A stretch of 45,016 nt of DNA from Planctomycetota bacterium (GTDB lineage Bacteria; Planctomycetota; Planctomycetia; Pirellulales; Lacipirellulaceae): assembly GCA_039190745.1 (NCBI GenBank), contig JBCCXZ010000028.1, forward strand, positions 1-45,016, given 5' to 3'. The notes beneath the pieces are model-generated. The model ran no database searches. It had not been told where the DNA came from and saw only the letters and a program-made list of their open reading frames with translations. Position numbers and translations under genes: made by a program. This document shows positions 1 to 45,016 of this stretch, one piece after another; the first letter of the stretch is position 1, and each line of letters starts with the position of its first letter.

Positions 1-184
1 CCCTCCCACTCGCCAGCGGCACGAGTCCGAGCGCAGCCTTGATGAGCGTCGTCTTGCCCGCGCCGTTAGGCCCTACGATGCCGACCAGCTTCCCCTCGGG
101 GATCTCAAGATCGATGTCCCACAGCACCGGCCTGCGGTGGTAGGCAACGGTCATGTCATGGATTTCAAGAGCCGTATCCGCCAT
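1..184 (-). CDS. Mn/Zn ABC transporter ATP-binding subunit (TroB/MntB-like), 5' part only; runs off the window edge
   Basis: Manual translation from ATG at 184 gives [54 protein letters not shown], with Walker A GPNGAGKT. It lies directly downstream of the TroA-like gene and is not in the ORF track because it is truncated. Confidence 0.9.
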
Positions 185-217
185 CCGCAACGTGTTCTCC
201 AGTCTCTCCAATCAGAC

Positions 218-1246
218 TCACTTCAGCGCTTCGACGATGACGCGCAGGTTGTGACGGATCATCCCCGGGTAGGAGTCCGCGGACGAGTCCTCCGGGCCGA
301 GCGTGTCGGCGTAGAGCACCTCTTCCGGGATCTTCACGTCGTGCCCGGCTTCCCGGCAGGGCTCGACCAACGACTCGACCGCCCGGGGTGCGATCGCGGA
401 CTCAACGAACACCGCGGGGATCTTCCGCTCGATCAGCATCTGCTGCACTTCTTCTTGCCAGGCCAGGTCCTTCTCGTCCTCAGAGCTGATGCCCTTCAGC
501 CCGAAAACCTCGATCCCGTAAGCCTCGCCGAAGTAGCTGAAGGCGTCGTGGGCGGTAACCATCATCCGCCGCTCCTCTGGGATCTCGGCTACGGCCTTCT
601 CGCATTCCTCGTAGAGTGCGTCCATTTCCGCAGCGTAGGCGGCGGCCCGATCGCGGTAGCCGTCTGCACCGTCGGGGTCGAACTCGGCAAGCACATCGCC
701 AACGTCGCGAACGCAATCAGCCCAGAGAGCGGCGTTGTGCCAAACGTGCGGGTCGTGGAGGCCGTCGAATTCCGGCCGCTTCCGCAACCGCGGGTCATCG
801 CGTTTCAGCAGGCGGTCGGTAACGGCAAACACCCGTTTCTGCTTGGCGGTGTTGCGGAGGATCTCGACCATCCGCCCTTCGAGGTGGAGCCCGCTGAAGA
901 ACGCGATGTCTGCGTCGAGGATCCTGTCCGGATCAGCGGCGGTCGGGCGGTAGAGGTGCGGGTCGACGCCGGGGCCCATCATAGCCTCGACTACTACGCG
1001 GTCGCCCCCCACGACGCGGACGATGTCGGCTACCTGCCCGGTGGTGCAGACCGCACGGATCGGCGCTTCGCCTTCGAATCGAAAATCGGCGCCGGGGTCG
1101 TCATGGGCGTGCCCCTCGTGGCTGCCGGCGGTCGACTCTTCAGGAGAGCCCGGACCAGAACAACCACCAAACGCAATGATGGTGAGCAAGAGCACCGCGG
1201 ATATCTCAGCGACCGGGCGTGTCGTGGTTTGGTTGTAACGCTTCAT
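218..1246 (-). CDS. Mn/Zn ABC transporter substrate-binding lipoprotein (TroA/ZnuA family)
   Basis: Lipobox-like AFGGC; GPGVDPHLY, DPHVW, TAHDAFSYF and ADTLG metal-ligand motifs. Start placed at MKRYNQ (1246), preceded by AAGGA. Confidence 0.93.
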   Translation of the reverse strand: MKRYNQTTTRPVAEISAVLLLTIIAFGGCSGPGSPEESTAGSHEGHAHDDPGADFRFEGEAPIRAVCTTGQVADIVRVVGGDRVVVEAMMGPGVDPHLYRPTAADPDRILDADIAFFSGLHLEGRMVEILRNTAKQKRVFAVTDRLLKRDDPRLRKRPEFDGLHDPHVWHNAALWADCVRDVGDVLAEFDPDGADGYRDRAAAYAAEMDALYEECEKAVAEIPEERRMMVTAHDAFSYFGEAYGIEVFGLKGISSEDEKDLAWQEEVQQMLIERKIPAVFVESAIAPRAVESLVEPCREAGHDVKIPEEVLYADTLGPEDSSADSYPGMIRHNLRVIVEALK

Positions 1247-1308
1247 GAGGAACGAGTCCTTTCTTCGGTTGATTCTCAAACTGCGTGTGCGGCCATCGCT
1301 GGCCCGTG

Positions 1309-1740
1309 CTATGGAGTTTTTCGGGTAATCTTCTCGGTGAGTTCCGCCATGCACTTCAGTGTCTCAGGGCTCATGTGGTGCTCGATACCCTCGGCGTCGA
1401 TCGCGGCGGCTTTTTCGCTGACGCCGATAGCCAAGAGAAAGTCGTAGACCACCTCGTGCCGCCGGCGGGACTCCCTGGCGAGCCGCTGCCCTCGTGCGGT
1501 GAGCTCCACTGGCCCGTAGGGTTCGCTAGTAACAAGGCCCGATTCCGAAAGCCGCGATACGGTTTTCGAAACCGTAACATGGCTTACCGCGAATCGGCGG
1601 GCCAGGTCGACGACGCGGCACCTGCCGTGCTCGACCGTGATCTCGGCCACGGCCTCGACGTAGTCCTCCGCGGTCTCTCTGCTGTGGTCGCGTCGGGTGC
1701 GCCGATGGCCATCAGAGATAGGCGGGGCTTTCTTCGTCAT
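1309..1740 (-). CDS. mntR: Manganese-binding transcriptional repressor MntR (DtxR family, no C-terminal SH3/FeoA domain)
   Basis: ETAEDYVEAV, an HTH with VSHVTVSKTVSRL, and RRRHE...DAEGIEHHMS. Start placed at MTKKAPP (1740). First gene of the metal ABC operon. Confidence 0.9.
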   Translation of the reverse strand: MTKKAPPISDGHRRTRRDHSRETAEDYVEAVAEITVEHGRCRVVDLARRFAVSHVTVSKTVSRLSESGLVTSEPYGPVELTARGQRLARESRRRHEVVYDFLLAIGVSEKAAAIDAEGIEHHMSPETLKCMAELTEKITRKTP

Positions 1741-1833
1741 GCTTGCTGCCTTGCTGCCTTGCTGCAGGGAGTCCGAGGACCGCGGCCTGCCAGCTGATGA
1801 TTCTTCGGATTTTTCATCGGTGGAGATTGACAC

Positions 1834-1886
1834 AAGTGTAGCATCGGCTACATTTCTTGCTAGACTAAGTGTAGCCTCGGCTACAT
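1834..1886. promoter_or_regulatory. Two tandem palindromic operators, putative MntR boxes, overlapping a sigma70-like promoter
   Basis: AAGTGTAGCATCGGCTACAT (1834-1853) and AAGTGTAGCCTCGGCTACAT (1867-1886) match at 19/20 positions, start 33 bp apart, and each has the core TGTAGC-N4-GCTACA. TTGACA at 1827-1832 abuts box 1. The TAGC-N4-GCTA core matches the E. coli MntR box architecture. Confidence 0.8.
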
Positions 1887-1938
1887 ATTGACGATAAAAG
1901 TGCTGGCCAACCTCTCTCCCATCAAGTCTCGGTGTTGC

Positions 1939-3012
1939 ATGAATGCTCGATCCAAACCCCTCTTTCGACGCGGCTTTACCCTGGTGGAGCTGCTCGTGGT
2001 CATCGCCATTGTGGGCGTTCTGATCGGCCTGCTGCTGCCCGCAATACAAGCGGCTCGGGAGGCCGCCCGGCGGATGCAATGTAGTAATAATCTCAAGCAG
2101 ATCGGCCTAGCAACACTCGGATTCGAAGGGGCACAAACATTCTTGCCTGCCGGTTACATTTCGCGGTCTCTCGAGACCCCACCAGACCCTCTGCGGGACC
2201 CCTCCACATGGGACGCACCCCCGGGCTGGGGGTGGGCGGCGCAGTTGCTGGACTACCTGGAGGGTTCGACGATCAGCCAGTCGATCGACTTCGATCAGCC
2301 GATCTGGGACCCGCTGCACGAAGCTGCCATTTCTACGACTGTCTCGACGTTTCTGTGCCCCTCTGTGTCTGGCGAGACCGAGCCGTTCTTCGCGAGCGAC
2401 GAACCTGGTAACCCGCTTACCATTGCTGGTAGTGAAGTGCTGTTGGGCCGTTCGCACTACGTTGCCAGCCACGGCCAAGAGTCGTGCTGGGGAGAGTGCG
2501 GGGCCGATCCAACGGGCGAGGTGTTCACCAACATTTATACCGGCGAAACCACCGTGGTTGAGATTCAAGGCGACGCCTCTAAGGTGGCGGATGGGCCGTT
2601 CTACCGCGGCTCGGCCACGCGTCTGAAAGAATGCACTGATGGTTTGTCGACGACCATCTTCTTCGGCGAGCACTCCTCGGCACTCAGCGACAAGACTTGG
2701 GTTGGCGTCATTCCCGGAGCATTTACGCAACCGCGGTTCTTCTCTCCCGAGAACGGGCCAGACGCAGCCGCGACGCTCGTTCTCGTCCACGCGGGCCCAT
2801 CGGGCGGCGAGTTGGACATCACAGGCGTCCCGATCATCCACCCCGTGAACTTTCCGACTTACCACGTTGGGCAGATGTTTTCAGAGCACCCGGGCGGCGG
2901 GAACGTGGGCTTCGGAGACGGTTCAGTCCGCTACGTGCCCGACGAAATCGACCTGATTGTGTTTGCCGAATTGTCGAGCATCGGCGAAGGCGAAATCCCT
3001 CGCGAGTTCTAG
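1939..3012 (+). CDS. DUF1559 (SBP_bac_10) prepilin-type N-terminal cleavage protein
   Basis: RRGFTLVELLVVIAIVGVLIGLLLPAIQAAREAARRMQCSNNLKQIGLA, plus a C-terminal H-X9-DG motif (HPGGGNVGFGDG). This is a hallmark planctomycete family. Confidence 0.93.
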   Translation: MNARSKPLFRRGFTLVELLVVIAIVGVLIGLLLPAIQAAREAARRMQCSNNLKQIGLATLGFEGAQTFLPAGYISRSLETPPDPLRDPSTWDAPPGWGWAAQLLDYLEGSTISQSIDFDQPIWDPLHEAAISTTVSTFLCPSVSGETEPFFASDEPGNPLTIAGSEVLLGRSHYVASHGQESCWGECGADPTGEVFTNIYTGETTVVEIQGDASKVADGPFYRGSATRLKECTDGLSTTIFFGEHSSALSDKTWVGVIPGAFTQPRFFSPENGPDAAATLVLVHAGPSGGELDITGVPIIHPVNFPTYHVGQMFSEHPGGGNVGFGDGSVRYVPDEIDLIVFAELSSIGEGEIPREF

Positions 3013-3013
3013 G

Positions 3014-3373
3014 ATGTCACTAGCCAGACCACAGCTTCAATACTGCACTGAGGGACGGAAGCTGACATTGGGCAGGATCCGTCTAGGCCTGGCACCGCTT
3101 TTGGGAGCGGCGTTGGTGGTCGGATGCGGCGGGTACGGCAAAGTCAGCCCCGAGACGTACGAGTACGCCAAGGCTCTGTATTCCATCACCAACCGCCAGT
3201 CGTCCGAAAGGCTAGACAGGGCTGAAGAGATGATACTGGCCGCAAGGGATGCGCAAGAGCTGCCGGCGGCCGAATCCGAGTGGCTTCTAGCCATCGTCGC
3301 CGACGCCCGCGGGGGCGACTGGGAGGGCGCCAGCCAGGAGGCGCGGCGTCTGATGGACGACCAAGTCGATTAA
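3014..3373 (+). CDS. Small predicted lipoprotein, DUF1559 partner
   Basis: ATG 1 nt after the DUF1559 stop; hydrophobic stretch followed by lipobox LVVGC; helical mature domain. Confidence 0.75.
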   Translation: MSLARPQLQYCTEGRKLTLGRIRLGLAPLLGAALVVGCGGYGKVSPETYEYAKALYSITNRQSSERLDRAEEMILAARDAQELPAAESEWLLAIVADARGGDWEGASQEARRLMDDQVD

Positions 3374-3499
3374 AGGCCGGTACACCGGAGAAGCCGGTGA
3401 CTGATTGTCGCCGGCTGCGGTGCTTGTGGTATGCTTGGAGAGCGTTTATGCGGCCCCCCGACCGGGTCCAGGCCGCTTCCCCTGACGCCCGAGTCCGCC

Positions 3500-4084
3500 A
3501 TGCCGCCCAAGAACATCCGCTATTTCAAACGCTACCGGATGGAGCTGGATCTGCGGCTGTGGCGGCTGCCGACGCTAAGGCTGCCGGTCGACTATCGACT
3601 CGTTCCCTGGAACCCCTCGCTGACTTCGGCCCACGCCGAGGTGAAGTACGAGAGCTTCCGCGACGAATTGGACGCCCAGTTGTTCCCCTGCTTGGGGGAG
3701 TACGCGGGCTGCCAGCGACTGATGGAAGAAATCGAGTGCAAGGACGGCTTTCTGCCCGAGGCAACTTGGCTCGTGCAGCACTGCGGCCTCGACGGCGTCG
3801 GCCGAGAGTATTGCGGCACGATCCAGACGATCCGGGTGCACCGCGGTCGCGCGAATGTGCAGAACGTTGGAGTACTGCCCGCACACCGAGGCCGAGGATT
3901 GGGACGCCTGCTGTTGCTCGCCGCGGCCGGAGTCTTGCCGCATCTCGGGGTTCAGCGACTGTCTCTCGAAGTCACGGCCGAGAACGAATCCGCCGTTCGG
4001 CTGTACCGCGACCTTGGTTTCCGTTCGGTTCGTACGCTATACAAGGCCGTTGATACGAACTCGATGAGCTTGCTCGCAAAGTAG
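3500..4084 (+). CDS. GNAT family N-acetyltransferase
   Basis: Acetyl-CoA motif VGVLPAHRGRGLGR and C-terminal LEVTAENESAVRLYRDLGF. Start uncertain (3431 or 3500). Confidence 0.85.
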   Translation: MPPKNIRYFKRYRMELDLRLWRLPTLRLPVDYRLVPWNPSLTSAHAEVKYESFRDELDAQLFPCLGEYAGCQRLMEEIECKDGFLPEATWLVQHCGLDGVGREYCGTIQTIRVHRGRANVQNVGVLPAHRGRGLGRLLLLAAAGVLPHLGVQRLSLEVTAENESAVRLYRDLGFRSVRTLYKAVDTNSMSLLAK

Positions 4085-4174
4085 CGGACAGGTAACCTCC
4101 GGTCTTGGGCGTGTCTGCGACGACGGGGGCCTCCCCGGCCCATGCGCGCCTCCTCGAATTTTTGGCCAAGCACT

Positions 4175-5431
4175 ATGGCATCGAACAGCCGGCTCACCGA
4201 AGCCGAGCCTCTTATCCATCGCCTGGAAAACGGCATGGTGTTGGTTGCCGAACAAGTGCCCTCGATGCAATCGGCGGCGCTGACGCTGCTTGCACCATCG
4301 GGCTACGCTTCCGACCCCGGGGACCGACTTGGGCTGTCGTCGCTGGCATGCGACATGGTCATGCGGGGGGCGGGAGAGCGGGACGGCCGTGCGTTGATCA
4401 ACGACCTGGAGATCCTGGGGGTCGAGCGGGGAGAATCTGTTGGGGCGTCTCAGACGTCTTTCAGTGCGGCCACGCTGTCGGACAGCTTGCCGGAAACGCT
4501 GGCCATTTACGCGGACATCGTCCGTCGCCCGCGACTGCCCGAAGGGGAGACCGAGGCGGCTCGGCTGGTGTGCCTGCAGGAGTTAGGCGGCATCGAGGAC
4601 GAGCCCGGGCAGCGTCTGATGGTCGAGCTTCGTCGGCGCAGCTACCCGGAGCCTTGGGGCCGGTCGAGCCACGGCGACGAAGCCGGCATCCAGGCCTGCA
4701 GCACCGGAGACGTGCGGCGGCATGTCGCCAACCGGTTCAGACCCAACGGGGCGATCTTGGGGGTTGCGGGGCGCATTGAGTGGGACGCTTTGCGTGAGTA
4801 CGCCGAGCGACTGTTCGGCGACTGGGCGACCGTGGACCGGCCCGAGGCGCTCCAGGCCGCGGCGGTCGAACGGCCTTTGCACACCGACTACGAATCGAAC
4901 CAGTGCCACATCGGTATCGCGTTCCCTTCGGTGCCGTACAACCACGACGACTATCTCAAATCGTGGGCGGCGATCGGCGTCTTGGGAGGCGGTTCTAGCT
5001 CGCGCCTGTTTACAGAAGTACGCGAGAAGCGGGGCTTGTGCTACACGGTGAGCGCTTCGCTCCAGACGCAGCGCGACCGGGCGCGGGTGCTGTGCTACGC
5101 GGGCACGACCGCCGAGCGGGCTCAAGAAACGCTCGACGTGATGCGAGAGGAGCTGGCCCGGCTTGCTGCGGGCATCACCCAAGGCGAATTGGACCGGCTG
5201 AAGGCCCGGATTAAGAGTGGGCTGATCATGCAGCAAGAGTCTACCGCCTCGCGGAGCGGGTCGATCGCCAGGGATTGGTACCACCTCGGTCGGGTGCGCC
5301 CGTTGGCCGAATTGTCTGCTCGGGTCGACGAACTGACGGCGGAGTCGATCAACGGCTATCTATCGGAGCACCCGCCTCGGGAGTTCACCTTTGCAACGCT
5401 AGGACCGCAACCCTTGGAGATCGCCCCGTGA
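4175..5431 (+). CDS. M16 (insulinase) family peptidase, non-catalytic subunit
   Basis: LENGM N-terminus and SSRLFTEVREKRGLCY motif; no HXXEH. Start uncertain (4142 or 4175). Confidence 0.88.
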   Translation: MASNSRLTEAEPLIHRLENGMVLVAEQVPSMQSAALTLLAPSGYASDPGDRLGLSSLACDMVMRGAGERDGRALINDLEILGVERGESVGASQTSFSAATLSDSLPETLAIYADIVRRPRLPEGETEAARLVCLQELGGIEDEPGQRLMVELRRRSYPEPWGRSSHGDEAGIQACSTGDVRRHVANRFRPNGAILGVAGRIEWDALREYAERLFGDWATVDRPEALQAAAVERPLHTDYESNQCHIGIAFPSVPYNHDDYLKSWAAIGVLGGGSSSRLFTEVREKRGLCYTVSASLQTQRDRARVLCYAGTTAERAQETLDVMREELARLAAGITQGELDRLKARIKSGLIMQQESTASRSGSIARDWYHLGRVRPLAELSARVDELTAESINGYLSEHPPREFTFATLGPQPLEIAP

Positions 5432-6675
5432 AGTTCCGCCGCGAGACGCTCGACAATGGGCTTGAAGTCGTTGCGGAAGTAAACGACGAAGCGCACTCGA
5501 TGGGCATCGGCTACTTCGTCCGCACCGGTTCGCGGGACGAATCGGTGGAGGTGGCCGGTGTGAGCCACTTCCTGGAGCACATGCTCTTTAAGGGAACGCC
5601 TGCACGGTCTGCGGACGATGTTAACCGTGAATTTGACGAACTCGGCGCGCACTACAACGCTTTCACAAGTGAGGAGAGCACGGTGTACTACGCCTCGGTG
5701 CTGCCGGAGTACCAGCACCGAGTTGTCGATCTTCTGTCCGACATAATGCGGCCAAGCCTGAGGCAGGAAGACTTCGAAACCGAGAAGCAAGTGATCCTGG
5801 AAGAGATCCAGATGTATGCCGACCAGCCGCCGTTTGGGATGGACGACCGGATTAAGGAGCTCCACTTCGGCGACCACCCGATCGCCCGCAGCGTTCTGGG
5901 GACCATACAGTCGGTCGAAGCATTGTCCGTGGGCCAGATGCGGGACTACTTCGAGAGACGCTACAGCGCGGCAAACGTCTTCGTTGCTGCGAGCGGGCGC
6001 GTCGACTTTGAAGGCCTTGTCGAGCAGCTGCACCAGACCTGCAGCGGATGGAGACGCGGAGACGCGGCCCGGGCGACGCCGCCCTCACGATCGCATCCGT
6101 CCTGCGAGTGCGTTCACAGGCCTGAAGCGACCCAGCAGTACGTTCTGCAGCTTGGCGATGCGCCTGCTGCGGAAGACGACAGCCGGTACGCCGCGAAGGT
6201 GCTCGCAACGATGCTGGGCGACGATTCAGGTAGCCGACTCTACTGGGAACTGATCGACACAGGGCTCGCCGAGACCGCCAGCCTGGGGCACTACGAGTAT
6301 CAAGGGGTCGGGATGTTTTTCCTGTGGCTGTCTTGCGGTGCGGAAGAGGCGCAGGACAACCTCGATCGTATCACTGCGGCCCAACAGCTTGCCGAAGCGG
6401 AGGGCTTCCGGCCCGAGGAGTTGATGCAGGCTAAGAGCAAGCTCAAGGCGCGGGTCGTGCTCGGGAGCGAACGGCCCCGGAACCGCCTGTTCAACGTCGG
6501 CGGCAACTGGCTCCAGCGACGGAAGCACCGGACGGTGGAAGAAGACCTTGCCGCAGTGGATTCGGTGACCCTCGACGATGTGAGTGAAGTACTTAGGCGG
6601 TACCCTCTCACAAAACGCACGACCGCTGCAATCGGCCCGCTGGAAACAATGAGCGACCCAGCATCCGCGAGATAG
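5428..6675 (+). CDS. M16 (insulinase) family Zn peptidase, catalytic subunit
   Basis: GVSHFLEHMLFKGT (HXXEH), NAFTS, EKQVILEEI. Its GTG start overlaps the upstream TGA (GTGA). Confidence 0.92.
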   Translation: MKFRRETLDNGLEVVAEVNDEAHSMGIGYFVRTGSRDESVEVAGVSHFLEHMLFKGTPARSADDVNREFDELGAHYNAFTSEESTVYYASVLPEYQHRVVDLLSDIMRPSLRQEDFETEKQVILEEIQMYADQPPFGMDDRIKELHFGDHPIARSVLGTIQSVEALSVGQMRDYFERRYSAANVFVAASGRVDFEGLVEQLHQTCSGWRRGDAARATPPSRSHPSCECVHRPEATQQYVLQLGDAPAAEDDSRYAAKVLATMLGDDSGSRLYWELIDTGLAETASLGHYEYQGVGMFFLWLSCGAEEAQDNLDRITAAQQLAEAEGFRPEELMQAKSKLKARVVLGSERPRNRLFNVGGNWLQRRKHRTVEEDLAAVDSVTLDDVSEVLRRYPLTKRTTAAIGPLETMSDPASAR

Positions 6676-6833
6676 GCGGATTTGCTGCTCTCTTGGGAAC
6701 CCTCTACGGGCCACATAAGTCATCAGCCTGGTCTGTGAGATAGTCTTGCGATAGCGTCTGTGCGTGGTCAATGAGTCGGCTTGCCGTTCTCGCGACCCGC
6801 AACCGGCCCACTCTTCGCGGGAGACACACGGCA

Positions 6834-8042
6834 ATGACTCGCGTCCTCTTTGTCGAAGACGACCCGGCGTCTCTCGATCTGCTGAACCGAGCGATGCAGC
6901 AGTTCCACTCGCACTGGACGATGGAGTTCTTCGACGACCCCGAAGAAGCCCTTCACGCTTTGCTGCTCGAGCCGTTTGACGTGGTCGTCTCCGACATGGA
7001 GATGCCGGGGATGGACGGGGCCGAGCTGCTCGCCAGGGTGCGAGAGCTGACGCCCTCGTCGGTGCGGATTGTGCTCGGGGACTTGGCTGAACAAGAACGC
7101 ATTCTGCGCGCGGTGACGAGCGCCCACCAGTTCTTGGCAAAGCCGTGCAGCGCGGTTCAGCTTCGGGAAGCGGTCACCAGTGCGTGTCGGCTGGCCGAGC
7201 GGCTCAACAGTGAGGAAGTCAAAGGGCTGGTGACGCGGATGGATTCGCTGCCCTCGCTACCCGACATCTACCTCGAATTGGTGGCGTTGCTACGCGACGA
7301 GGAGGCTTCGATCCAGGACGTGGGCGAGCTGATTGCCGAAGATGTCGGCATGACGGCCAAGGTGCTGCAGCTTGTGAATTCTTCTTTTTTTGGGCTACCG
7401 GTGCACGTCAGCGATGCGAGGCACGCGGCGGCCCTGTTGGGGATGAAACTCCTGAAGCCGTTGGTGCTCACCGCGAGCATCTTCCGCCAGATGGAGCACT
7501 CCCGGGTACCGGTGAGGGTGCTCGACGAGATCCTCGAACACAGCGTCTTGGTGGGCGGCGTCGCGAAACAGATCGCTCAATCGGTCGGGCTCTCAAGGGA
7601 CGCGGCCGACAACGCGTTCCTCTCGGGCGTGCTGCACGACATCGGTAAACTTGTCATGCTGGACAACTTTGGCGGCGACTACAGCGACCTGCTCCGAGAG
7701 TGCCGGGCGGAGCCCTCGCAGCTGCCGAGCCTCGAAACGGAGCGGTTCGGCGCGTCGCACGCCGCGGTTGGGGGATATCTGTTCGGCCTGTGGGGCCTGC
7801 CGCACGAGATCGTAGAGGCCGTGGCTTACCATCACGACCCGCGGGTCGACTGCCGGGACAACTTCAACTCGCTCACCGCGGTGCACCTTGCCGATGCCTT
7901 TTGTTTCTCTCAAGAGCACGCGGACGACGAGCATGCGCTTGAGCGTGCTCTGGACGAGGTCTACCTGCAACGGCTGGGACTCTCAGCCGATGAGTTAGGC
8001 GAGTTCGAGGCCCTCGCCGCGGCGACGCTGCAGGAAGTCTGA
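6834..8042 (+). CDS. Response regulator with receiver and HDOD domains
   Basis: REC motifs VLFVEDD, VVSDMEMPGMDG, FLAKP. HDOD motifs LPSLP, KVLQLVNSSFFG, LHDIGKL, WGLP...AVAYHH. Confidence 0.9.
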   Translation: MTRVLFVEDDPASLDLLNRAMQQFHSHWTMEFFDDPEEALHALLLEPFDVVVSDMEMPGMDGAELLARVRELTPSSVRIVLGDLAEQERILRAVTSAHQFLAKPCSAVQLREAVTSACRLAERLNSEEVKGLVTRMDSLPSLPDIYLELVALLRDEEASIQDVGELIAEDVGMTAKVLQLVNSSFFGLPVHVSDARHAAALLGMKLLKPLVLTASIFRQMEHSRVPVRVLDEILEHSVLVGGVAKQIAQSVGLSRDAADNAFLSGVLHDIGKLVMLDNFGGDYSDLLRECRAEPSQLPSLETERFGASHAAVGGYLFGLWGLPHEIVEAVAYHHDPRVDCRDNFNSLTAVHLADAFCFSQEHADDEHALERALDEVYLQRLGLSADELGEFEALAAATLQEV

Positions 8043-8063
8043 CGACCGCTGCCGGGGTCCGGC

Positions 8064-8456
8064 TCAGTGGCCGTCGAGATAGGCTTGAAGATCGTTCTTC
8101 TCGAACGACTCCGCATCCCACGGCTGTTCGGTCAAGGCCGCGCGGTGCGATTGCGGAACGATGAATGCTTCGCAGTCGTAGGTCCGTCCGTCGGCCGCAA
8201 CGGCCTCGACCACTTCGCGCTTGTAGAAGTCCGATTCGTAGGCGTCGAGCTCGAAGAGCGTCTCTTCATCGATATCCTCGAACACGACGCCCCAGACCTC
8301 GGCCCCGGCTTCGTGGATCATGCCCGGGAAAACCGCATTCTGAACCCGGTATAGGGCAAACCCCTCGACACGCGCCTTCTTACCGGAACGCTCCTGGCCG
8401 ACGATCCGTCGCCACACCTCGGGGAACATCAGTGTGCCGTAGGCAAAAACGTTCAT
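8064..8456 (-). CDS. Gamma-glutamylcyclotransferase (AIG2-like) family protein
   Basis: N-terminal FAYGTL and LDAYE...Y motifs. Confidence 0.85.
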   Translation of the reverse strand: MNVFAYGTLMFPEVWRRIVGQERSGKKARVEGFALYRVQNAVFPGMIHEAGAEVWGVVFEDIDEETLFELDAYESDFYKREVVEAVAADGRTYDCEAFIVPQSHRAALTEQPWDAESFEKNDLQAYLDGH

Positions 8457-8546
8457 AGATCAGTCTAGAGAGCGGTTGCCGCGAAAGGCCTTAGTTTCCG
8501 CTATCTACGGGGTCGGGACAATGCGTGAGGCGGTGCGATCGGCTCG

Positions 8547-9965
8547 CTAAACGTGGTTTAGCTTGTTGAGACCGTTGTAAGCCGCAACTTTGTAGCATTC
8601 TGCCAGCGTCGGGAAGTTGAATACGTTGTTGATGAAGAACTCGACGCTGCCGCCCAGTGCCATAACGGCCTGGCCGATGTGGATAAGCTCGGTGGCCCCT
8701 GTGCCGATGGTGTGGACCCCTAGGATTTCGTGGGTCTCCTGGTGAATGAGCATCTTGAGCATGCCCAGTTCGTCCCCGAGGAGCTGCCCGCGGGCGATTT
8801 CCCGGTAGTTCGCGACGCCAGACTCGTAGGGGATGCCTTCCTTGGTAAGCTGCTCTTCGGTCTTACCGACCATCGAAATCTCTGGCACGGCGTAGATGCC
8901 GTACGGGAAAAGGGCCGTGTTGTAGTTGCCGACCTCGCAGCAGCCGAAGGCGTGGCAAACCGCACGACGGCCCTGCTCCATGCTGGTCGAGGCCAGCGCG
9001 GGAAAGCCGATGACGTCGCCGGCTGCGTACACATGCTCGACGTTGGTCTGGTAGCAATCGTTGACGCGGAGCCTCTCGCGGTCGTCGAATTCGATGCCCA
9101 CGTTCTGCAGGCCGAGGTCGCTGCAGACGCCCTGGCGGCCGACAGCGTAAAGGAGCGTTTCCGCTCTCAGCTTCTTGCCCGACTCCAGTTTGGCCTCCAC
9201 AAGGCGATGGACCGTGCCGTTCTGGACCTCGATCTCGCCGATGCTCTCGACCTTCTCTCCGAGCCGGAGGGTGATGCCCCGCTGCCGCATGAAGTACTGG
9301 AACGCGTCGGCGATCTCCTGGTCGAGGAACCCGAGAACTCGGTTGCGTCCCTCGACGAGGGTGACCTTCACCCCGAGCGTGGCCATGATGCAGGCGTATT
9401 CGGTGCCGATAACGCCGCCGCCAACCACGATCAACGACTTCGGCAAGTGGTCGAGCCGGAAGACCTCGTCACTAGTGACGATGTTGCGGCCGTTGAGCGG
9501 CACGCTTTCGGGCCGCGCGGGCTTAGTGCCGACCGCCAAGAGGAAGTTATCAGCCGAGATGCGTTCCTCGCCGCCGCTGGGACCGTGGACGGTCAACTCG
9601 TTGGGCCCGTTGAAGGTCGCTTTGCCCCAGAGCAGCTCGACGTCGTTACGATCGAACTGGTCGGCGATGACGTCCCACTCGTTCTGGATAACGCGTTGCG
9701 ACACTCCCACCAGGTCGGCGATGGTGATGTTTTGCTTCTTGACCCGTGCGGACTGGCCGAACAGGCCGCGCGAATTGGCGCCGGTCAGGTGCAGGACCGC
9801 TTCGCGGAGTGCCTTGGACGGTATAGTGCCGGTGTTGATCTGCGCCCCGCCGACGACCCGGTTTTTCTCGATGATGGCGACCCGTTTACCCAGTTTGGCG
9901 GCTTGGATGGCGCCCTTCTGGCCGGCGGGTCCGGTGCCGATCACGATGCAATCGAAGTGCTTCAT
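8547..9965 (-). CDS. sthA: Soluble pyridine nucleotide transhydrogenase
   Basis: GTGPAG FAD fold, GTIPSKALREA without the redox disulfide, GDVIGFPALASTSMEQGR, FNFPTLAECYKVAA. Start placed at MKHFD. Confidence 0.9.
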   Translation of the reverse strand: MKHFDCIVIGTGPAGQKGAIQAAKLGKRVAIIEKNRVVGGAQINTGTIPSKALREAVLHLTGANSRGLFGQSARVKKQNITIADLVGVSQRVIQNEWDVIADQFDRNDVELLWGKATFNGPNELTVHGPSGGEERISADNFLLAVGTKPARPESVPLNGRNIVTSDEVFRLDHLPKSLIVVGGGVIGTEYACIMATLGVKVTLVEGRNRVLGFLDQEIADAFQYFMRQRGITLRLGEKVESIGEIEVQNGTVHRLVEAKLESGKKLRAETLLYAVGRQGVCSDLGLQNVGIEFDDRERLRVNDCYQTNVEHVYAAGDVIGFPALASTSMEQGRRAVCHAFGCCEVGNYNTALFPYGIYAVPEISMVGKTEEQLTKEGIPYESGVANYREIARGQLLGDELGMLKMLIHQETHEILGVHTIGTGATELIHIGQAVMALGGSVEFFINNVFNFPTLAECYKVAAYNGLNKLNHV

Positions 9966-10282
9966 TTCTTCTACCGTGGTTTGTGGCAGGGTGGGAGGGG
10001 CCGCGGAGGCGGCGTCGGCGGGAAGGTTGCGGTGCGGCAAGCTCAGCCAACCCACTGGCTTTGCTTCGACCACCGCACGGAGTCCGCTGCAAGCTGAGAA
10101 AGTTTGCCGTTACTACCGGAAGGAATATAGGCGGTGAGACTGATAATCGCGACGGTTAAGCGGCCTGCAGCGGATAGAATTGCCAATCGGATCGGCGAGG
10201 ACTCCAATGGTAGCAGGACGGCCGCCGGCCGGTTTCCCTGAATCATCACCTCTGTGCCTCATGCCCCACGGGTACCCGCCCG

Positions 10283-11626
10283 ATGTCCCTGTTCGCCGCC
10301 GAAGAAGCCGAGAACCTGCGGAGTGCCCAGCCCCTTGCGACGCGGATGCGTCCGCGGAAGCTGGCAGAGTTCGCCGGCCAACAGCACCTGCTGGGACCGG
10401 GGAAGCTGCTGCGGCGGCTCATTGAGGCCGACCGGCTGACGGCGGTGATCTTCTACGGGCCGCCGGGGACCGGGAAGACGACGCTGGCCCACCTGCTCGC
10501 GGGCGAGACACGCTGCCATTTCCAACAGCTCAACGCTGTGACCAGCGGCGTCAAGGAACTGCGTGCCGTGATCGACGCAGCTGCCGACCGACTCGCGGCA
10601 GAGGGCCAACGCACCCTGTTGTTCATCGACGAGATCCACCGTTTCAGCAAAGCCCAGCAAGACGCTCTGCTGCCCTCGGTCGAGGAGGGCGTCGTCGTCT
10701 TGGTCGGGGCGACGACCTCTAATCCATTTTTCGCCGTCACGGGGGCTTTGATCAGTCGCAGCCGGGTGTTCGAGTTCGAACCGCTCACCCGTTCGGACAT
10801 CGTCGGGATTCTGCGTGCTGCTTCCGAGGACAAGGGGCGTGGGCTGGGCGGGTCCGGCGTGCGCCTCCACGACGATGCGGCGGATTTCCTAGCGGAAACA
10901 TGCGACGGCGACGCACGACAAGCGCTCAGTGCGCTGGAGGTCGGTGTCCTCTCCACAAGCGTCCGGCCGGTCGAGTTTACGCTGCAACTCGCGGCGGAAT
11001 GCGTCCAACGCAAGGCGATCCAATACGACCGCGATGGTGACGGCCACTACGATTCCGCAAGCGCGTTGATCAAGAGCATCCGTGGCAGCGATCCGGACGC
11101 CGGTCTCTACTGGTTGGCCAGGATGCTGGAGGGCGGCGAGGACGTTAGGTTCCTCTGCCGGCGTCTGGTGATCCTGGCTAGCGAGGACATCGGTAATGCC
11201 GACCCGCAGTCGTTGCCTCTGGCGGTCGCCGCGATGCAGGCCTGTGAATTTGTGGGCCTGCCGGAGTGCCAACTGACGCTCGCTCAGTCGGTAACCTACC
11301 TTGCCTGCGCCCCGAAGTCGAACGCCGTCACTACGGCCATTGGGGAAGCCCGTCAGGATATCCGAGAGGGCCGTACAGCCCCAGTGCCCCGCCACCTCCG
11401 CGACGCTCACTACCACGGAGCCAAGCGGCTCGGCAATGGCGAGGGTTACGTCTACGCCCACGACGCGGAGGATGGGGTGGCCGCCCAAGACTATTTAGGG
11501 ATCGAGAAAGAGTACTACCGTCCCGTTGGCAGGGGTTACGAAGCGGAACTCTCTCAGCGGCTAGAAGGCCTGCGTGCCCGCCTCCGTGAATCTGCTGACA
11601 ATGATCAGGGCCCTCACGATGCATGA
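10283..11626 (+). CDS. rarA: Replication-associated recombination protein A (RarA/MgsA AAA+ ATPase)
   Basis: PLATRMRP, Walker A GPPGTGKT, Walker B FIDEIHRF, SALIKSIRGSDPDA, ASEDIGNADP. Confidence 0.95.
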   Translation: MSLFAAEEAENLRSAQPLATRMRPRKLAEFAGQQHLLGPGKLLRRLIEADRLTAVIFYGPPGTGKTTLAHLLAGETRCHFQQLNAVTSGVKELRAVIDAAADRLAAEGQRTLLFIDEIHRFSKAQQDALLPSVEEGVVVLVGATTSNPFFAVTGALISRSRVFEFEPLTRSDIVGILRAASEDKGRGLGGSGVRLHDDAADFLAETCDGDARQALSALEVGVLSTSVRPVEFTLQLAAECVQRKAIQYDRDGDGHYDSASALIKSIRGSDPDAGLYWLARMLEGGEDVRFLCRRLVILASEDIGNADPQSLPLAVAAMQACEFVGLPECQLTLAQSVTYLACAPKSNAVTTAIGEARQDIREGRTAPVPRHLRDAHYHGAKRLGNGEGYVYAHDAEDGVAAQDYLGIEKEYYRPVGRGYEAELSQRLEGLRARLRESADNDQGPHDA

Positions 11627-12089
11627 CCCGCTCACCAAGCCTGATCGCGTGACGGGAGTGGTCATCGTCGACCACGGGTCTCGCCGAACCGCGAGCAATG
11701 ACTTGCTGCTGAGAGTTGTTGACGAGTTCCGCTCACAGAGCGACTGGTCGATTGTCGAACCGGCGCACATGGAGTTAGCCGAGCCGTCAATCGAGACCGC
11801 CTTCAGTCGCTGCGTAACCGCTGGAGCCACTCGGGTTGTGGTCTTCCCGTACTTTCTTGCCCCGGGCCGGCACTGGACGGAAGACATCCCAAGGCTGACC
11901 GCCGAGGCGGCGGCGGCTTATCCCGAAGTCGAATGGCTCGTGACGGCCCCGCTCGGGCTGCACCCAAGCATTCTTGCGGTGATCGACGACCGCATCGACC
12001 ACTGTCTCAGCCGGGTCGCGGGGCAGGTAGACGCCTGCGAAATCTGTTCTGACCAAGCAGGGTGCATCGGCAGTCGCGAGCAGTGCTAG
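11619..12089 (+). CDS. Single-domain sirohydrochlorin chelatase (CbiX/SirB family) with a Cys-rich tail
   Basis: VDHGSR, AHMELAEPS, PYFLAPGRHWTEDIP, PLGLHP. The start overlaps the rarA stop. Confidence 0.88.
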   Translation: MHDPLTKPDRVTGVVIVDHGSRRTASNDLLLRVVDEFRSQSDWSIVEPAHMELAEPSIETAFSRCVTAGATRVVVFPYFLAPGRHWTEDIPRLTAEAAAAYPEVEWLVTAPLGLHPSILAVIDDRIDHCLSRVAGQVDACEICSDQAGCIGSREQC

Positions 12090-12214
12090 CTGTCGCAGTT
12101 CCGTACCTGAGCGTCTTTAACGATTGGGCGCTCTGCAGCCGATGTAAGAGATGTGCGCGAGAGCGTTGCCGCTACCACACACCTCTAGTCTCACCGTAGA
12201 ACGGGAACAGTTCG

Positions 12215-13237
12215 ATGCGACTCACCGCCGCTGGGTTTCTTGTGCTCTCGACCACCAGTCTATCCTCTCTTGTCGCAGCGCCGATTGTGCCGGGGACTGG
12301 CGTCAAGGTCATACAGGTCGGCGACAACTTCGAAGACGAGCAATGGCAGTACGTCCATAACGGACGGAAGGCTAGTTACGAGCAGGACGAGCAACAACGC
12401 CCGCCGGGCGGATTCAGCGGCAACGGCCGTTGGTACGAGAGCGCGATGCGGGGCCACCCGGACGTAATCCGTCGCGTGCGTACCCCGCCGGGGGGGATCG
12501 AGGGGAGTCGCGGAGCTCTGCTGCTGCGGACCAAGCTATCGGGCATCCCCGGCGACTTGGCCGGTACGCAAATGCAAGACGACCTGCTGATGGGCGTCAA
12601 AGGCCGCGTGGGTCGGGCCGTGCCTGTCGCGTGGACGCCAAGCAGCACCGTCCGCGTTTATCTGCCCCCCTTCCGTCTTTGGGAGGACCGCACCGGGGCG
12701 TCGTTCGGCGTCCGCGCCGACGTGCGTGGGCGCGACCCCGACGGGGAAGTCGATGCTTACTGGCCGGGCATGTTCGTGCTCTTCCGGAGTGAAACCAGCA
12801 AGCGTTTTGATGAAGACTTCGCCCAAATCAGCGTCCGCGCCCGCGGCAACGGACGCGACTTAGGCGGCCCGAAAATCTACGAGCACGGCTGGTGGACGTT
12901 CGGCATGACGTTCACGCCCGACGGTAAGGTGCACTATTACGCAAGCGAGGGGGTCGACGATCTCACCGAGGAAGACCACCTTTACTCAAGCTTTCCTTAC
13001 GGCACAAAGTGCCTCTACTACGACAACTTCTTCGTGAACGTGGCCAATTTTGAAAACGGCCGGAACTGGTCCACACCGTGGGTGATCGACGACCCACAGT
13101 TTTTTGTGATACCGCCCGAAGGCCAGACGCTGGCCAACCTGATGCGTAAGGGCGGCCGCTCGAACAGCGGCTTCGGCGGCGGGGCGGTCGCACGCCGACC
13201 GACGAGCGGCATCCGGCGGCCCGGACGACGCCGCTGA
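12215..13237 (+). CDS. Secreted hypothetical protein
   Basis: 340-aa ORF with a signal-peptide-like N-terminus, an aromatic-rich and probably beta-rich body, and a basic Gly/Arg tail. Confidence 0.75.
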   Translation: MRLTAAGFLVLSTTSLSSLVAAPIVPGTGVKVIQVGDNFEDEQWQYVHNGRKASYEQDEQQRPPGGFSGNGRWYESAMRGHPDVIRRVRTPPGGIEGSRGALLLRTKLSGIPGDLAGTQMQDDLLMGVKGRVGRAVPVAWTPSSTVRVYLPPFRLWEDRTGASFGVRADVRGRDPDGEVDAYWPGMFVLFRSETSKRFDEDFAQISVRARGNGRDLGGPKIYEHGWWTFGMTFTPDGKVHYYASEGVDDLTEEDHLYSSFPYGTKCLYYDNFFVNVANFENGRNWSTPWVIDDPQFFVIPPEGQTLANLMRKGGRSNSGFGGGAVARRPTSGIRRPGRRR

Positions 13238-13363
13238 GCTGAGGACTTTTTTACCAACTGGCACCGGGGTGACAACACAACGACTACACCGCCATTTCAA
13301 CGACGCTTATATGAGTACACTCTTCGGTAAGCAAGGGCCCCTTGGGCATACGCTGCTACATCG

Positions 13364-13393
13364 CGTAAGTCCATATTGAAAAAATATCTTACG
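13364..13393. promoter_or_regulatory. Inverted repeat CGTAAG-N18-CTTACG with AT-rich spacer (possible DNA-bending or activator site)
   Basis: CGTAAG at 13364-13369 and CTTACG at 13388-13393, about 30 bp upstream of a sigma-54-like element. Confidence 0.45.
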
Positions 13394-13420
13394 GCCATCC
13401 AAACGCATTATGCGCATGTT

Positions 13421-13436
13421 TGGAACGGCTTCTGCA
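13421..13436 (+). promoter_or_regulatory. Putative sigma-54 (-24/-12) promoter
   Basis: TGGAACGGCTTCTGCA has GG-N10-GC spacing and is close to the consensus TGGCACG-N4-TTGCW. It lies in an AT-richer intergenic region about 65 bp upstream of ATG 13503. Confidence 0.55.
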
Positions 13437-13502
13437 AAAGCTCTCCCCCAATCCCTGCCAACCAAGGCGGGAATGGTTTTACTCGCAAGAGGGGAGAGCG
13501 TC

Positions 13503-14096
13503 ATGCCAGAACTCAGGATGTCACTCATTGGTTGCGGCCTCGCCGCCGCAATGACTCCCACGATCACTGCCCACGCAGACCGTATCCGCGACTTCGATCG
13601 CCAAGCCGCTCGGTTGGAGCGACAAACCGTCGAGATGGTCCGCTTTCTGCGATGGGAAGTCGGAGAGTGCCCCAAGCTCGAGGTGCTCCTTCGGCAAGCG
13701 GACGGCCTGTTCTGCCTCTCTCAGGAAGTCCAGCGAGAGTTGCTGTTCTTCGACGGAGACCCGCGGAGCCTCGAAAGACTCGAACGCAAACTTGGGCTTT
13801 TCCAGGAGCAGACCCTAGCGATGTGCGCGACGATCGACGGCCTGCGTTACCGGCGGCCCGCCGCTTTCGGGGTCGGCCTCCATGCTGGAGTGGCTGCTAC
13901 TCAGCCGAGGCCCGGGCAAGGCTGGGCGGTCTACTTCGGTAAGCCTTACCACGGCCACTCTCCCGGCGTCCGCTCTGTCGGGTTCGCAGCACCTCGGCCT
14001 CTGCCTCACACAGGCCGGCTAAACGCACTTCACCACCGTGTTGAGCAGCTCGGTAGATCCGCGGACCGGTTGCAGCGAGACTTGTGCCGCATCTAG
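13503..14096 (+). CDS. Hypothetical protein, probably secreted and helical
   Basis: GGGGAGAG upstream of ATG 13503; signal-like [18 protein letters not shown]. No family recognised. Confidence 0.6.
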
Positions 14097-14239
14097 CGGT
14101 TGGCGGCCCATCCACACTCTTGCTTCGGCAGCCTCGACAGCAGATAATCCGGTTCTTTGGGGAACCCGCAGGGGCTTGGTTCCCAGTGAAGCCACCACGG
14201 ACGTCTCGCTCCCGAGGCTGCCGCAGCACGGAGGGACGG

Positions 14240-15181
14240 ATGCCACGCAACAAGACTTATCAGCACGCCGCCGAAGCGATCGGCGAGACGCCGATGATCC
14301 GCATTAACCGCCTCGTGCCGGAGGGGCACGCAACGGTTTTTGCGAAGTGCGAGTTCTTCCAGCCGCTCAACAGCGTGAAAGACCGTATCGGCGCCGCAAT
14401 GATCGAGGCGGGCGAGCGCGACGGCAAGATCGGCGCCGGCACGCGGATCGTCGAGCCCACCAGCGGCAACACAGGGATCGCCTTGGCGTTCGTCTGTGCG
14501 GCCAAGGGTTACAAGTTGACGCTCACCATGCCCGAGTCGATGTCGGTCGAGCGTCGGGCTCTGCTGCGTTCTATGGGGGCCGAGCTCGTGCTCACCCCTG
14601 CGGCGGACGGCATGAAGGGGGCGATCGGCAAGGCAACTGAACTCGTCGCATCCGACCCCAACGCCTGGATGCCCCAGCAATTCGAGAACCCAGCCAACCC
14701 GGCGATCCACGAGGCCACCACCGGACCCGAAATCTGGGAAGACTCCGGCCAAGACATCGACGCGATCGTCGCCGGGGTCGGCACCGGGGGAACCATCACG
14801 GGGAGCGCCCGTTACTTGAAGAGTAAGAACCCGGAGTTCAAAGCGATCGCGGTTGAGCCGGTCGACTCGCCGGTGATCGGAGGCGGCCAGCCCGGCCCGC
14901 ACAAGATCCAAGGCATCGGCGCCGGGTTTGTTCCCAAGAACCTCGATACCTCGCTGGTCGACGAAGTCGTCACCGTGAGCAACGAAGAGGCGTTCCAGTG
15001 GGGCCGCCGCTTGGCTAAGGAAGAGGGCATCGTGGGAGGCATCAGCAGCGGCGCCAACATGTGCGCCGCCGCCAAGGTGGCCGCCCGGCCCGAGATGGCG
15101 GGCAAGCGGATCGTCACTATCATGTGCAGCCTCGGCGAGCGGTACCTGTCGACGCCACTATTCGAAGGCCTGACCGGCTAA
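14240..15181 (+). CDS. cysK: Cysteine synthase A (O-acetylserine sulfhydrylase)
   Basis: PLP lysine motif [53 protein letters not shown]. Confidence 0.95.
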
Positions 15182-15216
15182 GCACCCGTTGCCCGTTCCA
15201 TTGCCCCGGCTGTCCA

Positions 15217-16155
15217 TTGTCTGAATCGCTGCCCATCGTCAGTTCGGGTCGACCGCGGTTGCCAGAGTGGCTCCGCGTGAACCTCCCGGCTGGCCGTGCG
15301 CAGTCAACGTTCAACGGCACGAGCAGCGCCGTCAGCGACGGTGCGTTGCACACGGTTTGCGAAGAGGCACGCTGCCCAAATATCCACGACTGCTGGGCCC
15401 AGGGCACCGCCACGTTCATGGTCGCCGGGAAGGAATGCACGCGGGGCTGCCGGTTCTGCTCGGTGGAGACCCTCAAGCAGCCCCCTGCCCTGGAGGCCGA
15501 TGAACCTGAGCGGCTTGCCGATGCCGTCGAGCGGATGGGGCTCGACTACGTAGTCGTGACGGTTGTCAACCGAGACGACCTTCCCGACGGCGGAGCGGCG
15601 CACTACAAGCGCTGCGTTGAAGCGGTTCACAACAGACTGCCAGAAACGGGCGTCGAGCTGCTCTGCAGCGACCTAGACGGCAGCCGCCCATCGCTTGAAT
15701 CCCTCCTGGACGGCATCCACCTCAGGGTGTTTGCCCACAATGCGGAGTGCGTCCCCCGCCTGGATGCCGCAATCCGCGACCCCCGGGCGAGCTTTGAGCA
15801 GAGCCTCCAAATCTTGGCATGGGCCCGAGAGATCCGGCCAGACGTCGTGACCAAGAGCAGCCTGATGGTCGGCCTCGGCGAAACGGACGACGAGCTGCTC
15901 GAAGCGATGCAGCGATTACGCCTTGCCGGGGTCCAGCTGCTCACACTGGGCCAGTATCTCGCACCGGGTCGCCCAGGAACCCGCTTTGCGGCAGTCGACC
16001 GGTTCGTCACACCAGAACGGTTCGATCAATTCGAGCGTGAGGCGTACGCGATGGGGTTCCTAGGCGTGGCCGCTGGGCCCCTGGTACGGAGCTCCTACCG
16101 CGCCGGGGAGTTGTACGCCCAGGCACGGTCGACTGAGCAGATTGCGGGAGCGTAG
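15217..16155 (+). CDS. lipA: Lipoyl synthase
   Basis: CEEARCPNIHDC (CX4CX5C), radical-SAM CTRGCRFC, C-terminal VRSSY. The TTG start at 15217 is an estimate. Confidence 0.93.
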   Translation: MSESLPIVSSGRPRLPEWLRVNLPAGRAQSTFNGTSSAVSDGALHTVCEEARCPNIHDCWAQGTATFMVAGKECTRGCRFCSVETLKQPPALEADEPERLADAVERMGLDYVVVTVVNRDDLPDGGAAHYKRCVEAVHNRLPETGVELLCSDLDGSRPSLESLLDGIHLRVFAHNAECVPRLDAAIRDPRASFEQSLQILAWAREIRPDVVTKSSLMVGLGETDDELLEAMQRLRLAGVQLLTLGQYLAPGRPGTRFAAVDRFVTPERFDQFEREAYAMGFLGVAAGPLVRSSYRAGELYAQARSTEQIAGA

Positions 16156-16164
16156 AACCTGCTG

Positions 16165-16710
16165 CTAAGGCTCTGTGACATTTTTGGGTTCTAGCGCTAT
16201 CGGCAAGGCTCTATCTGCGTCTCGGCCATCCGGAACCTCACCGCTCAAGGCCTGCGTCGAGGCGGCGTGGCTGAGCAGCGTCTCGTGATCGAGGCCGCAC
16301 ATCGCCCCAGCGGCGAGTAGTTGCTCGGCCCGCTTGCCGTGCCGGAGCACGCCTTCGGAGTTGCCCTCGCGGAGTTTCACGCCCGCCGCGGCCAGCTTGA
16401 TGAGCCCTTTGAGAAAGTCGGCGGCTCCACCCGCGCGTCCCGCGGCGATCCATAACTGCTCCCACGCCTCGTGGGCTTCCCAATAGTAGCCGTAATTGAA
16501 CAGATCGATGGCGTACAGGAACGTGGGCGACTGTTCCCAAGCTTCGGGCTCCAGGGCTGAGGGCTCCTCCTCTTCCTGGCCATGCATATGGCCGCGCGGA
16601 TCGGAGACGGGGTGCGGCGTCAGCCCAGGAACATGAGAGTACGGCGGCAGCGGTCGATCGCTGTAGCGCTTGGGCCGGTTGACGTCATCGGGCGGGGCAT
16701 CTCTGGTCAT
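16165..16710 (-). CDS. DUF309 domain protein
   Basis: LFNYGYYWEAHEAWEQLW and LKGLIKLAAA motifs; N-terminal LPPYSHVPGLTPHP. Confidence 0.82.
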   Translation of the reverse strand: MTRDAPPDDVNRPKRYSDRPLPPYSHVPGLTPHPVSDPRGHMHGQEEEEPSALEPEAWEQSPTFLYAIDLFNYGYYWEAHEAWEQLWIAAGRAGGAADFLKGLIKLAAAGVKLREGNSEGVLRHGKRAEQLLAAGAMCGLDHETLLSHAASTQALSGEVPDGRDADRALPIALEPKNVTEP

Positions 16711-16722
16711 GAGCAACCCCGA

Positions 16723-19410
16723 CTAATCCGGTAAGGCGGACTCCGAGATATCGATCTCGAAGCGGGCTCGGAGGGATCCTTGTTCCACCAACAGCTCTCC
16801 GCGGACACCTCGGAACCAGCTCAACAGCGGCAGCTCGAAATCGCCTGGGATACCAGAGAGCAAGAATCGGTTTTCTGGTCCGAGGGCGGTTGAGGTCCAC
16901 ATCGGCAGCTCGCGGGGCGACTCCACTAACTGATACTCTCCGTTAAGCGGGCACTGGAAGACTCCATCCATAATCGTTTCGGCAAGGTCTCTGCCGGTCG
17001 CGCGGTCTAGGCCAAACTGGTTCGAGATCGAGTTCATCAACCGCGACGCGGCGACGCTCGCTTGCCGTGTGCGTGAGTAGCCGATGGCCCGCGCTGTTTC
17101 GGAAACCTGCGTGCCGGTCAGATCGTCGATCCGCAGACGGACTTGTGCCGGTCGATCGGCGGGCTCCAGCGCCAAGTGCGGCATCACTTCCTCAACCACT
17201 TCACGCTTGAACGACAGCAGGAAGACGTCGTCTTGGATCGCCTGCCACAGGTCGTCTCCTCGAGCGGGCACCGGCTCAGTGCCTTGGTTGGTGTTTATGA
17301 ACAAGCCGAGCACCCCGGGGCGAGGCCACGCGCCCAAGTAGCCGCGGACGAGTTCCGCTCTCCCAGCAGCCGGCGCCAGCCCCCCGGAACGAACGGTCAG
17401 AAGCGACTGGAAATCACGCAACCCGCCAAACAAGGTGTGGGGCTGCTGATCGGGGTTCCAGAGCTTCGAATCGATATCCACTGCCGCCTCAAAAGCCGCG
17501 ATGTCGCCCGGTACGGCAGCGATCTGTTGATCGTTCGCCGCCGCGAGTTGATCCGCAAGCGAGGCCAAGGGCTTGCAGCCAGCCATGGGGGCTACATGCG
17601 CCCGGGCCGTTGCCGTTTCGTACCCGTCGTGCTGCATCCGCGTGATCTCTAGAGCGATGGACGGCATCCTCCCGACTTCATCCGCGAAACTCTGCCGGAA
17701 AGATTCGTAATCCGCAGCCTCAGCAGCAGTTATGCGGTCAATCGTGATGTCGGCAACGGGAATGAAACAGCCCTGTTTCCCTCGGAGAGAGTCAATGAGT
17801 CCTCCGTTTGTGTCCGTGGCCCACTCACTGCCGTCCGGCCGATCCCCGAAGCCCTGCGGCAGCAACGCTTGCGGGTCGAACCGGCCGTCTCCAACCGCTA
17901 CGCCTTCGTGGGCCGCGGCGTGGGAGGCGAGTGTCAGCAAAGCCTTCTGGCGTGACGCCCGCAGGCGACGCTCGGCTTCGATCCTGAATGCCGGACTCAC
18001 GAGCTTCTCGAAAAACTTCGACGGAACGAAGACCGAAACCGCCGGCGTTTCGCCCGACGCCAATGCGCGACGCGCGTCGCTCAGCTCTTCGGAGTCGGCC
18101 AGCGCCCCGTCGCCATCGGCGCAACGGAAAAAACCCTCAATGAGTGATTGGGAAGTCGCGACCAGATGGAAGTCTCCGACCCGAGCGTAATAGGAACGAA
18201 CCCGGCCGTCGGGCGTGGAAACGAGCGATGCGGTCCGCTCACCGATCTGGATCTGCTCCTCGGTGGCCTGAAGCTCTGGGTTCGTGACCGACTCCTGCCG
18301 TTTATCGATCAGGTCTTTGCCCAACAGCACCGTGTTCTTGGCCTCGAACAGCAGGCCGATGCCCATGCCGTGGGCAGCGTAGGGGTCTTCTCCGATCATG
18401 GCGACATCGCGGATGACCTGCGGCCCCAGCAGCTTTGCGAAGACCGACTCCCGAAGCGAGAGCTGTTGCTGGATGCGGTCCGACGCGTTGCGGTCCAGCG
18501 GGCGACGCAGGACCATGCTGGAAAGGTCGCCGCCCCACTTCTTGCTGAAGTCGCGGAACCAGAAGTAGTTGCTCGCGGTTCCGAAGCGGATGTAGAAACA
18601 GTCGTCCGGCACATAGGACGCGATCTTCTCAACCCCGCCCTGCCCTTCGGGCGGCATCAGTTCACCTACCGCTTCTTCGGCGGGCAAGTTATCGGGAAGC
18701 GTTTGGTCGCGCGGATCAAAACGGATGGGCTCGGGCAGATCGACAAACTGGGTGTCCGTTTCACTGGTTGCCGACAGGAGTTCTCGGTCAACCCGCAGCG
18801 CGTGCTGTTCGGTGGCAAACAACTCCTGCCACACGGTCTTCTTGCTTTTCTTCCACGGAAGAATGCTCTTGGCCTCGACGGGGAGCTCCTTCCCCAAGCG
18901 GTAGGCGAGGTTCGCCACGAGGAAGTTCTCCGCTACCGGCGGGAAGTCGCCCTCGCTCAGGAGGCGTTGCCAACGCCGGACCTGCTCGCTCCACCAGCCC
19001 TGCTGCAACCGGGCCAACCCCGACGAATCGGCGATCGGCTTCACTCGGATGACCTGCAATGAAGGGGAGTAAACCTCTAAGTCGAACGGCTCATCGCCTC
19101 GAAAGAGGAAGTACAGGGTGACCGACCTCGGGCTCTCCAGCTTCAGCAGGCGGCGTACGACCTTCCTGACAGGCGCTTCTTTGACAACCGAGTACAGGAC
19201 CCGCCCGCCTTCGGCCTGAGCTAGAAATCGCTCGTCGCTCAGCGGCAAGGCTGGACCCGCGGCGGTCACAGGGACCGTGACCATCCCCACGCCGAACGGT
19301 TCGCTTAGGAAAGCCTCAACACTCGCTGCCGCGGCAGCAGAGGGCAGCACGGCCCCCAACAGCAACCAGCCTGCCATGAGCGGTTTGAGTCGTTCGGCGG
19401 AGTGTCTCAT
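16723..19410 (-). CDS. Large exported hypothetical protein (about 895 aa)
   Basis: Long uninterrupted ORF with signal-peptide-like WLLLGAVLPSAAAAA. No family recognised; start uncertain. Confidence 0.75.
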   Translation of the reverse strand: MRHSAERLKPLMAGWLLLGAVLPSAAAAASVEAFLSEPFGVGMVTVPVTAAGPALPLSDERFLAQAEGGRVLYSVVKEAPVRKVVRRLLKLESPRSVTLYFLFRGDEPFDLEVYSPSLQVIRVKPIADSSGLARLQQGWWSEQVRRWQRLLSEGDFPPVAENFLVANLAYRLGKELPVEAKSILPWKKSKKTVWQELFATEQHALRVDRELLSATSETDTQFVDLPEPIRFDPRDQTLPDNLPAEEAVGELMPPEGQGGVEKIASYVPDDCFYIRFGTASNYFWFRDFSKKWGGDLSSMVLRRPLDRNASDRIQQQLSLRESVFAKLLGPQVIRDVAMIGEDPYAAHGMGIGLLFEAKNTVLLGKDLIDKRQESVTNPELQATEEQIQIGERTASLVSTPDGRVRSYYARVGDFHLVATSQSLIEGFFRCADGDGALADSEELSDARRALASGETPAVSVFVPSKFFEKLVSPAFRIEAERRLRASRQKALLTLASHAAAHEGVAVGDGRFDPQALLPQGFGDRPDGSEWATDTNGGLIDSLRGKQGCFIPVADITIDRITAAEAADYESFRQSFADEVGRMPSIALEITRMQHDGYETATARAHVAPMAGCKPLASLADQLAAANDQQIAAVPGDIAAFEAAVDIDSKLWNPDQQPHTLFGGLRDFQSLLTVRSGGLAPAAGRAELVRGYLGAWPRPGVLGLFINTNQGTEPVPARGDDLWQAIQDDVFLLSFKREVVEEVMPHLALEPADRPAQVRLRIDDLTGTQVSETARAIGYSRTRQASVAASRLMNSISNQFGLDRATGRDLAETIMDGVFQCPLNGEYQLVESPRELPMWTSTALGPENRFLLSGIPGDFELPLLSWFRGVRGELLVEQGSLRARFEIDISESALPD

Positions 19411-19518
19411 CGGGTGTCTCACTTTTTTGAGGTTCCAAATCTCCAAAGCGAGCGAAACCAACCGCGGTCGTCCCCGCAACGCTTGCCCAGCCAGCTAAGG
19501 TTGGGCGACAATCAAATC

Positions 19519-19791
19519 ATGTTGTTCCCACGGTATTCGCTGCGGGCCGTTCTCACAACGGTCAGCTTCTGCTCGGTCTTCTTCGTGGTCTCGGCCTTCG
19601 CGTTTCGAGGCCATGGCTGGGCCGTTGTAATTGCCGTAGCGGCCGCTTGTGTTCCCACGATGCTATGGTTCCAGCTGCTGGGCTACGCGTTCTGCAGGGC
19701 GTTTCTCCGATTAGTGGGGTCCGAACACTTGCCTGCACGCACGAGTCAAGGAGCCGTACGGACCCGTGCCGACGGGGGCCCGGGTGAGTAG
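19519..19791 (+). CDS. Small membrane protein (two predicted TM helices)
   Basis: MLFPRYSLRAVLTTV followed by two hydrophobic segments; its stop overlaps the start of the next gene. Confidence 0.65.
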   Translation: MLFPRYSLRAVLTTVSFCSVFFVVSAFAFRGHGWAVVIAVAAACVPTMLWFQLLGYAFCRAFLRLVGSEHLPARTSQGAVRTRADGGPGE

Positions 19792-22021
19792 GCGATCGAA
19801 ACACCTGCAGCTCAGTCTTCTGGCTCGTCGCGCTCTTTGTCTGGCATTTTGCCTGGCAGTTAGCTGGGCATGCGTTTTGAAAGCTGCGGCGTCCGGCAGC
19901 GCCCACACCGCGCCCGCCCAGCTTCGCAACAACGCTCCGAGAACCCTGTCGAAGTCAGGCCTGAGCATACGCGTCGACCACTCTTGGGTCGGCCGACGTG
20001 GCTACCGCCCCGTCGAGATCGAACTCTATTCGCCTACGCCGTCTGCCGCCGAGCGGCAGGTTACGGTGAAACTCCGCCTCTTTGGCAGGAACTACCGCAC
20101 GCCCGCGATCGCGATCGAGCACGACTTTGTGCTGCCCGCGGGCAGTACGACCGTCAGCACGAAACTTTCTGTTCCACAGCTCTGCGACTGGACGCTCGTG
20201 GGTTGGGACACCTGGATCGATGGTCGCCGAGACGCGCAGCTCGGCCTTTCCAGGAGCATGTTCAATGCGATCTCAAACATCAACACGGGCGAGGTCTCCG
20301 TAGTCACGATCGGTTCCGGAGGCGGGGGGCGATCGCTGGGTCGGCTCATCCGTGAGCTGAACAACAACGTGGCGGATATCACCAACCTGACGGCGTCGAA
20401 AACGCCCACCCATTGGGCCGGCTACTCTTGCGCCGACCTCGTTTGCGTTGATTCAGCAGCCCTCTTCGCCATGCAATCGAAGCCAGACACCCTGCTCGCC
20501 CTCCAGCGGTGGGTGCGGGCCGGCGGGAACCTTTGGGTTTCTAACGCCGGAGAGCGTTTTGAACGACTCCCGGAGCTCGAACACATGTTGGTATCGCGTG
20601 GCGGCTCCGAATGGAGCGCAGCGCAAATGACAAAGGTCACCCGCGACTGGACCAGCGAATACGGCTGGGTGGCTGTGCCAACCGAAAACAAGCAACGCGA
20701 CCGCGTTGAATCGCTCTTGCTGTTGCGCTCGGCGACCGACTGGCGCACCCAAGAAGCAAGAGACGCAACCGATCCCGAGTCGTTTGTAGACCCCGCAGCG
20801 AGCACTATCTCTAAGCAAGACTCCTGGCCCTACTTCCTCTCCAAATCCTACGGCACCGGAGTGATAACCGCTTTTAGCGGGAGTCCAGACGACTCCCTGA
20901 GTTCCCTGCGATTCCGCATCCAGGGCGTGCTATCGGGCGCAGTCCCGCCCCAACAGACGAATTGGGTGCGGACCGAAGACCTCGCCAAGATGGTCGCCGA
21001 GAGCCTGTTGACCGACCGGCTCTACTGGGAAGAGAGGCACGGCAACAACACCGACGAAGGCAACATCGACTTTAACAACTGGCTCATCCCCGGGTACGGA
21101 GAAGCTCCTGTTGCGGAGTTTCAGTTGCTAATCACCCTCTTTGTCATCGGTATAGGACCGGTCAACTACTACCTGCTCAACCGAGTCAAGAAGCTCCCGA
21201 TGCTGTTGGTCACAGTTCCGGCAGCGGCCGCCGCGGCGACCCTGCTTCTGTTTGCCTACGGCGTGCTGTCCGACGGGTTCTCGGTCCGCACGCGGTCACG
21301 CTCTATCACTTGGCTAGATCAGCACAACGGTGAGTCCGTCACGTGGTCGCGTCACTCATACTACGCCGGCCTCGCGCCGGGAGAAGGGTTGACCTTCGAC
21401 GCAGACACAGTTGTCTACCCCATCTTGCCCTACAGAGGCCGGGGTTTCCTTTCGGGCGGCGCCAATCGGGCAGACGCGCGAGAGCTCACATGGGCCGAGA
21501 ATCAGCAGCGGCTCACTCGTGGCTGGCTGGCGTCGAGAACACCGACGCAATACTTGACGATTCGTGCGAATGCAATCGACGCCTCCCTGGAGATCCAATC
21601 GACTGGAACGGCGGCCACCGTAATCAATCGACTCGGAACCGACGTCAAGCTGCTCGTCGTTCAAGACAAACAGGACAGGCTTTACATGCTCGAAGGCTTA
21701 GTCTCGGGCGAGTCGGGGGATGCGTCTCTAACAGATCGTGTGAGCGTGGCCATGCGGCTGCGGGAGGCCTTCTCGGAGAACGAACCGCAGACTCCTCCAG
21801 GAGCAATCGGACGCGAAGTCGGTCAACAGGTCGGCTCTCGAACTTACCTCGGCAGGAGCATCCTCGAAACCGAGCTCGCAGCAATAGTCGCCCCGAGCGC
21901 ACGCGACTACGGGGGCGGGGCCTACATCGCCATTACAGCAGATGCGGTCGCGAGAGACCCTGGCGTCGAAGGATCCAAAGACTCGGAGAGCTTCCACGTC
22001 CTAAGGGGGGAGTGGCAATGA
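19784..22021 (+). CDS. Membrane-anchored hypothetical protein associated with the ABC transporter
   Basis: Signal-like N-terminus and two central TM helices (FQLLITLFVIGIGPVNY; LLVTVPAAAAAATLLLFAYG). Its stop overlaps the ATPase start. Start uncertain. Confidence 0.8.
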   Translation: MSRRSKHLQLSLLARRALCLAFCLAVSWACVLKAAASGSAHTAPAQLRNNAPRTLSKSGLSIRVDHSWVGRRGYRPVEIELYSPTPSAAERQVTVKLRLFGRNYRTPAIAIEHDFVLPAGSTTVSTKLSVPQLCDWTLVGWDTWIDGRRDAQLGLSRSMFNAISNINTGEVSVVTIGSGGGGRSLGRLIRELNNNVADITNLTASKTPTHWAGYSCADLVCVDSAALFAMQSKPDTLLALQRWVRAGGNLWVSNAGERFERLPELEHMLVSRGGSEWSAAQMTKVTRDWTSEYGWVAVPTENKQRDRVESLLLLRSATDWRTQEARDATDPESFVDPAASTISKQDSWPYFLSKSYGTGVITAFSGSPDDSLSSLRFRIQGVLSGAVPPQQTNWVRTEDLAKMVAESLLTDRLYWEERHGNNTDEGNIDFNNWLIPGYGEAPVAEFQLLITLFVIGIGPVNYYLLNRVKKLPMLLVTVPAAAAAATLLLFAYGVLSDGFSVRTRSRSITWLDQHNGESVTWSRHSYYAGLAPGEGLTFDADTVVYPILPYRGRGFLSGGANRADARELTWAENQQRLTRGWLASRTPTQYLTIRANAIDASLEIQSTGTAATVINRLGTDVKLLVVQDKQDRLYMLEGLVSGESGDASLTDRVSVAMRLREAFSENEPQTPPGAIGREVGQQVGSRTYLGRSILETELAAIVAPSARDYGGGAYIAITADAVARDPGVEGSKDSESFHVLRGEWQ

Positions 22022-22965
22022 TCCAGGGTCGTGCCCCGATGATCGAACTCCGCCGACTGCACCGCTACTTCGGCGACACTAAGGCCGTTCAGGACATGAG
22101 CTTCGAGGTCTACTCCGGCGAGGTGCTGGGGTACATCGGCCCCAACGGCGCCGGCAAAACCACCAGCATGCGGATCCTCGCCACCCTGGACGAACCTACC
22201 CACGGCGAGGCCTTCGTCGACGGCTTCTCGGTTATCGACGACCCCGACCGCGTGCGGAGGCGGCTTGGGTTTATGCCCGACTACTTTGGTACGTACGAAA
22301 ACGTCAGCGTCCGAGAGTACCTAGATTTCTTCGGTCGCGCCTACGGGTTACGGGGGACGGAGCGGCTTTCTGCGATCGACCGCGTGATGGAGTTCACACT
22401 GCTCGACCGGATCCAGGACAAGCCCACTAGCGGCCTCTCGAAGGGCATGAAGCAACGCCTCTGCCTCGGCCGCACGATCATCCACGACCCGGGCGTGCTC
22501 ATCCTGGACGAGCCCGCAGCCGGCCTCGACCCGCGGGCAAGGATCGAATTGCGTGAAATGATTTCTCGGCTCGCCCACGCCGGGAAGGCCGTCTTGATCA
22601 GCTCCCATATCCTGACCGAGTTGGCCGAGATCTGCGATCGCGTCGCGATCATCGAACAAGGCAAACTAATCGCCGCCGGAAGCGTCGACGAGATCAGTGA
22701 AGCGGCCAATCCCACGAGCCTGATTCGGCTCAGAGTTTTGGACGACGCCGGCCCGATCACTCGTTGGCTTGAGGAGAGAGCGGATATCGACAATCTGGTC
22801 GCCGACGCAGACCTGCTGACCTTCAACCACGACGGGGGGCCCAACGACCAAGCCGAATTGTTAAGGCAGATCGTCGGCGAGGGTTTTCAATTGGTCGAGT
22901 TCGCAAGCAAGACCAAGAGCCTTGAAGACGTCTTCCTGCACGTAACCGAGGGACGCGTGCAATGA
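22018..22965 (+). CDS. ABC transporter ATP-binding protein (ABC-2/CcmA-like)
   Basis: [28 protein letters not shown]. Confidence 0.95.
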   Translation: MIQGRAPMIELRRLHRYFGDTKAVQDMSFEVYSGEVLGYIGPNGAGKTTSMRILATLDEPTHGEAFVDGFSVIDDPDRVRRRLGFMPDYFGTYENVSVREYLDFFGRAYGLRGTERLSAIDRVMEFTLLDRIQDKPTSGLSKGMKQRLCLGRTIIHDPGVLILDEPAAGLDPRARIELREMISRLAHAGKAVLISSHILTELAEICDRVAIIEQGKLIAAGSVDEISEAANPTSLIRLRVLDDAGPITRWLEERADIDNLVADADLLTFNHDGGPNDQAELLRQIVGEGFQLVEFASKTKSLEDVFLHVTEGRVQ

Positions 22966-24629
22966 GCGAAGCAGCAGCAGAGGCCACGGGGACGAATGCT
23001 CTGCCCCACCGCGAGAAACTCTTGGCATCCGCTTGGCAGTGGACGGAGCCCCGGCTCGTAGCGGCCGCCGAATGGGCCAACCCGATCCTGGTCAAGGAAA
23101 CAAGGCAAGCCCTCAAGAGCCGCCAGTTCGTGGCCACGTTCCTGATCGTGCTCATCGCCTGCTGGGTCGTGAGTATCGGAGGCGTGGTGCTGATCGGGCC
23201 GCGGATCCGCTACGAAGCCGCCGGCGGCGTCATGCTGCTGGTGTACTACGCGGTGCTGGCGTTTCCGCTGACAGTGATTGTGCCGTACTCAGCGTTCCGG
23301 TCGATCGCCTCCGAGCGCGAAGACAACACCTACGACTTGCTCTCGATCAGCACCCTCACCCCGTGGCAGATCATTGCCGGTAAGCTCGGCAGCGCGTTGC
23401 TGCAGATGCTCGTTTTCTTGTCCGCGGTCAGCCCGTGCATCGGCTTCACGTTCTTGTTGAAGGGCGTCGACGTGCTGACCGTCGCGCTACTTATCGGCTA
23501 CGCAGCCCTGGCGTCGCTCGGCCTGTCTGCGGTCGCGTTGCTGTCCGGAACCCTTGTGCAAGTGCGGTACTCGCAGGTCATCGTCTCGGTTGGCTTGGTC
23601 GTTACCCTCATGGGCGCCTTTTACGGCATGATCCTGTTTGCCCAGAGTTTCATCCGCGATAGTTACCTGGTTCTCCAAGAGGAAGAATTCTGGATAGTCA
23701 ACCTGGCTCTATTGACGCTCTACGCAACAACCTTTGCGATTGTCAGCTGTGCGGCGGCGATGAGGATCTCCTTCGCGAGCGAGAATCGGTCCACGCCACT
23801 CCGACGCCTATTGCTGCTTCAACAGGCGTGCTTTGTGGGTTGGATCGCCGCGATCGCCCACGAAGAAGGCCTCCGGTCGCTGCCGGGGGCCGTGGCAGCG
23901 ACGACGATTGTGCTGAGCGTCTACTGGTACCTCGCCGGCACGCTGATGACGAGCGAATGGCCGTTCTTCTCACGCCGCGTGCAAAGATCGTTGCCCGCGA
24001 GCAAGCTCGGCCGCTGGCTGCTGACTTGGCTCAACCCCGGTCCGGGCACGGGCTACATGCTCGCCGTCTCAAACATGACAGGCGTCGTCACGGTAGGACT
24101 TACCATCGCACTGGTATTCGGCGCCTTCGGTACGGGCGGGCCAAGTCGCGCAGACCTGGTTTACTTTTGCCTGCTCTCGTGGGGTTACGTCGTCGCCTTG
24201 CTCGGTATCGGTGCCATGCTCACACGCCTGCTCCGGAAGTACATCTTCGTCTCGATGCCTGCCGGGTTTCTCATGCACGCCATCGTTTTCCTCGCAGCGT
24301 GCGGCGTGCCGCAGGTCATCCACTTCATGTACTACTCGACGAGCTTTACTAGCGCGAGTCCAATGACGCACGTGTCGAACCCGGTATGGACACTGGCTCG
24401 GCTTATCGAAGACGGAGCGGGGTCCGTCGATGCACTCACCTTAACGACCATCGTGCTGACCGCGGCGGCGATCACGCTGCTGCTGAACCTGCGGTGGATC
24501 GCGGCGGAGACGCAGCCCCGCCGAGCGGTGCTGCCGGAGCGGGTCGAATTCGACGAGCAGCAACTGCACCCCGAGCCCGAGCCAAAGCCCAGCAACCCCT
24601 GGGACAGAGAAGCAGCTGAGGGTGTCTAG
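22962..24629 (+). CDS. ABC-2 type transporter permease
   Basis: NPILVKE, SEREDNTYDLLSISTL...IIAGKL, and many TM segments; ATGA overlap with the ATPase. Confidence 0.85.
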   Translation: MSEAAAEATGTNALPHREKLLASAWQWTEPRLVAAAEWANPILVKETRQALKSRQFVATFLIVLIACWVVSIGGVVLIGPRIRYEAAGGVMLLVYYAVLAFPLTVIVPYSAFRSIASEREDNTYDLLSISTLTPWQIIAGKLGSALLQMLVFLSAVSPCIGFTFLLKGVDVLTVALLIGYAALASLGLSAVALLSGTLVQVRYSQVIVSVGLVVTLMGAFYGMILFAQSFIRDSYLVLQEEEFWIVNLALLTLYATTFAIVSCAAAMRISFASENRSTPLRRLLLLQQACFVGWIAAIAHEEGLRSLPGAVAATTIVLSVYWYLAGTLMTSEWPFFSRRVQRSLPASKLGRWLLTWLNPGPGTGYMLAVSNMTGVVTVGLTIALVFGAFGTGGPSRADLVYFCLLSWGYVVALLGIGAMLTRLLRKYIFVSMPAGFLMHAIVFLAACGVPQVIHFMYYSTSFTSASPMTHVSNPVWTLARLIEDGAGSVDALTLTTIVLTAAAITLLLNLRWIAAETQPRRAVLPERVEFDEQQLHPEPEPKPSNPWDREAAEGV

Positions 24630-24717
24630 AGCGCGTGACGCCGAAGCGTGGGAGCTCTTTCGTAGTTTGGGCAGGCAAACGAGACGCCGATGACGCAGCT
24701 TGTGTGTGCGACTCGCA

Positions 24718-25032
24718 CTAGCGTACGCGGTGCGTCGTCGAATTCAGCGAATAGCCCGTCCCGGTAACCGGGTCGATCGGCAACCCCTCCGGGAAGTACT
24801 CGGCGTGCTGGCCGATGTCCGAGAGGTCGAGAGCCGGCCAACTGCCCTGGTGGTCGATGTACCACCTCGACACGGCCTGGTTAATGACTTCCTTGTGGTG
24901 CTGCCGCAGCTGTTGGTCGACCAAGTCTTCCGAACCGCCGACTCGCGGGACCACGATCGCGGCGATGATGCCCACGATCGTCATGACCGCCAACACTTCA
25001 AGCGGCGAAAACCCTTTGCCCTGGCTCTTCAT
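24718..25032 (-). CDS. Small type IV pilin/GspG-like pseudopilin
   Basis: Class III signal peptide KG|FSPLEVLAVMTIVGIIAAIVVPR with Glu at +5; C-terminal P.DP.TG..Y. RBS AGGAGG. Confidence 0.85.
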   Translation of the reverse strand: MKSQGKGFSPLEVLAVMTIVGIIAAIVVPRVGGSEDLVDQQLRQHHKEVINQAVSRWYIDHQGSWPALDLSDIGQHAEYFPEGLPIDPVTGTGYSLNSTTHRVR

Positions 25033-25217
25033 GGCGATCGGTCCTCCTGCAAGTCGGCTGCGTGTCGTACCCAGCCCCTCGTGCGCCGCGGAACACGGCA
25101 ACTTAGGGTGCAAAAAAATACAACACCGCAGCGCAGCAGGCGGCGAAAAGCTCATAGGCGGCAAGCTTTTCTGGCCGCCCCGGGTAGGCGACACTCCCAA
25201 CCGCTACGACCGTCCCG

Positions 25218-25631
25218 CTACCGGACGCATGCCGGCTTGTACGACCCCGACTCGGCCTTCTGCGACTCGTACACGGCACGGAGCACGTCGCGGCGGGAAA
25301 TGAGCCCCGCCAGTCTGCCGCCCTCCAGCACCGGGACGCGGCGGACCCGGTTGACGATGCACAGGTCGGCGACCTTGTTCACCGGCTCATCGGCTTCCAC
25401 CGTGAGCACCTCACGCGTCATGTGATCCGAGACAGACTCCTCGCACACGTTGCGGTCGTAAGCGATCGCCAGCAACGCAAACTCGGTCACGATGCCAATC
25501 AGGCAACCGTTTGTGTCCACGACGGGCAAACCCGAGATCCCCTCCTGGATCAGCAGGTCAATCGCCTCGCGGATCGTTGCATCCGCTCCGATCGTTAGAA
25601 CGTTCGGAGTCATGATATCGCTGGCGTTCAT
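25218..25631 (-). CDS. CBS domain pair protein
   Basis: DIMT..V, ISGLPVVD...LIGIVTE, HMTREV, RRVPVL..GRLAGLISRRD. Confidence 0.9.
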   Translation of the reverse strand: MNASDIMTPNVLTIGADATIREAIDLLIQEGISGLPVVDTNGCLIGIVTEFALLAIAYDRNVCEESVSDHMTREVLTVEADEPVNKVADLCIVNRVRRVPVLEGGRLAGLISRRDVLRAVYESQKAESGSYKPACVR

Positions 25632-25855
25632 CCGACTAGCTCCTATTATCCCGGCTTCTTGGGTGGCGCGGCGTCGACGGCAAAGCGACGCCAGAGTGAG
25701 CATAGTTCAGAAATCCGCTCCGGGTCGCCGGGAGTGTCCGGTCGTGCCGCCTGGTCTTTACTTGCGGCCGATTGCCGCGTGCGGGTTGTCGGGGTCGCCG
25801 CAGCCGAGACGGGGCGTATGATTCCTCTACGATCCGGTGAACACGGAGATCGGCT

Positions 25856-27022
25856 TTGGCGGCGCCCCTCAGCGAGTACATCCAGAACAGCGCGATCGCG
25901 TTCCGCGGCTACAACGTCACGAACCTCGGACGCACGAAAGAACTCTTGCGGGTCGAAGCTTACGGCCCGATCCTCCAAGAGGAACTCGCCCGGTTCTCGG
26001 CCATCTGCACCGGGCAGACTGCCGGCAAGGTCGACCTCGAGCGACGCGTGCTCGAAGACGATGAACCCGGCCTCAAATTCTACTCAGAGTCGATCGCCCT
26101 GGTCGTGGCGGTCGAGGTTGCTCAACTCCGTCTGCTCTCGGAGGTTCACGGAGTCGACCACGGCCAAGCACGCCACTACATGGGCTACAGCCTGGGAGAG
26201 TTGACCGCCCTAGGCGCCGCCGGCGTTTTTGATGTTGGGCAACTACTCCGCGTTCCATTGGAACTAGCCCACGACTGCGCGGAGCTGGCAGACAGCGCGA
26301 CAATGGGGGTCCTCTTTTCACGCGGCCCCGCGATCGGTGAAGAAGAGATCGCGGGGCTGTGCCGCGAGGTGACCGCTCAAGGCAGCGGAACGATTGGCGT
26401 CTCTGCCGTTCTCTCTCCCAACACGTACCTCTTAATCGGGCAGGGCGACACACTCGACCGCTTCAAAACCGCGATGCGTGGCGTGCTGCCCCAGTGTACG
26501 CACCTCCGCAAGAACGACCATCGGTGGCCGCCCCTCCACACGCCGATCGTGCGTCAGATTAACGTGCCGGACCGCGCCTCGGTTCTGCTTGAGAAGGTGG
26601 TCCGTAGCAGCACCCCGTCCAACCCTAGCGTGCTGTCACTCGTCACCGGGAAACCCTGCTACACAGACCACCGCTCCCACGACGTCCTCCGCATGTGGAC
26701 CGACCATCCCCAACGTCTCTGGGACGGCGTGTACGAAACGCTCGCCGCGGGCGTCGGCGCCGTGATCCACGTAGGGCCAGCCCCAAACGTGATCCCCAGC
26801 ACGTTCAACCGGCTGGCCGACAACGTCTCTCAGCAAGTCAACGATGGCTCTTGGAAGGGCCTGGGCATGCGCGCCGTCTCGGGCATTGCTCACAGGCCTT
26901 GGCTGGCGGCCATCACACCCACGCGCGCTGCCTTGCTACGCGCACCCGCCGTACGCCAGATAATCCTGGAAGACTGGCTAATCGAGGCCGCCCGCGACAA
27001 AGATTCCCTCCCGGCCGCGTGA
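25856..27022 (+). CDS. FabD-like stand-alone acyltransferase (atypical)
   Basis: Nucleophile elbow GYSLGE, catalytic His region PPLHT, HVGP motif. It deviates from canonical FabD (see findings). Confidence 0.75.
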   Translation: MAAPLSEYIQNSAIAFRGYNVTNLGRTKELLRVEAYGPILQEELARFSAICTGQTAGKVDLERRVLEDDEPGLKFYSESIALVVAVEVAQLRLLSEVHGVDHGQARHYMGYSLGELTALGAAGVFDVGQLLRVPLELAHDCAELADSATMGVLFSRGPAIGEEEIAGLCREVTAQGSGTIGVSAVLSPNTYLLIGQGDTLDRFKTAMRGVLPQCTHLRKNDHRWPPLHTPIVRQINVPDRASVLLEKVVRSSTPSNPSVLSLVTGKPCYTDHRSHDVLRMWTDHPQRLWDGVYETLAAGVGAVIHVGPAPNVIPSTFNRLADNVSQQVNDGSWKGLGMRAVSGIAHRPWLAAITPTRAALLRAPAVRQIILEDWLIEAARDKDSLPAA

Positions 27023-27307
27023 AGGTTGTATGAAAAACCTTGACGCAGAACGGCATCTCCGGCCATAACTTTCCAGTTGATGCCGATACGCTCTGCGACC
27101 TGGGGATCGCGAGGGCGCCGGCAAGCCGAAACGGGTCGCCTGCCCGCGTTTCGTCAACTTCTTTTCCGGCATGCGAACTCGACGCCTCTGCACTCAAGCG
27201 TGCTCACTGGAGCACGCCGATGTACTCGTCCGCGACCGGACCGGTACGCGCGTGAATCGACGGTTCTCTGTGATTGCTCGACAGTTCTACGCAGGAGGAA
27301 TACAAGC

Positions 27308-28849
27308 ATGAGACAATGGCATTGTTGGGGAGTTCTTGCGTTCTGTGCCAGCTTTGCTTTGGTCACGGCCAATAACACCCAGGCCCAACCGACTTACTCG
27401 ATCGACTTTCAAGGGCCGACAGCGTCGCCGCTCGGCCCGAGCGTCTCGGACGCCGATATCCTGACCCCCGCCGGCGCGGGCGTCGCCCCTCCACCGGCCG
27501 TGGTCATACCAGCGGGCCCCGGCTTTGGGACTCTAGGAATCACCGGTGTGGGGATCCATGAGGGGCGAGAGCTAGACGCCCTATCCTATGGCCTCGATGG
27601 GCGGTTCTTCCGCGATGAGTTTGTTGCCCTGCCGCTATTCCCTGAGGAGTCTGAGCGTCAGAGTTGGACATTCTCCGTAGACGAATTCGCCTCGGGAATC
27701 CCTAACCCGTCTCCGTCGGTCTTCACGGAGGGGGCAACCGGTGCGGGTGAGGCCTCTGCAGACGTCTTCCGTGCCACGACACTGCCCGGCGGCCTACCGT
27801 TCGTGCCGCTGCCCCCGGGCGCCAACACGGGAGTGTTTGACGGAAACGGCGGGGCAACCCCATTCGCGGCTCCCGGCCTGAATCTGGTCGAGCCGAACAC
27901 GCCCACGCTGTCTTCGCTGCCGGATCAAGGAGACAACCTCGACGCTTGGGACATCGATACCCCCGTGTTTCGCTTCGAACTGGCAACCACGGTCTACTAC
28001 TCACTCGATTCGTCCTACGGCGACCCCTTGGAGACCTTCCCAGCAAACACCGGGACGGCAGTTGCGAACGGGTTCGTCGGAGGCGATGTCTTGGTCACCG
28101 ACACAATCGCTCCCGTGCCGACCCCCATGCTCTACGCTGATTCGCGGCTGTTGGGGCTCAACGGCGGTGTCTTCAACCCCGATGTGCAAGCCGAAGACGG
28201 CGACGACCTCGACGCGCTCGTCCTTTGGGAAAACGGCGACGGCGTTTACAGCCCAACAACCGGCCCCTACAGCTGGGTCGATGGCGAGACGGATATGCTG
28301 CTGTACTCCGTTCGGCGCAACTCCTCGATCGTGATTACGCCCACCCTCGACGCACTCGGATCGGGTCTGGAAATCACCGAGGGCGATATCCTAATCCCCG
28401 TCGAGACCGCGCCGGGCGTGTTTGAACCGGGCATCTTCATCAATGCCGAAGCCTTAGGGCTCAGCACGGTCCGTTCCGGGAGCGGGACGCCCTACCCATT
28501 CCCGAACCCTCGGTTCGAGGGGCAAGAAATCTGGGACGACGACCTCGACGGCTTGGATGTCGAGGTGCTCGATTTAACAGCCGACGCCGACGGGGACGGG
28601 GATGTCGACGTGGCCGACGTGCTGGCGTGGCAGCGCGGCTTCGGGAGCGTGCCGCCGCCTGTCCCGGGCGTCCCCGACGGGAACTTCGACTTCGACCTCG
28701 ATGTCGATGGCGACGACTTGTCAGTCTGGACCAGCCAGTTCGGGCTCGGCGCTCTCCCGGTCGCCGCGACGACGCCAGTGCCTGAGCCCGCTGTTTGGGC
28801 GCTGGCAAGCACGCTGCTGCTGGCCGCTTCCGCGGCCCGCCGTCGCTAG
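27308..28849 (+). CDS. PEP-CTERM surface protein with Asp-rich repeats and a dockerin-like Ca-binding module
   Basis: Signal peptide and RBS AGGAGG; DADGDGDVDVADV and GNFDFDLDVDGDDL loops; C-terminal VPEP, TM segment and RRR. Confidence 0.88.
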   Translation: MRQWHCWGVLAFCASFALVTANNTQAQPTYSIDFQGPTASPLGPSVSDADILTPAGAGVAPPPAVVIPAGPGFGTLGITGVGIHEGRELDALSYGLDGRFFRDEFVALPLFPEESERQSWTFSVDEFASGIPNPSPSVFTEGATGAGEASADVFRATTLPGGLPFVPLPPGANTGVFDGNGGATPFAAPGLNLVEPNTPTLSSLPDQGDNLDAWDIDTPVFRFELATTVYYSLDSSYGDPLETFPANTGTAVANGFVGGDVLVTDTIAPVPTPMLYADSRLLGLNGGVFNPDVQAEDGDDLDALVLWENGDGVYSPTTGPYSWVDGETDMLLYSVRRNSSIVITPTLDALGSGLEITEGDILIPVETAPGVFEPGIFINAEALGLSTVRSGSGTPYPFPNPRFEGQEIWDDDLDGLDVEVLDLTADADGDGDVDVADVLAWQRGFGSVPPPVPGVPDGNFDFDLDVDGDDLSVWTSQFGLGALPVAATTPVPEPAVWALASTLLLAASAARRR

Positions 28850-28874
28850 GCTGAACAGCTTGACAGTTGAGCTC

Positions 28875-28909
28875 AACGCGGCGCGTTGGTCATGCCGACG
28901 CGCCGCGTT
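28875..28909. terminator. Strong hairpin between convergent genes (probable intrinsic terminator)
   Basis: AACGCGGCGCGTTGG-TCATG-CCGACGCGCCGCGTT, a 15-bp stem with one G:T pair; the + strand continues TGTT. Confidence 0.7.
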
Positions 28910-28911
28910 TG

Positions 28912-30552
28912 TTACTCCACTGCCGCTTCCGGAACGCCCGCTTCAAGCGACGGCAAACGGTAGCAAGCGGCTTCCGCGGCATTACGCACTAAGAGCCGAT
29001 CGCCCGACACAGCAGGATTGTTCCAAGTGACCTGATCGGAGTCGAGCGCCTGGAAAGACGCGCGCTCTGCGTATCCCTTCGCGCTCGCTTCGATGAGCAC
29101 AACTTCTCCCGACTCGGTCAGGATGAGTATGTTTGGACCCAAAAGCAGCAACTGGCCGTGCCCCACCGGCGGGCGTCGGCGTTTCTTCCACTGACGCTTC
29201 CCGGTCTCGAGGCTGATGCACTCCACATTGCCGCCGTCTAGACCGAACACATGCCCGCCGCTCACGACGACGTTGCTCATCTTGGTCTTCATAGTCGTCC
29301 GTTTCCACAACGTCGTCGTCTTCCACTCTCCGCCTACTTTATCGACTTCTAGTAGCTCGCAACCGACGCCGTAACCCTTTGAAAGAAACACCCTGTCGCC
29401 GCCCACGGGCACGGGCTGCGAACTCGAAGCGTTGCTGTCTGAGTTGCCCGGCCAGGGGTGCTCCCACAGCACCTCGCCCGTCTCGGCCTCGTGAGACGTG
29501 AGAAACTCCTCATTGACGACGACTACCTGCCGGATCCCCCCGAATTCGCACAAAATCGGGGAAGCGTACGAAGCACGATGCTCGCCCGACGCCCAGCGGA
29601 TATCTCCGGCCTCCAACTCATAGGCAACGAGTGAAGCATTTGGGGCGCCAACGCTGACCACGATAACGTCGTCCACGATCAGTGGCGAGGTCGCCTTGCC
29701 CCATGTGAGATTCTCAATCCCATACTGCTCAAAAGTGTCGTGGCTCCAGAGCCGCTCACCAGTGCGTGCGTCCAAGCACTTCACAACGCCTGTTGCCCCG
29801 TGCGTGTAGACGCGGCCTTCGTGGATGGTCGGCGTCGCCCGCGGCCCGATGCCGCCGTAGGCCCCGGGCCCGATTGGGTCCCAACGCACCGGTTCCGCGT
29901 CTGACCATACAAGTCGACCTTCTCCATGGCCCGATTCGATCCGATAGCACGTTACCAACTCCTGTTCGCCGCGTTGCTCTTGGGTAACCGCGTAGTCGCC
30001 CACCACGGCGAACCCAGACCAACCCGCGCCGATCGGTCGCCGCCACAACTCATCGGGGGGGCGTTCGTCCCACTTGGGGTCCAGTGAATCAGCGCTCGCT
30101 TCGGCCCAATAACCATTACCCAAGAACCGCGGGTAATCCGTGGGCTTGGGGTCCCAGTCCGCGGCCTCCTTCGCAGTTTCAGGCACTCGAAGCAGTTCGT
30201 CCGCCTCGGGAGACCATCGCCAACGCCAGCCACGGACTGCGCCGTCGCCATCGTTGATCAACTCGACCGGCCCCACGGGCGGCCCCAAGAGCATCAGACA
30301 CCACGGAGCGAAGGCGACCCAAAACCTGCGACGCCGGCTCAGGCTCGACCGGGTCGCAACCCACAACGACACGCCCGCGAGCGCGAGGAGCGCCGAGAAT
30401 AGTACTGCGTAGACCTTGTAGTCGCGTGTGATGTCCCTTGTGCAAACAAAAAAACACACAACGGACAACAGGCCGACCCAAGCAATCGGAGCCGCAGCAC
30501 GCATAGGCTGCGGCGATTCGCCCGCGTCGGTGGCAGTACTGTCGGAAGACAT
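28912..30552 (-). CDS. PQQ-binding-like beta-propeller (BamB-like) protein with N-terminal TM helices
   Basis: YPRFLG, LWRRPIGAGWSG, GPRATPTI, ASYASP, TWNNPAV..RLLVRN. This is a typical planctomycete expanded family. Confidence 0.88.
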   Translation of the reverse strand: MSSDSTATDAGESPQPMRAAAPIAWVGLLSVVCFFVCTRDITRDYKVYAVLFSALLALAGVSLWVATRSSLSRRRRFWVAFAPWCLMLLGPPVGPVELINDGDGAVRGWRWRWSPEADELLRVPETAKEAADWDPKPTDYPRFLGNGYWAEASADSLDPKWDERPPDELWRRPIGAGWSGFAVVGDYAVTQEQRGEQELVTCYRIESGHGEGRLVWSDAEPVRWDPIGPGAYGGIGPRATPTIHEGRVYTHGATGVVKCLDARTGERLWSHDTFEQYGIENLTWGKATSPLIVDDVIVVSVGAPNASLVAYELEAGDIRWASGEHRASYASPILCEFGGIRQVVVVNEEFLTSHEAETGEVLWEHPWPGNSDSNASSSQPVPVGGDRVFLSKGYGVGCELLEVDKVGGEWKTTTLWKRTTMKTKMSNVVVSGGHVFGLDGGNVECISLETGKRQWKKRRRPPVGHGQLLLLGPNILILTESGEVVLIEASAKGYAERASFQALDSDQVTWNNPAVSGDRLLVRNAAEAACYRLPSLEAGVPEAAVE

Positions 30553-30688
30553 GACTAAGAAATGTAGAACCACGCAGTGCAGGGGGCAACCGACGCGGGC
30601 TCACTCAGTTGCGACCGGCTCTCGCGAAGACTAAAAAACAATTGAGAGCTCTCCAGAAAAGTCCTGCCGCATTTCCCCCGGCCCCCAA

Positions 30689-31477
30689 ATGCCGTCTTCG
30701 TCAAAGCCACCTGAGACCGACGCCTGGGCAGTGGTTACGGGCAGCAGCTCGGGCATCGGTCGAGCAACAGCGGTCGCCCTCGCCCAGTCCGGCTGGAACG
30801 TCTCAATCCACGCCCGCCAAAACAACGGCGGGCTTGAAGAGACGTCGGCGGCGATTCGATCCCACGGCGTCGCCTGCGATTCGATCTTGTGCGACATCGC
30901 CAAGAGCGACGACTGTGATGCCCTCGTGGACCAGGCCTTCCGCCGCGGCCCCGTGCGGGCATGGTTCAACAACGCCGGCGCCGATGTGCTCACAGGTCAC
31001 GCCGCGGACTGGGATTTTGATGCCAAGCTCCAACAACTCTGGCGGGTCGACGTACTCGGGACCATCCGGCTCAGCCGCCTCGTGGGCGATCGCATGAAAA
31101 CCCAAGGCGGCGGCGTGATCCTCAATATGGGTTGGGACCAGGCCGAAACCGGCATGGCCGGCGACAGCGGCGAATACTTTGCGGCCGCCAAGGGAGCCGT
31201 CATGTCGTTCTCTCGGAGCTTAGCCCGTTCGCTCGCTCCGACCGTCCGCGTCAACTGCCTCGCCCCCGGCTGGATACGCACCGCTTGGTCGGGTGAAGCC
31301 TCAGGCTACTGGCTCGAGCGGGGCCGGACCGAGTCCCAACTCGACCGTTGGGGGACTCCCGAGGATGTTGCAGCCGCCGCCGTCTTCCTGGCGTCTGACC
31401 AAGCGTCGTTCATCCACGGGCAAACCATACGCGTCAACGGCGGGTGGCGGGGCGCAGCGACCGCTCGGGAGCCCTAG
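30689..31477 (+). CDS. Short-chain dehydrogenase/reductase with a non-canonical active site; first gene of the H4MPT operon
   Basis: TGSSSGIG, NNAG, VRVNCLAPGWIRT. The active-site segment reads EYFAAAK. Confidence 0.88.
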   Translation: MPSSSKPPETDAWAVVTGSSSGIGRATAVALAQSGWNVSIHARQNNGGLEETSAAIRSHGVACDSILCDIAKSDDCDALVDQAFRRGPVRAWFNNAGADVLTGHAADWDFDAKLQQLWRVDVLGTIRLSRLVGDRMKTQGGGVILNMGWDQAETGMAGDSGEYFAAAKGAVMSFSRSLARSLAPTVRVNCLAPGWIRTAWSGEASGYWLERGRTESQLDRWGTPEDVAAAAVFLASDQASFIHGQTIRVNGGWRGAATAREP

Positions 31478-32914
31478 GTGAACCAGCGGGAACACATCCA
31501 CTTCGTCACCGGTAGGCTGGCAGAACGCGGCCTGCGGCAAGTGCTCGAACCGCTCGCGGCCGAGGCCGGGTTCGATTTTTCGTTGCAGGTGATGCCCATC
31601 ACCGTGGCGGCGTTGATGACCCCCGAGTGGATCGCCCGACGACTCGAACTCCCCCCCGACGCCACCCGTCTCATCCTCCCCGGCTATTGCGACCGCGACC
31701 TCCAGCCGCTGAACGAACGGGCCTCCGTCCCCGTCGAGATCGGTCCACGCGACTTCCGCAGGCTGCCGCAACACTTCTCTCGCGAACCCCAGCCCAGCGA
31801 ATACGGCGCGTGGGATATTGAGATCATCGCCGAGATCAACCACTGCCCGCGGCTGCCGCTCGACGAGATCCTGGCTGTCGCGAATCGCTACTCCTCCGCT
31901 GGGGCAGACATCATCGATGTCGGCTGCGAGCCGGGCGACGCATGGCCCGGACTCGGCGACGCCGTCCGGGCACTCGTCGACGCCGGGCATGCTGTGTCGG
32001 TCGACAGCATGAACCCCCGAGAGATCGCCGATGCGGCCCACGCCGGAGCGAGCCTGGTGCTCAGCGTCAACTCGTCCAACCGAGAAGCGGCACTCGACTG
32101 GGGCCTCGAAGCCGTGGTCGTGCCGGACGACCCCAAGACGCTCACCGGCTTGGACGACACGATCGAACTGCTCGCTAAGAACTCGGTCCCGCTGCGGATT
32201 GACCCGATCCTCGAGCCGATCGGCTTCGGCTTCGCCCAGAGCCTCGGGCGGTACCTGTCGGTACGCCAACGCTACCCCGACGCAGAAATGATGATGGGCG
32301 TCGGCAACCTTACCGAGCTCACCGACGCCGATTCGGCCGGCATCAACACGCTGCTCCTAGGCTTCTGCCAGGAAACGGGCATCCGCAGCATCCTCACGAC
32401 CGAGGTCATCAACTGGGCACGAACAAGCGTCCAAGAGTGCGACCGTGCACGCCGCCTAGTCTACCACGCCGCAAACCAGGGCGTTCCACCGAAGCACCTC
32501 GAGCCGGGGCTGCTCATGCTCCGCGACGCCGCAGTCACCGAACCCACAACAACCGAGATCGCAGCGCTCGCCGCAGACGTACGCGACAACAACTATCGGG
32601 TCTTCACCTCGGGGGGAGAAGTCCACCTTGTCGGCGGCGGGCTGCATCTCCACGACCAAGACCCGTTCGCCGTCATGGAGGCCCTCCGCCATTCCGGCCC
32701 CGACGGGGCCCTGCCCAAGAACCTTGACGCCGGACACGCTTTCTACCTCGGCTACGAGGCGTGCAAAGCGGCCACGGCCATCACGCTCGGCAAGCAGTAC
32801 GAGCAAGACGAGGCACTCGATTGGGGACTCGCAACCCGGCCAGAATCGCGGCGCCTGCTCCGCAAGCGCGGCCTCGGAAGGAAGGGCGACGGAGCGAAGG
32901 GGGGCGACTCGTGA
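31478..32914 (+). CDS. Dihydropteroate synthase-like methanopterin biosynthesis protein (Orf20/DUF6513-DUF4346 type)
   Basis: HFVTGRLAE, ITVAALMT, pterin-binding barrel GADIIDVGC..SVDS, MMGVGNLTELTDADSAG, HAFYLGYE..KA...LGKQYEQDEALDWG. Confidence 0.85.
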   Translation: MNQREHIHFVTGRLAERGLRQVLEPLAAEAGFDFSLQVMPITVAALMTPEWIARRLELPPDATRLILPGYCDRDLQPLNERASVPVEIGPRDFRRLPQHFSREPQPSEYGAWDIEIIAEINHCPRLPLDEILAVANRYSSAGADIIDVGCEPGDAWPGLGDAVRALVDAGHAVSVDSMNPREIADAAHAGASLVLSVNSSNREAALDWGLEAVVVPDDPKTLTGLDDTIELLAKNSVPLRIDPILEPIGFGFAQSLGRYLSVRQRYPDAEMMMGVGNLTELTDADSAGINTLLLGFCQETGIRSILTTEVINWARTSVQECDRARRLVYHAANQGVPPKHLEPGLLMLRDAAVTEPTTTEIAALAADVRDNNYRVFTSGGEVHLVGGGLHLHDQDPFAVMEALRHSGPDGALPKNLDAGHAFYLGYEACKAATAITLGKQYEQDEALDWGLATRPESRRLLRKRGLGRKGDGAKGGDS

Positions 32915-34317
32915 ACGACCCCTTTCCGCTCGTCGAAGAGCTGCCTTCGAGGCTCACGCCCGTCGATGCATTCGTCAGGCTGTCCACATTGCCGCGTATC
33001 CAGTTCCTGGACAGCGCGATGCCAGACCCTGAGATCGGCCGGTACAGCTTCGTGGTCGCCGATCCATTCCAATGGCATCGATTCGACGAGCCCCGGCTGG
33101 ATTCACTTGCTGCTGTGGAAGCCTGTTGGCGCAACTTCGAGCCGCACACCACGGCCGTAGAAGACCTGCCCCCGCTGCAGGGAGGAGTCGTCGGCGTTCT
33201 CGGCTACGAGTTCGGCCGAGCCATCGAGCCGCACCAACCTGCGCGGGTCAACGACTTTCCCTTCCCAGCACTCGCCTGCGGATTCTACGACACGGTTATC
33301 GCATTCGACCATGAGAAAGGCCGCTCATGGATCGTGTCTCAAGGGTTCCCTGAACTCGATTCCGAAAGGCGTGCCGAACGTGCCGCTCAACGGATCGCTA
33401 CTTTCCGAGAGCTTCTGACAACGCGCCCCAGGTCGAGACCGACACCGTCATCTCCCGCATACAGGACCGATCCGGAGTGCAACGTCACGCTGGGCAACCA
33501 CGCCGTCTCCAGCAGCCTCTCAGAGGAGGACTACCTCGCGATGGTCGAGCGGGGCGTCGAGCACATCCGCAACGGGGACGTGTTCCAGGTCAACCTTGCG
33601 CAGAGGCTCCTCACCCCCGCCGCGGACGACGCGGTCTCGATGTACCTGCGGCTCCGAGAACGAAACCCCGCGCCGTACGCCGCTTTTGCCGACCTCGGCG
33701 ATATCCAAGTCGCGAGCGCGTCTCCAGAGTCGTTCCTCCGACTGGACGGTAGCACAGTTGAAACCCGCCCTATCAAAGGAACGCGGAGCCGGATCGGGCG
33801 CCCGGAAGCCGACCTCTTTTCGGGGACCGACCTCTCGGTCAGCGAGAAAGACCGGGCCGAGAACGTCATGATCGTCGACCTCCTCCGCAACGACCTCTCC
33901 CGGACGTGCGTCCCCGAGAGCATCCACGTCCCCAGGCTCTGCGGGCTGGAGCAGTACGCCTTCGTCCAGCACCTAGTCTCGACGGTGCGGGGCGAACTCC
34001 GGCCGGGGCAGACGCCGTTCGACCTGCTGCGGACCTGCTTCCCCGGCGGCTCGATCACCGGGGCCCCCAAGCCGCGGGCGATGCAGATCATCGCCCAACT
34101 CGAACCAACACGCCGAGGGGCTTACTGCGGCTCGCTCTTCTACCTAGGCTTTAACGGTCGGATGGACAGCAGTATCCTCATCCGAACGCTCACCGCGAGC
34201 GGCGGCTGGTGGCAGCTCCCCGCCGGCGGCGGGATCGTCTCTCAATCCGACCCCCGCGACGAGTACCGAGAAACCTGGCACAAGGCTCGAGGGCTGCTCG
34301 AATCACTAAAGCCCTGA
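32911..34317 (+). CDS. pabB: Aminodeoxychorismate synthase component I
   Basis: RPIKGT (the Lys is typical of PabB, whereas TrpE has PIAGT), EKDRAENVMIVDLLRNDL, FPGGSITGAPK. GTGA overlap with the orf20-like gene; pterin-pathway context. Confidence 0.88.
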   Translation: MNDPFPLVEELPSRLTPVDAFVRLSTLPRIQFLDSAMPDPEIGRYSFVVADPFQWHRFDEPRLDSLAAVEACWRNFEPHTTAVEDLPPLQGGVVGVLGYEFGRAIEPHQPARVNDFPFPALACGFYDTVIAFDHEKGRSWIVSQGFPELDSERRAERAAQRIATFRELLTTRPRSRPTPSSPAYRTDPECNVTLGNHAVSSSLSEEDYLAMVERGVEHIRNGDVFQVNLAQRLLTPAADDAVSMYLRLRERNPAPYAAFADLGDIQVASASPESFLRLDGSTVETRPIKGTRSRIGRPEADLFSGTDLSVSEKDRAENVMIVDLLRNDLSRTCVPESIHVPRLCGLEQYAFVQHLVSTVRGELRPGQTPFDLLRTCFPGGSITGAPKPRAMQIIAQLEPTRRGAYCGSLFYLGFNGRMDSSILIRTLTASGGWWQLPAGGGIVSQSDPRDEYRETWHKARGLLESLKP

Positions 34318-34326
34318 CCGCGATAC

Positions 34327-34992
34327 ATGATCCTGCTGATCGACAACTACGACAGCTTCGTGTTCAACCTTGCCCGCTATTTGCAGAAGCTGGGGCAAGA
34401 GGTGGCCGTCGTCCGGAACGACGCGGTTGATCTCGGCGCCATAGAGAGCAAGCCTCCGGCCGCAATCGTGCTCTCTCCCGGGCCGGGTGCCCCGCGGGAT
34501 GCCGGGTCCTCGCTAGAACTCGTCCGGCGTCTCGCCCTCGATGTCCCCATCCTCGGGGTTTGTCTCGGGCACCAAACCATCGCCGCTGCCTTCGGAGCCG
34601 CGGTGGTTCGGTCGGGCAACCCGATGCACGGCCGGACCTCCGCCATTGAGCATACCGGTGGCGGCGTCTTCGCGGGCGTCCCCAACCCGGTCACAGCCTG
34701 CCGCTACCACTCACTTATCGTCGAGGAATCGACGCTGCCGCCAGACCTCGTGCCTACGGCATGGGCAACGGACGGGACGCTCATGGCACTACGGCACCGT
34801 TCGCTGCCGCTGGTCGGAGTGCAGTTCCACCCAGAAGCCGTGCTCACCGAACACGGGTACCGCCTGCTACACAACTTTCTGACGATCTCCGGCATCGCGG
34901 TCGCGGCCGAACCCGACCTGCTGCAGTCCTCCGAGGCCGCAGGCTCCGAACGTCGCGAAACGCCTCTCCCGGCCGGGCCCGTCACCTTCTAA
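34327..34992 (+). CDS. pabA: Glutamine amidotransferase, aminodeoxychorismate synthase component II
   Basis: IDNYDSF, SPGPG, GVCLGHQ, RYHSL, QFHPE. Confidence 0.88.
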   Translation: MILLIDNYDSFVFNLARYLQKLGQEVAVVRNDAVDLGAIESKPPAAIVLSPGPGAPRDAGSSLELVRRLALDVPILGVCLGHQTIAAAFGAAVVRSGNPMHGRTSAIEHTGGGVFAGVPNPVTACRYHSLIVEESTLPPDLVPTAWATDGTLMALRHRSLPLVGVQFHPEAVLTEHGYRLLHNFLTISGIAVAAEPDLLQSSEAAGSERRETPLPAGPVTF

Positions 34993-35018
34993 CAACCCCA
35001 CCCAGGCACGCCCCCAAC

Positions 35019-35609
35019 TTGCCAACGATCCTCGAGTGTATCGTCACCACACTGAACGCCGATGGCACGGTGAACGTCGCGCCAATGGGGCCCGAGGTGG
35101 ACGACTCGATGGACCGGGTGGTACTTAAGCCGTTCAAGACCTCGACGACGTATGCCAACGTGTCCCGCACCCGCACCGCAGTAGTCAACGTCACCGACGA
35201 CGTGCTGCTGCTCGCTCAGGCGGCGGTCGGCGCTCTGAAGACCCTGCCCGAGACACGCGCTTGCCCGGGAGCCGAAGGAGCGATGCTTGCCGACGCCTGC
35301 CGTTGGTACGCCCTCCGGTGCGACCACATCGACGACCGTGACGACCGGGTGCGGATCGACACGCGTGTTGTGGCACGAGGACGACTACGAGACTTCTTCG
35401 GGTTCAGCCGCGCCAAGCACGCCGTGGTCGAAGCAGCGATCCTCGCCACACGGGTCCACATGATTCCGCCGGAGGATCTTGCCAATCAGTTGAGCACCCT
35501 GGAGCCTCTGATCGCAAAGACCGGCTCCTCGCGTGAGCACGAGGCGTTTGCGTTGCTGCAGAAATACACGCAGCACTACGCTATAGCCCATAAGGGCGGC
35601 GGGCGATGA
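35019..35609 (+). CDS. DUF447 family methanopterin biosynthesis protein (Orf22-like)
   Basis: ILECIVTT..DG..NVAPMG, PFKTSTTY.N, GFSRAKHAVVEAAILATR..M, LIAKTG. The TTG start is inferred; there is no in-frame ATG before ILEC. Confidence 0.82.
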   Translation: MPTILECIVTTLNADGTVNVAPMGPEVDDSMDRVVLKPFKTSTTYANVSRTRTAVVNVTDDVLLLAQAAVGALKTLPETRACPGAEGAMLADACRWYALRCDHIDDRDDRVRIDTRVVARGRLRDFFGFSRAKHAVVEAAILATRVHMIPPEDLANQLSTLEPLIAKTGSSREHEAFALLQKYTQHYAIAHKGGGR

Positions 35610-36592
35610 GCACCGATGGACTCGTCGTGTCGGCCCCCGCCCGACTGCACTTCGGGCTGCTCCGCTTCAGCAATCCCAGCGGGCTGAGCTTCGGAGGGTT
35701 AGGGATGATGGTCCGCGACCCCCGCACCGTGGTGCGACTCAGTCGATCCCACAACTGGCAGTTCACCGGACCTTCCGCCAATCTCGCGCTCGCCGCCGCC
35801 AGGCACGCCGTTACCGCCGCCGAGGCCGCTGGCTCCGAGTGTTTCTCGATAGAAATCGCACAAGCCCCGCCACGGCACCGAGGTTTTGGGTCGGGCACTC
35901 AGCTCGCCCTCACACTCACGGCGGGAGTGCTTCGGCTGATGGGACGAGAATGGGAAGACGCCACGACGCTCGCCGCAGCCGCAAACCGAGCCCGCCGAAG
36001 TGCAATCGGCACCCACGGTTTCCTCCACGGCGGGCTGCTCTGGGAACGCGGCCGAGCCCCCGAACAGTCAATCTCCCCACTCGAAACGCGCGTGCTGGTT
36101 CCGGAAGCGTGGAGAGTGCTACTGCTCCAACCTCTCAGTCGAGAAGGGACGCATGGCCCCGCCGAAGCAGCCGTATTCGAGCAGCTGCCTCCGGTGCCAG
36201 CGGATGTGACCGAACGCCTCAAGCACCTGGCAGCTCAAGAGATTCTCCCAGCAGCGGTCGCAGGCGACTTCGCTCGTTTCACGTCCCACCTAGAGGCCTA
36301 CGGTGAGGCGGCGGGCAACTGCTTCTCCAGTGTGCAAGGCGGGCCCTTCGCAAACCAGCGGGTCGCAGACGTTGTGGCCGCCGCACGCGCCGCCGGCGCG
36401 CTGGGCGTCGGCCAGACGTCCTGGGGGCCGACAGTCTTCGCCTTCGCCGAAGACCAAGGGGCCGCGGAGGCGATCGCAGAGCAGCTCACCAGCCAGACCA
36501 CCGACCGATCGTTCGCAATCTCGATCACGAGACCCGACAACCACGGAGCAACGTTCTCGCTGCATGACCTGCCGTCGCGTAACCGTACTTAG
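35606..36592 (+). CDS. mptG: Beta-ribofuranosylaminobenzene 5'-phosphate (beta-RFAP) synthase, GHMP family
   Basis: [40 protein letters not shown] overlap with the DUF447 gene. Confidence 0.87.
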
Positions 36593-37479
36593 AGCAGGCC
36601 ATACCCGGTCAGCGTCTCTTGCAGAGCCTGTCGTTCGGCCGGCTCAAGCGCCGTCATCGGAAGCCGCAGCTCGCCGGAATCGCGGCCGAGCAGTTCCATC
36701 GCCGCCTTTACCGGAATGGGGTTGGTCGCGAGGGACAGCATGTCTCGGCAAAGCGGGAACAGTCGCTGGTGCCACTGTTGGGCGACGGCGAAGTCGCCGG
36801 CCGACGCGGCGTCGACCAAGGCCTTTACGTCGTTCGGAATCAGGTTGGCCGCGACGGAGATGACCCCGGCGGCCCCGACCGACATCAGCGGCAGGGTCAG
36901 GCTGTCATCGCCGCTGAGCACGGTGAGGTTCGTTGAGCACAACACGGCCGAGGCCTGATCCAGCGAGCCGGTCGCCTCTTTCACCACCGCGATGTTCTCC
37001 AACTCCGCCAGCCGGGCGATGGTTTCCGGTTCGATATTCTGCCCCGTCCTGCCGGGGATGTTGTACACGCACTGCGGCAGGCCCGTGCCTTCGGCCAGGG
37101 CCTTAAAGTGCTCGTAAAACCCCTGCTGAGTCGGCTTGTTGTAATAGGGCGCTACCTGCAGCGCTCCGTCCGCCCCGGCTGCCTCCGCCGAGCGCGTTAG
37201 CCGCAACGCCTCGGCCGTGCTGTTCGAGCCGGTCCCCGGCATCACCTTCACCCGCCCGGCGGCCGTCTCGCAGACGAATGAGATCACCCGATCGTGCTCG
37301 TCGTGCGAGAGCGTGGGCGATTCTCCCGTCGTGCCGACGGGGCAAAGACAGCTCGTGCCCGCGGCGATCTGAAACTCAATCTGCTCGCCGAACCGCTCGT
37401 AGTCGACCTCGCCGTCTTTCAGCGGGGTCACCAGCGCGACCGACAGCCCTGCGAATTGCTCTCCCTTACGCTCCGCCAT
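36589..37479 (-). CDS. dapA: 4-hydroxy-tetrahydrodipicolinate synthase
   Basis: [23 protein letters not shown], Schiff-base VKEA, LSGDD, NPIPVK. Confidence 0.95.
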
Positions 37480-37589
37480 GCCCGCCTCCCGTGCGGTGTG
37501 GTTTGATCAGGCCGGGGCCTGCTTACGAGGGCAGCAATATACGGCGGCTGCCCGCCTCTGGGAACGGGCCGCTTCGAACGAGAACGCAC

Positions 37590-38303
37590 TCAGCTAATCA
37601 GCTTCTTCATATCGCGCACAGCTTGTTCAAGCCCCACCATGATCGAGCGAGAAATGATGCTGTGGCCGATGTTCAACTCGCCCATGCCCGGGATCGCGGC
37701 GACGGGAGAGACATTGCGGTAGGTGAGGCCGTGCCCAGCGTGCAGGGTCAGCCCGGCGTCGAGCACCTCCTTAGCCGCCTCGTGCAGAACGACCAGTTGC
37801 TCCGAGTTCGCGTGCTTGGCCGAGGCCTCGGCATACGCGCCGGTGTGCAGCTCGACCGCGTCGGCCCCGGCAGCGACCCCCGCCGCAATCTGACGAGAAT
37901 CGGGATCGAGGAACAGGCTCACCGTCACGCCCGCGGCCTTAAGCCGGCTTACCGCCTCGGCGATGCGCGACGCATTGCCCGCGACGTCCAGTCCCCCCTC
38001 GGTAGTGACCTCCTCGCGGCGTTCGGGCACGAGCGTGGCCTGATCGGGGCCGGCCTCGCAGGCGATCGCGAGCACGTCTTCGCTGCAGGCGACCTCGAGG
38101 TTCAGCGAGACCGCCACGGTCTGCCGGAGCAGGTGCAGGTCGCGCTCCTGGATATGCCGCCGATCTTCCCGTAGGTGGAGCGTAATGCCGTCCGCCCCGC
38201 CGAGTTCCGCGAGCGTGGCCGCCCACACGGGGTCGGGCTCGTTGGTCATCCGCGCTTGCCGGACGGTGGCCACGTGGTCGATGTTCACTCCCAGGGTCGC
38301 CAT
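37590..38303 (-). CDS. pdxJ: Pyridoxine 5'-phosphate synthase
   Basis: [48 protein letters not shown]. Confidence 0.96.
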
Positions 38304-38631
38304 CGAGTTGTCCTCGCCAGTTGGGATTGCGGCCGGACGCACGCCGCTGCTGCACGCCGTCCGACCGGGTGTTTTAAGGCCTCACCCGGTGGTGTGTCTA
38401 CGCTCCGGGCGTTGCGAAGCGGCAACGCATAGGGCTAGCCCGTGTGGTGAAAGTGACACGCAGAGCGGTAATCCGGGTTCGCGCTTCTCGTCCGCCGACA
38501 GGGAATCGAGGCTGAGCTTCTGGTTCTGCAAACGTGAACTACTGTTGATTGGAGCCGCCCCCGTGCAGCGGAGACAGACTCTTCTCGCACCTAGCCTCAT
38601 AGCGGCGGCACGAACACTCTTCGAGCACATC

Positions 38632-38964
38632 ATGCACTGCCAAGAACTAGCTGAACGGATCGAGAATCTCCAGCCCGATGCGTCTGCGCGCGATGTCGCC
38701 AGGCTCTGCCTGCTCTTGTCGAACGAAGCCGAAGACCTCGATCAGCTCCGCGACGACCGCAGCCTTGCCGATGCTTGGAAAGAGGTCAGCCTGAAGCTCC
38801 AGGCCGCGACCGATCAGCACGCGGCGATGACCCAGGAGCTGGACGATCTCGCAAACTCGGACCCGGAGAAGTTCAGCCGGGACCAGATCTGGATCCTCGT
38901 GCGTGCCATCAAAGTGCAGAGTCAGGTTCTGCAGATGTACGTCGGCAACGCCGCGCAGGTGTAG
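38632..38964 (+). CDS. Small helical hypothetical protein (110 aa)
   Basis: MHCQELAERIENLQP...QIWILVRAIKVQSQVLQMY has plausible codon usage and fills the gap before convergent mgtE. The upstream extension to 38185 is probably spurious. Confidence 0.7.
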   Translation: MHCQELAERIENLQPDASARDVARLCLLLSNEAEDLDQLRDDRSLADAWKEVSLKLQAATDQHAAMTQELDDLANSDPEKFSRDQIWILVRAIKVQSQVLQMYVGNAAQV

Positions 38965-38966
38965 CG

Positions 38967-40322
38967 TCAGCCGCCGGGCAGCAGCAGCATCGCAACGTTC
39001 ATGTAAACCACGATCCCGACGATGTCGATGATGCCGGCCACGAAGGGCGTGCTCATCAGCGCCGGGTCGAGCCCGAAGCGTTGGAACAGCAGCGGCAACA
39101 GCCCGCCGAGCAACGCGCCGCTCAGCACAACCAGCACCAGCGTCAGCGGCAGGACGAGGGCAGCGGTCGCCGACGGGGCCAAGAACACGCCGGCCACGTA
39201 GCCAATCGCCGCGAGGAAGAGCCCGAGCAAGCAGCCGATCGCAAGCTCGCGAAAGAGCACGGCCACCCACTCGGCGGGCGTGACTTCTTTGGTGGTGAGG
39301 GCGCGGATCACCAGCGTCGCCGACTGGCTGCCGGTGTTGCCGCCGCTGGAGATCACCACCGGGATGAACCACACCAGCCAAGCGATCTCCTCCAGCGTGC
39401 GGTTGTAGCTCTCGAGGGCAAGCACCGTCACGAGCGCCCCCGCGAAGAGCACGGCGAGCCAGCTCGCTCGGGCGCGCGTGAGCCGTAACAGCGGCGTGCT
39501 GATGTAGCCGTCGGGGATCGGCTCGACGGCCCCGGCGAGCAGCGCGTCCTCAGTCGCCTCTTCCTGCAAAGCGTCGATAACGTCGTCGTGCGTGATGATG
39601 CCGACGAGGTGCTGCTCGTGGTCCACCACGGGGATCGCGAGGAAGTCGTAGTCGGCCACCTTCTCGACGACGGCCTCCTGGTCGTCGGTAGCTTCTACGG
39701 TCACGAGGTCCCGCTCCATCAGGTCGCAGACGGTGATGTCCGGCTTGCCGAGGTGTGTGACGAGTTGCCGGGTCGAGACCAACCCGCGGAGGTGGTTCTC
39801 TTCGTCGACGATGTAGATGTAGTAGATCGTCTCGAGCTCTTCCGACTGCCGGGCGATCTCCTCCAGCGCTTGCCGGACCGTGAGCGCCTCGGGGAGGCGG
39901 GCGATGTCGGTCGTCATCAGCGAGCCGGCGGTGCCCTCGGGGTAGGCCCGCAGGCGGAGGATGTCGCGGCGTTCCTCGGCCGGCAGCAGCGGCAACAATG
40001 CGTCGACGGCCTGCTCGTCGGCCTGCTTGAGCAGGTCAACCGCGTCGTCGGGCGGCAGGTCGGCGATGAGGGCGGAGGCCTCGACCGGCTCGTTCGTGTG
40101 AACGAGCTCGATCTGCATCTCTTCGGGCAGGTAACCGAAGACTTCGGTACGGGTCGAACGGTCGGCGGCGGCGAGGACCCGCCAGGTTTCATCGGGGCTG
40201 AGGCCCTCCATGAACTCAGCGGTCCTTGCCGGGTGGAGGGCCTCGCAGAACTCGCGCAGGCCGTCCCGGTCGCCCTCGGCGAGCATCTCACGCAGCTCGG
40301 GCAGGTAGAGCGTGTTGATCAT
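38967..40322 (-). CDS. mgtE: Magnesium transporter MgtE
   Basis: YPEGTAGSLMT, CBS pair, GIITHDD, SSGGNTGSQS, DPALMSTPFVAGIIDIVG. Start placed at MINTLY. Confidence 0.95.
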   Translation of the reverse strand: MINTLYLPELREMLAEGDRDGLREFCEALHPARTAEFMEGLSPDETWRVLAAADRSTRTEVFGYLPEEMQIELVHTNEPVEASALIADLPPDDAVDLLKQADEQAVDALLPLLPAEERRDILRLRAYPEGTAGSLMTTDIARLPEALTVRQALEEIARQSEELETIYYIYIVDEENHLRGLVSTRQLVTHLGKPDITVCDLMERDLVTVEATDDQEAVVEKVADYDFLAIPVVDHEQHLVGIITHDDVIDALQEEATEDALLAGAVEPIPDGYISTPLLRLTRARASWLAVLFAGALVTVLALESYNRTLEEIAWLVWFIPVVISSGGNTGSQSATLVIRALTTKEVTPAEWVAVLFRELAIGCLLGLFLAAIGYVAGVFLAPSATAALVLPLTLVLVVLSGALLGGLLPLLFQRFGLDPALMSTPFVAGIIDIVGIVVYMNVAMLLLPGG

Positions 40323-40615
40323 GGCTGGCTCTCGTTTCTGCGTGCCGAGCGGGGCCCGCTTGCCGTTGGTTTGCTCTACCGGTTTGATCGAACGGCGGCG
40401 GCGGGTCAATGGCACGGCCGGCGGGGCGCGGCCCGACGTTGACACGTTTCTCGGCCGCGACTAGCCTAGCGCAATTGGTTGGCCCGTGTGGCCGGCCCCG
40501 TCGCTGCTCCTTCTAGCGTTGTCGTCTCTCGGGTGGATAGCCCAGGCGTGGTTCCGCTGATCCCTGCGAGTGGCGTCCCGATCAGGACCCTTCGCATTCG
40601 GGCGGGAAAGCCTCT

Positions 40616-41422
40616 GTGGACGCGATGCACGACGCCAACGCCGAACTCGAAGACGGCCCGGACAGGGATTCTCCGAACGCGGTCCCCAACGGCTCGGGCG
40701 CCCTTTCACGAACCGACCTGAGCGGCTGCCAGGAGTGTTTGGGTTACCGGTTTGCTCAGCCGGAGTTGCTCGAGGCGGCGCTCACGCACGCCTCGGGCGT
40801 CTCGCACCGGCTGGAGTCGAACGAGCGGCTGGAGTTTCTGGGCGACGCGATCCTCGGGCAGGCCGTCTGTGAGCGGTTGTTCTACAAGTACCCGGAGTAC
40901 TTGGAGGGCGAGCTGACGAAGATCAAGTCGGTGGTCGTGAGCCGCGAGACCTGTGCGGAGCTGAGCGAACAGATTGGGTTGGACCAGTACCTGATCCTTG
41001 GCAAGGGCATGGCGTCGGACCCTTCGATCCCGCGTTCGGTGTTGGCGGCAGGCTTCGAGGCGGTGATCGCGGCGATCTTTATCGACGGCGGGCCGGAGCC
41101 GGCGAAGGACTTCATCCTGCGGATGGTCGACGGCAAGATCGACGCCGCGGTGGCGAGCGAGTTCAGCGGCAACTACAAGTCGCAGCTGCAGCAGGTGGCT
41201 CAACGGGAGCACGGGGTGACGCCGATCTACCACTTGCTGGACGAGCAGGGGCCGGATCACAGCAAGTGCTTCAAGATCGCGGCTCAGATCGGCCCGCAGA
41301 GGTTCCCGGCGGCTTGGGGTCGGAGCAAGAAGGAATCGGAGCAGCGTGCGGCCCACAACGCGATCAGCGATCTGCGGGGCGAGGAAGCCCCGCACGCTTC
41401 GGACGCGCAGCCGGGCGGCTGA
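40616..41422 (+). CDS. rnc: Ribonuclease III
   Basis: ALTHAS, NERLEFLGDAIL, dsRBD NYKSQLQ...GPDH...GRSKKESEQRAA. Start uncertain. Confidence 0.95.
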   Translation: MDAMHDANAELEDGPDRDSPNAVPNGSGALSRTDLSGCQECLGYRFAQPELLEAALTHASGVSHRLESNERLEFLGDAILGQAVCERLFYKYPEYLEGELTKIKSVVVSRETCAELSEQIGLDQYLILGKGMASDPSIPRSVLAAGFEAVIAAIFIDGGPEPAKDFILRMVDGKIDAAVASEFSGNYKSQLQQVAQREHGVTPIYHLLDEQGPDHSKCFKIAAQIGPQRFPAAWGRSKKESEQRAAHNAISDLRGEEAPHASDAQPGG

Positions 41423-41740
41423 GCCCTGCTTCTCTTGTGCTTTTGACCCGCGTTGTGCTTTTTGGCACGCAGGCGGGTACACGCGGCGATACGCCAAAAG
41501 TCTGCTCTTATGTCAGGGTCCAATGAAGGTTCGTCCTCTAGGCGTAGCGTCGCGGCTCGTTAGGGGCGGACTTAACAAATCGAGTTTCCGTAAAAGCGGG
41601 TCGTGTTTTCTTGGACGAAACCATCGACGCGCACGTCGACGGCCGACTATGCGCATCGCGGGCGATGAAGGCGTACGGTTGGGTTGTCAAAGAGCACGGC
41701 CCCACGTCCCTCTCTGTTTATCAAACGAAGTGGCCACTCG

Positions 41741-41890
41741 CTACGATTTTCTGGGCGGTTGTTTGGCGGCTCGGCGGCAACGGTCGCTGCAGTACTTGAC
41801 GGCGGGCCAGCAGCGGGCCCACTTCTTCCGCCACGTGAAAGGGCGGCCGCAGACCGGGCACGTTTTTTCGGGAAGGTCTCGCTTCTGCAC
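41741..41890 (-). CDS. DUF2256 family small Cys protein
   Basis: [34 protein letters not shown]. The GTG start is inferred. Confidence 0.8.
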
Positions 41891-41920
41891 GCCGTGTCCC
41901 GCGCTGAGAGTGGATTGAAG

Positions 41921-41953
41921 AAAACGCCCCGCCGGCCTGCCTGGCCGGCGGGG
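41921..41953 (-). terminator. Intrinsic terminator downstream of the PEP-CTERM gene
   Basis: 11-bp perfect stem CCCCGCCGGCC/GGCCGGCGGGG (41927-41953), followed on the minus strand by CGTTTTCTT. Confidence 0.7.
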
Positions 41954-41995
41954 TCGGTACTGTAGCAGCAAGAAAAACCTTCTGCGGGTCGGCTG

Positions 41996-42688
41996 CTAAC
42001 GGCCGGGCCGGGTAGCGGCTGCGAGCATCAAGAAGAGCACCGCCGTCGAGGGTTCGGGGATCGCTACCGCCACGAGCGGCAGCCCGAAGGCGTCGCCGGC
42101 GTTCGGGTTGCCGTTAACCTGGGCCGCGGTCCGTTCGAAGAACGCCCCGTCGAGGTGCTCGAACGTGCCGGCGAACGCGATCAGGTACTGCGGGAACTCG
42201 TCGCCCCAGTCGGTGACGTGGACGTGCGGATTGGGCGGGGTGCCGGGGGGGGCGTTCACCGGCCCGTCGATGGACCAGAAGTTGAGGCCCGCCATCCGCT
42301 CGTCACCGATGTTGATCCCGTCGGGGCCGTCGAAGCGTCCCGCCTGGAGCACCAACCCGGTGTTGGTGTCGAAGTTGAAGTTGAAGCCGGGCATGGTGGT
42401 GTGGTTGTCTGAGAATTCCCGCAGCGGGACCCCCAAACCGTCGCGGACGACGAAGTCGAACGCGGTCAGCTGGTCTGGGCGGACGATGCCGTCGGCCGGC
42501 ACTTGGCTTTCGTCAAAGCTGAAGAATCCGTCTAGGCTGAATGACTCGAACTGCCCCTCCCAGCTAAGCCGGTAGAGCGACTGCGCCGAAGCCGGCGCTG
42601 GTGCGAAGACCACGAGTAGTACCAAGCAGGCGGAAGCCGAGGCGACGCCCGCCCGGGCTCCTGGGCGCAAACGTTTTTGAAGCATCAT
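41996..42688 (-). CDS. PEP-CTERM surface protein
   Basis: Signal peptide ending APAPASA; C-terminal IPEPSTAVLFLMLAAATRPGR; GAGGGA upstream of the start. Confidence 0.85.
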   Translation of the reverse strand: MMLQKRLRPGARAGVASASACLVLLVVFAPAPASAQSLYRLSWEGQFESFSLDGFFSFDESQVPADGIVRPDQLTAFDFVVRDGLGVPLREFSDNHTTMPGFNFNFDTNTGLVLQAGRFDGPDGINIGDERMAGLNFWSIDGPVNAPPGTPPNPHVHVTDWGDEFPQYLIAFAGTFEHLDGAFFERTAAQVNGNPNAGDAFGLPLVAVAIPEPSTAVLFLMLAAATRPGR

Positions 42689-43435
42689 CGTTGTTCCCTC
42701 TTTCTGATCAGCCGTCTGGGACGCGACTCGGTGTGGTCCCCGACGGCGGCTGTCCGTAAGTGTTCCGTGCGGCCCGGCGGGCCGCTTACTCAAACGCAGA
42801 AGGGACTCGTGAGACGCCCCCGAACAATGGAGCGGAGCGAGCCGGTCGCGGCACAGCAGCCACAGCGGATTCTCCTCGCCGGCGCGTTTGGCCATGCCGT
42901 GCGGTTGGCCAAAGCAGACCAAAGGTCCGCGTTCCCTCAGCGACCAAACTTGAAGAGGTTTGGCGCCTTCAAATCGGGCTCGGGGGCATCGGGTGATTTC
43001 TCATTAGCGGTCACCCTTTGGCGGCGAGGAGGAACCGGGCGTGCGGTCCGATTAGAAACTGTGAGATGTGAGCCTGCCGACAGGACGCCCGTTGAATCGC
43101 GTCACCAAGACCATCGCCTGATCGTATCTGGGTGACGGTGTGGGTCCTAGTGTGCAGGCACTGCAAACGGATGCATTCCATGCAAGCGGCTAGCCACCGT
43201 CGCGGCAGTAGGAAAGCGGAGGCTTGTGATGCACCATCGTGCTGGCTTTTTCAGTCTTTCTCCACCGCGAGCAGGGCAAGCAACCAACGCCGAGGCTGAT
43301 GCGGTCTGTGTGCTGGGCGTGGGGACAGTGGACGACCGGCCGTCGATTAGCTCTGCTAGGAACTCGTTTGTGGACCGCTCTCTAAACGGGGACGGCCCAG
43401 GACTTGTTCGGAACCACCCTCGGAAGGTTGCTGCC

Positions 43436-44674
43436 GTGCTTGGAGCTTCTCGATTGCTGTCGTTGATTGTCGTAGTGACCTTGATGCAAGCGGCGCCGGC
43501 TGCTCTCGCGGAGTGGCCGCAGTGGCGGGGGCCGACCCGTGACGGGGTCGATCCGGGGCCGGCTTGGCCGGAATCGATCGGCGAAGAGAACCTCAAGCAA
43601 CTCTGGCGGGTTGAACTGGGGCCGAGCTACTCGGGGCCGATCGTTGCCGAGGGGAAAGTGTTCACGACCGCGACGATCGACAAGCAGACCGAGCACGTCT
43701 ACGCCTACGACGTCGCCAGCGGCGAGCGGCTGTGGGAGGCCTCCTGGGACGGCGCGATGGAGGTGCCTTTCTTTGCGGCGCGGAACGGGAGCTGGATCCG
43801 AGCCACCCCCGCCTACAGCGATGGGCTGCTCTACGTGGCCAGCATCCGCGATGTGCTGGTGTGCCTCGACACAGCCGACGGATCGGAACGGTGGCGGGTC
43901 GACCTCGCGGAGAAATACGGCTCGGGCGTGCCTAAGTTCGGTTGCGCCTCGTCTCCGCTGGTGCACGGCGACGGCGTGTACGTCCAGGCGGGCGGGGGTT
44001 TCTGCAAGCTCAACAAGCAGACCGGCGAAGTGGCCTGGCGTGTGGCGGCGGACGGCGGCGGGATGATGGGCGGGGCCTTCAGCTCACCGGCGTTTGCCGA
44101 GATCGCCGGTCGGCCGCAGATGCTCGTGCAGACGCGGACGGCGCTGAAGGGGATCGAACCCGAGACGGGCGAGGAGTTTTTCTCGCAGCCCATCGAAGCC
44201 TTCCGCGGCATGAATATCCTGACGCCGACGGTGGTTGGCGACGCGGTGTTCACCAGCGCCCACAGCGGGAAGTCGCAGCTGTGGCGGCTGACGGGCGCGG
44301 CGGGCGGCATCGAGGTCGCCGAAGCATGGCAAGACAAGGCCAAGGCCTACATGTCGTCGCCGGTGGTGGTCGACGGGCACGCCTACATGCACCTGCAGAA
44401 CCAACGGATCACGTGCCTCGACCTGGAGAAGGGCGAGGAGACTTGGCGCTCGAAGCCTTACAGCAAGTACCAGAGCATGGTGACGCAGGGCGACCGCATC
44501 TTGGCGTTGGACGCCGAGGGCGAGCTCTTGCTGCTGAAGGCCGAGCCTGCGGAGTTCACACTGCTGGAGAGCCGGCGGGTGAGCGAGGACGAGTGCTGGG
44601 CCTATCTGGCGGTGAGCGGAGGGCGGGTGTTCGTGCGGGAGCTGAACGCGTTGGCGGTTTATTCTTGGGAGTGA
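43436..44674 (+). CDS. PQQ-binding-like beta-propeller (BamB-like) protein
   Basis: Signal peptide, then EWPQWRGP, LGPSYSGP, WIRATP, FGCASSP, YMSSPV, CWAYLAV..RVFVR. The GTG start at 43436 is inferred. Confidence 0.88.
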   Translation: MLGASRLLSLIVVVTLMQAAPAALAEWPQWRGPTRDGVDPGPAWPESIGEENLKQLWRVELGPSYSGPIVAEGKVFTTATIDKQTEHVYAYDVASGERLWEASWDGAMEVPFFAARNGSWIRATPAYSDGLLYVASIRDVLVCLDTADGSERWRVDLAEKYGSGVPKFGCASSPLVHGDGVYVQAGGGFCKLNKQTGEVAWRVAADGGGMMGGAFSSPAFAEIAGRPQMLVQTRTALKGIEPETGEEFFSQPIEAFRGMNILTPTVVGDAVFTSAHSGKSQLWRLTGAAGGIEVAEAWQDKAKAYMSSPVVVDGHAYMHLQNQRITCLDLEKGEETWRSKPYSKYQSMVTQGDRILALDAEGELLLLKAEPAEFTLLESRRVSEDECWAYLAVSGGRVFVRELNALAVYSWE

Positions 44675-44862
44675 GGGGATTTAGCCACAGATGGACGGAG
44701 GCACGGAGGAAGAAAGACTAAGAGAAAGAGGACAGGATTACAGGATGGGATTGGATGCACGGGATGAAGTACAGAGGGCGTTCAGCGGACGCCTTTGTTC
44801 GAGCATGCCCACGCTCGCGTGAGGGTATCCGGTAATTCCCTCCTCGCGTGGCGCCCTCAAAA

Positions 44863-44928
44863 TGGCCCCGGAGGGGCCAAGTCGTGTAGCCCGGGGCAAG
44901 CCCGCAGTAGGCGGGCGCAGCCCCGGGT
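44863..44928. repeat. REP-like composite palindrome
   Basis: TGGCCCC-GGA-GGGGCCA (44863-44879), then GTAG at 44886 leading into GCCCGGGGC...GCCCCGGGT, which encloses GCCCGC-AGTAG-GCGGGC. Confidence 0.55.
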
Positions 44929-45016
44929 TGAGGTTTGCGGAGCATCTCGCGTCCGAGCGTTTGGCGCCGCCGCAATCGGCGTTCTGCCGAGGACGCACCC
45001 AATCCGCGGACGGTTC

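Follow-up and report, generated by a model that had tools for sequence, protein, structure and literature searches.

We identified a candidate 7,8-dihydromethanopterin reductase, which would depend on NADPH and add a third fold to the two known for this activity. We put the probability of this reading, which is drawn from sequence, predicted fold, distribution and gene order, at about 0.7. The protein is a Tyr-less SDR of 262 aa, encoded at 30689..31477 on the forward strand of the window, by which we mean the whole stretch of 45,016 nucleotides that was analysed. The reading is supported because the SDR gene follows mch, was never found with AfpA in the carriers examined and fills the AfpA gene slot. 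The SDR family itself is real and is dedicated to the methanopterin (H4MPT) pathway. The proposed reaction would take 7,8-dihydromethanopterin (in bacteria, the dephospho form) to tetrahydromethanopterin, the final step in the synthesis of this one-carbon carrier, and the SDR would thus replace AfpA/DmrB and DmrA in Planctomycetota, in Gemmatimonadota and in part of the Acidobacteriota and Gammaproteobacteria.

Gene context in the source genome

The SDR gene is the first of six operon genes, all on the forward strand. Its TAG stop ends at 31477 and the GTG start of the orf20-like gene is at 31478, so that the 0-bp junction reported in the initial annotation is present. The orf20-like gene (31478..32914) encodes a dihydropteroate-synthase-related protein with DUF6513, Pterin_bind and DUF4346 domains and a TIGR00284 match below cut-off. 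It is followed by genes for a pabB-like aminodeoxychorismate synthase component I (32911..34317; the start is placed at a GTG overlapping the orf20 stop, while the longest ORF begins at 32761), a pabA-like glutamine amidotransferase (34327..34992, from profile matches), a DUF447 protein (34989..35609, start uncertain at about 34989-35034) and an mptG-like beta-RFA-P synthase (35606..36592; NF040726 and TIGR00144, both below cut-off). Judged by gene order, the DUF447 protein is probably the orf19 of the H4MPT literature. Orf22 of that literature is an MfnB homolog (PMC8141765). No sigma-70-like promoter was found, and a plasmid search at E 1e-40 gave no match. Two further ORFs of the window were recorded: a FabD-like one at 25856-27022 with weak NCBIfam matches only, and one of 590 aa at 27077-28849 with a PEP-CTERM-like tail at its end and no Pfam match.

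The source genome is 95.5% complete and contains matches to mch, orf5, mtd, fae, ftr, fwdC, mptG, a citG-like and a PTPS-like gene, mfnB/D/E/F-like genes, HPPK and folP. Three kinds of reductase have been described for the last step, DmrA, AfpA/DmrB and DmrX, and afpA restores a dmrA mutant (PMC6193120). According to PMC5020050, no Afp has been recognised in the genomes of planctomycetes, and in Methylobacterium DmrA takes its place. Profile matches revealed no dmrA- or afpA-type gene among the six operon genes, and domain searches and home-built profiles detected none in the genome. The only DHFR found in it is encoded downstream of thyA, and its two PF02441 flavoproteins are UbiX and CoaC; profiles built from 22 DHFRs and 7 AfpAs gave no further match in it. 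A PTR1/FolM-type SDR (Arg motif, Asp, Tyr and Lys) at G000:C73:14120-14890 has an in-frame stop mid-gene and is either a pseudogene or an assembly error.

Fold and family

The protein has the features of the classical SDR superfamily: a Rossmann fold, the TGxxxGxG and NNAG motifs and a PF13561 score of 151 bits against a cut-off of 27. Its Pfam matches were confined to the SDR clan, without a PF02441 flavoprotein or PF00186 DHFR domain. AlphaFold predicted a classical SDR structure (pLDDT 90.6), to which FabG is nearest. In a fold search the best match was the FabG 4jro (Z 33, rmsd 2.0 Å, 239 residues aligned), and FabG-type chains stood in the top 50; PTR1 was not among the matches listed, which excludes nothing. 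The names of homologs suggest Pirellulales, and database names of family members are FabG or SDR, as the initial annotation had anticipated for automated pipelines. The family also extends past the four phyla studied, since its member P0263 carries the name of Candidatus Hydrogenisulfobacillus filiaventi (Bacillota).

The SDR nevertheless scored below all 25 NCBIfam cut-offs shown, including those of FabG (TIGR01830, 146 against 297.75 bits required) and TmpR (NF012208, 120 against 325 bits). It is 31% identical to E. coli FabG and 21% to E. coli FolM (K-12 reference sequences). The Arg of the Gly-x3-Arg-x-Gly cofactor motif of PTR1 (PMC1618733) would fall at position 22; it is present in FolM and five PTR1-type controls and in none of 71 family members, 70 of which have Gly. 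A quick tree was made of 87 SDRs, after 7 planctomycete and 10 gemmatimonad rows of the 104 collected had been set aside (L072 and L109 not included). In it, the 54 family members grouped on a branch of their own (SH-aLRT 99), separate from FolM and the five PTR1-type rows. By these sequence comparisons, the SDR is not a PTR1/FolM member but belongs to a separate, tight SDR clade.

Active-site residues

The motifs described initially were found as claimed: Y163-F164-A-A-A-K168, N146-M-G-W149-D150-Q and H41-A-R43. Phe at the canonical Tyr position is a family trait, since F164 and K168 occurred in 120/120 close homologs; W149 and D150 were likewise invariant in this set, the best 120 of 7683 homologs at E <= 1e-40 (8000 scored). 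Tyr163 was considered as a shifted catalytic Tyr and was ruled out, because only two of these 120 have it. We also compared 71 members taken from genomes of three phyla. Residues D99, D121, W149 and K168 were present in all of them and D150 in 69, whereas position 164 was Phe in 58, Tyr in 12 and Leu in one. A divergent subgroup (P0137, P0165, P0166, P0179 and relatives) retains the Tyr in YxxxK and has FFGWDG/WNG at the Ser site.

In the alignment, D121 corresponds to N110 of E. coli FabG, W149 to FabG S138 and FolM D139, and F164 to FabG Y151. We take N110, S138 and Y151 to be members of the FabG catalytic tetrad. Aligned in this way, three of the four SDR catalytic positions are rewritten (Asn to Asp121, Ser to Trp149 and Tyr to Phe164) and Lys168 is kept, so the Asn-Ser-Tyr-Lys tetrad of FabG is absent from the family. 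Two of these points, the replacement of the tetrad Asn by the invariant D121 and the invariance of D99, were overlooked in the initial annotation. It had also placed an Asp in the catalytic-Ser region and likened it to that of PTR1 and FolM. D150 is indeed there, but it is the residue after W149, which holds the position of the FabG Ser and the FolM Asp; the alignment therefore ruled out D150 as the PTR1/FolM Asp. With Trp at the Asp position and mostly Phe at the Tyr position, the Asp-Tyr-Lys triad of PTR1/FolM is missing from the aligned sequences. The argument from PTR1 and FolM thus fails as stated, for this reason and because of the missing Arg motif and the separate clade.

The absence of an acid together with an Arg after beta-2 marks a preference for NADPH. 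None of the 71 members has Asp or Glu at positions 41-43, and 36 have Arg at position 43. NADPH use fits this pattern, and the cofactor of the SDR is probably NADPH.

Co-distribution with mch

We profiled the subfamily against the H4MPT genes in three phylum or class samples and found it almost confined to mch-positive genomes: 65 of 67 carriers had mch (28/28, 24/25 and 13/14). In Planctomycetota, the SDR was found in 28 of 251 genomes and mch in the same 28; orf20 was also found in 28, of which 27 were in common with the SDR. Since orf20 lay within 1.5 kb of the SDR in only 12 of the 28 planctomycete loci, the match between SDR and mch is not mere operon linkage. Seventeen of the 28 carriers belong to one family, and kin are not independent.

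Among 121 Gemmatimonadota genomes (counts that take in the unpublished genome G310), SDR and mch each occurred in 25, with 24 in common. The exceptions were G364, with the SDR, the operon and mptG and no mch match, and G315, with mch and mptG and no SDR match. Of 301 gammaproteobacterial genomes, 37 had mch and 14 the SDR, 13 of them both; these counts take in the unpublished G412, G490, G635 and G645, three of which are SDR carriers, and G592 was partly searchable. Here the SDR has unrelated neighbours, none from the H4MPT pathway. The carrier G460 has its SDR on C4 (L248) and no match to mch, orf20 or mptG; pathway loss, an assembly gap or a second use would each explain it. G240 has orf20 and pabB but no match to mch, mptG or the SDR, and we conclude that the SDR goes with the completed cofactor and not with orf20. 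In this 99%-complete relative, orf20 adjoins pabB (L257, G240:C1:4272000-4291900) and Orf20 may serve folate synthesis. A loose-pattern scan of a genome collection was dropped as a measure of range, with 8 family members among the 80 loci listed.

AfpA and genomes with neither gene

Two AfpA queries over 80 genomes each returned the same seven gammaproteobacteria, none of them an SDR carrier. AfpA was found in none of the 67 SDR carriers examined for it, which comprised 28 planctomycetes, 24 gemmatimonads, 14 gammaproteobacteria and G255, whose gene is partial at a contig end (G374 and G460 left out). All seven afpA genes found lie directly upstream of orf20, which is the position of the SDR in this window. 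Among the 37 mch-positive gammaproteobacteria, 13 had the SDR, 7 had AfpA, none had both and 17 had neither. Statistically, the exclusion in this sample of 37 is weak (Fisher p = 0.038), and related genomes do not count as independent.

The 17 genomes with neither gene (G388, G423, G478, G494, G499, G520, G525, G550, G577, G581, G593, G598, G614, G620, G635, G648 and G653) mean that the absence of AfpA does not force the assignment to the SDR. Fifteen of them have a single DHFR, G598 has two full-length ones and G593 a partial second match. No divergent members of the SDR family were found in five of these genomes. PTR1/FolM-type SDRs were found in 5/5 genomes with neither gene, 4/5 SDR carriers (one at only 35% identity) and 4/5 AfpA genomes; as a complementary third reductase they were ruled uninformative, being common in all three groups. 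They are the chief weak point of our reading, because the step can apparently be served without SDR or AfpA, perhaps by DHFR or by a PTR1/FolM-type SDR. The 17 genomes may have a further route to H4MPT reduction, or a promiscuous DHFR or FolM.

Gene neighbourhoods and alternative functions

The gene order in Gemmatimonadota is mfnB (divergent), SDR, pterin carbinolamine dehydratase (PCD) and orf20, with orf20 and mfnB each a neighbour in 24 of 25 loci; this cluster recurs at an Acidobacteriota locus. In planctomycetes of other classes, the SDR is flanked by PTPS-like and PCD genes. Of 80 loci listed in a motif scan of metagenomes, 77 encode the SDR. A core H4MPT/methanofuran gene lay within 5 kb in 60 of these 77 and was nearby in 30 of the 33 listed loci of at least 5 kb; afpA was within 5 kb in none of the 77 listed. 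HPPK-SDR fusions with the family motif numbered 3 proteins among 150 representative matches listed, and one fusion cluster has 53 members with Gemmataceae names. Other conserved genes were noted in the H4MPT clusters: a PCD subfamily in three phyla (L064:10810-11163, L259 and L262), a GltD-like FAD oxidoreductase in or beside the ftr/fwdC genes of three genomes (L064:909-2348, L258:15981-17348 and L263:12706-14076), a double EthD protein after mch (L064:4226-5050) and a protein of 900 aa that carries MTHFR and DUF5981 domains and adjoins the PCD-mptG end (L259:15264-17999 and L262:1907-4660).

PCD directly follows the SDR in 25/25 Gemmatimonadota loci, 7/28 planctomycete loci and 47/77 of the metagenome loci listed. 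This adjacency also fits a recycling role, in which the SDR would be a quinonoid-dihydropterin reductase that returns oxidised H4MPT together with the neighbouring pcbD, and a DHFR or FolM/PTR1-type SDR would do the biosynthesis; the PTR1/FolM-type SDRs of the 5/5 genomes with neither gene, and of most others tested, are consistent with it. However, PCD is also present in H4MPT clusters without the SDR (G494 and G648) and beside mptG in an afpA-bearing methanotroph (PMC3615186), and for this reason we assign it to the pathway and not to the SDR in particular. The operon in the window has no PCD, and the only one in the source genome is a 37% relative located elsewhere. As repair also gives no reason for the AfpA exclusion or the common slot, we regard it as unlikely.

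The HPPK fusion and the PTPS-like and orf20 neighbours suggested that the SDR might salvage an early pterin (oxidised 6-hydroxymethylpterin or the like) by reducing it for use by HPPK and Orf20. PTR1 uses the Asp-Tyr-Lys triad for fully oxidised pterins (PMC8996148 and PMC1618733), and this triad is missing here. G240, with orf20 and pabB and without mch, mptG or the SDR, also argues against salvage, which appears quite improbable.

A different, as yet unassigned reduction in the synthesis of H4MPT or methanofuran, for instance of the aminophenyl-ribitol or furan part, would account for the adjacent mfnB (24/25 Gemmatimonadota and 42/77 of the metagenome loci listed), and to our knowledge several bacterial steps of these pathways have no assigned genes. 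The SDR is missing, however, in 24 of the 37 mch-positive gammaproteobacteria, including all seven with AfpA, and it has lost the residues for carbonyl reduction, so we give this explanation very little weight. That it is an ordinary FabG-like ketoreductase in the operon by chance is hardly credible: although the best sequence and structure matches and the database names are FabG, it falls below every NCBIfam cut-off shown (146 versus 298 bits for TIGR01830), its tetrad Asn, Ser and Tyr are replaced, a separate FabG-like gene lies on contig C10, and its distribution follows mch.

Proposed mechanism and significance

As a dihydromethanopterin reductase, the SDR would bind NADPH in its Rossmann fold, where Lys168 would keep the ribose of the nicotinamide in place, and would reduce the N5=C6 imine by hydride transfer to C6. 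The proton would come from water or from an invariant Asp (D99, D121 or D150), not from Tyr, and Trp149 and Phe164 may pack against the pterin. PTR1 uses its Asp-Tyr-Lys triad for the first reduction; in the dihydro-to-tetrahydro step, hydride comes from NADPH and the proton from water (PMC1618733 and PMC8996148). Loss of the Tyr fits a dihydropterin-specialised enzyme, because this second step of PTR1 uses water and not the Asp-Tyr pair. Keeping the Lys, dropping the Tyr and gaining invariant acids could be how a dedicated 7,8-dihydropterin reductase looks. The Tyr kept in 12 of 71 members, G460 without the pathway, G315 without the SDR and the 17 of 37 genomes with neither gene count against this reading.

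The candidate differs from each known system in a particular way. FabG is the nearest in sequence and structure, but the SDR has three of four tetrad residues replaced, lies below the cut-offs and follows mch, not fatty-acid genes. PTR1 and FolM share the SDR fold, NADPH and the Lys and reduce 7,8-dihydropterins to tetrahydropterins; the SDR, unlike them, lacks Gly-x3-Arg-x-Gly, has Trp for Asp and Phe for Tyr, and stands in another clade. AfpA/DmrB and the archaeal DmrX, which are FMN flavoproteins, would share its reaction, and the afpA genes found share its slot directly upstream of orf20 (7/7); their fold is unrelated, the SDR has no flavin motif, and they were never together with it in the genomes tested. 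DmrA of Methylorubrum extorquens would likewise share the reaction and the probable NADPH use. It has a DHFR fold, is NADPH-dependent and contains no flavin (PMC6193120), as opposed to the SDR fold of the candidate.

We found no earlier description of the SDR in the open literature searched, which included passages of PMC13108547, PMC4109929 and PMC2680597. It seems reasonably likely to us that a Tyr-less SDR arose from FabG-like ancestors, independently of PTR1/FolM and with a new Asp/Trp/Phe site, as the reductase of nearly all Planctomycetota and Gemmatimonadota with H4MPT and of about a third of the Gammaproteobacteria that have it, and that the genomes with neither gene point to a fourth, as yet unassigned route.

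The family adds to the SDRs a case in which three of the four catalytic residues are rewritten, and the gene is a near-perfect marker for the H4MPT pathway in these phyla. If our reading is true, a large family now labelled FabG would be re-annotated, and the published pathway hole left by the lack of Afp in planctomycete genomes (PMC5020050) would be filled. The planctomycete and gemmatimonad H4MPT pathways would then be complete, a point relevant to the long-standing question of their role there.
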